The translations under genes and the position numbers were made by a program. This document shows positions 1-64,000 of a DNA stretch of 64,000 nucleotides, one piece after another. The notes below the pieces were generated by a model that was given only the letters and a program-made list of their open reading frames with translations, had not been told where the DNA came from and ran no database searches. Position 1 is the stretch's first letter. Every line of letters starts with the position of its first letter. Source of the stretch: Escherichia coli (lineage in GTDB: Bacteria > Pseudomonadota > Gammaproteobacteria > Enterobacterales > Enterobacteriaceae); assembly GCF_003334305.1 (NCBI RefSeq), contig NZ_QOWS01000001.1. The stretch is one strand, 5' to 3'.

Positions 1-267
1 ATTGCCGTCCGCACCTTTTTCCAGCACGGTATATAAATGGTTCTGTGCGCGGAGCTGGCTCATCAGTTGATCACCGCTGAACAAGCTGATTTCACAGATC
101 CCCCAGTCGCCGCCCTGGGCATTCAGCACACGATCGGTCAGTAACGCCTGATGAGCGCGGTGAAAGGCGCCAAAGCCAAAATGAACGATACGTGATTGCA
201 ACTGCTGGCGATCGTAGCGTGGAGCGTGTACATGATGCGGGAGCGTAACGGAGGCAATTGTCTTCAT
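1..267 (-). CDS. yeiQ: Mannitol dehydrogenase-family oxidoreductase YeiQ, N-terminal 89 codons only (gene continues beyond window start)
   Basis: Minus-strand ATG at 265-267; translation MKTIASVTLPHHVHAPRYDRQQLQSRIVHFGFGAFHRAHQA shows a Rossmann GxGxxxRxH motif; sits next to yeiP as in E. coli. Not in the ORF track because no stop lies inside the window. Confidence 0.75.
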   Translation of the reverse strand, partial: MKTIASVTLPHHVHAPRYDRQQLQSRIVHFGFGAFHRAHQALLTDRVLNAQGGDWGICEISLFSGDQLMSQLRAQNHLYTVLEKGADGN

Positions 268-489
268 AGGAGTCACGTCTTAGTAACGATAAATTAACAA
301 TGACAGTGTAAAGTTATATGACAGCAATTGAAATTGGTCTGGATTGTTAATGCGATGAAGTGTGAGGGCGATCAATCAACGAGTGAAAATTGAGGGCGTA
401 AGGTGTTCAGGAAGCGCAAAATAGAAGATTGGTATAATAAATTAAAAAAGGGACAGCCTGAGCTATCCCTTTTCTGCATGCGGCTGAAG

Positions 490-1062
490 TTAGTCAGCAC
501 GCCCCATATAACGGCGTTCTTCGATATGGATACGAATTTTTTCGCCCGGGCTTAAGTATTCTGGTACCTGAATCACCAGACCAGTGCTCAATGTCGCCGG
601 TTTGTTACGGGCGCTGGCAGATGCCCCTTTGATGCCTGGTGCGGTTTCAACGATTTCCAGATCAACGGTCTGCGGCAGCTCAAGCGCCAGCAGTTGACCG
701 TCCCAGGTCAGCACCTGCATGTCCGGCATGCCGCCCTCTGGCATAAACAGCAACTCTTCTTCAATCTGATCTTTGGTGAAGGTATACGGGGTATAGTCTT
801 CTTTATCCATAAAGACATATTCGTTGCCATCGACATAGGAGAAGTCAACGTAACGGCGGGTCAGCGTCACGGTGTCAACGATATCATCACCTTTGAAACG
901 CTCTTCTACTTTCAGCCCGGTACGGACATCAGAAAAACGCATTTTGTACAGCGTAGCGGCACCGCGGGCAGTGGGCGACTGAATATCAATATCCTTAACC
1001 AGCAGCAGTTTGCCGTTGTAATTCAGTACCATACCTTTTTTAATTTCGTTCGCTCTTGGCAT
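490..1062 (-). CDS. yeiP: Elongation factor P-like protein YeiP (EfpL), 190 aa
   Basis: ORF 490..1317 minus; internal start [22 protein letters not shown] at 1062 matches the EF-P family N-terminus and expected length. Confidence 0.9.
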
Positions 1063-1216
1063 CGAAAAATTCCTGTAGTCGAAAATGTCAAAAATATCGC
1101 GACAAAGTACTCGCGACGGGCCTTTCGGGCAAGTGGTATTCGCACTTTTGCTGGTGCAAAAAAGGTGGTACTGTGCGCGCTCATCAATCCGGTGGTTAAC
1201 CTTAAGAGAACAACGT

Positions 1217-1471
1217 ATGAAATGCCGTCTGGGTTGCGGGGCGTGTTGCACTGCCCCTTCAATTTCCAGCCCTATTCCCGGTATGCCAGATGGCAAGCCC
1301 GCCAATACGCCCTGCATTCAGCTTGATGAACAGCAACGCTGTAAAATTTTCACCTCGCCACTGCGACCGAAAGTCTGTGCAGGCTTACAAGCCAGCGCTG
1401 AAATGTGCGGTAACTCGCGTCAGCAGGCCATGACCTGGCTTATCGATCTGGAAATGCTGACCGCGCCTTAA
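1217..1471 (+). CDS. yeiW: Small Cys-rich protein YeiW (UPF0153 family), 84 aa
   Basis: ORF 1085..1471; internal ATG at 1217 gives [14 protein letters not shown]...; AAGAG Shine-Dalgarno upstream; 3' end overlaps setB by 4 nt convergently. Confidence 0.75.
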
Positions 1472-2649
1472 ACATCTTTAATCCGCAGTAAGCAAAACAG
1501 AGTGGCGATAATCATCACCATCGCAAACCAGAACACAGCGTGATAATTCCAGATCTCGGCGACGATGCCCGCCACTGATCCTGCGATGATCCAGCCCACG
1601 CGCGACGTGTTGGTATAGAGCGTGGTGGCTGAACCCGCCTGACCGGGCATCAGATCCTGAAAATAGAGCATCCCGATGCCGCCCAGAATGCCAATAAAAA
1701 TAGCATTTAGCAGCTGCAAGCCCAACAGAATGACAGGTGAATGCGCCATCAGCATTCCTGCGTAAAAACAGACGCCACCCACGGCAGCAACGCGCATTAA
1801 GAAACGCTTACCCAGACGTTTGGCGAAATATCCGGCAATCAACATCGTCGGGATTTCCAGCCCGGCGGCGGTCCCCATCATCACACCGGCCAGTTTCTCG
1901 GGAAGATGCAGTTCGTTGATAATAAATAGCGGCATGTTGATGATGTACAGGCTGTTCGAGCCCCACATCAATGTACAAATGACAAACAGCAGCAGCGTAT
2001 CGCGACGGTTACGGCGCGGCGCTTCGATCGTGCCGGTCGCCAGCGGAAGCTCTTTTTGCATCGACGGTAAAAACAGCCACACCATCACACCGCAAACAAT
2101 AAACGCTACCGCTGCGCTCAGATACATTACCGTAAAGCTGAAACCCATCGCTAAGGCATAAGCCAGCGGTGGGCCAATGACCCATGCCAGTGAAACCTGA
2201 GCGCGTAAAAAAGAGCTGAACATCACCGCCTCACGTCCGGTTTTGTCGGCATGTTCACGGGCAAGGGCAAACATTTGCGGGTTAGCGGTCGAGCCAAAGC
2301 TGCTAAGAAAGACGCCAACGAATAGCAAAACAAAGTAGTTGCGATTCCAGGCAAAAAGGGTGCAGGCCAGCACGCCTAACAGGCAGCAAAAGACAATCAG
2401 CGATTTGCGATCGCCGCGCTTATCAGAGCGCCCGGCGAGAAACTGACTTACCAGAATCCCAATGACAGCGCTGCCGGTAAAGAAGAATCCCACCATCGCC
2501 GGACGAGCATGTACTTCATCAGTAAGAAAAATACTGAGTGTCGGGGTTTGCAGAGCGCCCGCAATACCGGTGAGAAAGGCAACGATTAAAAACGCCGTCG
2601 AGGTCAGGTCAAACGATTTCGCGCTGGAGACTGCGGGGGAGTTATGCAT
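1468..2649 (-). CDS. setB: Sugar efflux transporter SetB (MFS), 393 aa
   Basis: 393-aa polytopic membrane ORF with MFS character; position between yeiW and fruB as in E. coli. Confidence 0.9.
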
Positions 2650-2914
2650 GCTGGTCGATCACTGGAAGAGGAAGACGCGGAGTTTACGCTGCTTGTCAGA
2701 AAATAAACAGACAGCGAAATCAAAAGCGCCACGAATAATCAAAATGCCATTTCACTGTTGCTGATTGGCTGCTGACGCTGCTGAAATGAAATTGCTGATA
2801 ACGGATTTTCCCATCAGCAATTAGGAAAAATGGCAAAAAATTGTGCAGCACATCAAACTTTTGCTCATAACTTTACGGCTTTCCTTGCGTGCTGAAACAG
2901 AAGTATTATGCTTT

Positions 2915-2930
2915 CTTGAAACGTTTCAGC
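2915..2930. promoter_or_regulatory. Cra (FruR) operator-like palindrome upstream of fruB
   Basis: cTTGAAACGTTTCAgc perfect palindrome 87 bp upstream of the fruB ATG; a GCTGAAAC half-site also occurs at 2891-2898. Matches the remembered Cra box TGAAACGTTTCA. Confidence 0.55.
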
Positions 2931-3016
2931 GCGATCTTGTCTTTAACCCTAAGCCAGGTTGGCGCTTTTTTTCTCATAGAGGCTGAATCGTTTCAATTCA
3001 GCAAGAGAGGAGAACT

Positions 3017-4147
3017 ATGTTCCAGTTATCCGTACAGGACATCCATCCGGGCGAAAAGGCCGGAGACAAAGAAGAGGCGATTCGCCAGGTCGCTGCGGCG
3101 CTGGTGCAGGCCGGTAATGTAGCAGAAGGCTACGTCAATGGCATGCTGGCGCGCGAACAGCAAACCTCAACGTTCCTCGGCAATGGTATTGCTATTCCAC
3201 ACGGCACTACCGACACCCGCGATCAGGTGCTGAAAACCGGCGTTCAGGTATTTCAGTTCCCGGAAGGCGTCACCTGGGGTGACGGTCAGGTAGCGTACGT
3301 GGCAATCGGTATTGCTGCCAGCTCGGATGAACATCTGGGCCTGCTACGCCAGCTGACCCACGTACTGAGCGATGATTCCGTTGCTGAACAACTGAAGTCA
3401 GCAACAACAGCAGAAGAACTTCGCGCATTACTGATGGGCGAAAAGCAGAGTGAGCAGCTGAAGCTCGACAACGAAATGCTGACGCTGGATATCGTCGCCA
3501 GCGATCTGCTGACTCTTCAGGCGCTGAACGCTGCGCGTCTGAAAGAGGCGGGGGCAGTTGACGCCACTTTCGTCACCAAAGCCATCAATGAACAACCGCT
3601 GAATCTCGGACAGGGTATCTGGCTGAGCGATAGCGCCGAAGGCAATCTGCGTAGCGCGATTGCGGTAAGCCGTGCGGCAAATGCTTTTGATGTGGACGGC
3701 GAAACGGCAGCCATGCTGGTGAGTGTGGCGATGAATGACGATCAGCCCATCGCGGTTCTTAAGCGTCTCGCTGATTTATTGCTCGACAATAAAGCTGACC
3801 GCTTGCTGAAAGCGGATGCGGCAACGTTGCTGGCGCTGCTGACCAGCGATGATGCGCCGACCGACGACGTGTTAAGCGCGGAGTTTGTGGTGCGCAATGA
3901 ACACGGCCTGCATGCTCGTCCAGGTACCATGCTGGTCAATACCATTAAACAATTTAACAGTGATATTACCGTGACAAACCTTGATGGTACCGGCAAACCG
4001 GCAAACGGACGTAGTCTGATGAAAGTTGTGGCACTTGGCGTTAAGAAAGGTCATCGCCTACGCTTTACCGCCCAGGGTGCAGATGCTGAACAGGCGCTGA
4101 AAGCAATCGGCGACGCTATCGCTGCTGGTCTTGGGGAGGGCGCATAA
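3017..4147 (+). CDS. fruB: Fructose PTS diphosphoryl transfer protein FPr (FruB), 376 aa
   Basis: 376-aa ORF with an EIIA-like N-terminus and HPr-like C-terminus (GLHARPGT motif); first gene of the fruBKA order. Confidence 0.93.
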
Positions 4148-5085
4148 TGAGCAGACGTGTTGCTACTATCACCCTTAATCCGGCTTATGACCTTGTTGGT
4201 TTCTGCCCGGAAATTGAACGCGGCGAAGTGAACCTGGTGAAAACCACCGGTCTGCATGCGGCGGGTAAAGGCATCAACGTGGCCAAAGTATTAAAAGACC
4301 TGGGAATTGATGTCACCGTTGGCGGCTTCCTGGGTAAAGACAATCAGGATGGTTTTCAGCAACTGTTCAGCGAGCTGGGCATTGCCAACCGTTTCCAGGT
4401 TGTACAGGGGCGCACCCGAATTAACGTTAAGCTGACGGAAAAAGACGGCGAAGTGACCGACTTCAACTTCTCGGGTTTTGAAGTCACCCCCGCCGACTGG
4501 GAACGCTTTGTGACTGATTCTCTGAGCTGGCTCGGTCAGTTCGATATGGTCTGTGTCAGCGGAAGCTTACCGTCAGGCGTCAGCCCGGAAGCGTTCACCG
4601 ACTGGATGACTCGCCTGCGTAGTCAGTGTCCTTGCATTATCTTTGATAGTAGCCGTGAAGCGTTAGTAGCAGGTTTGAAAGCGGCACCGTGGCTGGTGAA
4701 ACCTAACCGCCGCGAGTTGGAAATCTGGGCAGGCCGTAAACTGCCTGAAATGAAAGATGTGATTGAAGCTGCACATGCGCTACGTGAACAAGGTATTGCG
4801 CATGTTGTTATTTCACTGGGTGCCGAAGGCGCGCTTTGGGTTAATGCCTCCGGCGAATGGATCGCCAAACCACCGTCAGTCGATGTCGTAAGCACCGTTG
4901 GCGCAGGGGATTCTATGGTTGGTGGCCTGATTTATGGCTTGCTGATGCGTGAATCCAGTGAACACACACTGCGTCTGGCGACTGCTGTTGCAGCCCTGGC
5001 GGTAAGTCAAAGCAATGTGGGTATTACCGATCGTCCGCAGTTGGCCGCAATGATGGCGCGCGTCGACTTACAACCTTTTAACTGA
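4147..5085 (+). CDS. fruK: 1-phosphofructokinase FruK, 312 aa
   Basis: pfkB-family kinase ORF; start overlaps the fruB stop (ATGA coupling). Confidence 0.93.
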   Translation: MSRRVATITLNPAYDLVGFCPEIERGEVNLVKTTGLHAAGKGINVAKVLKDLGIDVTVGGFLGKDNQDGFQQLFSELGIANRFQVVQGRTRINVKLTEKDGEVTDFNFSGFEVTPADWERFVTDSLSWLGQFDMVCVSGSLPSGVSPEAFTDWMTRLRSQCPCIIFDSSREALVAGLKAAPWLVKPNRRELEIWAGRKLPEMKDVIEAAHALREQGIAHVVISLGAEGALWVNASGEWIAKPPSVDVVSTVGAGDSMVGGLIYGLLMRESSEHTLRLATAVAALAVSQSNVGITDRPQLAAMMARVDLQPFN

Positions 5086-5101
5086 CAGCAGGAGAGGCAT
5101 A

Positions 5102-6793
5102 ATGAAAACGCTGCTGATTATTGACGCTAATCTCGGTCAGGCACGCGCCTATATGGCGAAGACCCTGCTGGGCGCGGCGGCGCGAAAAGCAAAACTGGAA
5201 ATCATCGACAATCCGAACGACGCAGAAATGGCGATTGTTCTCGGTGATTCCATCCCGAATGACAGCGCGCTGAACGGTAAAAATGTCTGGCTGGGTGATA
5301 TTTCCCGGGCAGTTGCGCACCCTGAGCTGTTCCTGAGTGAAGCCAAAGGCCATGCGAAACCTTACACTGCGCCGGTCACTGCGACAGCACCGGTTGCCGC
5401 CAGCGGTCCGAAACGCGTAGTTGCGGTGACTGCTTGCCCGACTGGCGTAGCACACACCTTTATGGCGGCTGAAGCCATTGAAACCGAAGCGAAAAAACGT
5501 GGCTGGTGGGTGAAAGTTGAAACCCGTGGTTCTGTTGGCGCGGGTAATGCAATCACTCCCGAGGAAGTAGCCGCAGCGGATCTGGTGATTGTGGCGGCAG
5601 ATATCGAAGTGGATCTGGCGAAATTTGCTGGTAAACCGATGTATCGTACCTCTACCGGTCTGGCGCTGAAGAAAACCGCGCAGGAACTGGATAAAGCGGT
5701 TGCTGAAGCAACGCCGTATGAACCGGCGGGCAAAACTCAAACGGCGACCACTGAAGGTAAGAAAGAGAGTGCAGGCGCTTATCGTCACTTGCTAACGGGC
5801 GTCTCTTACATGCTGCCGATGGTCGTTGCTGGTGGTCTGTGTATCGCGCTTTCTTTTGCTTTTGGTATCGAAGCGTTTAAAGAGCCGGGTACGTTGGCAG
5901 CGGCGCTGATGCAGATTGGTGGTGGTTCAGCCTTTGCGCTGATGGTACCGGTACTGGCAGGTTATATTGCCTTTTCCATTGCCGATCGTCCGGGCCTCAC
6001 GCCGGGTCTGATTGGCGGTATGCTGGCGGTCAGCACCGGTTCTGGCTTCATTGGTGGTATTATTGCGGGCTTCCTGGCTGGTTACATTGCGAAGTTAATC
6101 AGTACGCAATTGAAACTGCCACAGAGTATGGAGGCGCTGAAACCGATCCTGATCATTCCGCTAATTTCCAGTCTGGTGGTCGGTCTGGCGATGATCTACC
6201 TGATCGGTAAACCGGTTGCTGGCATTCTCGAAGGGTTGACTCACTGGCTGCAGACCATGGGGACTGCGAATGCGGTTCTGCTGGGGGCGATCCTCGGTGG
6301 CATGATGTGTACTGACATGGGCGGTCCGGTAAATAAAGCAGCGTACGCATTCGGTGTGGGTCTGCTGAGTACTCAAACCTATGGCCCGATGGCGGCGATT
6401 ATGGCGGCAGGTATGGTGCCACCGCTGGCAATGGGCCTGGCAACAATGGTGGCGCGTCGCAAATTCGACAAAGCGCAGCAGGAAGGTGGCAAAGCCGCTC
6501 TGGTACTGGGACTGTGCTTTATTTCGGAAGGTGCAATTCCGTTTGCTGCTCGTGATCCGATGCGTGTGCTGCCGTGCTGTATCGTGGGTGGGGCGCTGAC
6601 TGGCGCAATCTCAATGGCGATTGGTGCGAAACTGATGGCACCGCACGGTGGTCTGTTTGTTCTGCTGATCCCTGGCGCTATTACGCCGGTATTGGGTTAC
6701 CTGGTAGCAATTATTGCCGGTACGCTGGTGGCGGGTTTGGCCTATGCCTTCCTGAAACGTCCGGAAGTGGACGCAGTAGCGAAAGCAGCGTAA
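5102..6793 (+). CDS. fruA: Fructose-specific PTS EIIB'BC component FruA, 563 aa
   Basis: 563-aa ORF with an N-terminal EIIB-like region and a C-terminal polytopic membrane domain. Confidence 0.93.
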   Translation: MKTLLIIDANLGQARAYMAKTLLGAAARKAKLEIIDNPNDAEMAIVLGDSIPNDSALNGKNVWLGDISRAVAHPELFLSEAKGHAKPYTAPVTATAPVAASGPKRVVAVTACPTGVAHTFMAAEAIETEAKKRGWWVKVETRGSVGAGNAITPEEVAAADLVIVAADIEVDLAKFAGKPMYRTSTGLALKKTAQELDKAVAEATPYEPAGKTQTATTEGKKESAGAYRHLLTGVSYMLPMVVAGGLCIALSFAFGIEAFKEPGTLAAALMQIGGGSAFALMVPVLAGYIAFSIADRPGLTPGLIGGMLAVSTGSGFIGGIIAGFLAGYIAKLISTQLKLPQSMEALKPILIIPLISSLVVGLAMIYLIGKPVAGILEGLTHWLQTMGTANAVLLGAILGGMMCTDMGGPVNKAAYAFGVGLLSTQTYGPMAAIMAAGMVPPLAMGLATMVARRKFDKAQQEGGKAALVLGLCFISEGAIPFAARDPMRVLPCCIVGGALTGAISMAIGAKLMAPHGGLFVLLIPGAITPVLGYLVAIIAGTLVAGLAYAFLKRPEVDAVAKAA

Positions 6794-6950
6794 TAAAAGG
6801 TGTGTTACAGGGCAGAAATTTCCTGCCCTGTATCATTGGATGAGCGCAAAGGGAATGACCGGTTTGTAAATGTAATTTTATGAATTTAAATGGTTTTATC
6901 TTTCAGTAGAAACCTGAAACGTTCATCAAACACTAAGGTTATTTCCTCAA

Positions 6951-6976
6951 GGGCAGATTATTTTCTGCCCTTTTTT
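6951..6976 (+). terminator. Rho-independent terminator downstream of fruA
   Basis: GGGCAGA-ttatttt-TCTGCCC hairpin followed by TTTTTT. Confidence 0.6.
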
Positions 6977-7116
6977 AGTGTTCCTGTTCTGTGCATCCCG
7001 TCACAAATTCCTCGCTTTTGTAATTCAGGCATTTAATCGCATTTTGTGAGCCTGCTCAAATCTGCCCATTTTGCCTCTCTGGCGGTAATTTACTTTACGT
7101 AAAACATGCATACTAT

Positions 7117-7150
7117 GAGCACATGTTTAAATATGAACACATGTTTAAAC
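7117..7150. promoter_or_regulatory. Tandem direct repeat (2 x 16 bp) in the psuK upstream region, candidate regulator binding site
   Basis: gagcACATGTTTAAAt and gaacACATGTTTAAAc, 2 bp apart, about 70 bp upstream of the psuK ATG; function unknown. Confidence 0.3.
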
Positions 7151-7216
7151 CGTCTTTGCAGTATCTATATTCTTGTGGATTGACAGGGTTGGTAATTTTT
7201 TACCAGAGGACGTGCT

Positions 7217-8158
7217 ATGCGCGAAAAGGATTATGTCGTAATTATAGGTTCGGCGAATATTGATGTCGCCGGATATTCACATGAATCATTAAATTATGCG
7301 GATTCAAATCCAGGTAAAATAAAATTTACGCCTGGTGGAGTAGGGCGCAATATTGCACAAAACCTGGCGTTGCTGGGTAACAAAGCCTGGCTACTGAGCG
7401 CAGTAGGCAGTGATTTTTATGGTCAATCGCTGCTAACGCAAACCAATCAATCTGGCGTTTATGTCGATAAATGCCTGATTGTGCCGGGAGAAAATACGTC
7501 TAGTTATTTATCATTACTCGATAATACCGGTGAAATGCTGGTTGCTATAAATGACATGAATATTAGCAACGCTATTACAGCTGAATATCTCGCACAGCAC
7601 CGTGAATTTATTCAGAGGGCAAAGGTCATTGTCGCAGACTGTAATATCAGTGAAGAGGCACTGGCATGGATTCTGGATAATGCCGCCAACGTACCCGTAT
7701 TTGTCGATCCGGTTTCAGCGTGGAAATGTGTCAAAGTGCGCGACCGTCTAAATCAGATCCACACTCTGAATCCAAACCGCCTTGAAGCGGAAACACTGAG
7801 TGGGATTGCGCTGTCAGGGCGTGAAGATGTGGCAAAAGTTGCTGCCTGGTTCCATCAACATGGCCTGAACCGACTGGTATTGAGCATGGGCGGCGATGGC
7901 GTTTATTACAGTGATATCAGCGGTGAAAGTGGCTGGTCTGCCCCGATCAAAACCAATGTTATTAATGTTACCGGAGCGGGCGATGCCATGATGGCGGGAC
8001 TTGCTTCGTGTTGGGTAGACGGAATGCCGTTTGCCGAATCTGTTCGTTTCGCACAGGGATGTTCGTCAATGGCGCTCTCCTGTGAATACACCAATAACCC
8101 CGATTTATCGATTGCCAACGTTATATCGTTAGTGGAGAACGCAGAATGTCTGAATTAA
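7217..8158 (+). CDS. psuK: Pseudouridine kinase PsuK (YeiC), 313 aa
   Basis: pfkB-family sugar/nucleoside kinase (GAGDAMMAG motif); overlaps psuG. Confidence 0.9.
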   Translation: MREKDYVVIIGSANIDVAGYSHESLNYADSNPGKIKFTPGGVGRNIAQNLALLGNKAWLLSAVGSDFYGQSLLTQTNQSGVYVDKCLIVPGENTSSYLSLLDNTGEMLVAINDMNISNAITAEYLAQHREFIQRAKVIVADCNISEEALAWILDNAANVPVFVDPVSAWKCVKVRDRLNQIHTLNPNRLEAETLSGIALSGREDVAKVAAWFHQHGLNRLVLSMGGDGVYYSDISGESGWSAPIKTNVINVTGAGDAMMAGLASCWVDGMPFAESVRFAQGCSSMALSCEYTNNPDLSIANVISLVENAECLN

Positions 8159-9084
8159 AAATTTCCCCTGAATTATTACAAATTTCCCCGGAAGTGCAGG
8201 ACGCTTTAAAAAACAAAAAACCGGTTGTGGCGCTGGAATCGACCATTATTTCTCACGGGATGCCGTTCCCACAAAATGCCCAGACCGCAATTGAAGTAGA
8301 AGAAACTATTCGTAAACAGGGCGCAGTACCTGCCACTATCGCCATTATTGGCGGCGTGATGAAAGTGGGTTTAAGCAAAGAAGAAATTGAATTACTGGGT
8401 CGTGAAGGGCATAACGTGACCAAAGTTAGTCGTCGCGATTTACCTTTTGTTGTTGCCGCCGGAAAAAATGGCGCAACCACTGTGGCTTCAACGATGATTA
8501 TTGCGGCGCTTGCCGGAATTAAAGTATTTGCCACCGGGGGAATTGGTGGTGTGCATCGCGGGGCGGAACATACCTTCGATATTTCTGCCGATTTGCAAGA
8601 ACTGGCAAATACTAATGTCACCGTTGTTTGTGCCGGGGCGAAATCTATTCTCGATTTAGGATTAACAACAGAATATTTAGAAACCTTCGGTGTGCCGTTA
8701 ATTGGCTATCAGACAAAAGCGCTGCCTGCGTTTTTCTGCCGTACCAGCCCATTTGAAGTCAGTATTCGCCTTGATAGTGCCACGGAAATCGCTCGTGCAA
8801 TGGCAGTGAAATGGCAAACCGGTTTGAACGGCGGCCTGGTAGTGGCGAATCCGATCCCGGAACAGTTTGCGATGCCGGAGGAATCTATCAATGCAGCCAT
8901 AGATCAAGCCGTCGCCGAAGCCGAAGAGCAGGGCGTTATTGGTAAAGAAAGTACACCGTTCCTGCTGGCGCGCGTTGCTGAGCTGACCGGCGGTGACAGC
9001 CTGAAATCCAATATCCAGCTGGTGTTCAACAACGCCATTCTGGCGAGTGAAATTGCCAAAGAATACCAGCGTCTCGCGGGTTAA
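8146..9084 (+). CDS. psuG: Pseudouridine-5'-phosphate glycosidase PsuG (YeiN), 312 aa
   Basis: 312-aa ORF overlapping the psuK 3' end by 13 nt; position and length match YeiN. Confidence 0.9.
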   Translation: MSELKISPELLQISPEVQDALKNKKPVVALESTIISHGMPFPQNAQTAIEVEETIRKQGAVPATIAIIGGVMKVGLSKEEIELLGREGHNVTKVSRRDLPFVVAAGKNGATTVASTMIIAALAGIKVFATGGIGGVHRGAEHTFDISADLQELANTNVTVVCAGAKSILDLGLTTEYLETFGVPLIGYQTKALPAFFCRTSPFEVSIRLDSATEIARAMAVKWQTGLNGGLVVANPIPEQFAMPEESINAAIDQAVAEAEEQGVIGKESTPFLLARVAELTGGDSLKSNIQLVFNNAILASEIAKEYQRLAG

Positions 9085-9177
9085 TTTCTGACGGGCAGAA
9101 AGCCGTCGCCCGTACTCATCAAGCATACCAAAACCTGGCGCTGACGCCGGGTTTACTGGCATGAAGGGAAAATCATT

Positions 9178-10428
9178 ATGGATATAATGAGAAGTGTTGT
9201 GGGGATGGTGGTGTTACTGGCAATAGCATTTCTGTTGTCAGTGAATAAAAAGAGCATCAGTTTGCGCACGGTTGGAGCCGCACTGCTGCTGCAAATCGCT
9301 ATTGGTGGCATCATGCTCTACTTCCCACCGGGAAAGTGGGCAGTAGAACAGGCGGCATTAGGCGTTCATAAAGTGATGTCTTACAGTGATGCCGGTAGCG
9401 CCTTCATTTTTGGTTCGCTGGTTGGGCCGAAAATGGATGTCCTGTTTGACGGTGCGGGTTTTATCTTCGCCTTTCGCGTACTTCCGGCGATTATTTTCGT
9501 TACTGCGCTCATCAGTCTGCTGTACTACATTGGCGTGATGGGGCTGCTGATTCGCATCCTTGGCAGCATTTTCCAGAAAGCTCTTAACATCAGCAAAATC
9601 GAATCTTTTGTCGCAGTCACAACTATTTTCCTCGGGCAAAATGAGATCCCGGCGATCGTTAAACCGTTTATCGATCGCATGAATCGCAACGAGTTGTTTA
9701 CCGCAATTTGTAGCGGGATGGCGTCCATTGCTGGTTCGATGATGATTGGTTATGCCGGAATGGGCGTACCAATTGACTACCTGTTAGCGGCATCGCTGAT
9801 GGCGATCCCAGGTGGTATTTTGTTTGCACGTATTCTTAGCCCGGCCACCGAGCCTTCACAGGTCACATTTGAAAATCTGTCGTTCAGCGAAACGCCGCCA
9901 AAAAGCTTTATCGAAGCGGCGGCGAGCGGTGCGATGACCGGGCTGAAAATCGCCGCTGGTGTAGCGACGGTGGTAATGGCGTTTGTCGCAATTATTGCGC
10001 TGATCAACGGCATTATCGGCGGAATTGGTGGCTGGTTTGGTTTCGCCAATGCCTCTCTGGAAAGTATTTTTGGCTATGTGCTGGCACCGCTGGCGTGGAT
10101 CATGGGTGTGGACTGGAGTGATGCCAATCTTGCGGGTAGCCTGATTGGGCAGAAACTGGCGATTAACGAATTCGTCGCTTACCTGAGTTTCTCCCCATAC
10201 CTGCAAACGGGCGGCACGCTGGAAGTGAAAACCATTGCGATTATCTCCTTTGCGCTTTGTGGTTTTGCTAACTTTGGTTCTATCGGTGTTGTCGTTGGCG
10301 CATTTTCGGCTATTTCGCCAAAACGCGCGCCGGAAATCGCCCAGCTTGGTTTACGGGCGCTGGCAGCAGCAACGCTTTCCAACCTGATGAGTGCGACCAT
10401 TGCCGGGTTCTTTATTGGTTTAGCTTGA
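9178..10428 (+). CDS. psuT: NupC-family nucleoside transporter PsuT (YeiM), 416 aa
   Basis: 416-aa polytopic membrane protein; very similar to the ORF at 12365..13615. Confidence 0.9.
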   Translation: MDIMRSVVGMVVLLAIAFLLSVNKKSISLRTVGAALLLQIAIGGIMLYFPPGKWAVEQAALGVHKVMSYSDAGSAFIFGSLVGPKMDVLFDGAGFIFAFRVLPAIIFVTALISLLYYIGVMGLLIRILGSIFQKALNISKIESFVAVTTIFLGQNEIPAIVKPFIDRMNRNELFTAICSGMASIAGSMMIGYAGMGVPIDYLLAASLMAIPGGILFARILSPATEPSQVTFENLSFSETPPKSFIEAAASGAMTGLKIAAGVATVVMAFVAIIALINGIIGGIGGWFGFANASLESIFGYVLAPLAWIMGVDWSDANLAGSLIGQKLAINEFVAYLSFSPYLQTGGTLEVKTIAIISFALCGFANFGSIGVVVGAFSAISPKRAPEIAQLGLRALAAATLSNLMSATIAGFFIGLA

Positions 10429-10433
10429 GTTTC

Positions 10434-10473
10434 ATTGCCGGATGTATGCGCTTATTAAGTGTTGCATCCGGCA
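10434..10473. repeat. REP-like palindromic element between convergent psuT and yeiL
   Basis: TTGCCGGATG ... CATCCGGCAA inverted repeat typical of REP units. Confidence 0.5.
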
Positions 10474-10495
10474 ATCGCGCTATTGCAAATAATTT

Positions 10496-11155
10496 TTACT
10501 GCATCATCCCGGAGAATTTATTCTCCGGGTCCATCTCCAGCGCCAGTCCTGACAACTGCTTTCTGTTTTTAATTAGATACCCTTTCTTGCTTTTAATTAA
10601 TAAACCGTCGTGAATGAATTGCGCGAGAACATATAAAAGATGTCGATAAGAAACGCCTAAATACTCTGCCGCTTGCGTATGCTTTTCGTGATAAAGATCA
10701 CCTTCCTGCGAGAGTAATATAAATGCTGCCAGGCGATTCACTAACGGAAATGATTGATTCTGAGTTAAAGAAACAATATTACGATAATTTTTATGACTTA
10801 AGGTGACGCAGAGTTTTCGTAAAAATAGCGTGTCGTTTAATAACCGCGGGCGGTAATGTTTCATAGGGAGCGCAAGGCACCAACACTCTTCAATAGCCTG
10901 CACCGCACGCGGTTCATGGTCTTTGTCAATTAACTCAATCTCGCCAATAAAACAGGGGGCGGCAAAGAAATCGATCAGCGACACGCGACCATTAGCTAGC
11001 GTGGCGTAAAGCCTGGCGCGGCCTCGCGTCAGGTAAAACAGCCAGGACGGCTGTTGCCCTTCCTGCACAATGTAGTCACGCGCTAAAAAATGAAACAGCC
11101 GCGTATCGGCTGAAACATCCGTTAAAAAGCAATCCTTAAACGCGGATTCACTCAT
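10496..11155 (-). CDS. yeiL: CRP/FNR-family transcriptional regulator YeiL, 219 aa
   Basis: ORF 10496..11194; start placed at internal ATG 11155 ([10 protein letters not shown]...) to give the expected 219 aa; cNMP-binding fold followed by an HTH. Confidence 0.85.
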
Positions 11156-11323
11156 CAATTGCTGCTTAAGATCATTATTGTGGATTTCTTTCACGATGTT
11201 TATCCGCTATGAGATTTCTCATATTTAGCATACGTACGCGGTTGGTAAGATTCAATCATCGGCCCGGTCGAATTTTCTTTGCTGTAGAAAAAATAACGCA
11301 ACTGGAAACAGAGGAAATAAACA

Positions 11324-12265
11324 ATGGAAAAGAGAAAAATTATTCTGGATTGTGATCCGGGTCATGATGATGCTATTGCAATGATGATGGCAGCGAAACA
11401 TCCGGCAATAGATTTATTAGGCATCACTATTGTAGCGGGTAATCAGACGCTTGATAAAACATTAATTAATGGCCTGAATGTTTGCCAGAAACTGGAGATT
11501 AATGTTCCGGTTTATGCGGGGATGCCGCAACCCATTATGCGTAAACAAATCGTTGCCGATAATATTCACGGTGAAACCGGACTGGATGGCCCGGTATTCG
11601 AGCCGCTGACCCGCCAGGCAGAAAGTACCCACGCGGTGAAATACATCATTGATACCCTGATGGCAAGCGATGGCGATATCACTCTGGTGCCGGTTGGTCC
11701 GCTTTCAAATATCGCGGTGGCAATGCGTATGCAACCCGCGATCCTGCCCAAAATCCGTGAAATTGTGCTAATGGGCGGCGCTTACGGTACAGGCAACTTC
11801 ACGCCATCTGCCGAGTTCAACATCTTTGCTGACCCGGAAGCAGCCCGCGTGGTGTTCACCTCTGGCGTTCCATTAGTGATGATGGGCCTCGATCTTACCA
11901 ACCAGACCGTTTGCACCCCGGACGTGATTGCTCGGATGGAAAGGGCAGGCGGCCCTGCCGGAGAGCTGTTCAGCGACATCATGAACTTCACTCTCAAAAC
12001 GCAGTTCGAAAACTACGGCCTGGCTGGCGGCCCGGTGCACGACGCCACCTGCATCGGTTATCTGATTAACCCTGATGGCATTAAAACCCAGGAGATGTAC
12101 GTCGAAGTGGACGTCAACAGTGGCCCTTGCTATGGGCGCACCGTCTGCGACGAGCTGGGCGTTCTTGGCAAGCCCGCCAATACCAAAGTCGGCATCACTA
12201 TTGATACCGACTGGTTCTGGGGCTTAGTCGAAGAGTGCGTGCGCGGCTACATCAAAACCCATTAA
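11324..12265 (+). CDS. rihB: Pyrimidine-specific ribonucleoside hydrolase RihB (YeiK), 313 aa
   Basis: N-terminal DCDPGHDDA nucleoside hydrolase signature. Confidence 0.9.
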
Positions 12266-12364
12266 GCGTTGATAACAAGCCGGGCCGATAGCGCAAGATG
12301 CAGGCCCGGCTATCTCTGATGGGCAGAAAGCCGTCGCCCAATATGACATGAAGAGATAATCACT

Positions 12365-13615
12365 ATGGATGTCATGAGAAGTGTTCTGGGAATGGTGGTA
12401 TTGCTGGCAATTGCATTTTTGCTGTCAGTAAACAAGAAGAAGATCAGCCTGCGTACCGTTGGCGCGGCGTTAGTGTTACAGGTTGTGATTGGCGGCATTA
12501 TGCTTTGGTTACCGCCAGGGCGTTGGGTCGCTGAAAAAGTCGCTTTTGGCGTGCATAAAGTGATGGCGTACAGCGACGCGGGTAGCGCATTTATCTTCGG
12601 TTCGCTGGTCGGTCCGAAAATGGACACGCTGTTTGATGGCGCAGGATTTATCTTTGGTTTCAGAGTATTACCGGCAATTATCTTCGTTACAGCACTGGTG
12701 AGTATTCTCTACTACATCGGTGTGATGGGGATTTTAATTCGCATTCTCGGCGGTATCTTCCAGAAAGCGTTAAATATCAGCAAGATCGAGTCATTCGTCG
12801 CGGTCACTACCATTTTCCTCGGGCAAAACGAAATTCCGGCAATCGTCAAACCCTTTATCGATCGGCTGAATCGCAATGAATTATTTACAGCGATTTGTAG
12901 TGGCATGGCCTCGATTGCTGGTTCGACAATGATTGGTTACGCCGCACTGGGCGTGCCTGTGGAATATCTGCTGGCGGCATCGTTAATGGCGATCCCTGGC
13001 GGGATCTTGTTTGCCCGCCTGTTAAGTCCGGCAACGGAATCTTCTCAGGTTTCCTTTAATAACCTCTCTTTCACCGAAACACCGCCAAAAAGCATTATTG
13101 AAGCCGCTGCGACAGGGGCAATGACCGGGCTGAAAATCGCCGCCGGTGTAGCGACAGTTGTTATGGCATTTGTCGCCATCATTGCGTTAATTAACGGTAT
13201 TATCGGCGGCGTTGGCGGCTGGTTTGGTTTTGAACATGCCTCGCTGGAGTCCATTTTAGGTTACCTGCTGGCCCCACTTGCGTGGGTAATGGGTGTTGAC
13301 TGGAGTGATGCAAATCTTGCCGGGAGTTTGATTGGACAGAAACTGGCAATAAATGAATTTGTCGCTTATCTCAATTTCTCACCCTATCTGCAAACGGCTG
13401 GCACTCTGGATGCTAAAACCGTGGCGATTATTTCCTTCGCGTTGTGCGGTTTCGCTAACTTTGGTTCTATCGGGGTGGTGGTGGGGGCGTTTTCTGCGGT
13501 TGCGCCACACCGTGCGCCGGAAATCGCCCAGCTTGGTTTACGCGCGCTGGCGGCGGCGACACTTTCTAATCTGATGAGTGCCACCATTGCCGGGTTCTTT
13601 ATTGGTTTAGCGTAG
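12365..13615 (+). CDS. nupX: NupC-family nucleoside transporter NupX (YeiJ), 416 aa
   Basis: 416-aa paralogue of psuT with near-identical sequence along its length. Confidence 0.9.
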   Translation: MDVMRSVLGMVVLLAIAFLLSVNKKKISLRTVGAALVLQVVIGGIMLWLPPGRWVAEKVAFGVHKVMAYSDAGSAFIFGSLVGPKMDTLFDGAGFIFGFRVLPAIIFVTALVSILYYIGVMGILIRILGGIFQKALNISKIESFVAVTTIFLGQNEIPAIVKPFIDRLNRNELFTAICSGMASIAGSTMIGYAALGVPVEYLLAASLMAIPGGILFARLLSPATESSQVSFNNLSFTETPPKSIIEAAATGAMTGLKIAAGVATVVMAFVAIIALINGIIGGVGGWFGFEHASLESILGYLLAPLAWVMGVDWSDANLAGSLIGQKLAINEFVAYLNFSPYLQTAGTLDAKTVAIISFALCGFANFGSIGVVVGAFSAVAPHRAPEIAQLGLRALAAATLSNLMSATIAGFFIGLA

Positions 13616-13639
13616 TGCGCAATTTATGAGCCGGATAAG

Positions 13640-13674
13640 ATGCGGTCAAGCGTCGAATCCGGCAACATTGTTAC
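13640..13674. repeat. REP-like palindromic element between convergent nupX and yeiI
   Basis: GCCGGATAAG ... ATCCGGCA inverted repeat. Confidence 0.5.
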
Positions 13675-14759
13675 ACCATTGGCACTAATGAAAGCGCGTT
13701 ATCGGCAGACAGGGTAGGGTTGTTTAAGCTGCCGCTGGCGCGCGAAATTGCCGCGCAGGCTACCGCAAAACGGGCGCTGTCGCGGAAACTGTATCCTTCA
13801 AGAAAGCTATATACCAAGCCCGCCATAAAACCATCGTCAGCACCAAAACTGTCTACTGTCGTATGCGCTGGCGCGGTCAGCAAAAATTGTTCTCCATCCT
13901 TTTCGCTGCAATAAACTGACTCATCGGGCAAATAAACAAACAGTTGCTGAACACCTTGCTGATGCAATGCATTCACTGCGGCATTACGGTCAGCATCGCT
14001 GGTGATCGCCTGTCCCCATAAAATTTCCAGCTCCGGTAAAGTGGGTTTCAGGGTGTGAATATGCGCCAGCCAGTGTTTGATTTTGCCCGCTTTGAATTCT
14101 GAAACGGTATCGACAAACACCGGGATTTCATCAGCGAGGGTAAAGACCCATTCCAGCGCCTCGGCTGTCAGGTTGCAATCAGCCAGTACCACGCCCGCAT
14201 GACGAAGTAAATCGCGCGACCCGTTCAGTAGTTGCGGTGTCAACTGTTCCAGCAGATGGGTATCGTTAATCGCCAGCACGGTTTGATCGTCTCGATTGGC
14301 AATTGCCAGATACGTCGATGTGCTTTGACCATGCAAACGAACGCAGCCGGAGACATTCACGCCGGCACGGCGCGTTTCTTCCAGGAGCATTTCGCCATAA
14401 AAGTCATCGCCAATCACTGAAAGCAAATGGACGTCACGGCCTAACAGCGCCAGATTGTGGGCGATGTTGCGTCCCACGCCGCCCGCCGAGCAATGAATTG
14501 TACCGGGATGAGAAGCCGCTTGCGGGTAACGGATATCCGCCATCCCGCGAATATCCATATTGATTGTCCCCACCACTACGCAGTATTCCTGCTCGGTGAG
14601 AATGTAACCTTTGCCTTTAATCCGCCCTTTGCGCATTAAATCCATAATATGCGCCGCAACGCGCGAACGACTGATTTGCAGCATGTCCGCAATTTCGTTC
14701 TGCTGAATCAGCGGGTTACGCCGTAAAATTGCAAGGATCTCCTTTTCCCGGTTATTCAT
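13671..14759 (-). CDS. yeiI: HTH-domain plus pfkB-family kinase YeiI, 362 aa
   Basis: N-terminal HTH (MNNREKEILAILRRNP...) fused to a pfkB kinase domain resembling PsuK. Confidence 0.9.
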   Translation of the reverse strand: MNNREKEILAILRRNPLIQQNEIADMLQISRSRVAAHIMDLMRKGRIKGKGYILTEQEYCVVVGTINMDIRGMADIRYPQAASHPGTIHCSAGGVGRNIAHNLALLGRDVHLLSVIGDDFYGEMLLEETRRAGVNVSGCVRLHGQSTSTYLAIANRDDQTVLAINDTHLLEQLTPQLLNGSRDLLRHAGVVLADCNLTAEALEWVFTLADEIPVFVDTVSEFKAGKIKHWLAHIHTLKPTLPELEILWGQAITSDADRNAAVNALHQQGVQQLFVYLPDESVYCSEKDGEQFLLTAPAHTTVDSFGADDGFMAGLVYSFLEGYSFRDSARFAVACAAISRASGSLNNPTLSADNALSLVPMV

Positions 14760-14761
14760 CT

Positions 14762-15619
14762 TCAGGCTACCGCTTTTTCAGTTTGTTGCGCTTTCAGCCA
14801 GGCGATCTCTTCTGCCCAGATATCCGGGTTGATGGTTTCAAGGATCAGCGGAATGCCGTCGAAACGGTCGTCTTGCATGATCCAGCGGAACGCATCATGA
14901 CCGATATTGCCTTCACCGAGGCTATGATGGCGGTCAACGCGGCTGCCAAAGGTACTTTTCGCATCGTTAAGGTGCATCCCGCGCAGATACTTAAAGCCAA
15001 CAATACGGGCAAAATCCGCGAACGTTTTCTCGCATTCGGCTGGAGTACGCAAATCATACCCGGCAGCGAAAGCATGGCAGGTATCAATGCAGACGCCGAC
15101 ACGGGATTTATCTTCCACGCCGTCGATAATCGCCGCGAGATGTTCGAATTTAAACCCTAAGTTACTGCCCTGACCGGCGGTGTTTTCAATCACCGCTGTT
15201 ACACCTTGAGTTTTATCCAGCGCAATGTTGATGGATTCGGCAATACGCGCAAGGCAATCCTCTTCTGAAATCTGCATCAGATGGCTGCCAGGGTGGAAGT
15301 TGAGCAAAGAAAGCCCCAGTTGTTCGCAACGCTGCATTTCATCTATAAAGGCATCGCGCGATTTTTCCAGAGCTTCAGTGACCGGATGTCCGAGGTTAAT
15401 CAGATAGCTGTCGTGGGGAAGAATTTGCGCCGATGTGTAGTGATATTTTTCACAGGCCGCTTTGAATTCATCGATGGTTTGCGTCGTGAGCGGTGCGGCA
15501 CGCCACTGACGTTGGTTTTTGGTGAACAAGGCAAACGCGGTTGCGTCGATTTCGGCGGCGCGAATTGCGGCATTTGCCAGACCGCCAGCAGCACTAACGT
15601 GCGCTCCAATGTATTTCAT
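14762..15619 (-). CDS. nfo: Endonuclease IV (Nfo), 285 aa
   Basis: [14 protein letters not shown]... AP endonuclease family 2 N-terminus; length 285 aa. Confidence 0.93.
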
Positions 15620-15692
15620 GCGAGGACTCCTGTTAAACCCGCTGGAGGAAAACGGTAATGATAGCGGGTTAACAGGAGCAAGATGTAGTGGT

Positions 15693-16742
15693 TTATGCGA
15701 TGACGCTTTGAATCACATAGTTAATCGCACCACCACCAACAATCAGCCAGGCAAACAGTACCAGTGCCATCAGCAGAGGTTTCGCCCCGGCTTTTTTCAG
15801 CGCGCTGACGTGAGTGGTCAGACCCAGCGCCGCCATCGCCATTGCCAGCAGGAAGGTATCCAGCGTTACCAGCATGTTCACCACGCTCTGCGGTAACAGG
15901 TGGAACGAGTTAAAGATGGCAACGACGATGAACAAGATGGCAAACCACGGAATAGTGATTTTGCTTTTCTCGCCGCTGTTCGCCCCAGACAGCTGTTTAA
16001 CACGCGCCGCCAGCAGGATGAGGAACGGAGCCAGCATCATCACGCGCAGCATTTTGGAAATAACTGCTGCGTTTTCCGCATCCGGGCTGATGGCATGACC
16101 TGCCGCCACCACCTGCGCCACTTCGTGCACAGTAGAACCAATGTAGATACCGAAAGTTTCCGGACTAAACCATTGAGACATCAGCGGATATATCGCCGGG
16201 TAGAGGAAAATCGCGACGGTCCCGAAGATAACAACGGTTGCAACAGCCACGGTTACTTTACTGGCTTCCGCTTTCACTACCGGCTCAGTCGCCAGTACCG
16301 CGGCAGCACCACAGATACTGCTACCGGCACCGATCAACCAGCTGGTGTGCTTATCCAGACCAAACACTTTCTGCCCCAGGAAGCAAGCCAGCAGGAAGGT
16401 ACTGGACAGCGTCAACACGTCAATGATGATCCCACTGATACCGACATCGGCAATTTGCGAGAACGTCAGACGGAAGCCATAAAGAATGATACCCAGACGT
16501 AATAAATATTGCTTGGCAAACAGCACACCACCGTCACAGCTTTTCCAGATGTGCGGATAGATGGTGTTGCCTAAAACCATCCCCAACAAGATTGCGAGGG
16601 TGAGGGCACTAAACCCGGCACCCGCAACCGCGGGAATGGAACCACCCCACAGGGCGACCCCGGTGATAACTGCACTCAGGGCTAACCCCGGAATAAAATG
16701 CCACAGTGTACGATGTTGTTTCTGTAAGGTGATATTCGTCAT
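15693..16742 (-). CDS. yeiH: Inner membrane protein YeiH (UPF0324), 349 aa
   Basis: 349-aa polytopic membrane ORF divergent from the LysR-type regulator yeiE. Confidence 0.9.
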
Positions 16743-16840
16743 AACCCTCTCCTTTAACCGGGCATAAGGTTACGACTAACTGGTTTAAAAATAAAATTGA
16801 TTATATATTTATAATTAATCTTTATAAGTGGTAAGCGACT

Positions 16841-17722
16841 ATGCACATCACCCTCCGGCAGTTGGAAGTTTTTGCAGAAGTATTGAAAAGTGGATCAACC
16901 ACCCAGGCGTCGGTGATGCTGGCGTTGTCGCAATCAGCAGTGAGCGCAGCCTTGACCGACCTGGAAGGGCAGCTTGGCGTGCAACTGTTTGATCGCGTGG
17001 GGAAAAGACTGGTTGTTAATGAACACGGGCGGCTGCTCTATCCGCGTGCGTTGGCCTTGCTTGAACAGGCGGTTGAAATCGAACAACTGTTTCGCGAAGA
17101 CAACGGCGCGATTCGTATCTATGCCAGTAGTACCATCGGTAACTACATTCTGCCTGCAGTTATCGCCCGTTATCGCCATGATTATCCGCAGTTACCGATT
17201 GAACTTAGCGTTGGGAACAGCCAGGACGTGATGCAAGCGGTGCTGGATTTCCGCGTTGATATTGGTTTTATTGAAGGACCGTGCCACAGCACTGAAATTA
17301 TTTCTGAACCGTGGCTGGAAGACGAGCTGGTGGTTTTCGCCGCGCCGACTTCGCCGTTGGCCCGTGGTCCGGTCACCTTAGAGCAGCTGGCCGCTGCGCC
17401 GTGGATCCTGCGTGAACGCGGTTCCGGCACGCGGGAGATTGTCGATTATCTATTGCTGTCACATTTACCGAAGTTTGAGATGGCGATGGAATTAGGTAAC
17501 TCCGAGGCAATCAAACATGCGGTGCGTCATGGGTTGGGAATTAGTTGCCTGTCGCGACGGGTGATTGAAGATCAATTGCAGGCAGGCACATTAAGTGAAG
17601 TTGCGGTCCCTCTGCCGCGCCTGATGCGTACGTTGTGGCGTATACATCATCGGCAAAAACACCTTTCCAACGCGCTACGGCGCTTTCTGGACTATTGCGA
17701 TCCCGCGAATGTACCGCGTTAA
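16841..17722 (+). CDS. yeiE: LysR-family transcriptional regulator YeiE, 293 aa
   Basis: N-terminal LysR HTH ([20 protein letters not shown]); divergent from yeiH. Confidence 0.9.
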
Positions 17723-17926
17723 GTTGCTGTACAAGAACATGCTGGTGCTGTGTCGATTTCGTGACGCAGCGCCCTCAGCATGCATTCGCCAGAAAAGAGA
17801 TTGGCTGCTTTACTTATAATCCCTGGGCGATCATGAAGGTGTCTTATAACCGTGTATTTCTGCCGGAAGGATTGCCAATCGTCTGCTACAATCGCGCCTC
17901 ATTTTTAAGATGGATAGCATTTTTGT

Positions 17927-19396
17927 ATGGTTTCCGAAACTAAAACCACAGAAGCGCCGGGCTTACGCCGTGAATTAAAGGCGCGTCACCTGACGATGAT
18001 TGCCATTGGCGGTTCCATCGGTACAGGTCTTTTTGTTGCCTCTGGCGCAACGATTTCTCAGGCAGGTCCGGGCGGGGCATTGCTCTCGTATATGCTGATT
18101 GGCTTGATGGTTTACTTCCTGATGACCAGTCTCGGTGAACTGGCTGCATATATGCCGGTTTCCGGTTCGTTTGCCACTTACGGTCAGAACTATGTTGAAG
18201 AAGGCTTTGGCTTCGCGCTGGGCTGGAACTACTGGTACAACTGGGCGGTGACTATCGCCGTTGACCTGGTTGCAGCTCAGCTGGTCATGAGCTGGTGGTT
18301 CCCGGATACACCGGGCTGGATCTGGAGTGCGTTGTTCCTCGGCGTTATCTTCCTGCTGAACTACATCTCAGTTCGTGGCTTTGGTGAAGCGGAATACTGG
18401 TTCTCACTGATCAAAGTCACGACAGTTATTGTCTTTATCATCGTTGGCGTGCTGATGATTATCGGTATCTTCAAAGGCGCGCAGCCTGCGGGCTGGAGCA
18501 ACTGGACAATCGGCGAAGCGCCGTTTGCTGGTGGTTTTGCGGCGATGATCGGCGTAGCTATGATTGTCGGCTTCTCTTTCCAGGGAACCGAGCTGATCGG
18601 TATTGCTGCAGGCGAGTCCGAAGATCCGGCGAAAAACATTCCACGCGCGGTACGTCAGGTGTTCTGGCGAATCCTGTTGTTCTATGTGTTCGCGATCCTG
18701 ATTATCAGCCTGATTATTCCGTACACCGATCCGAGCCTGCTGCGTAACGATGTTAAAGACATCAGCGTTAGTCCGTTCACCCTGGTGTTCCAGCACGCGG
18801 GTCTGCTCTCTGCGGCGGCGGTGATGAACGCAGTTATTCTGACGGCGGTGCTGTCAGCGGGTAACTCCGGTATGTATGCGTCTACTCGTATGCTGTACAC
18901 CCTGGCGTGTGACGGTAAAGCGCCGCGCATTTTCGCTAAACTGTCGCGTGGTGGCGTGCCGCGTAATGCGCTGTATGCGACGACGGTGATTGCCGGTCTG
19001 TGCTTCCTGACCTCCATGTTTGGCAACCAGACGGTATACCTGTGGCTGCTGAACACCTCCGGGATGACGGGTTTTATCGCCTGGCTGGGGATTGCCATTA
19101 GCCACTATCGCTTCCGTCGCGGTTACGTATTGCAGGGACACGACATTAACGATCTGCCGTACCGTTCAGGTTTCTTCCCACTGGGGCCGATCTTCGCATT
19201 CATTCTGTGTCTGATTATCACTTTGGGCCAGAACTACGAAGCGTTCCTGAAAGATACCATTGACTGGGGCGGCGTAGCGGCAACGTATATTGGTATCCCG
19301 CTGTTCCTGATTATTTGGTTCGGCTACAAGCTGATTAAAGGAACTCACTTCGTACGCTACAGCGAAATGAAGTTCCCGCAGAACGATAAGAAATAA
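17927..19396 (+). CDS. lysP: Lysine-specific permease LysP (APC family), 489 aa
   Basis: 489-aa amino acid permease ORF with an APC-type N-terminus. Confidence 0.93.
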   Translation: MVSETKTTEAPGLRRELKARHLTMIAIGGSIGTGLFVASGATISQAGPGGALLSYMLIGLMVYFLMTSLGELAAYMPVSGSFATYGQNYVEEGFGFALGWNYWYNWAVTIAVDLVAAQLVMSWWFPDTPGWIWSALFLGVIFLLNYISVRGFGEAEYWFSLIKVTTVIVFIIVGVLMIIGIFKGAQPAGWSNWTIGEAPFAGGFAAMIGVAMIVGFSFQGTELIGIAAGESEDPAKNIPRAVRQVFWRILLFYVFAILIISLIIPYTDPSLLRNDVKDISVSPFTLVFQHAGLLSAAAVMNAVILTAVLSAGNSGMYASTRMLYTLACDGKAPRIFAKLSRGGVPRNALYATTVIAGLCFLTSMFGNQTVYLWLLNTSGMTGFIAWLGIAISHYRFRRGYVLQGHDINDLPYRSGFFPLGPIFAFILCLIITLGQNYEAFLKDTIDWGGVAATYIGIPLFLIIWFGYKLIKGTHFVRYSEMKFPQNDKK

Positions 19397-19415
19397 GTTT
19401 CCTCCCTTCCTTGCT

Positions 19416-19443
19416 AAGCCCTCTCAACCGAGAGGGCTTTTTC
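19416..19443 (+). terminator. Rho-independent terminator downstream of lysP
   Basis: AAGCCCTCTC-aacc-GAGAGGGCTT hairpin followed by TTTTT. Confidence 0.6.
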
Positions 19444-19490
19444 AATTCCATTTCCCTGACAAATCATGCGGATATAAAATTTAACATTTG

Positions 19491-19522
19491 GATTGATAAT
19501 TGTTATCGTTTGCATTATCGTT
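19491..19522. promoter_or_regulatory. Fur box(es) in the cirA promoter region
   Basis: GATTGATAATTGTTATCGTTTGCATTATCGTT contains overlapping GATAAT/ATTATC hexamers resembling the Fur consensus, about 170 bp upstream of cirA. Confidence 0.55.
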
Positions 19523-19688
19523 ACGCCGCAATCAAAAAAGGCTGACAAATCAGAGGCTGTTCCGGCTTTCTGGGATGATCACCTGCATACAAATAAGTCC
19601 ACCGCGATGCTGCCGTACGCAAGGGGACGTGAAGAAGATGTGAGCGATAACCCATTTTATTTTCGTAGTTACCTCATGGAGATATGGA

Positions 19689-21680
19689 ATGTTTAGGTTG
19701 AACCCTTTCGTACGGGTCGGGCTGTGTTTGTCCGCTATTTCTTGTGCATGGCCTGTGTTAGCGGTCGATGATGATGGCGAAACGATGGTTGTCACTGCAT
19801 CTTCCGTTGAACAAAACCTCAAAGATGCACCCGCCAGTATCAGCGTCATTACCCAGGAAGACCTGCAGCGAAAACCGGTACAGAATCTGAAGGATGTCCT
19901 CAAAGAAGTGCCTGGCGTACAACTGACGAACGAAGGGGATAACCGTAAGGGCGTTAGTATTCGTGGTCTGGACAGCAGCTACACCCTGATTCTCGTCGAC
20001 GGTAAACGCGTTAACTCCCGCAATGCCGTCTTCCGCCACAATGATTTCGATCTGAACTGGATCCCGGTCGATTCCATCGAACGTATTGAAGTGGTTCGTG
20101 GCCCGATGTCGTCGCTATACGGCTCCGATGCGCTCGGCGGTGTAGTGAATATCATCACCAAAAAAATCGGTCAGAAATGGTCGGGTACCGTTACCGTCGA
20201 TACCACCATTCAGGAACATCGCGATCGCGGTGATACCTATAACGGTCAGTTCTTTACCAGTGGACCATTAATTGATGGTGTGCTGGGAATGAAAGCTTAC
20301 GGCAGCCTGGCAAAACGTGAAAAGGATGACCCGCAAAACTCAACGACCACCGATACCGGAGAAACGCCGCGTATTGAAGGATTCTCCAGCCGCGACGGCA
20401 ATGTCGAATTTGCCTGGACACCGAATCAAAATCACGATTTTACTGCCGGATACGGTTTCGACCGTCAGGATCGTGATTCCGACTCGCTGGACAAAAACCG
20501 CCTGGAACGCCAGAACTACTCCGTCAGCCATAATGGGCGTTGGGATTACGGCACCAGCGAACTGAAATACTACGGTGAGAAAGTCGAGAACAAAAACCCT
20601 GGCAACAGCAGCCCGATAACTTCCGAAAGCAATACGGTCGACGGCAAATACACGTTGCCGCTGACGGCGATTAATCAGTTTCTCACGGTTGGCGGTGAAT
20701 GGCGTCACGACAAACTTAGCGATGCGGTGAACCTGACCGGGGGAACCAGCTCCAAAACGTCTGCCAGCCAGTACGCGCTATTTGTGGAAGATGAATGGCG
20801 GATCTTCGAGCCGCTGGCGCTGACGACCGGCGTGCGTATGGACGATCACGAAACCTACGGTGAACACTGGAGTCCGCGTGCCTACCTGGTTTATAACGCC
20901 ACCGACACCGTAACGGTGAAAGGGGGCTGGGCGACGGCATTTAAAGCACCTTCTCTGTTGCAACTTAGCCCTGACTGGACGAGCAATTCCTGCCGTGGCG
21001 CATGTAAGATTGTGGGTAGCCCGGATCTGAAACCAGAAACCAGCGAAAGTTGGGAGCTGGGGCTTTACTACATGGGTGAAGAAGGCTGGCTGGAAGGGGT
21101 TGAATCCAGCGTTACCGTTTTCCGTAACGATGTGAAAGATCGCATCAGCATCAGCCGTACGTCTGACGTCAATGCTGCACCGGGCTACCAAAACTTTGTT
21201 GGTTTTGAGACGGGCGCTAACGGACGGCGCATACCGGTATTTAGCTACTACAACGTTAACAAAGCTCGTATTCAGGGCGTGGAAACCGAACTGAAAATTC
21301 CGTTCAACGATGAATGGAAACTGTCGATCAACTACACCTACAACGATGGTCGTGATGTCAGCAACGGCGAAAACAAACCGCTATCCGATCTGCCGTTCCA
21401 TACTGCTAACGGTACGCTGGACTGGAAACCGCTGGCGCTGGAAGACTGGTCATTCTATGTTTCTGGTCACTATACCGGGCAGAAACGCGCCGACAGCGCG
21501 ACGGCTAAAACACCGGGCGGTTATACCATCTGGAATACCGGCGCGGCCTGGCAGGTGACTAAAGACGTCAAACTGCGCGCAGGCGTGCTGAACCTTGGCG
21601 ACAAGGATCTCAGTCGTGACGACTACAGCTATAACGAAGACGGACGTCGTTACTTTATGGCAGTGGATTATCGCTTCTGA
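19689..21680 (+). CDS. cirA: Colicin I receptor / catecholate siderophore TonB-dependent receptor CirA, 663 aa
   Basis: Signal peptide, TonB box (ETMVVTAS), plug and beta-barrel, C-terminal aromatic residue (…AVDYRF). Confidence 0.93.
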
Positions 21681-21711
21681 TGAGAAGATGCCCGGCGAAC
21701 CGGGCGGACTT

Positions 21712-22581
<870 letters not shown>

Positions 22582-22805
22582 TCATCATACCGTTTATTCA
22601 ATGTGCTGTGAGTAACTTTCACTTCCGTATTTGCATAACGATGTTTTAACATCTGCTGATGAAAGGCAGCGGCAATTACAATAATTATCGCTGTGAATAC
22701 TGGATTATGTGCGCCGCCTCACGCACAATAATCAGGCTGTAAATCAGCTTAATAACTTTGCCCCCACGCAGGGCGGAGGCGTCACACCTGCAGGAGAAAT
22801 CATAA

Positions 22806-23474
22806 ATGCCATCACTCAGTAAAGAAGCGGCCCTGGTTCATGAAGCGTTAGTTGCGCGAGGACTGGAAACACCGCTGCGCCCGCCCGTGCATGAAATGGA
22901 TAACGAAACGCGCAAAAGCCTTATTGCTGGTCATATGACCGAAATCATGCAGCTGCTGAATCTCGACCTGGCTGATGACAGTTTGATGGAAACGCCGCAT
23001 CGCATCGCTAAAATGTATGTCGATGAAATTTTCTCCGGTCTGGATTACGCCAACTTCCCGAAAATCACCCTCATTGAAAACAAAATGAAGGTCGATGAAA
23101 TGGTCACCGTGCGCGATATCACTCTGACCAGTACCTGTGAACACCATTTTGTTACCATCGATGGCAAAGCGACGGTGGCTTATATCCCGAAAGATTCGGT
23201 GATCGGTCTGTCAAAAATTAACCGTATCGTGCAGTTCTTTGCCCAGCGTCCGCAGGTGCAGGAACGTCTGACGCAGCAAATTCTTATTGCGCTACAAACG
23301 CTGCTGGGCACCAATAACGTGGCTGTCTCGATCGACGCGGTGCATTACTGCGTGAAGGCGCGTGGCATCCGCGATGCAACCAGTGCCACAACAACGACCT
23401 CTCTTGGTGGATTGTTCAAATCCAGTCAGAATACGCGCCACGAGTTTCTGCGCGCTGTGCGTCATCACAACTGA
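22806..23474 (+). CDS. folE: GTP cyclohydrolase I (FolE), 222 aa
   Basis: 222-aa ORF; length and position match FolE. Confidence 0.93.
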
Positions 23475-23490
23475 TTAAAAGGCAGGAACC

Positions 23491-24648
23491 ATGGAGCGCA
23501 ACGTCACGCTCGATTTTGTTCGCGGCGTCGCCATTCTGGGGATCCTGCTATTAAACATCAGCGCCTTTGGGCTACCAAAGGCGGCTTATCTCAATCCCGC
23601 CTGGTACGGTGCTATTACGCCGCAGGATGCATGGACCTGGGCATTTCTTGATCTCATCGGCCAGGTGAAATTCCTCACGCTTTTTGCGCTGCTGTTTGGT
23701 GCTGGACTGCAAATGTTGCTGCCCCGTGGCAGACGCTGGATCCAGTCGCGGTTAACGCTGTTAGTCTTATTGGGCTTTATTCACGGTTTATTGTTCTGGG
23801 ACGGCGATATTCTGCTGGCTTACGGGCTGGTGGGCTTAATCTGCTGGCGGCTGGTGCGCGATGCGCCATCGGTAAAAAGCCTGTTTAATACCGGCGTCAT
23901 GCTTTATCTGGTGGGGCTTGGCGTTTTGCTGTTATTGGGGCTGATTTCCGACAGCCAGACCAGCCGCGCCTGGACGCCGGATGCATCGGCTATTTTGTAT
24001 GAAAAATACTGGAAGCTTCACGGCGGCGTTGATGCGATCAGTAATCGTGCCGATGGTGTTGGCAACAGTTTACTGGCACTGGGCGCACAGTATGGCTGGC
24101 AACTGGCTGGGATGATGCTCATTGGTGCGGCGCTGATGCGCAGCGGCTGGCTGAAAGGGCAGTTCAGCTTACGTCACTATCGTCGTACTGGTTTTGTGCT
24201 GGTGGCGATTGGGGTGACCATTAACCTTCCTGCCATCGCCCTGCAATGGCAGCTGGACTGGGCGTATCGCTGGTGTGCCTTCTTACTTCAAATGCCGCGG
24301 GAACTGAGTGCGCCGTTTCAGGCGATTGGCTATGCGTCGCTGTTTTATGGCTTCTGGCCGCAATTAAGCCGCTTTAAGCTGGTGCTGGCAATCGCCTGCG
24401 TCGGACGGATGGCGCTGACCAACTATCTATTGCAAACGCTGATTTGTACCACGCTTTTTTACCACCTCGGTTTGTTTATGCATTTTGATCGCCTGGAGCT
24501 GCTGGCGTTTGTTATTCCGGTATGGCTGGCGAATATCCTCTTCTCTGTTATCTGGCTGCGTTACTTCCGCCAGGGGCCGGTGGAATGGCTCTGGCGTCAG
24601 TTAACTTTGCGTGCTGCCGGAACGGCAATATCTAAAACATCAAGATAA
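23491..24648 (+). CDS. yeiB: Inner membrane protein YeiB (DUF418), 385 aa
   Basis: 385-aa polytopic membrane ORF immediately downstream of folE. Confidence 0.9.
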   Translation: MERNVTLDFVRGVAILGILLLNISAFGLPKAAYLNPAWYGAITPQDAWTWAFLDLIGQVKFLTLFALLFGAGLQMLLPRGRRWIQSRLTLLVLLGFIHGLLFWDGDILLAYGLVGLICWRLVRDAPSVKSLFNTGVMLYLVGLGVLLLLGLISDSQTSRAWTPDASAILYEKYWKLHGGVDAISNRADGVGNSLLALGAQYGWQLAGMMLIGAALMRSGWLKGQFSLRHYRRTGFVLVAIGVTINLPAIALQWQLDWAYRWCAFLLQMPRELSAPFQAIGYASLFYGFWPQLSRFKLVLAIACVGRMALTNYLLQTLICTTLFYHLGLFMHFDRLELLAFVIPVWLANILFSVIWLRYFRQGPVEWLWRQLTLRAAGTAISKTSR

Positions 24649-24789
24649 CGATCTGGATCACATTCGTTAACAAAACGGCTGTAACCGTTTCCATTGCTGT
24701 GACTCGATTCACGAAGTCCTGTATTCAGTGCTGACAAAATAGCCGCCAGCAAGCAGTCATTTACTGCAATCTCATAACAGGTAGTGAAT

Positions 24790-25830
24790 ATGATCACCAT
24801 TCGTGATGTAGCGCGTCAGGCTGGCGTCTCTGTGGCAACGGTTTCCCGGGTGCTCAATAACAGCACGCTGGTCAGTGCCGACACGCGTGAAGCAGTAATG
24901 AAAGCCGTGAGTGAGCTGGATTATCGGCCAAATGCCAATGCCCAGGCGCTGGCAACTCAGGTTAGCGATACCATTGGCGTGGTGGTGATGGACGTTTCTG
25001 ATGCTTTTTTCGGCGCGCTGGTAAAAGCGGTGGATCTGGTCGCCCAGCAGCATCAGAAATACGTGCTAATCGGCAATAGCTATCATGAAGCGGAAAAAGA
25101 GCGTCACGCCATTGAGGTGTTAATTCGCCAGCGTTGTAATGCGTTGATTGTTCACTCAAAAGCATTGAGTGACGATGAACTGGCGCAATTTATGGATAAC
25201 ATTCCCGGTATGGTGTTAATCAACCGCGTTGTGCCGGGGTACGCCCATCGTTGCGTTTGCCTGGATAATCTCAGCGGTGCCCGAATGGCGACGCGCATGT
25301 TGCTGAATAACGGTCATCAACGTATTGGTTATCTTTCTTCCAGCCACGGCATTGAAGATGACGCCATGCGTAAAGCAGGCTGGATGAGTGCGTTGAAAGA
25401 GCAGGATATTATTCCGCCGGAAAGCTGGATTGGCACTGGTACGCCGGACATGCCGGGCGGTGAGGCGGCGATGGTTGAACTGCTGGGGCGCAATCTACAA
25501 CTTACCGCTGTATTTGCTTATAACGACAATATGGCCGCTGGCGCACTGACAGCATTAAAAGATAATGGCATTGCGATTCCGTTACATCTCTCAATCATCG
25601 GTTTCGATGATATTCCCATCGCCCGTTACACCGACCCGCAATTAACGACCGTGCGTTATCCCATTGCTTCAATGGCTAAATTAGCCACCGAACTGGCCTT
25701 GCAGGGGGCAGCAGGCAATATTGATCCTCGTGCTAGCCACTGTTTTATGCCGACGTTAGTGCGTCGCCATTCTGTCGCAACACGCCAGAATGCGGCGACG
25801 ATCACTAACTCAACAAATCAGGCGATGTAA
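24790..25830 (+). CDS. galS: LacI/GalR-family repressor GalS, 346 aa
   Basis: ORF 24784..25830; start set at the third codon ([23 protein letters not shown]); LacI-family HTH. Confidence 0.9.
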
Positions 25831-25842
25831 CCGCTTTCAATC

Positions 25843-25858
25843 TGTGAGTGATTTCACA
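25843..25858. promoter_or_regulatory. CRP-like site (TGTGA-N6-TCACA) in the galS-mglB intergenic region
   Basis: TGTGAgtgattTCACA perfect half-sites; a Gal-operator-like motif tgtaaccgctttca lies just upstream. Relation to the mglB promoter not resolved. Confidence 0.4.
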
Positions 25859-26109
25859 GTATCTTAACAATGTGATAGCTATGATTGCACCGTTTTAACG
25901 TTGTAACCCGTATGTAACAGTGAATAATCACTTTCACCGAGGTAATAGCGTCATAACAACAATTAAAGCCGTTTTCTGGAGCGTTACCGGGCATGGAAGA
26001 ACGAATTTTAAAAAGTGAGCTTCGGCGTTCAGTAACACTTCATTAACTCTACTGCCCCGCCGAGCATTTATCTCAAGCACTACCCTGCATAAGAAAAACC
26101 GGAGATACC

Positions 26110-27108
26110 ATGAATAAGAAGGTGTTAACCCTGTCTGCTGTGATGGCCAGCATGTTATTCGGTGCCGCTGCACACGCTGCTGATACTCGCATTGGTGTAA
26201 CAATCTATAAGTACGACGATAACTTTATGTCTGTAGTGCGCAAGGCTATTGAGCAAGATGCGAAAGCCGCGCCAGATGTTCAGCTGCTGATGAATGATTC
26301 TCAGAATGACCAGTCCAAGCAGAACGATCAGATCGACGTATTGCTGGCGAAAGGGGTGAAGGCACTGGCAATCAACCTGGTTGACCCGGCAGCTGCGGGT
26401 ACGGTGATTGAGAAAGCGCGTGGGCAAAACGTGCCGGTGGTTTTCTTCAACAAAGAACCGTCTCGTAAGGCGCTGGATAGCTACGACAAAGCATACTACG
26501 TTGGCACTGACTCCAAAGAGTCCGGCATTATTCAAGGCGATTTGATTGCTAAACACTGGGCGGCGAATCAGGGTTGGGATCTGAACAAAGACGGTCAGAT
26601 TCAATTCGTATTGCTGAAAGGTGAACCGGGCCATCCGGATGCAGAAGCACGTACCACTTACGTGATTAAAGAGCTGAACGACAAAGGCATTAAAACTGAA
26701 CAGTTACAGTTAGATACCGCTATGTGGGATACCGCTCAGGCGAAAGATAAGATGGACGCCTGGCTGTCTGGCCCGAACGCCAACAAAATCGAAGTGGTTA
26801 TCGCCAACAACGATGCGATGGCAATGGGCGCGGTAGAAGCACTGAAAGCACACAACAAGTCCAGCATTCCGGTGTTTGGCGTCGATGCGCTGCCAGAAGC
26901 GCTGGCGCTGGTGAAATCCGGTGCACTGGCGGGCACCGTACTGAACGATGCTAACAACCAGGCGAAAGCGACCTTTGATCTGGCGAAAAACCTGGCCGAT
27001 GGCAAAGGTGCGGCTGATGGCACCAACTGGAAAATCGACAACAAAGTGGTCCGCGTTCCTTATGTTGGCGTAGATAAAGACAACCTGGCTGAATTCAGCA
27101 AGAAATAA
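26110..27108 (+). CDS. mglB: D-galactose/D-glucose-binding periplasmic protein MglB, 332 aa
   Basis: Signal peptide and periplasmic binding protein fold; precedes the mglA ATPase. Confidence 0.93.
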
Positions 27109-27117
27109 GACTGACTG

Positions 27118-27146
27118 GGCGCAGTCTATTACTGCGCCCTTATTGT
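27118..27146 (+). terminator. Stem-loop in the mglB-mglA intercistronic region (partial terminator or mRNA stabiliser)
   Basis: GGGCGCAGT-ctatt-ACTGCGCCC followed by TTATTG. Confidence 0.45.
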
Positions 27147-27168
27147 ATGGCCAACAAGGTAAAATTAT

Positions 27169-28689
27169 ATGGTCAGCTCAACGACTCCGTCTTCCGGGGA
27201 ATACTTGTTGGAAATGAGCGGTATCAACAAGTCCTTTCCTGGTGTTAAGGCACTTGATAACGTTAATTTAAAAGTCCGGCCACATTCTATCCATGCATTA
27301 ATGGGGGAAAACGGTGCAGGAAAATCAACATTATTAAAATGCCTGTTTGGTATTTATCAAAAAGACTCCGGCACCATTTTATTCCAGGGTAAAGAGATCG
27401 ATTTCCATTCTGCCAAAGAAGCACTGGAAAATGGTATTTCGATGGTACACCAGGAGTTAAACCTGGTATTACAACGTTCGGTGATGGATAACATGTGGCT
27501 GGGGCGATATCCCACCAAAGGCATGTTTGTCGATCAGGACAAAATGTACCGCGAAACCAAAGCGATTTTTGACGAACTGGATATTGATATCGATCCGCGT
27601 GCGCGCGTCGGCACATTATCCGTTTCGCAAATGCAGATGATCGAAATCGCCAAAGCGTTTTCCTATAACGCGAAAATTGTGATTATGGATGAACCGACTT
27701 CTTCGTTAACCGAAAAAGAGGTCAATCATCTGTTCACTATTATTCGTAAATTAAAAGAGCGCGGCTGCGGTATTGTTTATATCTCGCATAAAATGGAAGA
27801 AATCTTCCAGTTATGTGATGAAGTTACCGTATTGCGCGACGGTCAGTGGATCGCCACCGAACCGCTGGCAGGACTGACGATGGACAAGATCATCGCCATG
27901 ATGGTTGGGCGTTCTCTTAATCAGCGTTTTCCTGACAAAGAAAACAAGCCGGGCGAAGTCATCCTCGAGGTGCGTAACCTAACGTCACTGCGCCAGCCGT
28001 CGATTCGCGATGTCTCGTTTGATCTGCATAAAGGGGAGATCCTCGGTATTGCCGGGCTGGTGGGGGCGAAACGTACCGATATTGTTGAGACGTTATTTGG
28101 TATTCGCGAGAAATCGGCTGGCACCATTACGTTGCACGGCAAACAGATCAATAACCATAATGCCAACGAAGCCATAAACCACGGATTTGCACTGGTAACT
28201 GAGGAGCGCCGCTCAACGGGAATTTATGCCTATCTGGATATTAGTTTTAACTCGTTAATTTCCAATATTCGCAACTACAAAAATAAAGTTGGTTTACTGG
28301 ATAACTCGCGGATGAAAAGCGATACCCAGTGGGTGATTGATTCGATGCGGGTAAAAACGCCGGGTCATCGGACGCAAATTGGTTCGCTCTCCGGTGGTAA
28401 TCAGCAAAAGGTGATTATTGGTCGCTGGCTACTAACGCAACCAGAAATATTAATGCTCGATGAACCGACGCGCGGTATTGATGTCGGGGCGAAGTTTGAA
28501 ATTTATCAGTTAATTGCCGAACTGGCGAAGAAAGGCAAGGGGATTATTATTATCTCCTCTGAAATGCCTGAGTTGTTAGGGATAACAGACCGTATTCTGG
28601 TCATGAGCAATGGTCTCGTTTCCGGAATTGTCGATACAAAAACAACAACGCAAAAAGAAATTCTGCGTCTTGCGTCTTTGCACCTTTAA
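27169..28689 (+). CDS. mglA: Galactose/methyl galactoside ABC transporter ATP-binding protein MglA, 506 aa
   Basis: Duplicated ABC ATPase with two Walker A motifs. Confidence 0.93.
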
Positions 28690-28704
28690 GATTAGGGGCT
28701 TCCC

Positions 28705-29715
28705 ATGAGTGCGTTAAATAAGAAAAGTTTTCTTACTTACCTGAAAGAGGGCGGTATTTACGTCGTTCTTTTAGTTTTGCTGGCGATTATTATTTTCCAG
28801 GACCCAACATTTTTAAGTCTGTTGAACTTAAGTAATATTCTCACCCAGTCATCGGTGCGTATTATTATCGCGCTCGGTGTGGCAGGGTTAATTGTCACCC
28901 AGGGGACCGATCTTTCTGCTGGTCGTCAGGTAGGGCTGGCGGCAGTGGTGGCTGCGACATTATTGCAGTCCATGGATAACGCCAACAAAGTGTTCCCGGA
29001 AATGGCGACGATGCCGATTGCGCTGGTTATTCTGATTGTCTGTGCCATTGGTGCGGTGATCGGTTTGATCAACGGTCTGATTATCGCTTATCTCAACGTG
29101 ACGCCGTTCATTACCACGCTCGGCACGATGATCATCGTCTATGGAATCAACTCGCTCTATTACGACTTTGTCGGGGCGTCGCCAATTTCTGGTTTTGACA
29201 GTGGCTTTTCTACCTTTGCTCAGGGCTTTGTCGCGCTGGGGAGTTTCCGTCTCTCTTACATCACCTTCTACGCGTTGATTGCGGTGGCGTTCGTCTGGGT
29301 GTTGTGGAACAAAACCCGCTTCGGTAAGAACATTTTTGCCATTGGCGGTAACCCGGAAGCGGCAAAAGTATCTGGTGTCAACGTCGGCCTGAACCTGCTG
29401 ATGATCTACGCGTTGTCTGGCGTGTTCTATGCCTTTGGCGGGATGTTAGAAGCCGGACGTATCGGCTCTGCCACCAACAACCTCGGCTTTATGTATGAGC
29501 TGGATGCTATCGCGGCGTGCGTGGTAGGCGGTGTATCGTTCAGCGGCGGTGTGGGGACGGTGATTGGCGTGGTGACCGGGGTAATTATTTTTACCGTCAT
29601 CAACTATGGCCTGACGTATATCGGCGTAAACCCATACTGGCAGTACATCATCAAAGGGGCGATTATTATCTTCGCCGTAGCGCTGGATTCACTGAAATAC
29701 GCGCGTAAGAAGTGA
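28705..29715 (+). CDS. mglC: Galactose/methyl galactoside ABC transporter permease MglC, 336 aa
   Basis: Polytopic permease ORF directly downstream of mglA. Confidence 0.93.
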   Translation: MSALNKKSFLTYLKEGGIYVVLLVLLAIIIFQDPTFLSLLNLSNILTQSSVRIIIALGVAGLIVTQGTDLSAGRQVGLAAVVAATLLQSMDNANKVFPEMATMPIALVILIVCAIGAVIGLINGLIIAYLNVTPFITTLGTMIIVYGINSLYYDFVGASPISGFDSGFSTFAQGFVALGSFRLSYITFYALIAVAFVWVLWNKTRFGKNIFAIGGNPEAAKVSGVNVGLNLLMIYALSGVFYAFGGMLEAGRIGSATNNLGFMYELDAIAACVVGGVSFSGGVGTVIGVVTGVIIFTVINYGLTYIGVNPYWQYIIKGAIIIFAVALDSLKYARKK

Positions 29716-29730
29716 TGTGATTGTGGATAT

Positions 29731-29780
29731 TGCCGGATGCGCTGCATCCGGCAATCGGTGCCAAATGCCGGATGCGTCTC
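29731..29780. repeat. REP-like palindromic elements between convergent mglC and preA
   Basis: TGCCGGATGCGCTGCATCCGGCA and a second GCCGGATGCG unit. Confidence 0.5.
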
Positions 29781-29785
29781 TGGTT

Positions 29786-31021
29786 TTACAACGTTACCGG
29801 GTGTTCTTTCTCGCCTTTCTTAAACTTCACTTCCCCGAGCTCAATACAACCCACCGGGCAGACGTGACCACAAAGCAGACAACCCACACATTTCTCGGTA
29901 TTACAATGCGGTGTGCGGGTTTTCTCGCTCCATTCCATCGCCTGGTGACCGCCGTCGTAACAGGAAATATAACAGCGTCCACAGCCAACACATTTATCAA
30001 GATTGATACGGGGATAGACAATATAACTGCGGTCTAAATCTTCCGCCGGGACAATATTGTTATTCGCCAGACCTACCATCTCCTGCAGCGAATCAAATCC
30101 CTGATCGGCGAGATAATGCGACAACCCGCTTGCCATATCTTCCACTATCCGATACCCGTACTGCATGATGCCGGTGGTCACCTGTAACGTTGCTGCGCCG
30201 AGCAATAAAAACTCAGCCGCATCCTCCCAGGTTTCAATGCCGCCGATACCGCTGATTGGGAAATCGCGCAGTTCTGGATGGGTGCGCATCTGCTGAATGA
30301 AGCGCAGGGCGATCGGTTTTACCGCTTTACCGGAATATCCGGAAATACTCGATTTTCCGTTAACGATCGGCATACCGATTTTCTGATTAAGATCGATATT
30401 GGTGATGGATTTAACGGTGTTAATCGCCGCAATGCCATCTGCGCCGCCGCGCTTCGCCGCCAGCGCCACTTCGCACATATCACCGATATTCGGCGTCATC
30501 TTCGCCAGCATTGGCAGCGTGGAACCCCGTTTCACTGCCCGACAATATTTTTCTACCAGCTCCGGGCTTTGCCCGACATCGCTACCCATCGCATGAGAAG
30601 TCATTTGCGGACAGGAGAAGTTACACTCGATCATATCCGCGCCAGCTTCTTGCACCAGGCGCGCCAGCTCCTCCCATTGCTGCTCATTTTCCCCCATGAT
30701 CGAAGCGATCAATACTTTGTCCGGGTAATCTTCCTTCAGCTGACGCAGGGCGGCCAGATTCTCTTCCAACGGATGTTCAGCAATCTGCTCCATATTTTTG
30801 AAGCCGATAAAACCGGTATCTTCTTTCACCAGATGATCAAAACGCGGCGAGACTTCGTTGGCGATAAAAAAGCCGATCGTTTTAAACACCACGCCGCCCC
30901 AACCTGTGTCGTAGGCTTTGGCACACATCTCATAGCAGTTGCCTACAGGCGAAGAAGAGAGGCAGAACGGGTTGGGAAACTTCACGCCGCAAAAAGTAAT
31001 CGAAAGATCTTTCGTTAACAT
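29786..31021 (-). CDS. preA: NAD-dependent dihydropyrimidine dehydrogenase subunit PreA (YeiA), 411 aa
   Basis: ORF 29786..31027; start set at 31021 ([19 protein letters not shown]); DHODH-like TIM barrel plus C-terminal 4Fe-4S cysteine clusters. Confidence 0.9.
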
Positions 31022-32253
31022 GAGCAAGCTCCCTCTAAATAGTGATGAATCGCCTCGGCGGCTTCTTTCCCGGTTTTCACGGCATAGACCACGGTTTTGT
31101 CACCCTCAACAATATCGCCAGCAGCAAAGACTTGCGGATCGCGGGTCTGATAATTTTGTGTTTTGATGGTGTTACGCTGCGGCTCTAACTCCGCAAAGGC
31201 ATCCAGTCTGGCATGCTGACCGACGGCGAGAATAATTTTATCTGCCGCCATCGTCAGTTCGCCCGGTAACCGTACATGCTTAAACGTGACTTTATTGCCT
31301 TCCACGGCTACTGGCGTGAATCCATCGATGATCGAAACGCCCAGCTCCCGGGCGCTGGCAAACTCTTTTTCGCTTGCCGGAAACTCATCTAACTCTTCAC
31401 GCGCTATGCAGGTTACCGCCTGACAGCCGAGAACTTTCAGCGTGCTGGCTACGTCCATCGCGACATCACCGCCGCCGATAATTAATGCGCTTTGTGGAAT
31501 GCTGATATCGCCTTGCGCCTGTCGTGCACGTTGCAGGAAGTCGACGGCAATCTCAACGTCGCTATGCTCAAACAGCGATAACCCCGAACCGCTCGATAAC
31601 CCCACGGTGACCAGTACCGCGCGGTTTTCCGCTTTCAGTTGCTCCAGGGTGAGTGTTTTACCGACTTCGTTGTTGCACTTAATGGTCACGCCCATTTTTT
31701 CAATACGGGCGATTTCTGCATCCAGCACTGATTGCGGTAACCGAAATTGCGGAATACCGTTACGCAACCAGCCACCGGGGTGCGCTTCTTTCTCATAAAT
31801 CGTGACGTCATAACCCTGGTTTGTCAGTGTCACACTGGCCTGCAATCCGGCAGGACCTGCGCCAATAATCGCGACTTTGCCGAGCGTTTTAGTACCGGGC
31901 TGATAAATTTCCATCCCAGTTTGTTGTTCAAAATCAGTAACAAAACGCTGTAAGCGACCGATATCAATGGGAGCATCAACACCGGCACGGGTACAACCGC
32001 TTTGGCATAATTTCTCCGTCGGGCACACTCTGGCACAAACGGCACCGAGGGCATTATTTTCGCGAATTGTCTCGGCAGCGCCTTTAAAATTACGAAAGTA
32101 GATTGAGCGAATAAATTTCCCCGGATCGGTCTGTGCCGGGCAAGCCTGACTACAGGGAGCGTCGTGACATAATAAACAGCGAGAGGCTTCTTTAATCGCC
32201 AGTAAAGGCGTAAAAGCCGGAGTGAGTTCATCCAGATAATTTTGTTGCGGCAT
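31015..32253 (-). CDS. preT: NAD-dependent dihydropyrimidine dehydrogenase subunit PreT (YeiT), 412 aa
   Basis: GltD-like FAD/NAD-binding protein (GAGPAG motif); overlaps the preA start. Confidence 0.9.
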
Positions 32254-32296
32254 GTGATCTTCCTTAATGCTATGAGTAATTAAGGCGAACGCTAAA

Positions 32297-32423
32297 TATA
32301 CTCGTCATACTTCAAGTTGCATGTGCTGCGTCTGCGTTCGCTCACCCCAGTCACTTACTTATGTAAGCTCCTGGGGACTCACTCACTTGTCGCCTTCCTG
32401 CAACTCGAATTATTTAGAGTATA
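32297..32423. repeat. ERIC (IRU) element, about 127 bp
   Basis: Hallmark TATACTCGTCATACTTCAAGTTGCATGTGCTGCG ... GCTCACCCCAGTCACTTACTTATGTAAGCTCCTGGGGA ... TGCAACTCGAATTATTTAGAGTATA with terminal inverted repeats. Confidence 0.7.
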
Positions 32424-32571
32424 AATATTGCGTGCTGATATTAAGGCTATGCGCGTGGGGAAATTTAAACTGTGAAAGGATTCACAAATAGCTGCGGTTC
32501 AGAATGTTACATCCGCAGCTTATTGAGTGAAGTAATAATTATTCTCAATAATTAACATAAAAGAGAAAATA

Positions 32572-34567
<1,996 letters not shown>

Positions 34568-34696
34568 GGCGTTGCCTCATAATCATGTAATGGGATAACA
34601 GTTTACGAACCCGTTATGGCTTTATATGTGATCTGAATCTCATTAATTATGCAACGCGTGAAACTTACATCAAAAATGCGCGACGCATCGCAAATT

Positions 34697-35823
<1,127 letters not shown>

Positions 35824-36025
35824 TTAATTCGTAAAACGTGCTACCGATCACATTAAGAAATCAGCGCTTATTTTTTCGCTCCCCGGCATTACGCAATGCG
35901 CAACGAACTCAGGCATACATCAAGCATAGAGAGGGATTACAGTTTGCAGCAATCCCTCTTTGCAGACCTTTAATCCGTTGACCATAGGCGCTAACATGGC
36001 GCCTCATTTTTTTGCGGGTGAAGAT

Positions 36026-36976
36026 ATGCGTGTGTTACTGGCTCCGATGGAGGGTGTGCTTGACTCTCTGGTGCGTGAATTGCTGACCGAAGTTAACGAC
36101 TACGATCTGTGCATCACCGAGTTTGTCCGCGTGGTGGATCAACTGCTGCCGGTAAAAGTCTTTCATCGCATTTGCCCTGAGCTACAAAACGCCAGCCGGA
36201 CACCATCTGGTACGCTGGTGCGCGTGCAGTTGTTAGGTCAGTTCCCACAATGGCTGGCAGAGAACGCCGCCCGTGCGGTGGAGTTAGGTTCCTGGGGCGT
36301 GGATCTCAATTGCGGCTGCCCGTCGAAAACGGTTAACGGTAGCGGCGGCGGCGCGACGTTACTCAAAGATCCTGAACTCATCTACCAGGGTGCAAAAGCG
36401 ATGCGTGAAGCTGTACCAGCGCATTTGCCCGTCAGCGTAAAAGTGCGTCTGGGCTGGGACAGCGGTGAGAAGAAATTTGAAATCGCCGATGCGGTTCAAC
36501 AGGCTGGCGCTACGGAGCTGGTGGTGCATGGACGGACAAAAGAGCAGGGTTACCGCGCGGAGCATATTGACTGGCAGGCGATTGGCGAGATTCGCCAGCG
36601 GCTGAATATTCCGGTGATTGCCAACGGCGAAATCTGGGACTGGCAGAGCGCGCAACAATGCATTGCGATCAGCGGCTGCGACGCAGTGATGATTGGTCGC
36701 GGGGCGCTCAATATTCCCAACCTGAGCCGGGTAGTAAAATATAACGAACCGCGAATGCCGTGGCCGGAGGTGGTTGCTTTGCTGCAAAAATATACCCGTC
36801 TGGAAAAGCAGGGCGATACCGGGTTATATCACGTTGCGCGGATTAAACAGTGGTTGAGTTATTTGCGTAAAAAATACGATGAAGCAACGGAATTATTTCA
36901 GCATGTTCGGGTGTTGAATAATTCCCCTGATATTGCAAGGGCTATTCAGGCAATTGATATCGATAAGCTGCGATAA
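36026..36976 (+). CDS. dusC: tRNA-dihydrouridine(16) synthase DusC, about 316 aa
   Basis: ORF 35960..36976; start set at ATG 36026 ([13 protein letters not shown]); Dus-family TIM barrel. Confidence 0.9.
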
Positions 36977-37059
36977 TAGTGGAATCGCAGTTTATCAGAG
37001 ACAATGAATCGCTTATTCAGCTTCATCATCTTGTTGCGCTCCTTTCATGAGCTAAGCCA

Positions 37060-37290
37060 CATATTGCCACTGGCGCAAGGAGCGCGCAGGGGGAGGACAA
37101 TCGCCTCCTCCCCCTGCACCCCCGGGCTCTGGCGAACAAAATCGCCGCTGCGCGGTACCTTCAGCTTATCCCCTTCGTCTACCGGGTCGGGCGCGAGGTA
37201 ACGTCCTTGTAAGACGCGCCCTCAGCCCACATCCATGTGGGCTGCCCCGGCCTTCGGGGAACGCTTCAGCGATTTTGACGCCACCAACAC
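37060..37290. repeat. GC-rich cluster of perfect hairpins in the dusC-yohP intergenic region (unclassified element)
   Basis: AGGGGGAGG-acaatcg-CCTCCCCCT, CAGCCCACA-tcca-TGTGGGCTG and CCCCGG-cctt-CGGGG stems; GC content well above the flanking AT-rich DNA. Confidence 0.35.
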
Positions 37291-37363
37291 CGGAGCTGTT
37301 TGCAAATCAAGTACACAAAATATCTAGTTCCTGACCTGACAACTTATATGCCATATCTGATTT

Positions 37364-37447
37364 TTAAAATATCATCTTAAATACGCCAGTCACCACCAGT
37401 AGCCCAATCAGGAAAATAATCAATACAGCCCAGAGTATAATTTTCAT
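37364..37447 (-). CDS. yohP: Small membrane protein YohP, 27 aa
   Basis: Minus-strand ORF, hand-translated as MKIILWAVLIIFLIGLLVVTGVFKMIF; absent from the ORF track because of its size. Confidence 0.7.
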   Translation of the reverse strand: MKIILWAVLIIFLIGLLVVTGVFKMIF

Positions 37448-37670
37448 TGGCGTTCCTTTATTTGTGAGTGCTGAATAAGTATAGGAAAAAACGAAGCCCT
37501 TTGCCGTTATCCATAAACGATTAAGATAAATCGGAAGATATCATTTACTTAGTCTATATTTTTCTGGATATGTCGTTTTATTGCTACTGATGTATTGCCA
37601 CGCGAAACTAAAAAATATATCGCAACACACGGTAATCTCCGCGCACCTTTTCTTACCTGATTATTCCCCC

Positions 37671-39107
37671 ATGAATCGTGATTCCTTTTATCCAGCCATC
37701 GCCTGTTTTCCGCTGTTACTGATGCTGGCCGGGTGTGCACCTATGCATGAAACCCGCCAGGCGTTAAGCCAGCAAACGCCTGCTGCACAAGTTGACACCG
37801 CATTACCCACGGCGCTGAAAAATGGTTGGCCAGACAGCCAATGGTGGCTGGAGTATCACGATAATCAACTCACTTCCTTAATTAACAATGCACTACAGAA
37901 CGCACCGGATATGCAGGTGGCTGAACAGCGCATTCAGCTAGCTGAAGCCCAGGCGAAGGCAATTGCTACTCAGGATGGTCCGCAGATCGACTTTTCTGCG
38001 GATATGGAGCGGCAAAAAATGTCGGCAGAAGGCTTAATGGGGCCGTTTGCTCTGAACGATCCGGCCGCAGGTACGACCGGTCCGTGGTACACCAACGGAA
38101 CTTTTGGCTTAACGGCGGGCTGGCATCTCGATATCTGGGGAAAGAATCGGGCGGAGGTTACTGCCCGCCTGGGTACGGTTAAAGCACGGGCGGCGGAACG
38201 CGAGCAAACCCGCCAATTGCTGGCTGGCAGCGTAGCCCGCCTGTACTGGGAGTGGCAAACCCAGGCGGCGTTAAACACGGTCTTGCAGCAAATAGAAAAA
38301 GAGCAGAACACCATTATCGCGACCGATCGCCAGCTATATCAGAACGGGATTACTTCTTCAGTTGAAGGTGTGGAAACCGATATTAATGCCAGCAAAACCC
38401 GGCAGCAGCTCAACGATGTCGCGGGGAAAATGAAAATTATTGAGGCACGGTTAAGCGCACTTACAAATAACCAGACAAAGTCATTGAAGCTTAAACCGGT
38501 CGCGTTGCCGAAAGTGGCAAGCCAGCTTCCTGATGAACTGGGGTACTCCTTACTGGCCCGGCGGGCAGATTTGCAGGCGGCGCACTGGTACGTTGAGTCA
38601 TCGCTAAGCACCATTGATGCGGCAAAAGCGGCATTTTATCCTGACATCAACCTGATGGCCTTCCTGCAACAGGATGCGTTGCACTTAAGCGATCTGTTCC
38701 GTCATTCCGCGCAGCAAATGGGCGTTACGGCAGGCCTGACGCTACCCATTTTCGATAGTGGTCGTCTTAACGCCAATCTCGATATCGCAAAAGCCGAAAG
38801 CAACTTGTCTATCGCCAGCTACAACAAAGCGGTGGTTGAAGCGGTGAATGACGTGGCGCGGGCAGCCAGTCAGGTTCAGACACTTGCGGAGAAAAACCAG
38901 CATCAGGCGCAAATTGAGCGCGATGCCTTGCGTGTGGTAGGTCTTGCGCAGGCGCGCTTTAACGCGGGCATCATTGCTGGTTCCCGCGTCAGCGAAGCCA
39001 GAATCCCCGCGCTGCGTGAGCGGGCCAATGGCCTGTTATTGCAAGGGCAGTGGCTGGATGCTTCCATTCAACTCACTGGTGCGTTGGGCGGGGGTTACAA
39101 ACGCTGA
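37671..39107 (+). CDS. mdtQ: Outer membrane efflux lipoprotein MdtQ (OMF family), 478 aa, apparently intact
   Basis: ORF 37581..39107; start set at ATG 37671 giving a lipoprotein signal (…LLMLAGCAPM). Confidence 0.85.
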   Translation: MNRDSFYPAIACFPLLLMLAGCAPMHETRQALSQQTPAAQVDTALPTALKNGWPDSQWWLEYHDNQLTSLINNALQNAPDMQVAEQRIQLAEAQAKAIATQDGPQIDFSADMERQKMSAEGLMGPFALNDPAAGTTGPWYTNGTFGLTAGWHLDIWGKNRAEVTARLGTVKARAAEREQTRQLLAGSVARLYWEWQTQAALNTVLQQIEKEQNTIIATDRQLYQNGITSSVEGVETDINASKTRQQLNDVAGKMKIIEARLSALTNNQTKSLKLKPVALPKVASQLPDELGYSLLARRADLQAAHWYVESSLSTIDAAKAAFYPDINLMAFLQQDALHLSDLFRHSAQQMGVTAGLTLPIFDSGRLNANLDIAKAESNLSIASYNKAVVEAVNDVARAASQVQTLAEKNQHQAQIERDALRVVGLAQARFNAGIIAGSRVSEARIPALRERANGLLLQGQWLDASIQLTGALGGGYKR

Positions 39108-39159
39108 TGATATGCGCCTTCTATACTTAACGTTTATTCAGCGTTAAGTGGAGAACTCG

Positions 39160-39921
39160 ATGGCACAGGTTGCGATTATTACCGCCTCCGATTCGGGGAT
39201 CGGCAAAGAGTGCGCGTTATTACTGGCGCAGCAGGGGTTTGATATTGGCATTACCTGGCACTCAGATGAAGAAGGGGCAAAAGATACCGCGCGTGAGGTA
39301 GTTAGCCACGGCGTACGTGCGGAGATCGTGCAGCTGGATCTCGGTAAACTGCCAGAAGGTGCGCAGGCGCTGGAGAAACTCATTCAACGGCTGGGGCGTA
39401 TTGATGTGCTGGTGAATAATGCGGGCGCAATGACCAAAGCGCCGTTTCTTGATATGGCTTTCGATGAGTGGCGCAAGATTTTTACCGTTGATGTCGATGG
39501 TGCATTTTTATGCTCACAAATTGCGGCCCGCCAGATGGTGAAACAAGGGCAGGGCGGTCGCATCATCAACATTACGTCGGTACATGAACATACGCCGCTG
39601 CCGGATGCCAGCGCCTACACAGCCGCTAAACATGCGCTCGGTGGGTTAACCAAAGCGATGGCGCTGGAGCTGGTCAGGCATAAGATTTTGGTGAACGCAG
39701 TCGCGCCTGGGGCGATCGCCACGCCAATGAATGGCATGGATGACAGCGACGTGAAGCCCGACGCGGAGCCTTCGATTCCTCTGCGGCGTTTTGGCGCAAC
39801 GCATGAGATTGCCAGCCTGGTAGCGTGGCTGTGCTCAGAGGGCGCAAATTACACCACCGGGCAGTCGTTGATAGTGGATGGCGGCTTTATGTTGGCGAAT
39901 CCGCAGTTCAACCCAGAATAG
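39160..39921 (+). CDS. yohF: Short-chain dehydrogenase/reductase YohF, 253 aa
   Basis: ORF begins at a GTG at 39148; ATG at 39160 (MAQVAIITASDSGIGKE) with an upstream GGAG; SDR glycine motif. Confidence 0.9.
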   Translation: MAQVAIITASDSGIGKECALLLAQQGFDIGITWHSDEEGAKDTAREVVSHGVRAEIVQLDLGKLPEGAQALEKLIQRLGRIDVLVNNAGAMTKAPFLDMAFDEWRKIFTVDVDGAFLCSQIAARQMVKQGQGGRIINITSVHEHTPLPDASAYTAAKHALGGLTKAMALELVRHKILVNAVAPGAIATPMNGMDDSDVKPDAEPSIPLRRFGATHEIASLVAWLCSEGANYTTGQSLIVDGGFMLANPQFNPE

Positions 39922-39960
39922 CGCAGTGAGGTGCGTGGTTATTTCAATGGGTAAAATTTT

Positions 39961-40040
39961 GGTAGGCATGATAAGACGCACAAGCGTCGCATCAGGCATG
40001 GTGCACCGGATGTCGGATGCGGCGCGAACGCCTTACCCAG
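39961..40040. repeat. REP/BIME cluster between convergent yohF and yohD
   Basis: AGGCATGATAAGACGCACAAGCGTCGCATCAGGCATG and GCACCGGATGTCGGATGCGGCGCGAACGCCTTACCC, classic REP-type sequences. Confidence 0.6.
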
Positions 40041-40050
40041 GGCAATGGTT

Positions 40051-40629
40051 TTACGCCTGATGATCCGGCTTTTTCTTCCCGCGCCGTTTCAGCCACCAGC
40101 GCACGCCCACCACCAGAACCACGACCAGAATCAACCAGACCCAGTGCTTCAAATGCTGGTCGAGATTGTGCAACCACGGCGCAATCACCTGACCACCAGC
40201 GTAACCAATAGTGGTAAAAATCAACGCCCAGGCAAATGCGCCGAGAATATTCAGCGGCAGAAAGATTTTCGGCGGCAGCTGGCTGGCACCAATCAGCGTC
40301 GGGCCAATCACCCGAAAGCCATACATAAAGCGCGTACCAATGACAAACAGATACGGATGGCGTTGGATAAGTTTCTGCGCCCGCTCAATTTTATCCTGAT
40401 GTTTCGAGAAACGGCGTAACAGCTTGCCGCCAAACCGCCGCCCGCACAGATAAAGCACCTGGTCGCCAATCATGCCGCCAAGCGCCACAGAAAGTACCAC
40501 CAGCGGGAACTTTAATAGCCCCTGATGTGCCGCAACGCCTCCCAGCAAAGTCACGGTTTCACCTTCCGCCAGGCTACCGATCACCAGCGCGGCATAACCA
40601 TATTGTGAGATGAGTGTATTGAGATCCAT
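40051..40629 (-). CDS. yohD: DedA-family inner membrane protein YohD, 192 aa
   Basis: ORF 40051..40665; start set at 40629 (MDLNTLISQYGYAALVIGSL). Confidence 0.88.
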   Translation of the reverse strand: MDLNTLISQYGYAALVIGSLAEGETVTLLGGVAAHQGLLKFPLVVLSVALGGMIGDQVLYLCGRRFGGKLLRRFSKHQDKIERAQKLIQRHPYLFVIGTRFMYGFRVIGPTLIGASQLPPKIFLPLNILGAFAWALIFTTIGYAGGQVIAPWLHNLDQHLKHWVWLILVVVLVVGVRWWLKRRGKKKPDHQA

Positions 40630-40798
40630 AGGCCAGTCTGTCTCCCTTTGGTTGCCTGTAAGCATACACCCTGGAAATCATTCACGCTGAAAAAGGACAT
40701 ACATCAGACGGTGCAAATTACATGGATGAACAAAAAATAATCACAAGCTGACTTATACTTGAACTGTCAGGTTCATGAACTCACAACAAGGGGGCGGT

Positions 40799-41386
40799 AT
40801 GAGCCATGTCTGGGGACTGTTTTCCCATCCCGATCGTGAAATGCAGGTGATTAATCGCGAAAACGAAACGATTTCTCACCATTACACCCACCACGTTTTG
40901 CTGATGGCGGCGATTCCGGTGATTTGCGCCTTCATTGGCACTACACAGATTGGCTGGAATTTTGGCGATGGCACTATCCTGAAGTTATCCTGGTTTACCG
41001 GACTGGCGCTGGCTGTCCTGTTTTATGGCGTTATGCTGGCTGGGGTTGCGGTAATGGGGCGGGTCATCTGGTGGATGGCGCGTAATTATCCGCAGCGTCC
41101 GTCACTTGCGCACTGCATGGTCTTCGCGGGCTACGTTGCAACTCCGCTGTTTTTAAGCGGTCTGGTGGCGCTTTATCCGCTGGTCTGGTTGTGTGCGCTG
41201 GTCGGCACGGTGGCGCTGTTTTACACCGGCTACCTGCTTTACCTTGGTATTCCGAGCTTCCTGAATATCAACAAAGAGGAAGGCCTTAGCTTCTCTAGTT
41301 CGACGCTGGCGATTGGCGTGCTGGTACTGGAAGTGCTGCTCGCCCTAACCGTTATACTATGGGGCTACGGTTATCGTTTGTTCTAG
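40799..41386 (+). CDS. yohC: Yip1-family inner membrane protein YohC, 195 aa
   Basis: ORF 40775..41386; ATG at 40799 preceded by AAGGGGG (MSHVWGLFSHPDRE). Confidence 0.88.
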   Translation: MSHVWGLFSHPDREMQVINRENETISHHYTHHVLLMAAIPVICAFIGTTQIGWNFGDGTILKLSWFTGLALAVLFYGVMLAGVAVMGRVIWWMARNYPQRPSLAHCMVFAGYVATPLFLSGLVALYPLVWLCALVGTVALFYTGYLLYLGIPSFLNINKEEGLSFSSSTLAIGVLVLEVLLALTVILWGYGYRLF

Positions 41387-41559
41387 AAAGTTCTTTGACG
41401 TTGCATTGCTGGCGTAAATGTCAGCAATGCAGCATTTCCTCACGATTCTCCTTTGACGATCGCACTTTTTGCTCGTTATGATGGCGTCGCTAGCCTCAGT
41501 AAATCCTTACTCCGGCGGTGCGCAACCCGTGCGCGTGAACCACTATCTGAATGCTCATC

Positions 41560-42492
41560 ATGCCGAAATTTCGAGTTTCTTTATTTAGCCTGGCCCTGAT
41601 GCTGGCTGTGCCTTTGGCACCGCAGGCCGTTGCGAAAACGGCAGCCGCTACCACCGCTTCACAACCGGAAATTGCCTCCGGTAGCGCGATGATTGTTGAT
41701 CTGAATACCAACAAAGTGATCTATTCGAACCACCCGGATCTGGTGCGTCCGATTGCGTCTATCAGCAAATTAATGACCGCGATGGTTGTGCTGGATGCAC
41801 GACTGCCGCTGGATGAAAAACTAAAAGTGGATATCAGCCAGACGCCGGAGATGAAAGGGGTCTATTCGCGCGTACGACTGAATAGCGAAATCAGCCGTAA
41901 AGATATGCTGTTGCTGGCGCTGATGTCTTCAGAAAACCGCGCGGCGGCAAGCCTTGCACACCATTATCCCGGTGGTTACAAAGCCTTTATTAAGGCAATG
42001 AATGCGAAAGCGAAATCGCTCGGAATGAACAACACGCGCTTTGTTGAACCTACCGGATTGTCGGTGCATAACGTTTCAACTGCCCGTGACTTAACCAAAC
42101 TGCTCATTGCCAGCAAACAATATCCGTTGATCGGGCAGTTAAGTACTACCCGGGAAGATATGGCAACCTTCTCTAACCCGACGTATACGCTGCCGTTCCG
42201 CAATACTAATCATCTGGTGTATCGCGATAACTGGAATATTCAGTTAACCAAAACCGGCTTTACCAATGCGGCGGGCCATTGTCTGGTGATGCGTACGGTT
42301 ATCAATAATAAACCGGTGGCGCTGGTAGTGATGGACGCGTTTGGCAAATATACCCATTTTGCCGATGCCAGCCGCCTGCGTACCTGGATTGAAACCGGTA
42401 AAGTGATGCCTGTGCCGGCAGCAGCGTTGAGCTATAAAAAACAAAAAGCCGCCCAAATGGCGGCGGCGGGGCAGACGGCACAGAACGATTAA
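41560..42492 (+). CDS. pbpG: D-alanyl-D-alanine endopeptidase PBP7 (PbpG), 310 aa
   Basis: ORF 41551..42492; start at 41560 ([25 protein letters not shown] signal peptide); SxxK motif ASISKLMT. Confidence 0.9.
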
Positions 42493-42529
42493 GTGAATTC
42501 GGATGGCGATACTCTGCCATCCGTAATTT

Positions 42530-44245
42530 TTACTCCACTTCCTGCCAGTTTTTCCGTTTACTGGTTTTACCGATCCCCGGATTCATGCTGTTGGTCGGAT
42601 CGTTCTCGCGATAGAACTTCTGCAACGTCTCCGGTGCTTTATACAAATGACCGACGTTATGCTCGGCAGGGTATTGCGCGCCGCGCTGCTGTAGCAGTTC
42701 CAGCATCTGTTCTTTTAACGCATGCACATCCACGCCTTTTTTCACTATGTAATCCTGATGGAAGACATAGCACATAAAATGGCCGTAATAGAGCTTGTGC
42801 ACCAGCTGGCTGTCGATCTCCGGCGGTAAATGCTCATACCACTCGGTGTCGTTACGCCGCAGAGCGATATCCAACGCCAGAATGTCTTCGACTTCATCGG
42901 AATGCACCGCCTGATAACGAATTGCTGCGCCCGCAGCGGCGAAACGGTGTAAAAACGCTTTGCTGCCTTCCTCCGGCGTACAGACAAAGAAATCGCCTTC
43001 GGCCTGTTTGAAATAATCCACCAACCACGATTTGGCTTCGCCCACGCCATCGCCCGCCATTTTTAACAGCAGATGATGCTCGTATTTATCGCGCCAGTTT
43101 TTCATGCGCGGCGGTAAATGGCTGGGGAACAGGTGACCGAATTTTTGCATCGCACGGTCAGTAAAATGCGGACGGAAGAATTTCACTTTCTCCAGCATCG
43201 CATCGGTGCGTCCCTTGAGATTAAAGAAGAACGGCATCTTGTCGGTGCCTAACTTATCAATCATCAGGAAGGTGTCTTTGCCGTATTTTTCCGCAATATC
43301 GTAGATATCCCGGTGCATATATTCCCCGGCAACCGGCAGATTTTCGAAGTTAGCCAGAATATGACGGCGGATTTCGGTCAGCACTTCCGGCTGGTTGGTG
43401 CCGATATAAAACACCTGCTGATTTTTTTCCGCTTCGAAGGTATCTAGACGTACCGCAAAGACGGCCAGCTTCCCGGCGCAACCAGAAGATTCAAATAACC
43501 GATCCGGATCGGCGTTATAACGTGCGGGCGTGTCGGCTTCAATATCACGAACGCGGTGGACATAGTCATAATCGTGGGCGTGACGACCATCGTGACGCAC
43601 ATCGTCATCTTTGATGCGATCATCATCCAGCTTGCTAAGGATCTGCTCCGGCGTTTCGCCCAGATCAATCCCCAGATGGTTCACCAGCGTCAGTTTGCCG
43701 TCTTCATTTATACGCGCGAATAACGACATTTCGGTATACGCCGGGCCACGTTGCACCAGCGAGCCGCCGGAGTTGTTACAAATACCGCCGATAACCGATG
43801 CGCCTATACACGACGATCCAATCACCGAGTGCGGTTCGCGTCCCAGCGGTTTGAGGGCTTTTTCCAGCGAATAGAGCGTGGTGCCCGGATAGGCCAGCAC
43901 CTGTTCGCCCTTGCCAAGAACGTGCAGCTTGTCGAGACGCAGGGTGCTGATGATCACGATATCGCGATCATAGTCGTTACCGTTTGGCGTCGATCCTTCG
44001 GTCAGGCCTGTATTGGCAGCCTGCATCAGAATAATTTTGTCGGCGGTGACACAGGCTTTCAGCACCCGCCACAATTCCAGTAGTGAGCCAGGGAAAACGA
44101 CAGCCAGCGCGTCGCCCTGACCAGAACGGAAGCCCTTGCGATAGCGGGCCGTTTTTGCGGGATCGGTGAGCAGGTGTGAATGACCGACCAGACGGGCAAG
44201 TTCATTCAAAAAGGCTTTATTATCAGTTGTTGTCATGGAAGACAT
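42530..44245 (-). CDS. dld: FAD-dependent D-lactate dehydrogenase Dld, 571 aa
   Basis: ORF 42530..44278; start at 44245 (MSSMTTTDNKAFLNEL) with an upstream GGAG. Confidence 0.93.
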   Translation of the reverse strand: MSSMTTTDNKAFLNELARLVGHSHLLTDPAKTARYRKGFRSGQGDALAVVFPGSLLELWRVLKACVTADKIILMQAANTGLTEGSTPNGNDYDRDIVIISTLRLDKLHVLGKGEQVLAYPGTTLYSLEKALKPLGREPHSVIGSSCIGASVIGGICNNSGGSLVQRGPAYTEMSLFARINEDGKLTLVNHLGIDLGETPEQILSKLDDDRIKDDDVRHDGRHAHDYDYVHRVRDIEADTPARYNADPDRLFESSGCAGKLAVFAVRLDTFEAEKNQQVFYIGTNQPEVLTEIRRHILANFENLPVAGEYMHRDIYDIAEKYGKDTFLMIDKLGTDKMPFFFNLKGRTDAMLEKVKFFRPHFTDRAMQKFGHLFPSHLPPRMKNWRDKYEHHLLLKMAGDGVGEAKSWLVDYFKQAEGDFFVCTPEEGSKAFLHRFAAAGAAIRYQAVHSDEVEDILALDIALRRNDTEWYEHLPPEIDSQLVHKLYYGHFMCYVFHQDYIVKKGVDVHALKEQMLELLQQRGAQYPAEHNVGHLYKAPETLQKFYRENDPTNSMNPGIGKTSKRKNWQEVE

Positions 44246-44440
44246 TTTCCACTCCTTGTGGTGGCGAAAAAATATCACAAACTAGAATAGCGCCTTGTAT
44301 GACAATTCAGCGAGTGAATATTTTGAAAATTCAGACAATAAACTGAGCATTCTTTTTCTCTCTCCATCATGCTTATGGCAAACTACGGTTTTTGCACCAT
44401 TTTCGCTGCCTCGTCGGGCAACAGAGGAAGAAAAATCCAT

Positions 44441-46738
44441 ATGAAATGGCTATGTTCAGTAGGAATCGCGGTGAGTCTGGCCCTGCAGCCAGCACTGGCG
44501 GATGATTTATTCGGCAACCATCCATTAACGCCCGAAGCGCGGGATGCGTTCGTCACCGAACTGCTTAAGAAAATGACAGTTGATGAGAAAATTGGTCAGC
44601 TGCGCTTAATCAGCGTCGGCCCGGATAACCCGAAAGAGGCGATCCGCGAGATGATCAAAGACGGTCAGGTTGGGGCGATTTTCAACACCGTAACCCGTCA
44701 GGATATCCGCGCCATGCAGGATCAGGTGATGGAATTAAGCCGCCTGAAAATTCCTCTTTTCTTTGCTTACGACGTGCTGCACGGTCAGCGCACGGTGTTC
44801 CCGATTAGCCTCGGTCTGGCCTCGTCTTTTAACCTCGATGCAGTGAAAACGGTCGGACGTGTCTCTGCTTATGAAGCGGCAGATGATGGCCTGAATATGA
44901 CCTGGGCACCGATGGTCGATGTCTCGCGCGATCCGCGCTGGGGACGTGCTTCCGAAGGTTTTGGCGAAGATACGTATCTCACCTCAACAATGGGTAAAAC
45001 CATGGTGGAAGCGATGCAGGGTAAAAGCCCGGCAGATCGCTACTCGGTGATGACCAGCGTCAAACACTTTGCCGCATACGGCGCGGTAGAAGGCGGTAAA
45101 GAGTACAACACCGTCGATATGAGTCCGCAGCGCCTGTTTAATGATTATATGCCGCCGTACAAAGCGGGGCTGGACGCAGGCAGCGGCGCGGTGATGGTGG
45201 CGCTGAACTCGCTGAACGGCACGCCAGCCACCTCCGATTCCTGGCTGCTGAAAGATGTTCTGCGCGACCAGTGGGGCTTTAAAGGCATCACCGTTTCCGA
45301 TCACGGTGCAATCAAAGAGCTGATTAAACATGGCACGGCGGCAGACCCGGAAGATGCGGTGCGCGTGGCGCTGAAATCCGGAATCAACATGAGTATGAGC
45401 GACGAGTATTACTCGAAGTATCTGCCTGGGTTGATCAAATCCGGCAAAGTGACGATGGAAGAGCTGGACGATGCTGCCCGCCATGTACTGAACGTTAAAT
45501 ATGATATGGGATTGTTTAACGACCCATACAGCCATTTGGGGCCGAAAGAGTCTGACCCGGTGGATACCAATGCCGAAAGCCGCCTGCACCGTAAAGAAGC
45601 GCGTGAAGTGGCGCGCGAAAGCCTGGTGTTGCTGAAAAACCGTCTCGAAACGTTACCGCTGAAAAAATCGGCCACCATTGCGGTGGTTGGGCCACTGGCG
45701 GACAGTAAACGTGACGTGATGGGCAGCTGGTCCGCAGCCGGTGTTGCCGATCAATCCGTGACCGTACTGACCGGGATTAAAAATTCCGTCGGTGAAAACG
45801 GTAAAGTGCTGTATGCCAAAGGGGCGAACGTTACCAGTGACAAAGGCATTATCGATTTCCTGAATCAGTATGAAGAAGCGGTCAAAGTCGATCCGCGTTC
45901 GCCGCAAGAGATGATTGATGAAGCGGTGCAGACGGCGAAACAATCTGATGTGGTGGTGGCTGTAGTCGGTGAAGCACAGGGGATGGCGCACGAAGCCTCC
46001 AGCCGGACCGATATCACTATTCCGCAAAGCCAACGTGACTTGATTGCGGCGCTGAAAGCCACCGGTAAACCGCTGGTGCTGGTGCTGATGAACGGGCGTC
46101 CGCTGGCGCTGGTGAAAGAAGATCAGCAGGCTGATGCGATTCTGGAAACCTGGTTTGCGGGGACTGAAGGCGGTAATGCAATTGCCGATGTATTGTTTGG
46201 CGATTACAACCCGTCCGGCAAGCTGCCAATGTCCTTCCCGCGTTCTGTCGGGCAGATCCCGGTGTACTACAGCCATCTGAATACCGGTCGCCCGTATAAT
46301 GCCGACAAGCCGAACAAATACACTTCGCGTTATTTTGATGAAGCTAACGGGGCGTTGTATCCGTTCGGCTATGGGCTGAGCTACACCACTTTCACCGTCT
46401 CTGATGTGAAACTTTCTGCGCCGACCATGAAGCGTGACGGCAAAGTGACTGCCAGCGTGCAGGTGACGAACACCGGTAAGCGCGAGGGGGCCACGGTAGT
46501 GCAGATGTACTTGCAGGATGTGACGGCTTCCATGAGTCGCCCTGTGAAACAGCTGAAAGGCTTTGAGAAAATCACCCTGAAACCGGGCGAAACTCAGACT
46601 GTCAGCTTCCCGATCGATATTGAGGCGCTGAAGTTCTGGAATCAACAGATGAAATATGACGCCGAGCCTGGCAAGTTCAATGTATTTATCGGCACTGATT
46701 CCGCACGCGTTAAGAAAGGCGAGTTTGAGTTGCTGTAA
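44441..46738 (+). CDS. bglX: Periplasmic beta-glucosidase BglX (GH3), 765 aa
   Basis: ORF 44369..46738; start at 44441 (MKWLCSVGIAVSLALQPALA signal peptide) with upstream GAGGAAG. Confidence 0.93.
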   Translation: MKWLCSVGIAVSLALQPALADDLFGNHPLTPEARDAFVTELLKKMTVDEKIGQLRLISVGPDNPKEAIREMIKDGQVGAIFNTVTRQDIRAMQDQVMELSRLKIPLFFAYDVLHGQRTVFPISLGLASSFNLDAVKTVGRVSAYEAADDGLNMTWAPMVDVSRDPRWGRASEGFGEDTYLTSTMGKTMVEAMQGKSPADRYSVMTSVKHFAAYGAVEGGKEYNTVDMSPQRLFNDYMPPYKAGLDAGSGAVMVALNSLNGTPATSDSWLLKDVLRDQWGFKGITVSDHGAIKELIKHGTAADPEDAVRVALKSGINMSMSDEYYSKYLPGLIKSGKVTMEELDDAARHVLNVKYDMGLFNDPYSHLGPKESDPVDTNAESRLHRKEAREVARESLVLLKNRLETLPLKKSATIAVVGPLADSKRDVMGSWSAAGVADQSVTVLTGIKNSVGENGKVLYAKGANVTSDKGIIDFLNQYEEAVKVDPRSPQEMIDEAVQTAKQSDVVVAVVGEAQGMAHEASSRTDITIPQSQRDLIAALKATGKPLVLVLMNGRPLALVKEDQQADAILETWFAGTEGGNAIADVLFGDYNPSGKLPMSFPRSVGQIPVYYSHLNTGRPYNADKPNKYTSRYFDEANGALYPFGYGLSYTTFTVSDVKLSAPTMKRDGKVTASVQVTNTGKREGATVVQMYLQDVTASMSRPVKQLKGFEKITLKPGETQTVSFPIDIEALKFWNQQMKYDAEPGKFNVFIGTDSARVKKGEFELL

Positions 46739-46771
46739 TGCTTTAGTAAGGGCGCGACGTTTGCGCCCTTT

Positions 46772-46825
46772 GTAGGCCGGATAAGGCGCTCGCGCCGCAT
46801 CCGGCAGGAAACGCCGGACCGAATA
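46772..46825. repeat. REP element(s) between bglX and osmF
   Basis: GTAGGCCGGATAAGGCGCTCGCGCCGCATCCGGCAGG plus an adjacent AACGCCGGACC unit; a GC hairpin at 46749-46770 precedes it. Confidence 0.55.
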
Positions 46826-46948
46826 TGCCTCTTAAGTATTTATCTGATTCTGCAACTGAATCCTTCCGCTCAAGCTAACCCCGCCATTATCAACTATGCT
46901 TTTCTCTTAATTCGCTGAAAACAACAGTAAAAGAATGAGGAAAGCATC

Positions 46949-47866
46949 ATGCCACTCTTAAAGCTCTGGGCAGGTTCACTGGTTATGTTGGCAGCCGTGA
47001 GCCTGCCGCTACAGGCGGCTTCCCCCGTTAAAGTCGGTTCAAAAATCGATACCGAAGGTGCGCTACTCGGCAATATCATTTTGCAGGTGCTGGAAAGCCA
47101 CGGCGTACCGACGGTGAATAAAGTGCAACTCGGAACGACTCCTGTGGTGCGCGGGGCGATTACTTCCGGTGAACTGGATATCTATCCGGAATATACCGGC
47201 AATGGCGCTTTCTTCTTTAAAGATGAAAACGATGCAGCGTGGAAAAACGCGCAGCAAGGTTACGAGAAAGTCAAAAAGCTCGATTCGGAGCACAACAAGT
47301 TAATCTGGCTGACGCCCGCGCCTGCAAATAACACCTGGACTATCGCCGTGCGTCAGGATGTGGCAGAGAAAAATAAACTCACTTCGCTTGCCGACCTGAG
47401 TCGTTATCTGCAAGAGGGCGGCACCTTCAAACTGGCAGCCTCGGCAGAGTTTATCGAACGCGCCGATGCGTTACCCGCGTTTGAAAAAGCCTATGGCTTT
47501 AAGCTCGGTCAGGATCAGTTGCTGTCACTGGCTGGTGGCGACACGGCGGTGACGATCAAAGCCGCTGCCCAGCAAACCTCTGGCGTTAATGCTGCAATGG
47601 CTTACGGCACTGACGGCCCGGTAGCGGCGCTGGGGCTGCAAACCTTAAGCGATCCGCAAGGCGTGCAACCTATCTATGCGCCTGCACCAGTGGTGCGTGA
47701 ATCGGTGTTGAAGGAGTATCCGCAAATGGCACAGTGGCTACAGCCAGTCTTCGCCAGCCTCGATGCAAAAACATTGCAGCAACTGAATGCCAGCATTGCA
47801 GTTGAAGGACTGGATGCCAAAAAAGTGGCTGCCGACTACCTGAAACAAAAAGGGTGGACGAAGTAA
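46949..47866 (+). CDS. osmF: Glycine betaine-binding periplasmic protein OsmF (YehZ), 305 aa
   Basis: Signal peptide and substrate-binding protein; first gene of the yehZYXW ABC operon. Confidence 0.9.
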   Translation: MPLLKLWAGSLVMLAAVSLPLQAASPVKVGSKIDTEGALLGNIILQVLESHGVPTVNKVQLGTTPVVRGAITSGELDIYPEYTGNGAFFFKDENDAAWKNAQQGYEKVKKLDSEHNKLIWLTPAPANNTWTIAVRQDVAEKNKLTSLADLSRYLQEGGTFKLAASAEFIERADALPAFEKAYGFKLGQDQLLSLAGGDTAVTIKAAAQQTSGVNAAMAYGTDGPVAALGLQTLSDPQGVQPIYAPAPVVRESVLKEYPQMAQWLQPVFASLDAKTLQQLNASIAVEGLDAKKVAADYLKQKGWTK

Positions 47867-47872
47867 TTTCCC

Positions 47873-49030
47873 GTGACTTATCTACGTATTAATCCTGTTC
47901 TGGCGCTGCTGCTGTTGCTGACGGTAATCGCAGCGGCGCTGCCGTTTATCAGTTACGCGCCTAATCGTTTAGTTTCGGGTGAGGGGCGTCATCTCTGGCA
48001 GCTGTGGCCGCAAACGATCTGGATGCTGGTGGGCGTTGGTTGCGCCTGGCTGACGGCCTGTTTTATTCCCGGTAAAAAAGGCAGCATTTGTGCACTCATT
48101 CTGGCGCAATTCGTCTTCGTATTGCTGGTGTGGGGCGCGGGAAAGGCGGCGACACAACTGGCGCAAAATGGCAGTGCGCTGGCGCGTACCAGCCTCGGCA
48201 GTGGTTTCTGGCTGGCTGCGGCGCTGGCATTGCTGGCCTGTAGCGATGCCATCCGCCGAATCTCCACGCATCCGCTGTGGCGCTGGTTGTTGCATATGCA
48301 GATTGCCATTATTCCGCTGTGGTTGCTGTACTCCGGCACGCTTAACGATCTCTCACTAATGAAAGAATACGCCAACCGTCAGGATGTGTTTGACGACGCG
48401 CTGGCACAACATCTGACGTTGCTGTTTGGTGCGGTGCTGCCTGCGTTAGTGATTGGTGTGCCGTTGGGCATCTGGTGCTACTTTTCCACTGCTCGGCAGG
48501 GGGCAATTTTTTCTCTGCTCAATGTCATTCAGACCGTGCCTTCGGTGGCGCTCTTTGGCCTGTTGATTGCGCCGCTTGCCGCGCTGGTGACGGCCTTTCC
48601 GTGGCTGGGGAAGCTCGGCATAGCAGGAACCGGAATGACACCCGCACTGATTGCGCTGGTGCTCTATGCCTTGCTGCCGCTGGTGCGCGGCGTGGTAGTC
48701 GGTTTGAACCAGATCCCGCGCGATGTGCTGGAGAGCGCTAGAGCGATGGGCATGAGCGGGGCGCAGCGATTCCTGCATGTTCAGTTACCACTGGCGTTAC
48801 CGGTATTTCTGCGCAGCCTGCGGGTGGTGATGGTGCAAACTGTAGGTATGGCGGTGATTGCGGCGTTAATCGGCGCAGGCGGTTTTGGTGCGCTGGTTTT
48901 CCAGGGGCTGCTAAGCAGCGCCATTGATTTAGTGTTGCTGGGGGTGATCCCGGTAATTGTTCTGGCGGTGCTGATCGATGCCCTGTTCGATTTGCTTATC
49001 GCACTGCTGAAGGTGAAACGTAATGATTGA
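47873..49030 (+). CDS. yehY: ABC transporter permease YehY, 385 aa
   Basis: GTG start 7 nt after the osmF stop; polytopic permease with an EAA-like loop. Confidence 0.9.
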
Positions 49031-49949
49031 ATTTAGCCATGTCAGCAAACTGTTTGGCGCACAAAAAGCCGTTAACGATCTTAATCTCAATTTTCAGGAA
49101 GGGAGTTTTTCGGTGCTGATTGGCACATCTGGCTCCGGCAAATCCACCACCTTGAAAATGATTAACCGCCTGGTGGAACATGACAGCGGAGAGATCCGCT
49201 TTGCCGGAGAAGAAATTCGCTCGCTGCCAGTACTGGAGTTGCGCCGCCGGATGGGCTATGCCATTCAATCTATTGGCCTATTCCCCCACTGGAGCGTGGC
49301 GCAAAACATCGCTACCGTGCCGCAATTACAAAAATGGTCGCGGGCACGGATTGACGATCGTATCGACGAATTAATGACGCTACTGGGGCTGGAGTCAAAT
49401 TTGCGTGAGCGTTATCCGCATCAGCTTTCCGGTGGTCAGCAGCAACGTGTGGGAGTGGCGCGCGCACTGGCTGCCGATCCGCAAGTCTTACTGATGGATG
49501 AACCTTTTGGCGCACTGGACCCGGTAACGCGCGGCGCGTTGCAACAAGAGATGACGCGCATTCACCGTTTGCTGGGGCGCACTATTGTGCTGGTCACTCA
49601 TGATATTGATGAGGCGCTACGGCTGGCTGAACATCTGGTATTGATGGATCACGGTGAAGTGGTGCAGCAGGGCAATCCGCTGACGATGCTGACTCGTCCG
49701 GCGAATGATTTTGTCCGCCAGTTTTTTGGACGTAGCGAACTGGGTGTGCGTCTGCTTTCGTTACGTAGTGTGGCGGATTACGTGCGTCGCGAAGAACGGG
49801 CAGAAGGTGAGGCACTGGCAGAAGAGATGACGCTACGCGATGCGCTCTCCCTGTTTGTCGCGCGGGGTTGCGAGGTGCTGCCGGTGGTGAACACGCAGGG
49901 CCAGCCTTGCGGTACGCTGCATTTTCAGGATCTGCTGGTGGAGGCGTAA
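49023..49949 (+). CDS. yehX: ABC transporter ATP-binding protein YehX, 308 aa
   Basis: Walker [10 protein letters not shown], signature LSGGQQQR; overlaps the yehY stop. Confidence 0.9.
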
Positions 49950-49953
49950 GCGT

Positions 49954-50685
49954 ATGAAGATGTTGCGCGATCCGCTGTTCTGGCTCATTGCTTTGTTTGT
50001 GGCACTGATTTTCTGGCTGCCTTACAGCCAGCCGCTGTTTGCTGCCTTGTTCCCACAACTGCCACGACCCGTTTATCAGCAAGAAAGTTTTGCAGCTCTG
50101 GCACTGGCTCATTTCTGGCTGGTGGGAATTTCGAGTTTGTTTGCGGTGATCATTGGCACTGGTGCCGGAATTGCTGTCACTCGCCCGTGGGGCGCGGAAT
50201 TTCGCCCACTGGTGGAAACTATTGCCGCCGTTGGACAGACTTTTCCGCCTGTCGCAGTGCTGGCGATTGCCGTTCCGGTGATCGGCTTTGGTCTGCAACC
50301 AGCGATTATCGCCTTGATCCTTTACGGTGTGCTGCCCGTCCTGCAGGCGACACTTGCCGGGCTGGGAGCGATCGATGCCAGCGTGACAGAAGTTGCGAAA
50401 GGTATGGGAATGAGTCGTGGTCAGCGACTGCGTAAGGTCGAGCTACCGCTGGCGGCTCCGGTGATTCTGGCGGGCGTGCGAACTTCGGTGATTATCAACA
50501 TTGGTACGGCGACGATCGCCTCAACGGTAGGGGCCAGCACGCTGGGTACGCCCATCATCATCGGGCTTAGCGGATTTAATACCGCGTATGTGATCCAGGG
50601 GGCGTTACTGGTGGCACTGGCGGCGATCATCGCAGACCGCCTGTTTGAAAGGCTGTTGCAGGCGCTTAGCCAGCACGCAAAATAA
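49954..50685 (+). CDS. yehW: ABC transporter permease YehW, 243 aa
   Basis: Polytopic permease directly after yehX. Confidence 0.9.
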
Positions 50686-50773
50686 AGGTATAACCTGCGA
50701 GCATGACGCCACCAATTCCGCCGAACGCCATAAACAGGAACAGGGCGATGACCCCAATTTTAGCTATGCGCAT
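50666..50773 (-). CDS. yohO: Small membrane protein YohO, 35 aa
   Basis: Hand-translated minus-strand [38 protein letters not shown]; its 3' end overlaps the yehW 3' end by about 20 nt. Confidence 0.65.
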
Positions 50774-50832
50774 AATGCACTCCTTATGTTAACGAAAGGA
50801 TTGTACAGTAAAGCGCATTTGTTAACGAATCA

Positions 50833-51564
50833 TTAAATGCCGAGTGGGAAAATATCATGGCCTTGTTCTTGCCAACTGGTGAGTTGCTGCTGTTGGGCGG
50901 AGGTTCGATTTTCACCGCACCACACCAGCAATGTACGACCTTCGAATAGTTCAGGGCGTAGTTGATTGAGCGAGTGGGCGAGGACATCAATGCGCCATCC
51001 TTGTTGACTGGCAATCCAGCCCTCCAGCCACAGACGGGTGGTATCCTGAATATTCCAGCCAACCACCAGCGCATCTTTACCCTGTTTTTTACGTGCCGAA
51101 GCCAGACAAATGGCGATGTAGTTGATCAGTACGCCGTCGAGGATCGCCAGCAGCGCCTGGAGAGTCGGTTGTTGGCATTGAAGTCGTCGGCGCAGAGGAA
51201 TAAACAGATGTGTGGTGAGTGTCTGGGCGGGGTAATCCTGACCGCGCTCTTTGATCCACGTTCGCAGGCTATGCAGATTGCCGCTTTGCAGGTAGGTCAG
51301 TAATGTTTCTTGCTGATCGCGCCAGCCGTTCTGCACATCAACATTTTCATTACTGAGCAGCATTTTAACTTTGCTGACCTGCACGCCGTTGTCGATCCAG
51401 CGTTTGATCTCGCGGATACGGTCAATATCGGCATCGTTGAACAGTCGATGACCGCCGTCTGTCCGTTGCGGTTTCAGCAACCCGTAACGCCTCTGCCACG
51501 CGCGTAACGTGACAGGGTTAATATCACAAAGCAACGCCACTTCACCAATTGTGTAAAGCGCCAT
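50833..51564 (-). CDS. mlrA: MerR-family regulator MlrA (YehV), 243 aa
   Basis: N-terminal MerR HTH (MALYTIGEVALLCDINPVTLRAWQRRYGL). Confidence 0.9.
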   Translation of the reverse strand: MALYTIGEVALLCDINPVTLRAWQRRYGLLKPQRTDGGHRLFNDADIDRIREIKRWIDNGVQVSKVKMLLSNENVDVQNGWRDQQETLLTYLQSGNLHSLRTWIKERGQDYPAQTLTTHLFIPLRRRLQCQQPTLQALLAILDGVLINYIAICLASARKKQGKDALVVGWNIQDTTRLWLEGWIASQQGWRIDVLAHSLNQLRPELFEGRTLLVWCGENRTSAQQQQLTSWQEQGHDIFPLGI

Positions 51565-51785
51565 CGTCTCACCCTTGCTCGCGAGGTCCCGGTTTAACTT
51601 TAGACGCAGTTTTGCGAACCAGGTAGTTTTGCCCGTTTTTTGTGCATCTATAGGGTGATTTTATTTTTGCCAGGCGATTTTGAGTGATCGTACTCACGAA
51701 TTCTCATTTTTCTGCAAGAGTTCAAAGAAAGTTAAACGCAGGCAATGTATGTTACGCGTTTTAAAGGGAAGTGTGGTTTGCGGGT

Positions 51786-53471
51786 ATGTACGATTTTAAT
51801 CTGGTGTTGCTGCTGCTTCAGCAGATGTGCGTTTTTTTAGTCATTGCGTGGTTAATGAGTAAAACGCCATTATTCATACCGTTAATGCAGGTCACGGTTC
51901 GTCTGCCGCATAAATTTCTCTGCTACATCGTCTTTTCCATCTTCTGCATCATGGGCACCTGGTTTGGGTTGCACATTGACGATTCTATTGCCAATACCCG
52001 TGCGATAGGCGCGGTAATGGGCGGCTTACTCGGCGGTCCGGTCGTCGGTGGGCTGGTTGGTCTGACCGGCGGCTTACATCGATATTCGATGGGGGGCATG
52101 ACCGCGCTAAGTTGCATGATCTCAACCATCGTTGAAGGATTGCTCGGCGGCCTGGTACACAGCATCCTGATCCGTCGCGGGCGCACTGATAAAGTCTTTA
52201 ACCCCATTACCGCCGGTGCCGTCACGTTCGTCGCTGAAATGGTGCAAATGCTGATCATCCTTGCGATCGCCCGACCTTATGAAGATGCGGTGCGTCTGGT
52301 GAGTAATATTGCTGCACCAATGATGGTCACCAATACCGTCGGCGCGGCGCTGTTTATGCGTATATTGCTCGATAAACGCGCGATGTTTGAAAAATACACT
52401 TCTGCTTTTTCTGCCACTGCGCTGAAAGTGGCAGCCTCGACGGAAGGCATTTTGCGACAGGGGTTTAACGAAGTGAACAGCATGAAAGTGGCTCAGGTGC
52501 TGTATCAGGAGCTGGATATTGGTGCAGTCGCGATTACCGATCGAGAGAAATTGCTGGCCTTTACCGGAATTGGTGACGACCACCATTTACCCGGCAAACC
52601 GATTTCTTCGACTTACACCTTAAAAGCGATTGAAACCGGTGAAGTGGTCTACGCTGATGGCAACGAAGTACCTTATCGTTGCTCTTTGCATCCGCAATGC
52701 AAACTGGGGTCGACGCTGGTAATTCCGTTGCGTGGCGAAAATCAGCGCGTGATGGGCACCATCAAATTGTATGAAGCCAAAAACCGTTTATTCAGTTCAA
52801 TAAACCGCACGCTGGGCGAGGGGATTGCGCAACTGCTTTCGGCGCAGATTCTTGCCGGGCAATATGAGCGGCAAAAAGCGATGCTCACCCAGTCAGAAAT
52901 CAAACTGCTTCACGCCCAGGTGAATCCTCATTTTTTGTTTAATGCGCTTAACACCATTAAAGCGGTGATCCGCCGCGACAGCGAACAGGCCAGCCAGCTG
53001 GTGCAGTATCTTTCCACTTTTTTCCGCAAAAACTTAAAGCGGCCTTCGGAGTTTGTTACTCTCGCCGACGAAATTGAACATGTGAACGCTTATCTGCAAA
53101 TTGAAAAGGCGCGCTTCCAGTCGCGGTTGCAGGTCAACATTGCTATTCCGCAAGAATTATCCCAGCAGCAATTGCCCGCGTTTACCCTGCAACCGATAGT
53201 GGAAAACGCCATTAAACATGGGACATCACAACTGCTGGATACAGGGCGAGTGGCAATCAGCGCCCGACGTGAGGGGCAACATTTGATGCTGGAGATCGAA
53301 GACAATGCCGGTTTGTATCAACCGGTAACCAATGCCAGTGGGCTGGGGATGAATCTGGTGGATAAGCGTTTACGTGAACGGTTTGGCGATGACTATGGAA
53401 TAAGCGTCGCCTGTGAGCCTGATAGTTACACCCGAATAACGTTACGACTACCATGGAGGGACGAGGCATGA
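51786..53471 (+). CDS. btsS: Sensor histidine kinase BtsS (YehU), 561 aa
   Basis: ORF 51771..53471; start at ATG 51786 ([11 protein letters not shown]); 5TM/GAF/His-kinase organisation ([15 protein letters not shown]). Confidence 0.9.
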
Positions 53472-54187
53472 TTAAAGTCTTAATTGTCGATGATGAACCG
53501 TTAGCACGGGAGAACCTGCGCGTATTTTTGCAGGAGCAGAGCGATATTGAAATCGTTGGAGAGTGTTCAAACGCCGTGGAAGGGATCGGCGCGGTGCATA
53601 AACTGCGCCCGGATGTGCTGTTTCTCGATATCCAGATGCCGCGCATCAGTGGTCTGGAAATGGTGGGGATGCTTGACCCGGAACATCGCCCGTATATTGT
53701 TTTTCTCACTGCGTTTGACGAATACGCTATTAAAGCCTTTGAAGAACATGCCTTTGATTATCTGCTGAAGCCAATTGATGAAGCGCGACTGGAGAAAACG
53801 CTGGCGCGATTGCGTCAGGAGCGCAGCAAGCAGGATGTTTCGCTGTTACCGGAAAATCAACAGGCGCTGAAATTTATCCCTTGTACGGGGCATAGTCGGA
53901 TTTATTTGCTGCAAATGAAAGATGTGGCATTTGTCAGCAGTCGGATGAGCGGTGTCTACGTTACCAGCCACGAAGGGAAAGAGGGCTTTACCGAATTGAC
54001 ATTACGTACCCTGGAAAGTCGTACACCACTACTGCGCTGCCATCGTCAGTATCTGGTTAACCTCGCGCATTTACAGGAGATTCGTCTGGAAGATAACGGC
54101 CAGGCCGAGTTGATTTTGCGTAATGGCTTAACCGTGCCGGTCAGCCGCCGTTATCTGAAAAGCTTAAAAGAGGCGATTGGCCTGTAA
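53468..54187 (+). CDS. btsR: LytTR-family response regulator BtsR (YehT), 239 aa
   Basis: ORF 53453..54187; start at 53468 ([11 protein letters not shown]), overlapping the btsS stop. Confidence 0.9.
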
Positions 54188-54233
54188 AAGACTGCTAAAA
54201 TGGCTTTTTGCCTCATCAACACCTGAAGGCCTC

Positions 54234-54704
54234 ATGCTAAGTAACGATATTCTGCGCAGCGTGCGCTACATTTTGAAAGCCAATAATAATGACCTGGTGC
54301 GTATTCTGGCGCTGGGTAATGTCGAAGCCACCGCGGAACAGATCGCCGTCTGGCTACGTAAAGAAGACGAAGAGGGTTTTCAGCGTTGTCCGGACATTGT
54401 TTTGTCGTCATTCCTCAACGGCCTGATTTATGAAAAACGCGGCAAGGATGAGTCTGCTCCGGCACTGGAGCCGGAACGTCGCATTAATAACAACATCGTG
54501 CTGAAAAAATTACGCATCGCGTTTTCGCTGAAAACCGATGACATTCTGGCTATCCTCACCGAACAGCAGTTCCGCGTTTCGATGCCGGAAATTACAGCGA
54601 TGATGCGCGCACCGGATCATAAAAACTTCCGCGAATGCGGCGATCAATTTTTACGTTATTTTCTGCGTGGACTGGCAGCGCGCCAGCATGTGAAGAAAAG
54701 CTAA
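54234..54704 (+). CDS. yehS: DUF1456 protein YehS, 156 aa
   Basis: ORF 54177..54704; start set at ATG 54234 (MLSNDILRSVRY). Confidence 0.85.
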   Translation: MLSNDILRSVRYILKANNNDLVRILALGNVEATAEQIAVWLRKEDEEGFQRCPDIVLSSFLNGLIYEKRGKDESAPALEPERRINNNIVLKKLRIAFSLKTDDILAILTEQQFRVSMPEITAMMRAPDHKNFRECGDQFLRYFLRGLAARQHVKKS

Positions 54705-54713
54705 GACGGGTAT

Positions 54714-54738
54714 GGCGGCCATGCGAAACATGGCCGCC
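54714..54738. terminator. Perfect 10-bp palindromic hairpin between convergent yehS and yehR (possible bidirectional terminator, no U-tract)
   Basis: GGCGGCCATG-cgaaa-CATGGCCGCC. Confidence 0.35.
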
Positions 54739-54744
54739 GACAGA

Positions 54745-55206
54745 TTATTTCACTTCTTTAAAACCAGCGGCTTTCATCACCAGTTCCATTTGCGCCATAG
54801 TGATACCTTTTTTGGCATCTTCAGCAGAAACGTTGATTCCTGAAATACCCTGCAGGGCTTTAAAATCCACTTTTTCCATATCGATAGTCACGTTTTCCTG
54901 CGCGTAGGTATCTGTATAGGTTAATTTTTCTTCAACACCCGCGATGTTTTTGTATTTGGCGCTTAACGGCTCAAGTGTCTTGGCAGCGTCTTCTTTGGTG
55001 GTTGCACCAATAGAAGCAAATTGAATTTTGGTTTCAGAAGATTGCTTAAGCACCTTGTCACCTTTGTAGACATAGGTAATGGCAATTTCAGTGCCGTTCA
55101 GATTGGCGCTGAATTTCTTCGATTCTTCTTTGTCACCGCAGCCAGCAAGAGAGAAAACCAGAACAGATGCAACAACGAGGGAAAACAGCTTATTGAAAGC
55201 CTTCAT
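54745..55206 (-). CDS. yehR: Lipoprotein YehR (DUF1307), 153 aa
   Basis: ORF 54745..55218; start at 55206 (MKAFNKLFSLVVASVLVFSLAGC lipobox). Confidence 0.85.
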   Translation of the reverse strand: MKAFNKLFSLVVASVLVFSLAGCGDKEESKKFSANLNGTEIAITYVYKGDKVLKQSSETKIQFASIGATTKEDAAKTLEPLSAKYKNIAGVEEKLTYTDTYAQENVTIDMEKVDFKALQGISGINVSAEDAKKGITMAQMELVMKAAGFKEVK

Positions 55207-55330
55207 GTAAAACTCCATTTTATTTAATCAAGAAACTGGTGACTCTCACCAGGGGCTATATAGAATATGCCTAATACCGTGACGTGAGCAGTCCGGAACT
55301 GGAGTAGAACTCTTAGTAAAAAGCACTATT

Positions 55331-57331
55331 TCATCCTTGTTGCTGAAGCATGGGGAATAATTGTTCGCAAAGTAAAACACCGTTATTCATTGCTTCTACC
55401 CGTGCCTCGCTTTCTGTATTACGAAATTGTCCCAACACATGTGCCAGCCGATAAAAACCGACCGCGGAGAGGTCATTCGCCAGCAACTCTGCCTGACTAA
55501 TAGCGCTCTGTTCCTGATAGCGCCAGCCGTTATGGAGCAGTTGAATAAGTAACGCCTGGCAGCGCATCAGCAACTGATGAGCGGTAGACGGCACAGGCAA
55601 AACGCTGGCAGAAGGTAGCGGTGCCACAGGCGCAGTTTCTGCGTCCAGCGCCCAGGCGCGGGTTTTTGTCATCATCACCCGTGGTTCCAGTGTCAATTGC
55701 CCATCAACAAAACTGACAAAGCCAGAAACCAGACTCACGGGGTCGTCTGTTTGTTGCAAAAGCGCCGCCATGCGTTCAACGGCAAAAGGAGAACAGGCAG
55801 ATGCCGGAAGGGATAACGTCAGGAGATTATCTTCACCTTCGCCGCTGATTACCTGCGCATCCAGCGTCTGGCGGCTGCTATCCCAACCGAGCGAAATACA
55901 CTCAGCGACCGGCAGAATAAATAAGTTATCGACCTGATTAAGAGGCCGTATGCAGGCGGGGGGACGCTGGCGTAAATATTCCCGCAAAGCCACAATGCCC
56001 GGCTGGCGTAACGGCGCGCTCAACATTTGCCAGGCATCAGGCGACAGCGGCACAACGCTGCTTAAGCGGTTGCGGGTAGCTAACAGCAGCTCGCCATCGG
56101 CACTGCGTTTTGCTGCTTGTGAAACAATTTGCCCACCCGCCAGTGCGCCAGCCTGAAAACTAAACAGCCGACGCGTAGCTGCCGGTGAGTTTTCCTGTTC
56201 ACTTCGCGGCCAACTGCGCGAAAGGTGCAAAATACTGCCGGTGTCGGGATCGGTAAACCAGATGCGTAAACCATAATGCTCAATATCCTGCCAGCAACGC
56301 ATACCTAAAGACACCAGCCGCAGATGATCAAGCTTTGCTTCTCCGGCAATGCCAGAGCCAACGACCGTGCGCCACGGCACAGGAGGAACTTCACCAACAC
56401 TGTCGCGCCGGGCCATCTCTTGTGCGCAATTTAATCGACTGTTTAATGCCGCAAGCTGACGTAAGCATTCTCCGGCATGATAGTGGCTGGCGCGGGCGTG
56501 GAAGGCATCAACGCTTGCCCGTAGCTGTCGTAGTGATTCACTCACCCATCGCCAGTTGCAGCGTTCCGCCGCCTGCTGCGCGCGACTGAAAGCGGCCTCG
56601 TAGTGAATAAGCGGCTGGCTGATGCCGCCCAGCCATAATGCCTGGCTTAATTGCTGAACATATTGACGACACGCGTTACCCTCGTCGTTGGCAAACGGAT
56701 CGTCAGATGATGTGACGTGTTCGCTGCGCATCTGCCAGATTAAATGAGTAAATTCCGCTTGCTGAGTTTTGGCCTCGACGAAGGCCTGCACAGCCAGTAC
56801 GACATGTTCGCAAAGTGTGCCTTCAATACAATCACAACGGGCGAAACGAATACTGCTGCGGGAATAAAAACGCACATCGCTCATCGGTAAGCGGGCAGAG
56901 GGAATTTCGCCCGGCGTACAGAACAACTCAATGGTGATGCCTTTAGCGACCAACGCCTGTGCGCGTTTGCGGGTGGCATCGGGCAGGGTAGCCAGTTCTT
57001 CCAGCCAGATTGCCGGATCCCACGCTTCTTCTTTTTCCGTAGGCTGGGCGGTAGTACAAAGTCGTTGATAACTTAACACAAGCATCACGCGATGACGGCA
57101 CATACCGCTGGCCCCGCAGCTGCACTGAGCCTCTTTCAGTGCCTGGCTGTTCGCCAGCTGGGTACGGACACCGTCACTGAAGGTGGCGATTAAAGCGCTG
57201 TTCTCATGGCTGATTTCCGGGACGTTGCCATTTTCCAGTTCCTTAAGACTGCGCTTAACAAAACCGGCATTGCTTAACGCCGTCAGGGCCTGCGGTGTCA
57301 GTTCTAATAATTCCGGACGTAGTGAATTCAT
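55331..57331 (-). CDS. yehQ: SWIM zinc-finger domain protein YehQ, 666 aa from this start
   Basis: ORF 55331..57355; start assigned to ATG 57331 because it forms an ATGA overlap with the yehP stop; Cys/His cluster near the N-terminus (CSCGASGMCRH). Confidence 0.85.
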   Translation of the reverse strand: MNSLRPELLELTPQALTALSNAGFVKRSLKELENGNVPEISHENSALIATFSDGVRTQLANSQALKEAQCSCGASGMCRHRVMLVLSYQRLCTTAQPTEKEEAWDPAIWLEELATLPDATRKRAQALVAKGITIELFCTPGEIPSARLPMSDVRFYSRSSIRFARCDCIEGTLCEHVVLAVQAFVEAKTQQAEFTHLIWQMRSEHVTSSDDPFANDEGNACRQYVQQLSQALWLGGISQPLIHYEAAFSRAQQAAERCNWRWVSESLRQLRASVDAFHARASHYHAGECLRQLAALNSRLNCAQEMARRDSVGEVPPVPWRTVVGSGIAGEAKLDHLRLVSLGMRCWQDIEHYGLRIWFTDPDTGSILHLSRSWPRSEQENSPAATRRLFSFQAGALAGGQIVSQAAKRSADGELLLATRNRLSSVVPLSPDAWQMLSAPLRQPGIVALREYLRQRPPACIRPLNQVDNLFILPVAECISLGWDSSRQTLDAQVISGEGEDNLLTLSLPASACSPFAVERMAALLQQTDDPVSLVSGFVSFVDGQLTLEPRVMMTKTRAWALDAETAPVAPLPSASVLPVPSTAHQLLMRCQALLIQLLHNGWRYQEQSAISQAELLANDLSAVGFYRLAHVLGQFRNTESEARVEAMNNGVLLCEQLFPMLQQQG

Positions 57332-58464
57332 GACTGAAGATTCTCCGCAAGCCATGATGCCAGCTCGCCCGGTGTCATGGCGGCTATTTGTGCGCCGACA
57401 TTTACCAGCGCCTGGGCCGTATCGTGGTCATAGCAAGGTGTTGCTGTGCTATCGAGCGCTGCCAGTCCCAGCACTTTGATGCAGCTCTGGACACACTTTT
57501 TCACCTGATGCGTCAGTAATGATGATGAACCCCCTTCGTAAAAATCGCTCACGAGGATAATGACGCTTTTCGCTGGTTGTTCAATAAGTTGCCGACCATA
57601 CTCCACGGCACTGGCGATATTGGTCCCGCCGCCCAACTGTACTTTCATTAATAACTCTACCGGATCGGCAACGTCTGCCGTGAGATCAACGACGCTTGTG
57701 TCAAACGCCACCAGATGGGTACGAATGCCGGGTAACTGCCACAAACAGGCCGCCATCACCGCAGAGTGGATCACCGAATCGACCATCGATCCGCTTTGAT
57801 CAACCAGTAAGACCAGTTGCCATTGTTCGCTTTGGCGTTTAATGCGGCTGTTAAAGCGGGGGGATTCGATATACAACTTGCCGTGTTGCGGGTGCCAGTG
57901 TTGCAGGTTGGCGCGCAGAGTACTTTTGAAATCAAAGTTTCGCGCCAGTGGAATAAATGAACGGCGACGGCGATCGCGGACACCAGAAAAAGCCTGACGA
58001 ACTTCCTTTGCCAGTCGCGCCATAATTTCTTCAACAACCTGGCGCACTATCTGGCGGGCGGCAGCCAGTACTTCGGGATTCATCAGATGTTTGGTGTGCA
58101 AAACGGCGCGTAGCAGGCTTTCCGAAGGCTGCATACGTTCCAGCACGTCGAGATTTGTCACCACATCTTCAATGCCGTAGCGCAGTACGGCATCGCTTTC
58201 CAGCCGCTCAATCACCTGTTGCGGAAACAGCGTGTGGATACTGTTGATCCACTCAGGAGTGGTGAGATTTGAGCCACCTAATCCACCAGAGCGTTCACCA
58301 CGCTGGAGCCGTTCAGGATCGCGCCCATACAGCCACTCCAGCGCGTGATCTATCTGCCGGGCGTTGTCATCCAGCCCACAAAGCGTCGTTTCTGCCGCTT
58401 CGCCAAGAATTAATCGCCAGCGTTGTAGCTCACGGGTGGTCAGAAGATCGTTCAGTTCAGACAT
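57328..58464 (-). CDS. yehP: von Willebrand factor A (VWA) domain protein YehP, 378 aa
   Basis: ORF 57328..58692; start at 58464 (MSELNDLLTTRELQRW); VWA/MIDAS-like region (LLVDQSGSM). Confidence 0.88.
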   Translation of the reverse strand: MSELNDLLTTRELQRWRLILGEAAETTLCGLDDNARQIDHALEWLYGRDPERLQRGERSGGLGGSNLTTPEWINSIHTLFPQQVIERLESDAVLRYGIEDVVTNLDVLERMQPSESLLRAVLHTKHLMNPEVLAAARQIVRQVVEEIMARLAKEVRQAFSGVRDRRRRSFIPLARNFDFKSTLRANLQHWHPQHGKLYIESPRFNSRIKRQSEQWQLVLLVDQSGSMVDSVIHSAVMAACLWQLPGIRTHLVAFDTSVVDLTADVADPVELLMKVQLGGGTNIASAVEYGRQLIEQPAKSVIILVSDFYEGGSSSLLTHQVKKCVQSCIKVLGLAALDSTATPCYDHDTAQALVNVGAQIAAMTPGELASWLAENLQS

Positions 58465-60735
58465 GGAAAACTCCCCAGTGTTGCAGCGATGCCAGTGCCT
58501 GCTGTTCGAGTTGTTGATGATGTGCAATGGCTTGCGGTGGACAATGCAACGGCATTTGCAGTGCCGAAACGGGAAGTTGCGCCAGTTGATAATGCTCAAG
58601 CACCTGATGCGCCAGCGTTCCGCGTTCTCGTGGCGGTAGCCAGGCCATCGCCGCGCGTAAATCGGGCAGGGCATTGATAAAATCGGCATCACTTAGTTGA
58701 TTTAAATGACTGCTGAAACCGGCGATAAATGTCGGCTGACAGGCCAGTTGATGACGGGCTAATGCCAGCAAACCTTGCAGCGCCTCGCCGGATTGTGCCG
58801 GGGATAACTGCGCCAGCATCGTCAGCGCCGCTTCGGCACTGGCGTTGGGATGTTCCAGACGCATTAGTGCGCCAAGAACCGCGCCGCGATCCAGCGCCGG
58901 GGCATGAATCGCCTGACTGCGTCGCTCCAGTAAGGCTACCGCCGCAGAAAGCGAAACGCCGGATAAATTAACGCCGCTATGTAGATCGCGCAGAATATGG
59001 CAAAGCGCTTGCCAGCTATGCAGGTGAGCGTGAAACTCCTTTTCATCCGGTCTGCCGTTAGATTCACACAGCCACAGCGTGCGATCGATAGCGCGCATAA
59101 CGTCGTTTGTAATATCTGCGCGCCTTGCATACCGCTAATTTCATCCAGCCGCCATAAGGCATATAGCACTTCCAGCGCCTGGCCCATTTCGGCAAATTGA
59201 TTTTCCTGGGCGATTAATAATGTGAGTTGCTCCAGTAATTGTTGACTGAAGGACGCCAGACCCGCTAACGCCGCCTGGCTAAGACATGTGGTGATACTGC
59301 CGATTCCACCCGCGTCCAGCATATCGGCTTCTAATTTATGGCGTGCGGCTTCCTGGAGTGTTGCACCAAAGCAGGCGGCCTCAATCAATGCCGCATGCTG
59401 GCTAAGCGGGCGGGTTAATTTCCAGCGTTCTTCACCGTTGCCTGCAAGTGTCAGTGTGCTTCCCTGCTGGCGTACAATCCCTGGGATCTCCAGTATTGCC
59501 AGCCGATGTAACACCTGACTTTGCGCTAGTCCATTGGGGTTAAAGCGATTTAAGGTAAGCTCCGCCGGAAGAGAGATTGCGGTACGTTCCAGTTCGCAGG
59601 TGACATCTTTTGGCAGAGGCGGTTGTGGCGTAGAAGGGGCAAGTTTACCGAATCCGTCACCCGCTAATGTGTCTATCAACGTTAGCAGAATCGGATCGGT
59701 ATCGGGATGAATAACGCCGCGATAGCTCCACGGCAACGGCGCATTCAGGGCTTCTTTAATCAGCGAGCCTGCTATGGCATCCAGCCAGTCAGTGCGTAAC
59801 GGTAGTGTATGACCGCGCAACTGTGCCAGCGCCATCGCATGCAGATGAGCGGCAGCCATATCCGCGGTCGAAGCAGGCAACTTGTGCTGGCGCAAACGGG
59901 TGAGAACCGTTTTTAGCAGTTGTTCTCCCGCCTGCTGTAAGCCCCACTGCCAGCACCAGTTTTGCCAGACCGGGGCAGGCATTCCGGAAAGGTATCCTGC
60001 CAGCACATCAAGGCGCTTTTCACTGTAGGGGGTGAGATAACAACCTGTAACGGCATCTGCCAGCGACGGCAATTCTGGCGTGTTAATTTCCTGCGGGCAT
60101 TCGCGCCACATTTTTGCCAGTACCGGAGCGTGCCAGCCACCGCAGACAACTAACACGTCGCCATTATTTTGCTGCATCGCCCATCCAATCCAGCGGGCCA
60201 TAAAGGCTTCGCGCAGACGATTGAGAGCATCTCCGGGGGAGTCGCCCCGCAGTTGGGCAAAATAGTGCGCCAGTGCAGAGGGTAATGCAGTTTGCTGGCT
60301 TTCATCTTCGAACAAGTGATCCCACAGGGTGTCGCTGTTATCCATGCGGGTGGCACGCAGCAGCAAGGCCTGGCTTTCCTCTTGCGTATCAGGCGAATCG
60401 TCCACTTCTTCACTCTGCGCCCAGCAAGGCAAATCGATGAAGTAAGTTTGTGCCTGAATACGACGTGCGGCTTGTAGCGCCTGCCACTCCGGCGAAAATT
60501 CAGCAAATGGCGTCCAGGCACCACGCCCGGGGGCTGCACCGTCCTGATACTGGCAATAACTGTAAATAGCTACCGGAAGCTGGTGGGCTAAAAACAGTTC
60601 GTCTACCCGGTCATTAAAATCAGCCGGGCCTTCAATCAATACGTATCGTGGCCGCTGGCTTTCGATTAACGATTTCACCAGCCGGGCGCAGGCCGGACTA
60701 TGATGCCGGATGCCGACAATTAACGGCTCGCTCAT
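58457..60735 (-). CDS. yehM: YehM, interrupted by an apparent frameshift (fragments 58936..60735 and 58457..59098 in different frames)
   Basis: Two overlapping minus-strand ORFs span 2279 nt (not a multiple of 3); N-terminal fragment starts MSEPLIVGIRHH at 60735; the C-terminal fragment ends overlapping the yehP start. Either a pseudogene or a sequence indel. Confidence 0.7.
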
Positions 60736-60745
60736 GCATCTTTCC

Positions 60746-61834
60746 TCACGGCAGGCGGTGGCGGGCTTGATAATAAGCCTGCCAGTGAGCTTCTTTATGT
60801 GTGGCGACTCGTTGTTCGAAGTAACGGCGCAGACGAGCGCGATCTTCTTCGTTATCTTTGACGATGGTTCCGGCAATGCAGTCCACCAGGTCGGCTGGCT
60901 CACCTGCGCGATTCGCTAAAAACCAGGCGCGGACGCCTACGGCGTGGGCCACGTTCACGGCTTCAGCGGTGGACATAATCGCTGTTAGTGTATCCATTGA
61001 CGTTTTCTTTTCGCCGTTGGCACGCAGATCGCGGAAGGTGCGGACCAGTAACTCCAGTACCGCGTCAGGCACTTTATGCGGAATACCGCTATGGGCCAGC
61101 AAACGCGCCGAAGCACTGGCGACAAGCTCCAGCTCCTGGGCGAAATCCATAATCGGAAAGACAGTTTCAAAATCGAAGCGACGCTTTAGCGCAGCACTCA
61201 TTTCATTGACGCCGCGATCTCGGGTATTGGCAGTGGCAATAATATTAAAGCCTTCTCGCGCATAGAGCTGACTGGCTTCACCAGTGAGTTCCGGCACCGT
61301 CATCACCCTGTCAGAAAGCATACCTAACAGACAGTCTTGCACTTCCAGCGGTGTACGCGTTATCTCTTCAAAACGGACGATTTTGCCGTCGCGCATTCCC
61401 TGGTAAAGCGGGGCAGGGACCAGCGCTTCCGTTGATGGACCATGATTGATAAGCAGGGCGTAGTTCCAGCCGTACTTGATTTGATCTTCGGTAGTAGATG
61501 CGCCGCCCTGGATGGTTAACCCGGCATCGCCGCTAATAGCGGTTGCCAGTAATTCAGACAGGAGAGATTTTGCGGTGCCAGGTTCCCCCACCAACATCAA
61601 ACCGCGCCCGGTGGCAAGAGTGACTAACATGCGTTCGACAGCGGAGGGACTAATCACCACTTTACGGCTAATATTTTGCGCGCTATCGCCAAGGATAAAA
61701 GCACGGGCCGCAGGCAAACTTAACTGCCAACCGGGCGGGCAAGGAGCGTTATCATTTTGTTTTAATTTTGCCAGTTCATCGGCGTATAACACAGCAGCAG
61801 GCGGACGCTGCAGATGATTATTCTGCGGTGACAT
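60746..61834 (-). CDS. yehL: MoxR-like AAA+ ATPase YehL, 362 aa
   Basis: ORF 60746..61915; start at 61834 (MSPQNNHLQRPPAA); Walker A GEPGTAKS. Confidence 0.9.
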   Translation of the reverse strand: MSPQNNHLQRPPAAVLYADELAKLKQNDNAPCPPGWQLSLPAARAFILGDSAQNISRKVVISPSAVERMLVTLATGRGLMLVGEPGTAKSLLSELLATAISGDAGLTIQGGASTTEDQIKYGWNYALLINHGPSTEALVPAPLYQGMRDGKIVRFEEITRTPLEVQDCLLGMLSDRVMTVPELTGEASQLYAREGFNIIATANTRDRGVNEMSAALKRRFDFETVFPIMDFAQELELVASASARLLAHSGIPHKVPDAVLELLVRTFRDLRANGEKKTSMDTLTAIMSTAEAVNVAHAVGVRAWFLANRAGEPADLVDCIAGTIVKDNEEDRARLRRYFEQRVATHKEAHWQAYYQARHRLP

Positions 61835-61944
61835 ATATTCATCCCTGAAATGTATTAATGAAATAAACGATATTTTACGCGCAATAAATGTTTGGCGCAT
61901 TAGTTGTTTGAGCAAAAAATATCTGGAAAGCAGATCGCAGTAAA

Positions 61945-62028
61945 TAAAAAAACCTGCTGGTGAGGCAGGTTCTTTTATTTACTATTTTCAGGCCTAACAC
62001 CACAGCCTGTGCAACATCGTGTTCCAAC
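61945..62028 (-). ncRNA. Candidate antisense sRNA antitoxin (OrzO/OrzP-type), about 84 nt
   Basis: Minus-strand TTGCAA-17 bp-TATAAT promoter (-10 at plus 62035-62040); predicted 5' end near 62028; strong terminator (AACCTGC-loop-GCAGGTT then TTTTT on minus); first ~20 nt complementary to the toxin leader at 62175-62194. Confidence 0.6.
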
Positions 62029-62034
62029 GAACGA

Positions 62035-62085
62035 ATTATAACCACGGCTGGACCCCGTTGCAATTAAGATAATGAGATTTATAAT
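62035..62085. promoter_or_regulatory. Back-to-back sigma70-like promoters sharing one palindromic -35 hexamer (toxin mRNA rightward, antisense sRNA leftward)
   Basis: Shared TTGCAA at 62058-62063; plus-strand TATAAT at 62080-62085 (16-bp spacer); minus-strand TATAAT at 62035-62040 (17-bp spacer). Confidence 0.55.
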
Positions 62086-62266
62086 CCAGACCGTTGGGAC
62101 GTTGCGCCGGATCGAACCTATTTCAAGTCCTGGCTACCGGACGGGGGGTGCTGCAGGTGGTGCCCTGATCCGGAGTGCAACATCGTGGTCCAACATACGT
62201 AAACCAGTATCGACAGGCAGTGTAAGGGTAAGGTGCTGGTGTTGCGCTCCTTAATAAGGAGAGCGG

Positions 62267-62356
62267 ATGGACTCGCTGACACAAAAGTTAACCGTGCTCA
62301 TTGCTGTACTGGAGCTATTAGTGGCTCTGTTACGGTTGATTGATTTGTTGAAGTAA
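62267..62356 (+). CDS. zorO/zorP: 29-aa hydrophobic peptide, type I toxin candidate (ZorO/ZorP-type)
   Basis: ATG 62267, AAGGAG 5 nt upstream; MDSLTQKLTVLIAVLELLVALLRLIDLLK, one predicted TM helix with charged ends; about 174-nt leader from the predicted start near 62093. Family name is from memory; which copy is zorO and which zorP is not resolved. Confidence 0.75.
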   Translation: MDSLTQKLTVLIAVLELLVALLRLIDLLK

Positions 62357-62377
62357 CGGGCAAATTGAAACGCATCT

Positions 62378-62402
62378 AAGGGGGAAAACCGCTTCCCCCT
62401 TT
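62378..62402 (+). terminator. Terminator hairpin of toxin mRNA copy 1
   Basis: AAGGGGGAA-aaccgc-TTCCCCCTT perfect 9-bp stem 22 nt after the stop; short U-tract. Confidence 0.5.
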
Positions 62403-62554
62403 AATAAAATGATTACTGTTTTTATTAATTCATCATATAACTCATTTTTATTTATAAATTCATCGATTTTATATTCAACGCACCATTTGACCGGGATGTG
62501 AATATTTATGTTGGGCTATTGGCAAAAAATATCTGGAAAGTAGATCGCAGAAAA

Positions 62555-62636
62555 TAAAAAAACCTGCTGGTGAGGCAGGTTCTTTTATTTACTACAGTGA
62601 CGCTAACTTGCTGATTGTGCAACATTTCGTACCAAC
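62555..62636 (-). ncRNA. Candidate antisense sRNA antitoxin, copy 2 (OrzO/OrzP-type), about 82 nt
   Basis: Minus-strand -10 TATAAT at plus 62643-62648 and shared -35 TTGCAA at 62666-62671; terminator 62561-62581 with U-tract; 5' region complementary to the copy-2 leader at 62783-62802. Confidence 0.6.
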
Positions 62637-62642
62637 GAATAA

Positions 62643-62693
62643 ATTATAACCATATCCACACTCCATTGCAATTCAGTGAGTGAGATTTATAAT
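62643..62693. promoter_or_regulatory. Back-to-back promoters of copy 2 sharing a palindromic -35
   Basis: TTGCAA at 62666-62671; plus-strand TATAAT 62688-62693; minus-strand TATAAT at plus 62643-62648. Confidence 0.5.
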
Positions 62694-62874
62694 CCTGCCC
62701 GTTGGGAGGTTGTGCCGGATCGGACCAATTTTAAGTCCTGGCTGCCGGACGGGTGGTGCCGCAGGCGGTGCCCTGATCCGGAGAGCAACGTTTCGTACCA
62801 ACATACGTAAACCAGTATCAACAGGCAGTGTAAGGGTAAGGTGCTGGTGTTGCGCTCCTTAATAAGGAGAGCGG

Positions 62875-62964
62875 ATGGACACGCTGACACAAAAGTTAAC
62901 CGTGCTCATTGCCGTACTGGAGTTATTAGTGGCTCTGTTACGGTTGATTGATTTGTTGAAGTAA
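62875..62964 (+). CDS. zorO/zorP: 29-aa hydrophobic peptide, type I toxin candidate copy 2 (ZorO/ZorP-type)
   Basis: ATG 62875 with AAGGAG upstream; MDTLTQKLTVLIAVLELLVALLRLIDLLK, differing from copy 1 only at residue 3 (S to T). Confidence 0.75.
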   Translation: MDTLTQKLTVLIAVLELLVALLRLIDLLK

Positions 62965-62985
62965 CGGGCAAATTGAAACGCATCT

Positions 62986-63010
62986 AAGGGGGAATACCGT
63001 TTCCCCCTTT
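62986..63010 (+). terminator. Terminator hairpin of toxin mRNA copy 2
   Basis: AAGGGGGAA-taccgt-TTCCCCCTT stem. Confidence 0.5.
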
Positions 63011-63018
63011 AAGAAAGC

Positions 63019-63073
63019 TATACTCGTCATACTTCAAGTTGCATGTGCTGCGACTTTAATTATCTAGAGTATA
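63019..63073. repeat. Truncated ERIC-like element abutting the yehK 3' end
   Basis: TATACTCGTCATACTTCAAGTTGCATGTGCTGCG ... AATTATCTAGAGTATA: ERIC terminal arms with the central part missing. Confidence 0.55.
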
Positions 63074-63391
63074 TTATTCTATTTCTTGGTTGAATATATT
63101 CTGTAGTTCACGATTAAAAATTGCTATTACAGTTTCAGGTGATTCACCTCGTAATTTCCGCTCATCAATACACTCATCTCTTATATAAATCAACGCATCA
63201 TTTATTAGCGGGTCAGCATCTTCTCGATCACGTTGATGAAATGTTGGATGTAGCCGGAATCGCTCCAGTCGATAGACGGAACCTGTAAATAATTCAGAGC
63301 ATTTATGGATCTCAAGTCTGAAGGAAAACGGATCTTCAGGTACAGGGACCTCATAATCGTAAATAGCAACTAGCTCTTTTTGCACGATCAT
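63074..63391 (-). CDS. yehK: Uncharacterised protein YehK, 105 aa
   Basis: 105-aa ORF (MIVQKELVAIYDYEVPVPEDPF...) between yehI and the repeat island. Confidence 0.85.
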   Translation of the reverse strand: MIVQKELVAIYDYEVPVPEDPFSFRLEIHKCSELFTGSVYRLERFRLHPTFHQRDREDADPLINDALIYIRDECIDERKLRGESPETVIAIFNRELQNIFNQEIE

Positions 63392-63451
63392 CGCTTTCCC
63401 CGCTGGTAAGTCGTGTAGATAACGGGCAGTCGCATCACTGCCCGCTGTGTT

Positions 63452-64000
63452 TTAATGGAAAATGACGTCAGGTGCGCTTAACGCCTCACTCAAATCAAAC
63501 ACATCAAGTTCGGCAAAAGTGACGGATTTATTGTCACGGTACACTCGAAGAGAACGGAAGCTCATTAGCGCTTTGCTATCAACATTGTAGTGGTTAAAAC
63601 CGGGTGAAAACTTAAGGACCAGCCGGTACTCGCCCAGGTCATAGACAAATGCATCCTCATAGCCTGACTCCCAGCCTTTGTATCGCATTCCCATAAGCTG
63701 CCCAACGGTAGCGGATTTACCTTCCCAGCGAGTCAGGCTGTTACTGGTTGACTCATCAGGTGTGAGCAGCACCGTGCACCGCGCCAACTGGCGAAAAGGC
63801 GGCATAATTTCGTAATCGGCAAAAAGCTGTGCAAATTCACTGCGCATTTCTACTGTCATTTCTAACGGGTGGGCAATGCCAATCAGAGCGTCCGCAGGCA
63901 GGTCAATTGGCTCATCTTGCGCATTGCAGAACTCCCCCTCTGCGGCCACACGAAAGGCGTTGAGTAAACAACGCGGTTCATTTGCCGGATAAGCCCCCCA
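63452..64000 (-). CDS. yehI: YehI (DUF4132 protein), C-terminal part only (gene continues beyond window end)
   Basis: Minus-strand open frame from the window edge to the stop at 63452; the track ORF 63452..63949 is its C-terminal portion; position before yehK. Confidence 0.8.
   Translation of the reverse strand, partial: WGAYPANEPRCLLNAFRVAAEGEFCNAQDEPIDLPADALIGIAHPLEMTVEMRSEFAQLFADYEIMPPFRQLARCTVLLTPDESTSNSLTRWEGKSATVGQLMGMRYKGWESGYEDAFVYDLGEYRLVLKFSPGFNHYNVDSKALMSFRSLRVYRDNKSVTFAELDVFDLSEALSAPDVIFH

Follow-up and report, generated by a model that had tools for sequence, protein, structure and literature searches.

Type-specific pairing cores in the tandem zorP-orzP and zorO-orzO toxin-antitoxin modules of Escherichia coli

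Introduction

The zor-orz modules are type I toxin-antitoxin systems described from E. coli O157:H7 EDL933 as zorO-orzO and zorP-orzP (Fozo et al. 2010; PMC3919570; PMC5397157; PMC11264685). Each module comprises an Orz sRNA of about 81-83 nt, transcribed divergently from zor, the gene of a 29-aa membrane toxin. The first 18-20 nt or so of Orz pair with a site about 73-91 nt upstream of the toxin start codon, and this pairing blocks translation and leads to RNase III-dependent decay of the zor mRNA. The toxicity of Zor on overexpression and its RNase III-dependent, sRNA-specific rescue were shown on zorO, OrzO and OrzP (PMC3919570), and Hfq is dispensable for the repression of zorO by OrzO (PMC3919570; PMC5397157). 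The EAP region of the zorO mRNA becomes exposed once the first 28 nt are removed, and represents a putative ribosome standby site for an RBS sequestered in a hairpin (PMC5397157).

Specificity has been studied in the same system. OrzP, when equally expressed, fails to rescue zorO toxicity (Wen, Won and Fozo, NAR 2014, PMC3919570). Upon exchange of the V1 region (sRNA +9 to +11), OrzO carrying the V1 of OrzP fails, OrzP carrying the V1 of OrzO rescues, and compensatory mutations in the V1 of zorO restore repression (PMC3919570). Repression was found to require a minimum of 15 continuous pairs, or of 17 discontinuous pairs interrupted by a single internal mismatch (PMC3919570). A survey of 2024 described the pairing region as 'quite variable', a property that 'may prevent crosstalk', and reported cognate pairing potential in 99.8% of 2,439 loci; it also listed three locus types, P, O and Q, and recorded ZorP as a T3S variant relative to ZorO (PMC11264685). 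In the zor-orz literature no report was found of OrzO acting on zorP, the direction tested experimentally being that of OrzP on zorO only, nor was a report of zorP toxicity found there.

The DNA analysed here, referred to as the window, is a 64-kb stretch from E. coli, near the end of which two such modules lie in tandem. An initial annotation of the window proposed that the pairing region of the second copy had diverged from that of the first so that each sRNA is specific to its own toxin. It is very probable that the locus consists of tandem zorP-orzP and zorO-orzO modules in which a variable core gives each sRNA specificity for its own leader.

Identity and organisation of the locus

The end of the window is the E. 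coli yehL-yehK intergenic locus, in which two type I toxin-antitoxin modules lie in tandem, first zorP-orzP (copy 1, 61946-62404) and then zorO-orzO (copy 2, 62556-63012). The tandem duplication (608-610 bp) includes the repeats D1 (300 nt, 87% identity) and D2 (73 nt, 97% identity). Over 1151 nt the region matches many E. coli chromosomes, that of O104:H4 among them, at 100% identity, and its location there is between yehL and yehK. The features of the two modules are as follows.

61946-62028, minus strand: orzP antitoxin sRNA gene, 83 nt, with the 5' end at 62028 and an intrinsic terminator hairpin at 61946-61983 (inverted repeat I4)
62009-62028, minus strand: 5' pairing segment of OrzP, plus-strand text GTGCAACATCGTGTTCCAAC
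62035-62085: divergent promoter of copy 1, with the orzP -10 at 62035-62040 (minus), a shared palindromic -35 TTGCAA at 62058-62063 and the zorP -10 TATAAT at 62080-62085
62093-62404, plus strand: zorP toxin mRNA, with the probable +1 at 62093 (by homology to zorO), the RBS at 62256-62261, the ORF at 62267-62356 and the terminator at 62378-62404
62175-62194, plus strand: Orz site in the zorP leader, GTGCAACATCGTGGTCCAAC
62556-62636, minus strand: orzO antitoxin sRNA gene, 81 nt, with the 5' end at 62636 and a terminator hairpin at 62556-62593
62617-62636, minus strand: 5' pairing segment of OrzO, GTGCAACATTTCGTACCAAC
62643-62693: divergent promoter of copy 2, with the orzO -10 at 62643-62648 (minus), a shared palindromic -35 TTGCAA at 62666-62671 and the zorO -10 TATAAT at 62688-62693
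62701-63012, plus strand: zorO toxin mRNA, with the +1 at 62701, the RBS at 62864-62869, the ORF at 62875-62964 and the terminator at 62986-63012
62773-62802, plus strand: EAP or putative standby region of zorO (+73 to +102)
62783-62802, plus strand: OrzO target site in the zorO leader, GAGCAACGTTTCGTACCAAC, its paired part being 62785-62802, 73-90 nt upstream of the ATG

Both sRNAs match the Rfam family RF02083 (OrzO-P RNA antitoxin) over the full model length (1-76) and above its gathering score of 60 bits, orzP with 99.9 bits (E=7e-17, 61946-62021, minus strand) and orzO with 88.8 bits (E=1.5e-14, 62556-62629, minus strand). Weak matches to other Rfam models (STnc370, the Thr and Trp leaders, isrH and MIR5638) are below the respective gathering scores and fall on terminator hairpins; they were dismissed as chance or terminator-like.

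OrzP starts with GUUGGAACACG and OrzO with GUUGGUACGAA. At +9 to +11, copy 1 has the bases ACG and copy 2 has GAA; these are the published V1 bases of OrzP and OrzO (PMC3919570) and thus identify the first copy as zorP-orzP and the second as zorO-orzO. The ORFs, of 29 codons each, differ at 3/90 nt and their products at one residue (T3S), in line with the initial annotation, which had called the peptides nearly identical. The product of copy 2 (MDTLTQKLTVLIAVLELLVALLRLIDLLK) is identical to the published ZorO (PMC6669753), and that of copy 1 (MDSLTQKLTVLIAVLELLVALLRLIDLLK), with T3S, is ZorP. The RefSeq records inspected (61880-63030 of the window and the sampled loci L001-L013) all lack annotations for the zor peptides and the orz sRNAs, and the yehL-yehK interval of about 1.2 kb is drawn empty in them.

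The geometry of zorO agrees with that published, namely, a 5' UTR of 174 nt, an RBS at +164 to +169, the EAP region at +73 to +102 and a transcript of about 310 nt (PMC5397157; PMC3919570). The promoter hexamers of both copies match those published for zor and orz (PMC11264685), and every predicted fold, like the RNAalifold consensus, contains the RBS hairpin CUCCUUAAUAAGGAG. All testable features of the zor-orz family, that is, the Rfam match, the 29-aa peptide, promoter geometry, duplexes, leader geometry and V1, were found in the window. The window strain is not EDL933, and its locus is the same as the zor-orz locus of that strain in everything tested, the tandem order P then O included, with no material difference. 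Compared with an O157:H7 genome the locus is 99.2% identical, with a few SNPs outside the pairing segments and identical pairing segments.

The divergent promoters of each module have one -35 hexamer in common, the palindrome TTGCAA (62058-62063 and 62666-62671). Both transcripts of each module have a TATAAT -10, start exactly 35 nt from this hexamer and open with GTTGG.

Cognate and non-cognate pairing

The two pairing strings of copy 2 and their positions had been given exactly in the initial annotation. The 18-mer GCAACRTTTCGTACCAAC occurs exactly twice in the 64 kb of the window against 0.02 occurrences expected, and two matches were obtained in 0/100 shuffles. As DNA, the 20-mers are direct repeats on the same strand, 166 bp apart and on either side of a divergent promoter, and such an arrangement would also suit operator sites flanking the promoter. 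The probability of this explanation is negligible. One of the 20-mers coincides with the mapped 5' end of an sRNA that Rfam recognises and that has a promoter and a terminator of its own, and the G.U-compatible substitutions (A/G at 62624/62790) are sensible at the RNA level only. Published structure probing and compensatory mutagenesis demonstrate RNA pairing (PMC3919570; PMC5397157), and the compensatory-mutation experiments exclude operator sites.

As RNA-RNA partners, the segments form 19/20 pairs in each copy, which confirms that complementarity within the copies has been kept. OrzO and zorO share 18 contiguous pairs (17 Watson-Crick and one G.U) with 62785-62802 and a dG of -31.3 kcal/mol, and OrzP and zorP pair in the pattern 6(1)13, with an A.G mismatch at sRNA +7 and a dG of -34.0 kcal/mol. 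Each non-cognate combination forms 16/20 pairs, with a longest run of 8 and -18.9 kcal/mol for OrzP and zorO, and a longest run of 9 and -24.4 kcal/mol for OrzO and zorP. The cognate duplexes of the two types are thus 7-15 kcal/mol more stable than the non-cognate ones. OrzP and zorO form 15 pairs inside the 18-nt region, the number given for this combination in PMC3919570.

The flanks of the duplex (GUUGG...AUGUUGC) are constant in all modules, and a variable core, sRNA +5 to +11, which includes V1 at +9 to +11, differs by module, the sRNA and mRNA sides changing together. Since both sides change jointly, each sRNA forms the full duplex only with its own leader. For OrzP and zorO, this agrees with the experiments and V1 exchanges of PMC3919570, in which zorO, OrzO and OrzP were identical in the pairing region to the sequences of the window. 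The claim of the initial annotation that each sRNA is specific to its own toxin is therefore borne out by published work in one direction, with the exact V1 bases present in the window. The published pairing thresholds predict that OrzO would likewise fail on zorP.

The internal mismatch at sRNA +7 of the zorP-orzP duplex (62022 and 62188, A.G) recurs in each of the 8 P-type units sampled from E. coli, in E. whittamii and in MOD1-EC7003. At this position the mismatch of the Q type is A.A, and full pairing at +7 occurs in the O type only. In the first stem-loop of the sRNA, the 5' arm is the constant GUUGC of the pairing region and the 3' arm is GUGGU in P, GCAAG in O and GUAAC in Q. These type-specific 3' arms still pair with GUUGC, so the heavily diverged middle of the sRNA keeps a common fold.

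Distribution of the divergence between the two copies

Alignment of the two units gave 493 columns with 60 differences (87.8% identity), distributed among the segments as follows.

Terminator part of the sRNA: 2/73 differences (3%)
Middle of the sRNA, 62595-62616: 16/24 differences (67%), the most diverged stretch
Pairing segment of the sRNA: 4/20 differences (20%), at 62626-62628 and 62631
Divergent-promoter spacer, 62637-62700: 16/64 differences (25%)
UTR upstream of the leader site: 9/82 differences (11%)
Leader site: 7/20 differences (35%)
UTR downstream of the leader site: 1/72 differences (1%)
ORF: 3/90 differences (3%)
3' UTR and terminator: 2/48 differences (4%)

The core of copy 2 does differ from that of copy 1 on both sides, as had been noted. 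Taken together, the pairing segments are more diverged than the rest of the unit (11/40 vs 49/453 differences, Fisher p=0.005), and no significant enrichment of differences was found in comparison with the neighbouring non-coding DNA (p=0.10 and p=0.39). The leader site represents a sharp island of divergence within the 5' UTR (7/20 vs 10/154, p=0.0009), and the pairing segment of the sRNA shows no excess of divergence over the rest of the sRNA (p=0.80). The initial annotation had placed the divergence in the pairing region and described most of the rest of the units as nearly identical. With the units aligned and identity taken per segment, the first statement holds for the leader site and not for the sRNA side, and the second is contradicted by the sRNA middle and the promoter spacer. 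A more fitting description of each unit is a diverged regulatory half (62595-62802) followed by a near-identical 3' half. The observation of a diverged core is thus real and was correctly read, and the location of the divergence was overstated.

This distribution bears on a neutral explanation, according to which an old tandem duplication drifted over the regulatory half, the 3' half was homogenised by purifying selection and gene conversion, and specificity is incidental. Beyond the pairing segments, the diverged block takes in the middle of the sRNA, the spacer of the divergent promoter and the proximal part of the UTR, as such a history would predict. Its remaining evidence comes from the comparison of types given below, from which it appears unlikely.

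Pairing types in E. coli and other Escherichia

The comparison included 13 E. coli loci chosen across the identity range of the matches which, together with the window, contain 21 units, and 4 units from 3 other Escherichia species. The latter loci were obtained with an exact-match pattern of 25 nt from the RBS region in genome contigs, which yielded 3 loci, all from Escherichia; diverged homologues would escape such a pattern. Three main pairing types and one variant, Q', were found in the sample.

P type: sRNA-side core CGTGTTC, leader core CGTGGTC
O type: sRNA-side core TTCGTAC, leader core TTCGTAC
Q type: sRNA-side core GGCATCT, leader core GGCGACT
Q' variant: sRNA-side core GGCGCCC, leader core GGCGACT

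P, O and Q correspond to the three published locus types (PMC11264685). The Q type is absent from the window. The known zorQ-orzQ (PMC11264685) has the architecture, the constant flanks and the 19/20 cognate duplex of the window modules, and a different core. Two orz-only remnants excepted, every complete unit sampled forms 19/20 pairs with its own leader. In a 4x4 matrix of the types, the cognate duplexes range from -31 to -34 kcal/mol and the non-cognate ones from -16 to -27.5 kcal/mol, with runs of <=9.

Several of these values are relevant to the possibility that insulation is incomplete, one sRNA (for example, OrzO or a Q-like one on zorP) still repressing the other leader, so that the modules would be hierarchical rather than orthogonal. 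OrzO and zorP retain a 9-bp 3' helix within their duplex of -24.4 kcal/mol, and OrzQ' forms 18/20 pairs with zorP at -27.5 kcal/mol. No reciprocal experiment of OrzO on zorP was found in the literature, and strains that lack any zor gene keep and express an orphan orzP, hinting at other targets (PMC11264685). However, no non-cognate combination reaches the pairing published as functional, namely 15 continuous pairs or 17 discontinuous ones with one mismatch, and OrzP, with 15 pairs in the 18-nt region, fails on zorO (PMC3919570). Incomplete insulation is therefore considered decidedly improbable, and specificity of each sRNA for its own leader is the preferred reading.

Changes on both sides occur at 5/20 intermolecular pairs (sRNA +5, +6, +9, +10 and +11), with 95% of cells paired among P, O, Q and Q'. 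The intermolecular covariation score of 0.39 exceeded those of 500/500 shuffles and of all slid controls. Columns in which P, O and Q are all different make up 5/40 in the pairing segments vs 5/442 elsewhere, a 12-fold enrichment (p=0.0006).

In other species the cores do not change within a type. The P+O tandem recurs at the yehL-yehK position in E. whittamii, and one unit each is present in Escherichia sp. E1V33 (O type) and MOD1-EC7003 (P type). The four ortholog comparisons of the window with these loci revealed 0/160 differences in the pairing segments vs 60/684 in the adjacent non-coding DNA (p=2e-6), and the contrast with the paralogs, which differ at 11/40 positions of these segments, gave p=1e-4; the ortholog comparisons share phylogeny, and these p-values are descriptive only. 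Pairing cores fixed within a type and different between types are the pattern that would be expected of specificity determinants, and this multi-type comparison is stronger evidence than the two-copy comparison of the initial annotation.

The neutral history set out above is at odds with these data. Within-type pairing segments are frozen across species while their flanks change, the changes on the two partners are compensatory, and the columns with three states are concentrated in the pairing segments. Drift would erode cognate pairing, yet it is kept in all complete units sampled, as is the potential for it in nearly all loci of the published survey (PMC11264685). The recombination that this history invokes for the 3' half is nevertheless apparent from the shuffling of ORF SNPs among P, O and Q and from a P/O chimera in one O157:H7 strain. 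Frozen and compensated cores show selection for cognate pairing; they do not alone prove selection against cross-pairing. The suggestion of the initial annotation that the two sides co-evolved to avoid cross-talk is accordingly upheld as regards the compensatory changes, and the avoidance of cross-talk stays an evolutionary interpretation. Divergence of the cores is probably maintained by selection for insulation.

Polymorphisms of the ORF (T3S, GCT/GCC and CTA/TTA) are distributed without regard to the P, O or Q regulatory type (L001-L011; 62267-62356 and 62875-62964 of the window), and the P-type units of M18 and S1-CAM-04-C encode a ZorO-like T3. Such a pattern points to recombination or gene conversion within the 3' half, with regulatory halves that remain distinct. 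The locus of E. coli O157:H7 Gim1-1 (L007, about 1545-2040) contains a single chimera, in which a P-type orz, promoter and leader site are joined to an O-type ORF and 3' end. Such a unit is the expected product of a recombinational deletion between copies within their near-identical 3' halves. The loci of RL465 (L012) and BL21 (L013) carry orzP-only remnants (about 1545-1760) comprising the sRNA gene, the promoter and the first 27 nt or so of the zor leader, followed by the yehK flank. They match a published orz-only class, OrzPmg (PMC11264685).

The sampled loci contain the type combinations P+O, P+Q and O+Q. Type-specific probes run on 5426 complete E. coli genomes gave the following counts.

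P probe: 4696 genomes, 4700 places
O probe: 1262 genomes, 1262 places
Q probe: 856 genomes, 858 places

The number of places is close to the number of genomes for each type, and genomes with two copies therefore almost always hold two different types. The scarcity of same-type duplicates could reflect shared ancestry or recombinational loss of identical tandem repeats, rather than selection.

Predicted structure of the zor leader

In the predicted structure, the 5' end of the zor mRNA (+1-5 GUUGG and +9-13 GUUGC/U) forms helices in cis with the two constant flanks of the Orz site (+98-102 CCAAC and +85-89 GCAAC, respectively), that is, 62701-62714 with 62785-62802 in zorO and 62093-62106 with 62177-62194 in zorP. 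MFE folding gives these helices for zorP and zorO but not for zorQ, and the RNAalifold consensus computed from 18 distinct leaders contains them as well. The type-variable core (+90 to +97) is placed in an internal loop of the predicted structure. Paired to the flanks of the site and leaving the core unpaired, the 5' end of the leader would mimic the sRNA in cis, in shortened form. The prediction agrees with the published closed state of the EAP region in the full-length mRNA. No compensatory changes in the cis helices (+1-5/+98-102 and +9-13/+85-89) were detected across the 18 distinct leaders, only one-sided changes from Watson-Crick to G.U, so the structure rests on energy prediction and published probing rather than on covariation.

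The 5' ends of the sRNA and the mRNA were also compared as possible products of an inverted duplication. They share GTTGG and GTTGC and an identical promoter geometry, and their alignment scored better than shuffles (p~0.001-0.005), the segments being very short. A tentative and rather doubtful proposal is that the P, O and Q cores are old, trans-species 'incompatibility types' kept by selection, the architecture channelling variation into a window of 8 nt, and that the sRNA perhaps arose when the 5' end of the mRNA was duplicated in inverted orientation about the palindromic -35. The idea of incompatibility types is based on the recurrence of identical P and O cores outside E. coli, in E. whittamii and two further Escherichia species, the scarcity of same-type pairs and the predicted location of the variable core in an internal loop.

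Significance and comparison with other type I systems

The role of the core in specificity was published in 2014 (PMC3919570) and surveyed in 2024 (PMC11264685); the finding is therefore already known and adds no new biology. The small additions made here are the unchanged P and O cores in other Escherichia, the near absence of same-type duplicates among the 5426 genomes, the +7 mismatch fixed in P (A.G) and Q (A.A), the single palindromic -35 common to both promoters, and the coincidence of the variable core with the predicted internal loop of the leader cis structure. They refine the known picture of zor-orz rather than change it.

Among other type I systems, tisB/istR-1, shoB-ohsC and dinQ-agrB (PMC5397157) resemble zor-orz in having a divergent sRNA gene with about 18-20 nt of complementarity far upstream of a sequestered RBS, in the activation of the mRNA by 5' processing and in the involvement of RNase III. 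OhsC and IstR do not repress zorO (PMC3919570). Unlike zor-orz, these systems have unrelated sequences and toxins, and are not tandem paralogs with alternative specificity cores. The zor-orz modules represent a clean natural case of duplicated, RNA-regulated toxin modules that a few nucleotides keep from mutual regulation, a case useful for the design of orthogonal sRNA regulators.

The Sib/Ibs family is similar to zor-orz in comprising many near-identical paralogous type I modules that are separated by few nucleotides of the recognition region. Each E. coli Sib RNA reportedly discriminates its own ibs mRNA, as Han and colleagues are said to have described in NAR in 2010. The Sib RNAs are fully complementary cis-antisense RNAs, whereas the Orz RNAs are divergently encoded and have only about 18-20 nt of complementarity to their targets.

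What the first reader, a model, noticed from the sequence alone, without database searches (positions are those of the whole stretch)
63019..63073. Truncated ERIC copy at the edge of the toxin-antitoxin island
An ERIC left arm joined to a right arm with the centre missing sits between repeat unit 2 and the yehK stop codon. A repetitive element at the island boundary suggests the island was gained or lost by recombination at this point, and may mark one insertion junction.
Basis: partly seen in the sequence, partly recalled or inferred. Interest (0 to 1): 0.35.

Follow-up and report, generated by a model that had tools for sequence, protein, structure and literature searches.

The report
Internally deleted ERIC repeat beside yehK
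The 55-base sequence is a real but ordinary shortened copy of the ERIC repeat inserted right after the yehK stop codon; it arrived after the neighbouring zor-orz toxin-antitoxin genes, but the deletion that removed the toxin genes in K-12-like strains does end inside it.

Summary
Window 63019-63073 is ERIC positions 1-37 joined to positions 102-127. It is 53/55 identical to a full 127-bp ERIC that sits at exactly this site in other strains, apart from one 72-bp gap. The gap lies between two 8-bp direct repeats (CTGCGACT). The same 55-bp form occurs at two or more other loci, so this is a recurrent ERIC isoform and not a sign of local rearrangement.

- The ERIC is not an island insertion junction. 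At least 1,383 of 5,426 complete E. coli genomes have a zor unit directly next to yehK with no ERIC.
- E. whittamii also has two zor-orz units and an empty site, which fits a TA target duplication.
- Two other Escherichia species carry zor-orz plus a full or long ERIC at this site.
- So at this locus zor-orz is older than E. coli itself, and the ERIC was inserted later.
- However, the K-12-type "orz-only" allele (1,841 genomes) is a deletion running from nucleotide ~28 of the zor 5' UTR to ERIC position ~110. Only the last 17 nt of the ERIC remain.

This is a known element type in a known polymorphic locus, so interest is low.

The parts
63019..63073 (.). 55-nt internally deleted ERIC (IRU/RU-1) copy, made of ERIC positions 1-37 plus 102-127. 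Its terminal TA dinucleotides (63019-63020 and 63072-63073) are the presumed target duplication.
   Evidence: BLAST against the orthologous 127-bp copy. Global alignment 53/55 with one 72-nt gap. Empty-site comparison.
63019..63055 (.). ERIC left arm (positions 1-37)
   Evidence: 97% over 37 nt to the full ERIC of L004.
63048..63055 (.). CTGCGACT, the surviving copy of the 8-nt direct repeat (ERIC positions 30-37 and 102-109). This is the junction of the 72-bp deletion.
   Evidence: The two BLAST segments overlap here. Repeat positions 30 and 102 were found in three full ERIC copies.
63056..63073 (.). Rest of the ERIC right arm (positions 110-127). K-12-type alleles keep only the equivalent of 63057-63073.
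63074..63391 (-). yehK coding sequence. Its TAA stop (63074-63076) abuts the ERIC.
   Evidence: ORF list. RefSeq annotation of identical or orthologous loci.
62986..63009 (+). zorO terminator hairpin (AAGGGGGAATACCGTTTCCCCCTT), 9 nt before the ERIC.
   Evidence: Inverted and direct repeat analysis and the sequence itself.
62875..62964 (+). zorO (29-aa toxin MDTLTQKLTVLIAVLELLVALLRLIDLLK), repeat unit 2.
   Evidence: Translation. ZorO/ZorP naming follows PMC11264685.
62556..62629 (-). orzO antitoxin sRNA gene
   Evidence: Rfam RF02083 OrzO-P, 88.8 bits against a gathering score of 60.
62267..62356 (+). zorP (T3S variant of the toxin), repeat unit 1.
   Evidence: Translation. PMC11264685.
61946..62021 (-). 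orzP antitoxin sRNA gene. This is the part retained in K-12 as OrzPmg.
   Evidence: Rfam RF02083, 99.9 bits. K-12 sequence. PMC11264685.
62124..63056 (.). The 933-bp segment of this window that is missing from K-12-type (orz-only) alleles. It runs from zor 5' UTR nt ~28 to ERIC position ~110.
   Evidence: K-12 locus sequence. The span is 868 bp in K-12 against 1801 bp here. Junction alignment.

Best explanation
The element is a decayed copy of ERIC, a 127-bp non-autonomous element of the miniature inverted-repeat (MITE) type. An ancestral ERIC inserted at a TA dinucleotide immediately 3' of the yehK stop codon. That site lies in the short spacer between yehK and the terminator of the convergently transcribed zor toxin gene. 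The zor-orz units were already there when it inserted. In the lineage of this window, the 127-bp copy then lost its central 72 bp in place. The loss was a deletion between two 8-bp direct repeats (CTGCGACT at ERIC positions 30 and 102), most likely by slipped mispairing during replication. This left the two terminal arms as a weak 55-nt hairpin. In a different lineage that includes K-12, a deletion of about 0.4 kb or more joined nt ~28 of the zor 5' UTR to ERIC position ~110 across 2-3 nt of microhomology. That deletion removed the toxin gene and most of the ERIC and created the orz-only allele. What is shown: the identity of the element, the orthologous full-length copies, the empty sites, the junction sequences and the allele frequencies. 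What is inferred: the slippage mechanism, the order of events, and the view that the present 55-nt copy is a passive relic with no required function.
For: 1. Identity: 53/55 identical to the full ERIC at the same site, with one 72-nt gap flanked by the 8-nt repeats.
2. Full (127 bp) and long (205 bp) ERICs occupy the same TA with the same flanks in E. coli cS91a, T309 and TUM17543. The same holds in Escherichia sp. E1V33 and MOD1-EC7003.
3. Empty sites: E. whittamii reads AAAC-TA-TTATTC, against GC-TA-[ERIC]-TA-TTATTC here. E. coli alleles without ERIC have one or two zor units. TA termini and TA target duplication are published ERIC properties (PMC2759123 and PMC2229807).
4. The deletion is recurrent. 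At rtcB'/prfH-yafP, FDAARGOS_1280 has the 55-nt form where K-12 has the 127-nt form. A third 55-nt copy lies between speF and speFL in O157. In all, 2,760 genomes carry a 55-nt-type copy somewhere.
5. Census of 5,426 complete genomes: about 921 window-type short, about 125 Nissle/N24-type short, 905 full or long, 1,841 K-12 junction, and 685 + 698 without ERIC.
6. K-12 junction...GGACCAATTT|GAATTATTTAGAGTATA. The junction was 100% identical in the listed rows that cover it, apart from one at 98.3%. Its frequency (34%) agrees with the published ~30% of orz-only genomes that retain 27-29 nt of zor 5' UTR (PMC11264685).
7. No promoter-like or terminator-like site falls in 63019-63073. The hairpin is weak: -13.7 and -15.7 kcal/mol on the two strands, z about -2.9. 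For comparison, the full copy gives -46.7 kcal/mol.
Against: The same 55-nt architecture at three loci could instead mean that a short ERIC subfamily transposes as such. The order of events rests on only three outgroup genomes and on parsimony, with no genome-wide tree. Flanks of alleles with and without ERIC can be nearly identical: MSHS 133 differs from the window at 8 of 640 sites. So loss of the ERIC by excision, or by gene conversion of a small patch, cannot be excluded for some ERIC-less alleles. A regulatory effect of the hairpin on yehK mRNA was not tested.
Confidence: 0.85

Rival explanations
1. One reading: the ERIC copy marks the junction where the zor-orz island was inserted, or was exchanged by recombination between repeats.
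For: The element lies physically at the yehK-side edge of the tandem zor-orz units. K-12-type strains lack the toxin genes and have a breakpoint in the ERIC.
Against: At least 1,383 E. coli genomes, and E. whittamii, have zor units next to yehK with no ERIC. All three outgroup species in which the yehK search found the gene carry zor-orz. No ERIC copy lies on the yehL side of the island. The K-12 state contains truncated fragments of both the zor 5' UTR and the ERIC, so it is a deletion product and not an unoccupied site.
Confidence: 0.04
2. The 55-nt element is a member of a mobile 'mini-ERIC' subfamily that inserted here independently. On this view it is not an in-place deletion derivative.
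For: The same 55-nt architecture is found at three or more unrelated loci: yehK, yafP and speF.
Against: At both yehK and yafP, a full 127-bp copy occupies exactly the same TA with the same flanks in other strains. Independent insertion would therefore need repeated hits on the same dinucleotide. At yehK, the short copy shares the C variant in the right arm (TTATCTAGAG) with the E. coli full copies at this locus. The deletion end-points coincide with an 8-nt direct repeat, which is the expected signature of slippage.
Confidence: 0.08
3. The element is kept for a function. Examples would be acting as a 3'-UTR hairpin that tunes yehK mRNA stability, or insulating the convergent yehK and zorO transcripts.
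For: It abuts the yehK stop codon, so it would be co-transcribed. ERICs co-transcribed with flanking genes affect mRNA stability in Yersinia (De Gregorio 2005, as summarised in PMC2229807 and PMC3184786). The Nissle/N24-type variant has evolved a much stronger hairpin (-32.3 kcal/mol).
Against: The site is polymorphic across E. coli: absent, 17-nt, 55-nt, 127-nt and 205-nt states each occur in hundreds of genomes. The window's hairpin is weak (z about -2.9). No terminator-like or promoter-like signal was found. yehK itself is frameshifted in several alleles.
Confidence: 0.08

Closest known systems
ERIC / IRU / RU-1 (enterobacterial repetitive intergenic consensus; Sharples & Lloyd 1990, Hulton et al. 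1991)
   Same: Both arms match the sequence. It has the 7-bp terminal inverted repeat TATACTC...GAGTATA, TA termini, a TA target duplication, and an extragenic position just after a stop codon.
   Different: It lacks the central 72 bp, which I recall (not checked here) holds the core that the ERIC-PCR primers target. It therefore folds only weakly. From my own recollection, Wilson & Sharp (2006, Mol Biol Evol 23:1156) described shorter copies caused by internal deletions and longer copies carrying ~70-bp insertions. That paper could not be read here.
zor-orz type I toxin-antitoxin locus and its 'orz-only' alleles (Wen et al. 2014, PMC3919570; Shore et al. 2024, PMC11264685)
   Same: The window carries the duplicated zorO-orzO / zorP-orzP arrangement described for EDL933. 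The K-12 allele seen here is the published orz-only (OrzPmg) allele, with ~28 nt of zor 5' UTR left.
   Different: In a term search of PMC11264685 and PMC3919570, those papers do not mention ERIC or yehK. New here: the far end of the orz-only deletion lies inside an ERIC copy, and the locus is also present in E. whittamii and two unnamed Escherichia species. [quoted passage not shown]
Deletions between short direct repeats that flank palindromic DNA, by replication slippage (general mechanism, from my own knowledge)
   Same: An 8-bp direct repeat lies at both ends of the 72-bp deletion, the deleted segment is the inner part of an imperfect palindrome, and the event recurs at independent loci.
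   Different: The mechanism is inferred from junction sequences only. No rates or genetic dependencies were measured.

Membership tests
ERIC (IRU/RU-1) MITE-like repeat | Sequence similarity to the 127-bp ERIC consensus | tested here: met
   Arms are 97% (37 nt) and 96% (26 nt) identical to a full copy. That full copy is 105/124 identical to the published RU-1 sequence.
ERIC (IRU/RU-1) MITE-like repeat | Terminal inverted repeats with 5'-TA termini | tested here: met
   TATACTC...GAGTATA at 63019-63025 and 63067-63073. This property is listed in PMC2229807.
ERIC (IRU/RU-1) MITE-like repeat | TA target-site duplication, judged by comparing filled and empty sites | tested here: met
   The E. whittamii empty site is C-TA-TTATTC, against C-TA-[ERIC]-TA-TTATTC when filled. 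E. coli empty sites differ from this by one or two substitutions.
ERIC (IRU/RU-1) MITE-like repeat | Conserved central core (the region targeted by ERIC-PCR primers) | tested here: not met
   ERIC positions 38-109 (equivalently 30-101) are missing. The copy is therefore a truncated derivative and not a complete member.
ERIC (IRU/RU-1) MITE-like repeat | Stable long stem-loop in the transcript | tested here: inconclusive
   -13.7 and -15.7 kcal/mol on the two strands, z about -2.9. The full copy gives -46.7 kcal/mol, z -6.0.
ERIC (IRU/RU-1) MITE-like repeat | Extragenic and co-transcribed location | tested here: inconclusive
   The extragenic position directly after the yehK stop codon is shown. 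Transcription through the element was not measurable with these tools.
zor-orz type I toxin-antitoxin (context of the finding) | 29-aa Zor toxin ORF together with a divergent Orz sRNA | tested here: met
   ZorO and ZorP translations. Two Rfam RF02083 hits above the gathering score.
   Strains lacking the toxin carry a deletion with truncated zor UTR and truncated ERIC. The island occurs without ERIC in at least 1,383 genomes.

The most novel reading that the evidence does not exclude
The ERIC copy may be an active fragile site and not merely a bystander. On this reading its palindromic structure and internal short repeats cause recurrent self-deletion, as shown by the same 72-bp loss at three or more loci. 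They would also have seeded the deletion that removed the zor toxin gene and left the orphan antitoxin OrzP(mg) allele, which about one third of E. coli including K-12 now carries. [quoted passage not shown] The two deletions end within 1-2 nt of each other in the ERIC right arm (position ~109-110).
Probability: 0.25. Interest if true: 0.35.

Novelty: already known. Interest (0 to 1): 0.15.

Why it matters
This matters little beyond local bookkeeping.
- It shows that the ERIC copy is a later passenger in the yehK-zor spacer and is not a landmark of island acquisition.
- It shows that the zor-orz locus predates E. coli at this position.
- It maps the far breakpoint of the widespread orz-only (K-12) deletion to the ERIC right arm, a detail absent from the zor-orz papers I could search.
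- It gives a clean natural example of the same 72-bp deletion between 8-bp repeats recurring in ERIC copies at different loci. This is relevant to interpreting ERIC-PCR and to using this spacer as a typing marker, since it has six common allele classes.

Tried and rejected
- Chance similarity: rejected on BLAST E-values and on the orthologous full-length copies.
- Rfam: there is no ERIC family. The only hit on the element was a sub-threshold match to part of isrH (20.8 bits against a gathering score of 45). I suspect that reflects ERIC-like sequence in that model, but I did not check.
- Promoter and terminator scan: nothing falls within the element.
- MG1655 annotation: I looked for an annotated repeat feature at yehK-yehL and found none listed.
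- Wilson & Sharp 2006: I tried to read it, but it is not held.
- Ungapped flank identities were misleading because of indels, so I replaced them with MAFFT-based difference counts.
- The YehK outgroup scan returned only three loci. It returned none for E. coli itself, E. albertii, E. fergusonii or E. marmotae. The polarity argument therefore rests on few genomes.
- I considered a two-step origin of the K-12 junction through the TTCAAGT homology between the zor 5' UTR and the ERIC left arm. I rejected it because the K-12 junction reads TTTGAATT, which is right-arm sequence.

Full report
**Context.** The end of the window is the E. coli yeh region. The genes yehI, yehK, yehL and yehM lie on the minus strand. 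Between yehK and yehL are two tandem units of ~608 bp. Each unit encodes a 29-aa toxin on the plus strand: zorP at 62267-62356 and zorO at 62875-62964. Each also encodes a divergent antitoxin sRNA. Rfam OrzO-P matches 61946-62021 and 62556-62629 on the minus strand, at 99.9 and 88.8 bits against a gathering score of 60. This is the duplicated zor-orz type I toxin-antitoxin locus described in O157:H7 EDL933 (PMC3919570, PMC11264685). A 1.8-kb stretch spanning the locus (window 61700-63500) is 100% identical to E. coli strains M8 and ZYS9073 and about 99% identical to O157:H7.

**The observation.** Window 63019-63073 reads TATACTCGTCATACTTCAAGTTGCATGTGCTGCGACTTTAATTATCTAGAGTATA. It starts 9 nt after the zorO terminator hairpin (62986-63009). 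It ends exactly at the yehK stop codon (TAA, reverse complement of 63074-63076).

- In strain cS91a, a complete 127-bp ERIC sits at the identical position.
- Positions 1-37 of that copy match 63019-63055 (97%). Positions 102-127 match 63048-63073 (96%). The two matches overlap on CTGCGACT.
- A global alignment gives 53/55 identities and one 72-nt gap.
- The cS91a copy is 105/124 identical to the published E. coli RU-1/ERIC sequence. A second, full ERIC in the window (32297-32423, between yeiS and preT) is 116/124 identical to it.

**How the truncation arose.** Full ERIC copies carry CTGCGACT, or a 7/8 variant, at positions 30 and 102. The 72 bp between these repeats is exactly what is missing here. 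That is the expected signature of a deletion between short direct repeats.

The same product exists elsewhere.
- At the rtcB'/prfH-yafP spacer, strain FDAARGOS_1280 has a 55-nt ERIC where a K-12 derivative has the 127-nt copy at the same site.
- O157 strains carry another 55-nt copy between speF and speFL.
- In all, 2,760 of 5,426 genomes have a 55-nt-type copy somewhere, but only about 1,046 of these copies are at yehK.

The truncation is thus a recurrent ERIC isoform and does not indicate rearrangement at the island edge. A transposing 'mini-ERIC' is a possible alternative. It is less parsimonious, because full and short forms share the same TA and the same flanks at two loci.

**Is the ERIC the island boundary?** I used junction-specific queries against 5,426 complete E. 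coli genomes and counted matches covering at least 80% of the query.

| Allele at the yehK site | Genomes |
|---|---|
| Window-type short ERIC | ~921 |
| Short ERIC with a palindromised right arm (Nissle 1917 / N24 type) | ~125 |
| Full 127-bp or long 205-bp ERIC | 905 |
| K-12 junction | 1,841 |
| No ERIC, zor terminator directly next to yehK, site type 1 | 685 |
| No ERIC, zor terminator directly next to yehK, site type 2 | 698 |
| Total classified | 5,175 (95%) |

Sequenced examples show ERIC-less alleles with one unit (RIVM_C037166) or two units (MSHS 133, UTAK-6, GPEC657, LP26). The island therefore exists without the ERIC in about a quarter of the species.

**Outgroups.** A YehK-based scan of one genome per species returned three non-coli Escherichia.
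- E. whittamii has two zor-orz units and no ERIC. Its empty site reads AAAC-TA-TTATTC.
- Escherichia sp. E1V33 has one unit plus a full ERIC.
- Escherichia sp. MOD1-EC7003 has one unit plus the long ERIC. Both of these ERICs sit at the same TA.

The filled site here reads GC-TA-[TACTCG...AGAGTA]-TA-TTATTC. That is the TA duplication reported for ERIC (PMC2759123, PMC2229807, PMC3184786). So zor-orz is ancestral at this locus. This also extends the published statement that the locus is confined to E. coli and Shigella. The ERIC is a secondary insertion immediately 3' of the yehK stop codon. In ERIC-less type-1 alleles, a nearby substitution makes yehK one codon longer, 321 nt against 318 nt.

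**What K-12 shows.** K-12 is not an empty site. Its yehK-yehL spacer keeps orzP, both promoters and about 28 nt of the zor 5' UTR. It then reads ...GGACCAATTT|GAATTATTTAGAGTATA, followed by the yehK stop. In other words, the last 17 nt of the ERIC right arm are fused to the zor leader.

- Relative to this window, the missing segment is 62124-63056, which is 933 bp (spans).
- Relative to a one-unit, full-ERIC allele, the missing segment is 397 bp.
- The parental sequences share only 2-3 nt at the junction, or 8 of 12 in an imperfect repeat CAAnTTnAAnT. This is my own reading of the sequences printed.
- The junction was 100% identical in the listed rows that cover it, apart from one at 98.3%.
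- The allele frequency of 34% matches the ~30% of 'orz-only' genomes with 27-29 nt of zor UTR reported by Shore et al. 2024. A term search found no mention of ERIC in that paper.

One end of the loss lies inside the ERIC, within 1-2 nt of the end of the 72-bp internal deletion. Whether the ERIC promoted that deletion or merely happened to be there cannot be decided from sequence.

**Function.** Nothing indicates that the 55-nt copy does anything.
- It contains no promoter-like or terminator-like site.
- It folds weakly: -13.7 kcal/mol on the yehK-sense strand and -15.7 kcal/mol on the other, z about -2.9. The full copy gives -46.7 kcal/mol.
- The site is freely polymorphic across the species.
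- Because it abuts the yehK stop codon, it would be part of the yehK 3' UTR. ERICs in that position alter mRNA stability in Yersinia. A modest effect is therefore possible but untested.

**Flanking haplotypes.** In 640 nt of yehK-yehI, the window, K-12, MSHS 133, UTAK-6 and GPEC657 differ at only 3-9 sites, although they carry a short ERIC, a 17-nt ERIC remnant or no ERIC. N24 (short) and TUM17543 (long) are identical to each other, and cS91a (full) differs from them at 7 sites. Two conclusions follow. The ERIC state has changed repeatedly within haplotype groups, or has been shuffled by short recombination tracts. The Nissle/N24-type and window-type short copies probably arose independently.

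**Verdict.** This is a real, correctly described but ordinary truncated ERIC. It is not an island insertion junction. It is the yehK-side breakpoint of the K-12-type toxin-loss deletion. Both the element type and the locus polymorphism are already known. Interest is low.

Noticed in passing
window 32297-32423: A complete 127-bp ERIC copy lies between yeiS and preT. It is 116/124 identical to the published E. coli RU-1 sequence.
   Followed up: partly
L003 (E. coli N24) 1011-1065; also Nissle 1917; about 125 genomes: This is a second kind of 55-nt ERIC at the same yehK site. It has the same 72-bp deletion, but four clustered changes in the right arm make it almost perfectly complementary to the left arm. 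Its RNA fold is -32.3 kcal/mol (z -10.4), against -13.7 kcal/mol for the window copy. The pattern looks like correction of a near-palindrome by template switching.
   Followed up: partly
L013 1501-1555 (FDAARGOS_1280) versus L017 401-527 (K-12 MFDpir); L019 601-655 (O157, speF-speFL): The identical 55-nt short ERIC architecture occurs at other loci. At rtcB'/prfH-yafP, the short and the 127-nt forms occupy the same site in different strains. This indicates a recurrent 72-bp deletion between CTGCGACT and CTGCAACT repeats.
   Followed up: partly
L005 (TUM17543) ERIC region; L015 (Escherichia sp. MOD1-EC7003); NC101 (H137): A 205-bp long ERIC sits at the yehK site. It carries a 78-bp GC-rich, hairpin-rich insertion after ERIC position ~40. 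It is shared by some E. coli strains and by another Escherichia species at the same site.
   Followed up: no
L016 (E. whittamii), L014, L015: The zor-orz locus is present between yehK and yehL in E. whittamii (two units) and in two unnamed Escherichia species (one unit each). [quoted passage not shown]
   Followed up: partly
window 63074-63391 and orthologues in L002, L003, L004, L005, L006, L007, L008, L010: yehK itself varies. It is 318 nt when the ERIC is present and 321 nt in type-1 ERIC-less alleles, because the stop codon shifts by one codon. It is annotated as frameshifted in N24, cS91a and TUM17543. It is shorter (303 or 306 nt) or longer (354 nt) in other alleles, where it is annotated as a hypothetical protein.
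   Followed up: no
L001 (K-12) 500-735, equivalent to window 61912-62123: K-12 keeps an intact orzP gene and the zor promoter with no toxin gene. This orphan antitoxin has already been published as OrzPmg. The yehL-side flanks of two alleles that share the K-12 junction (K-12 and strain 504239) differ at 14 of 380 sites, which suggests recombination after the deletion.
   Followed up: partly
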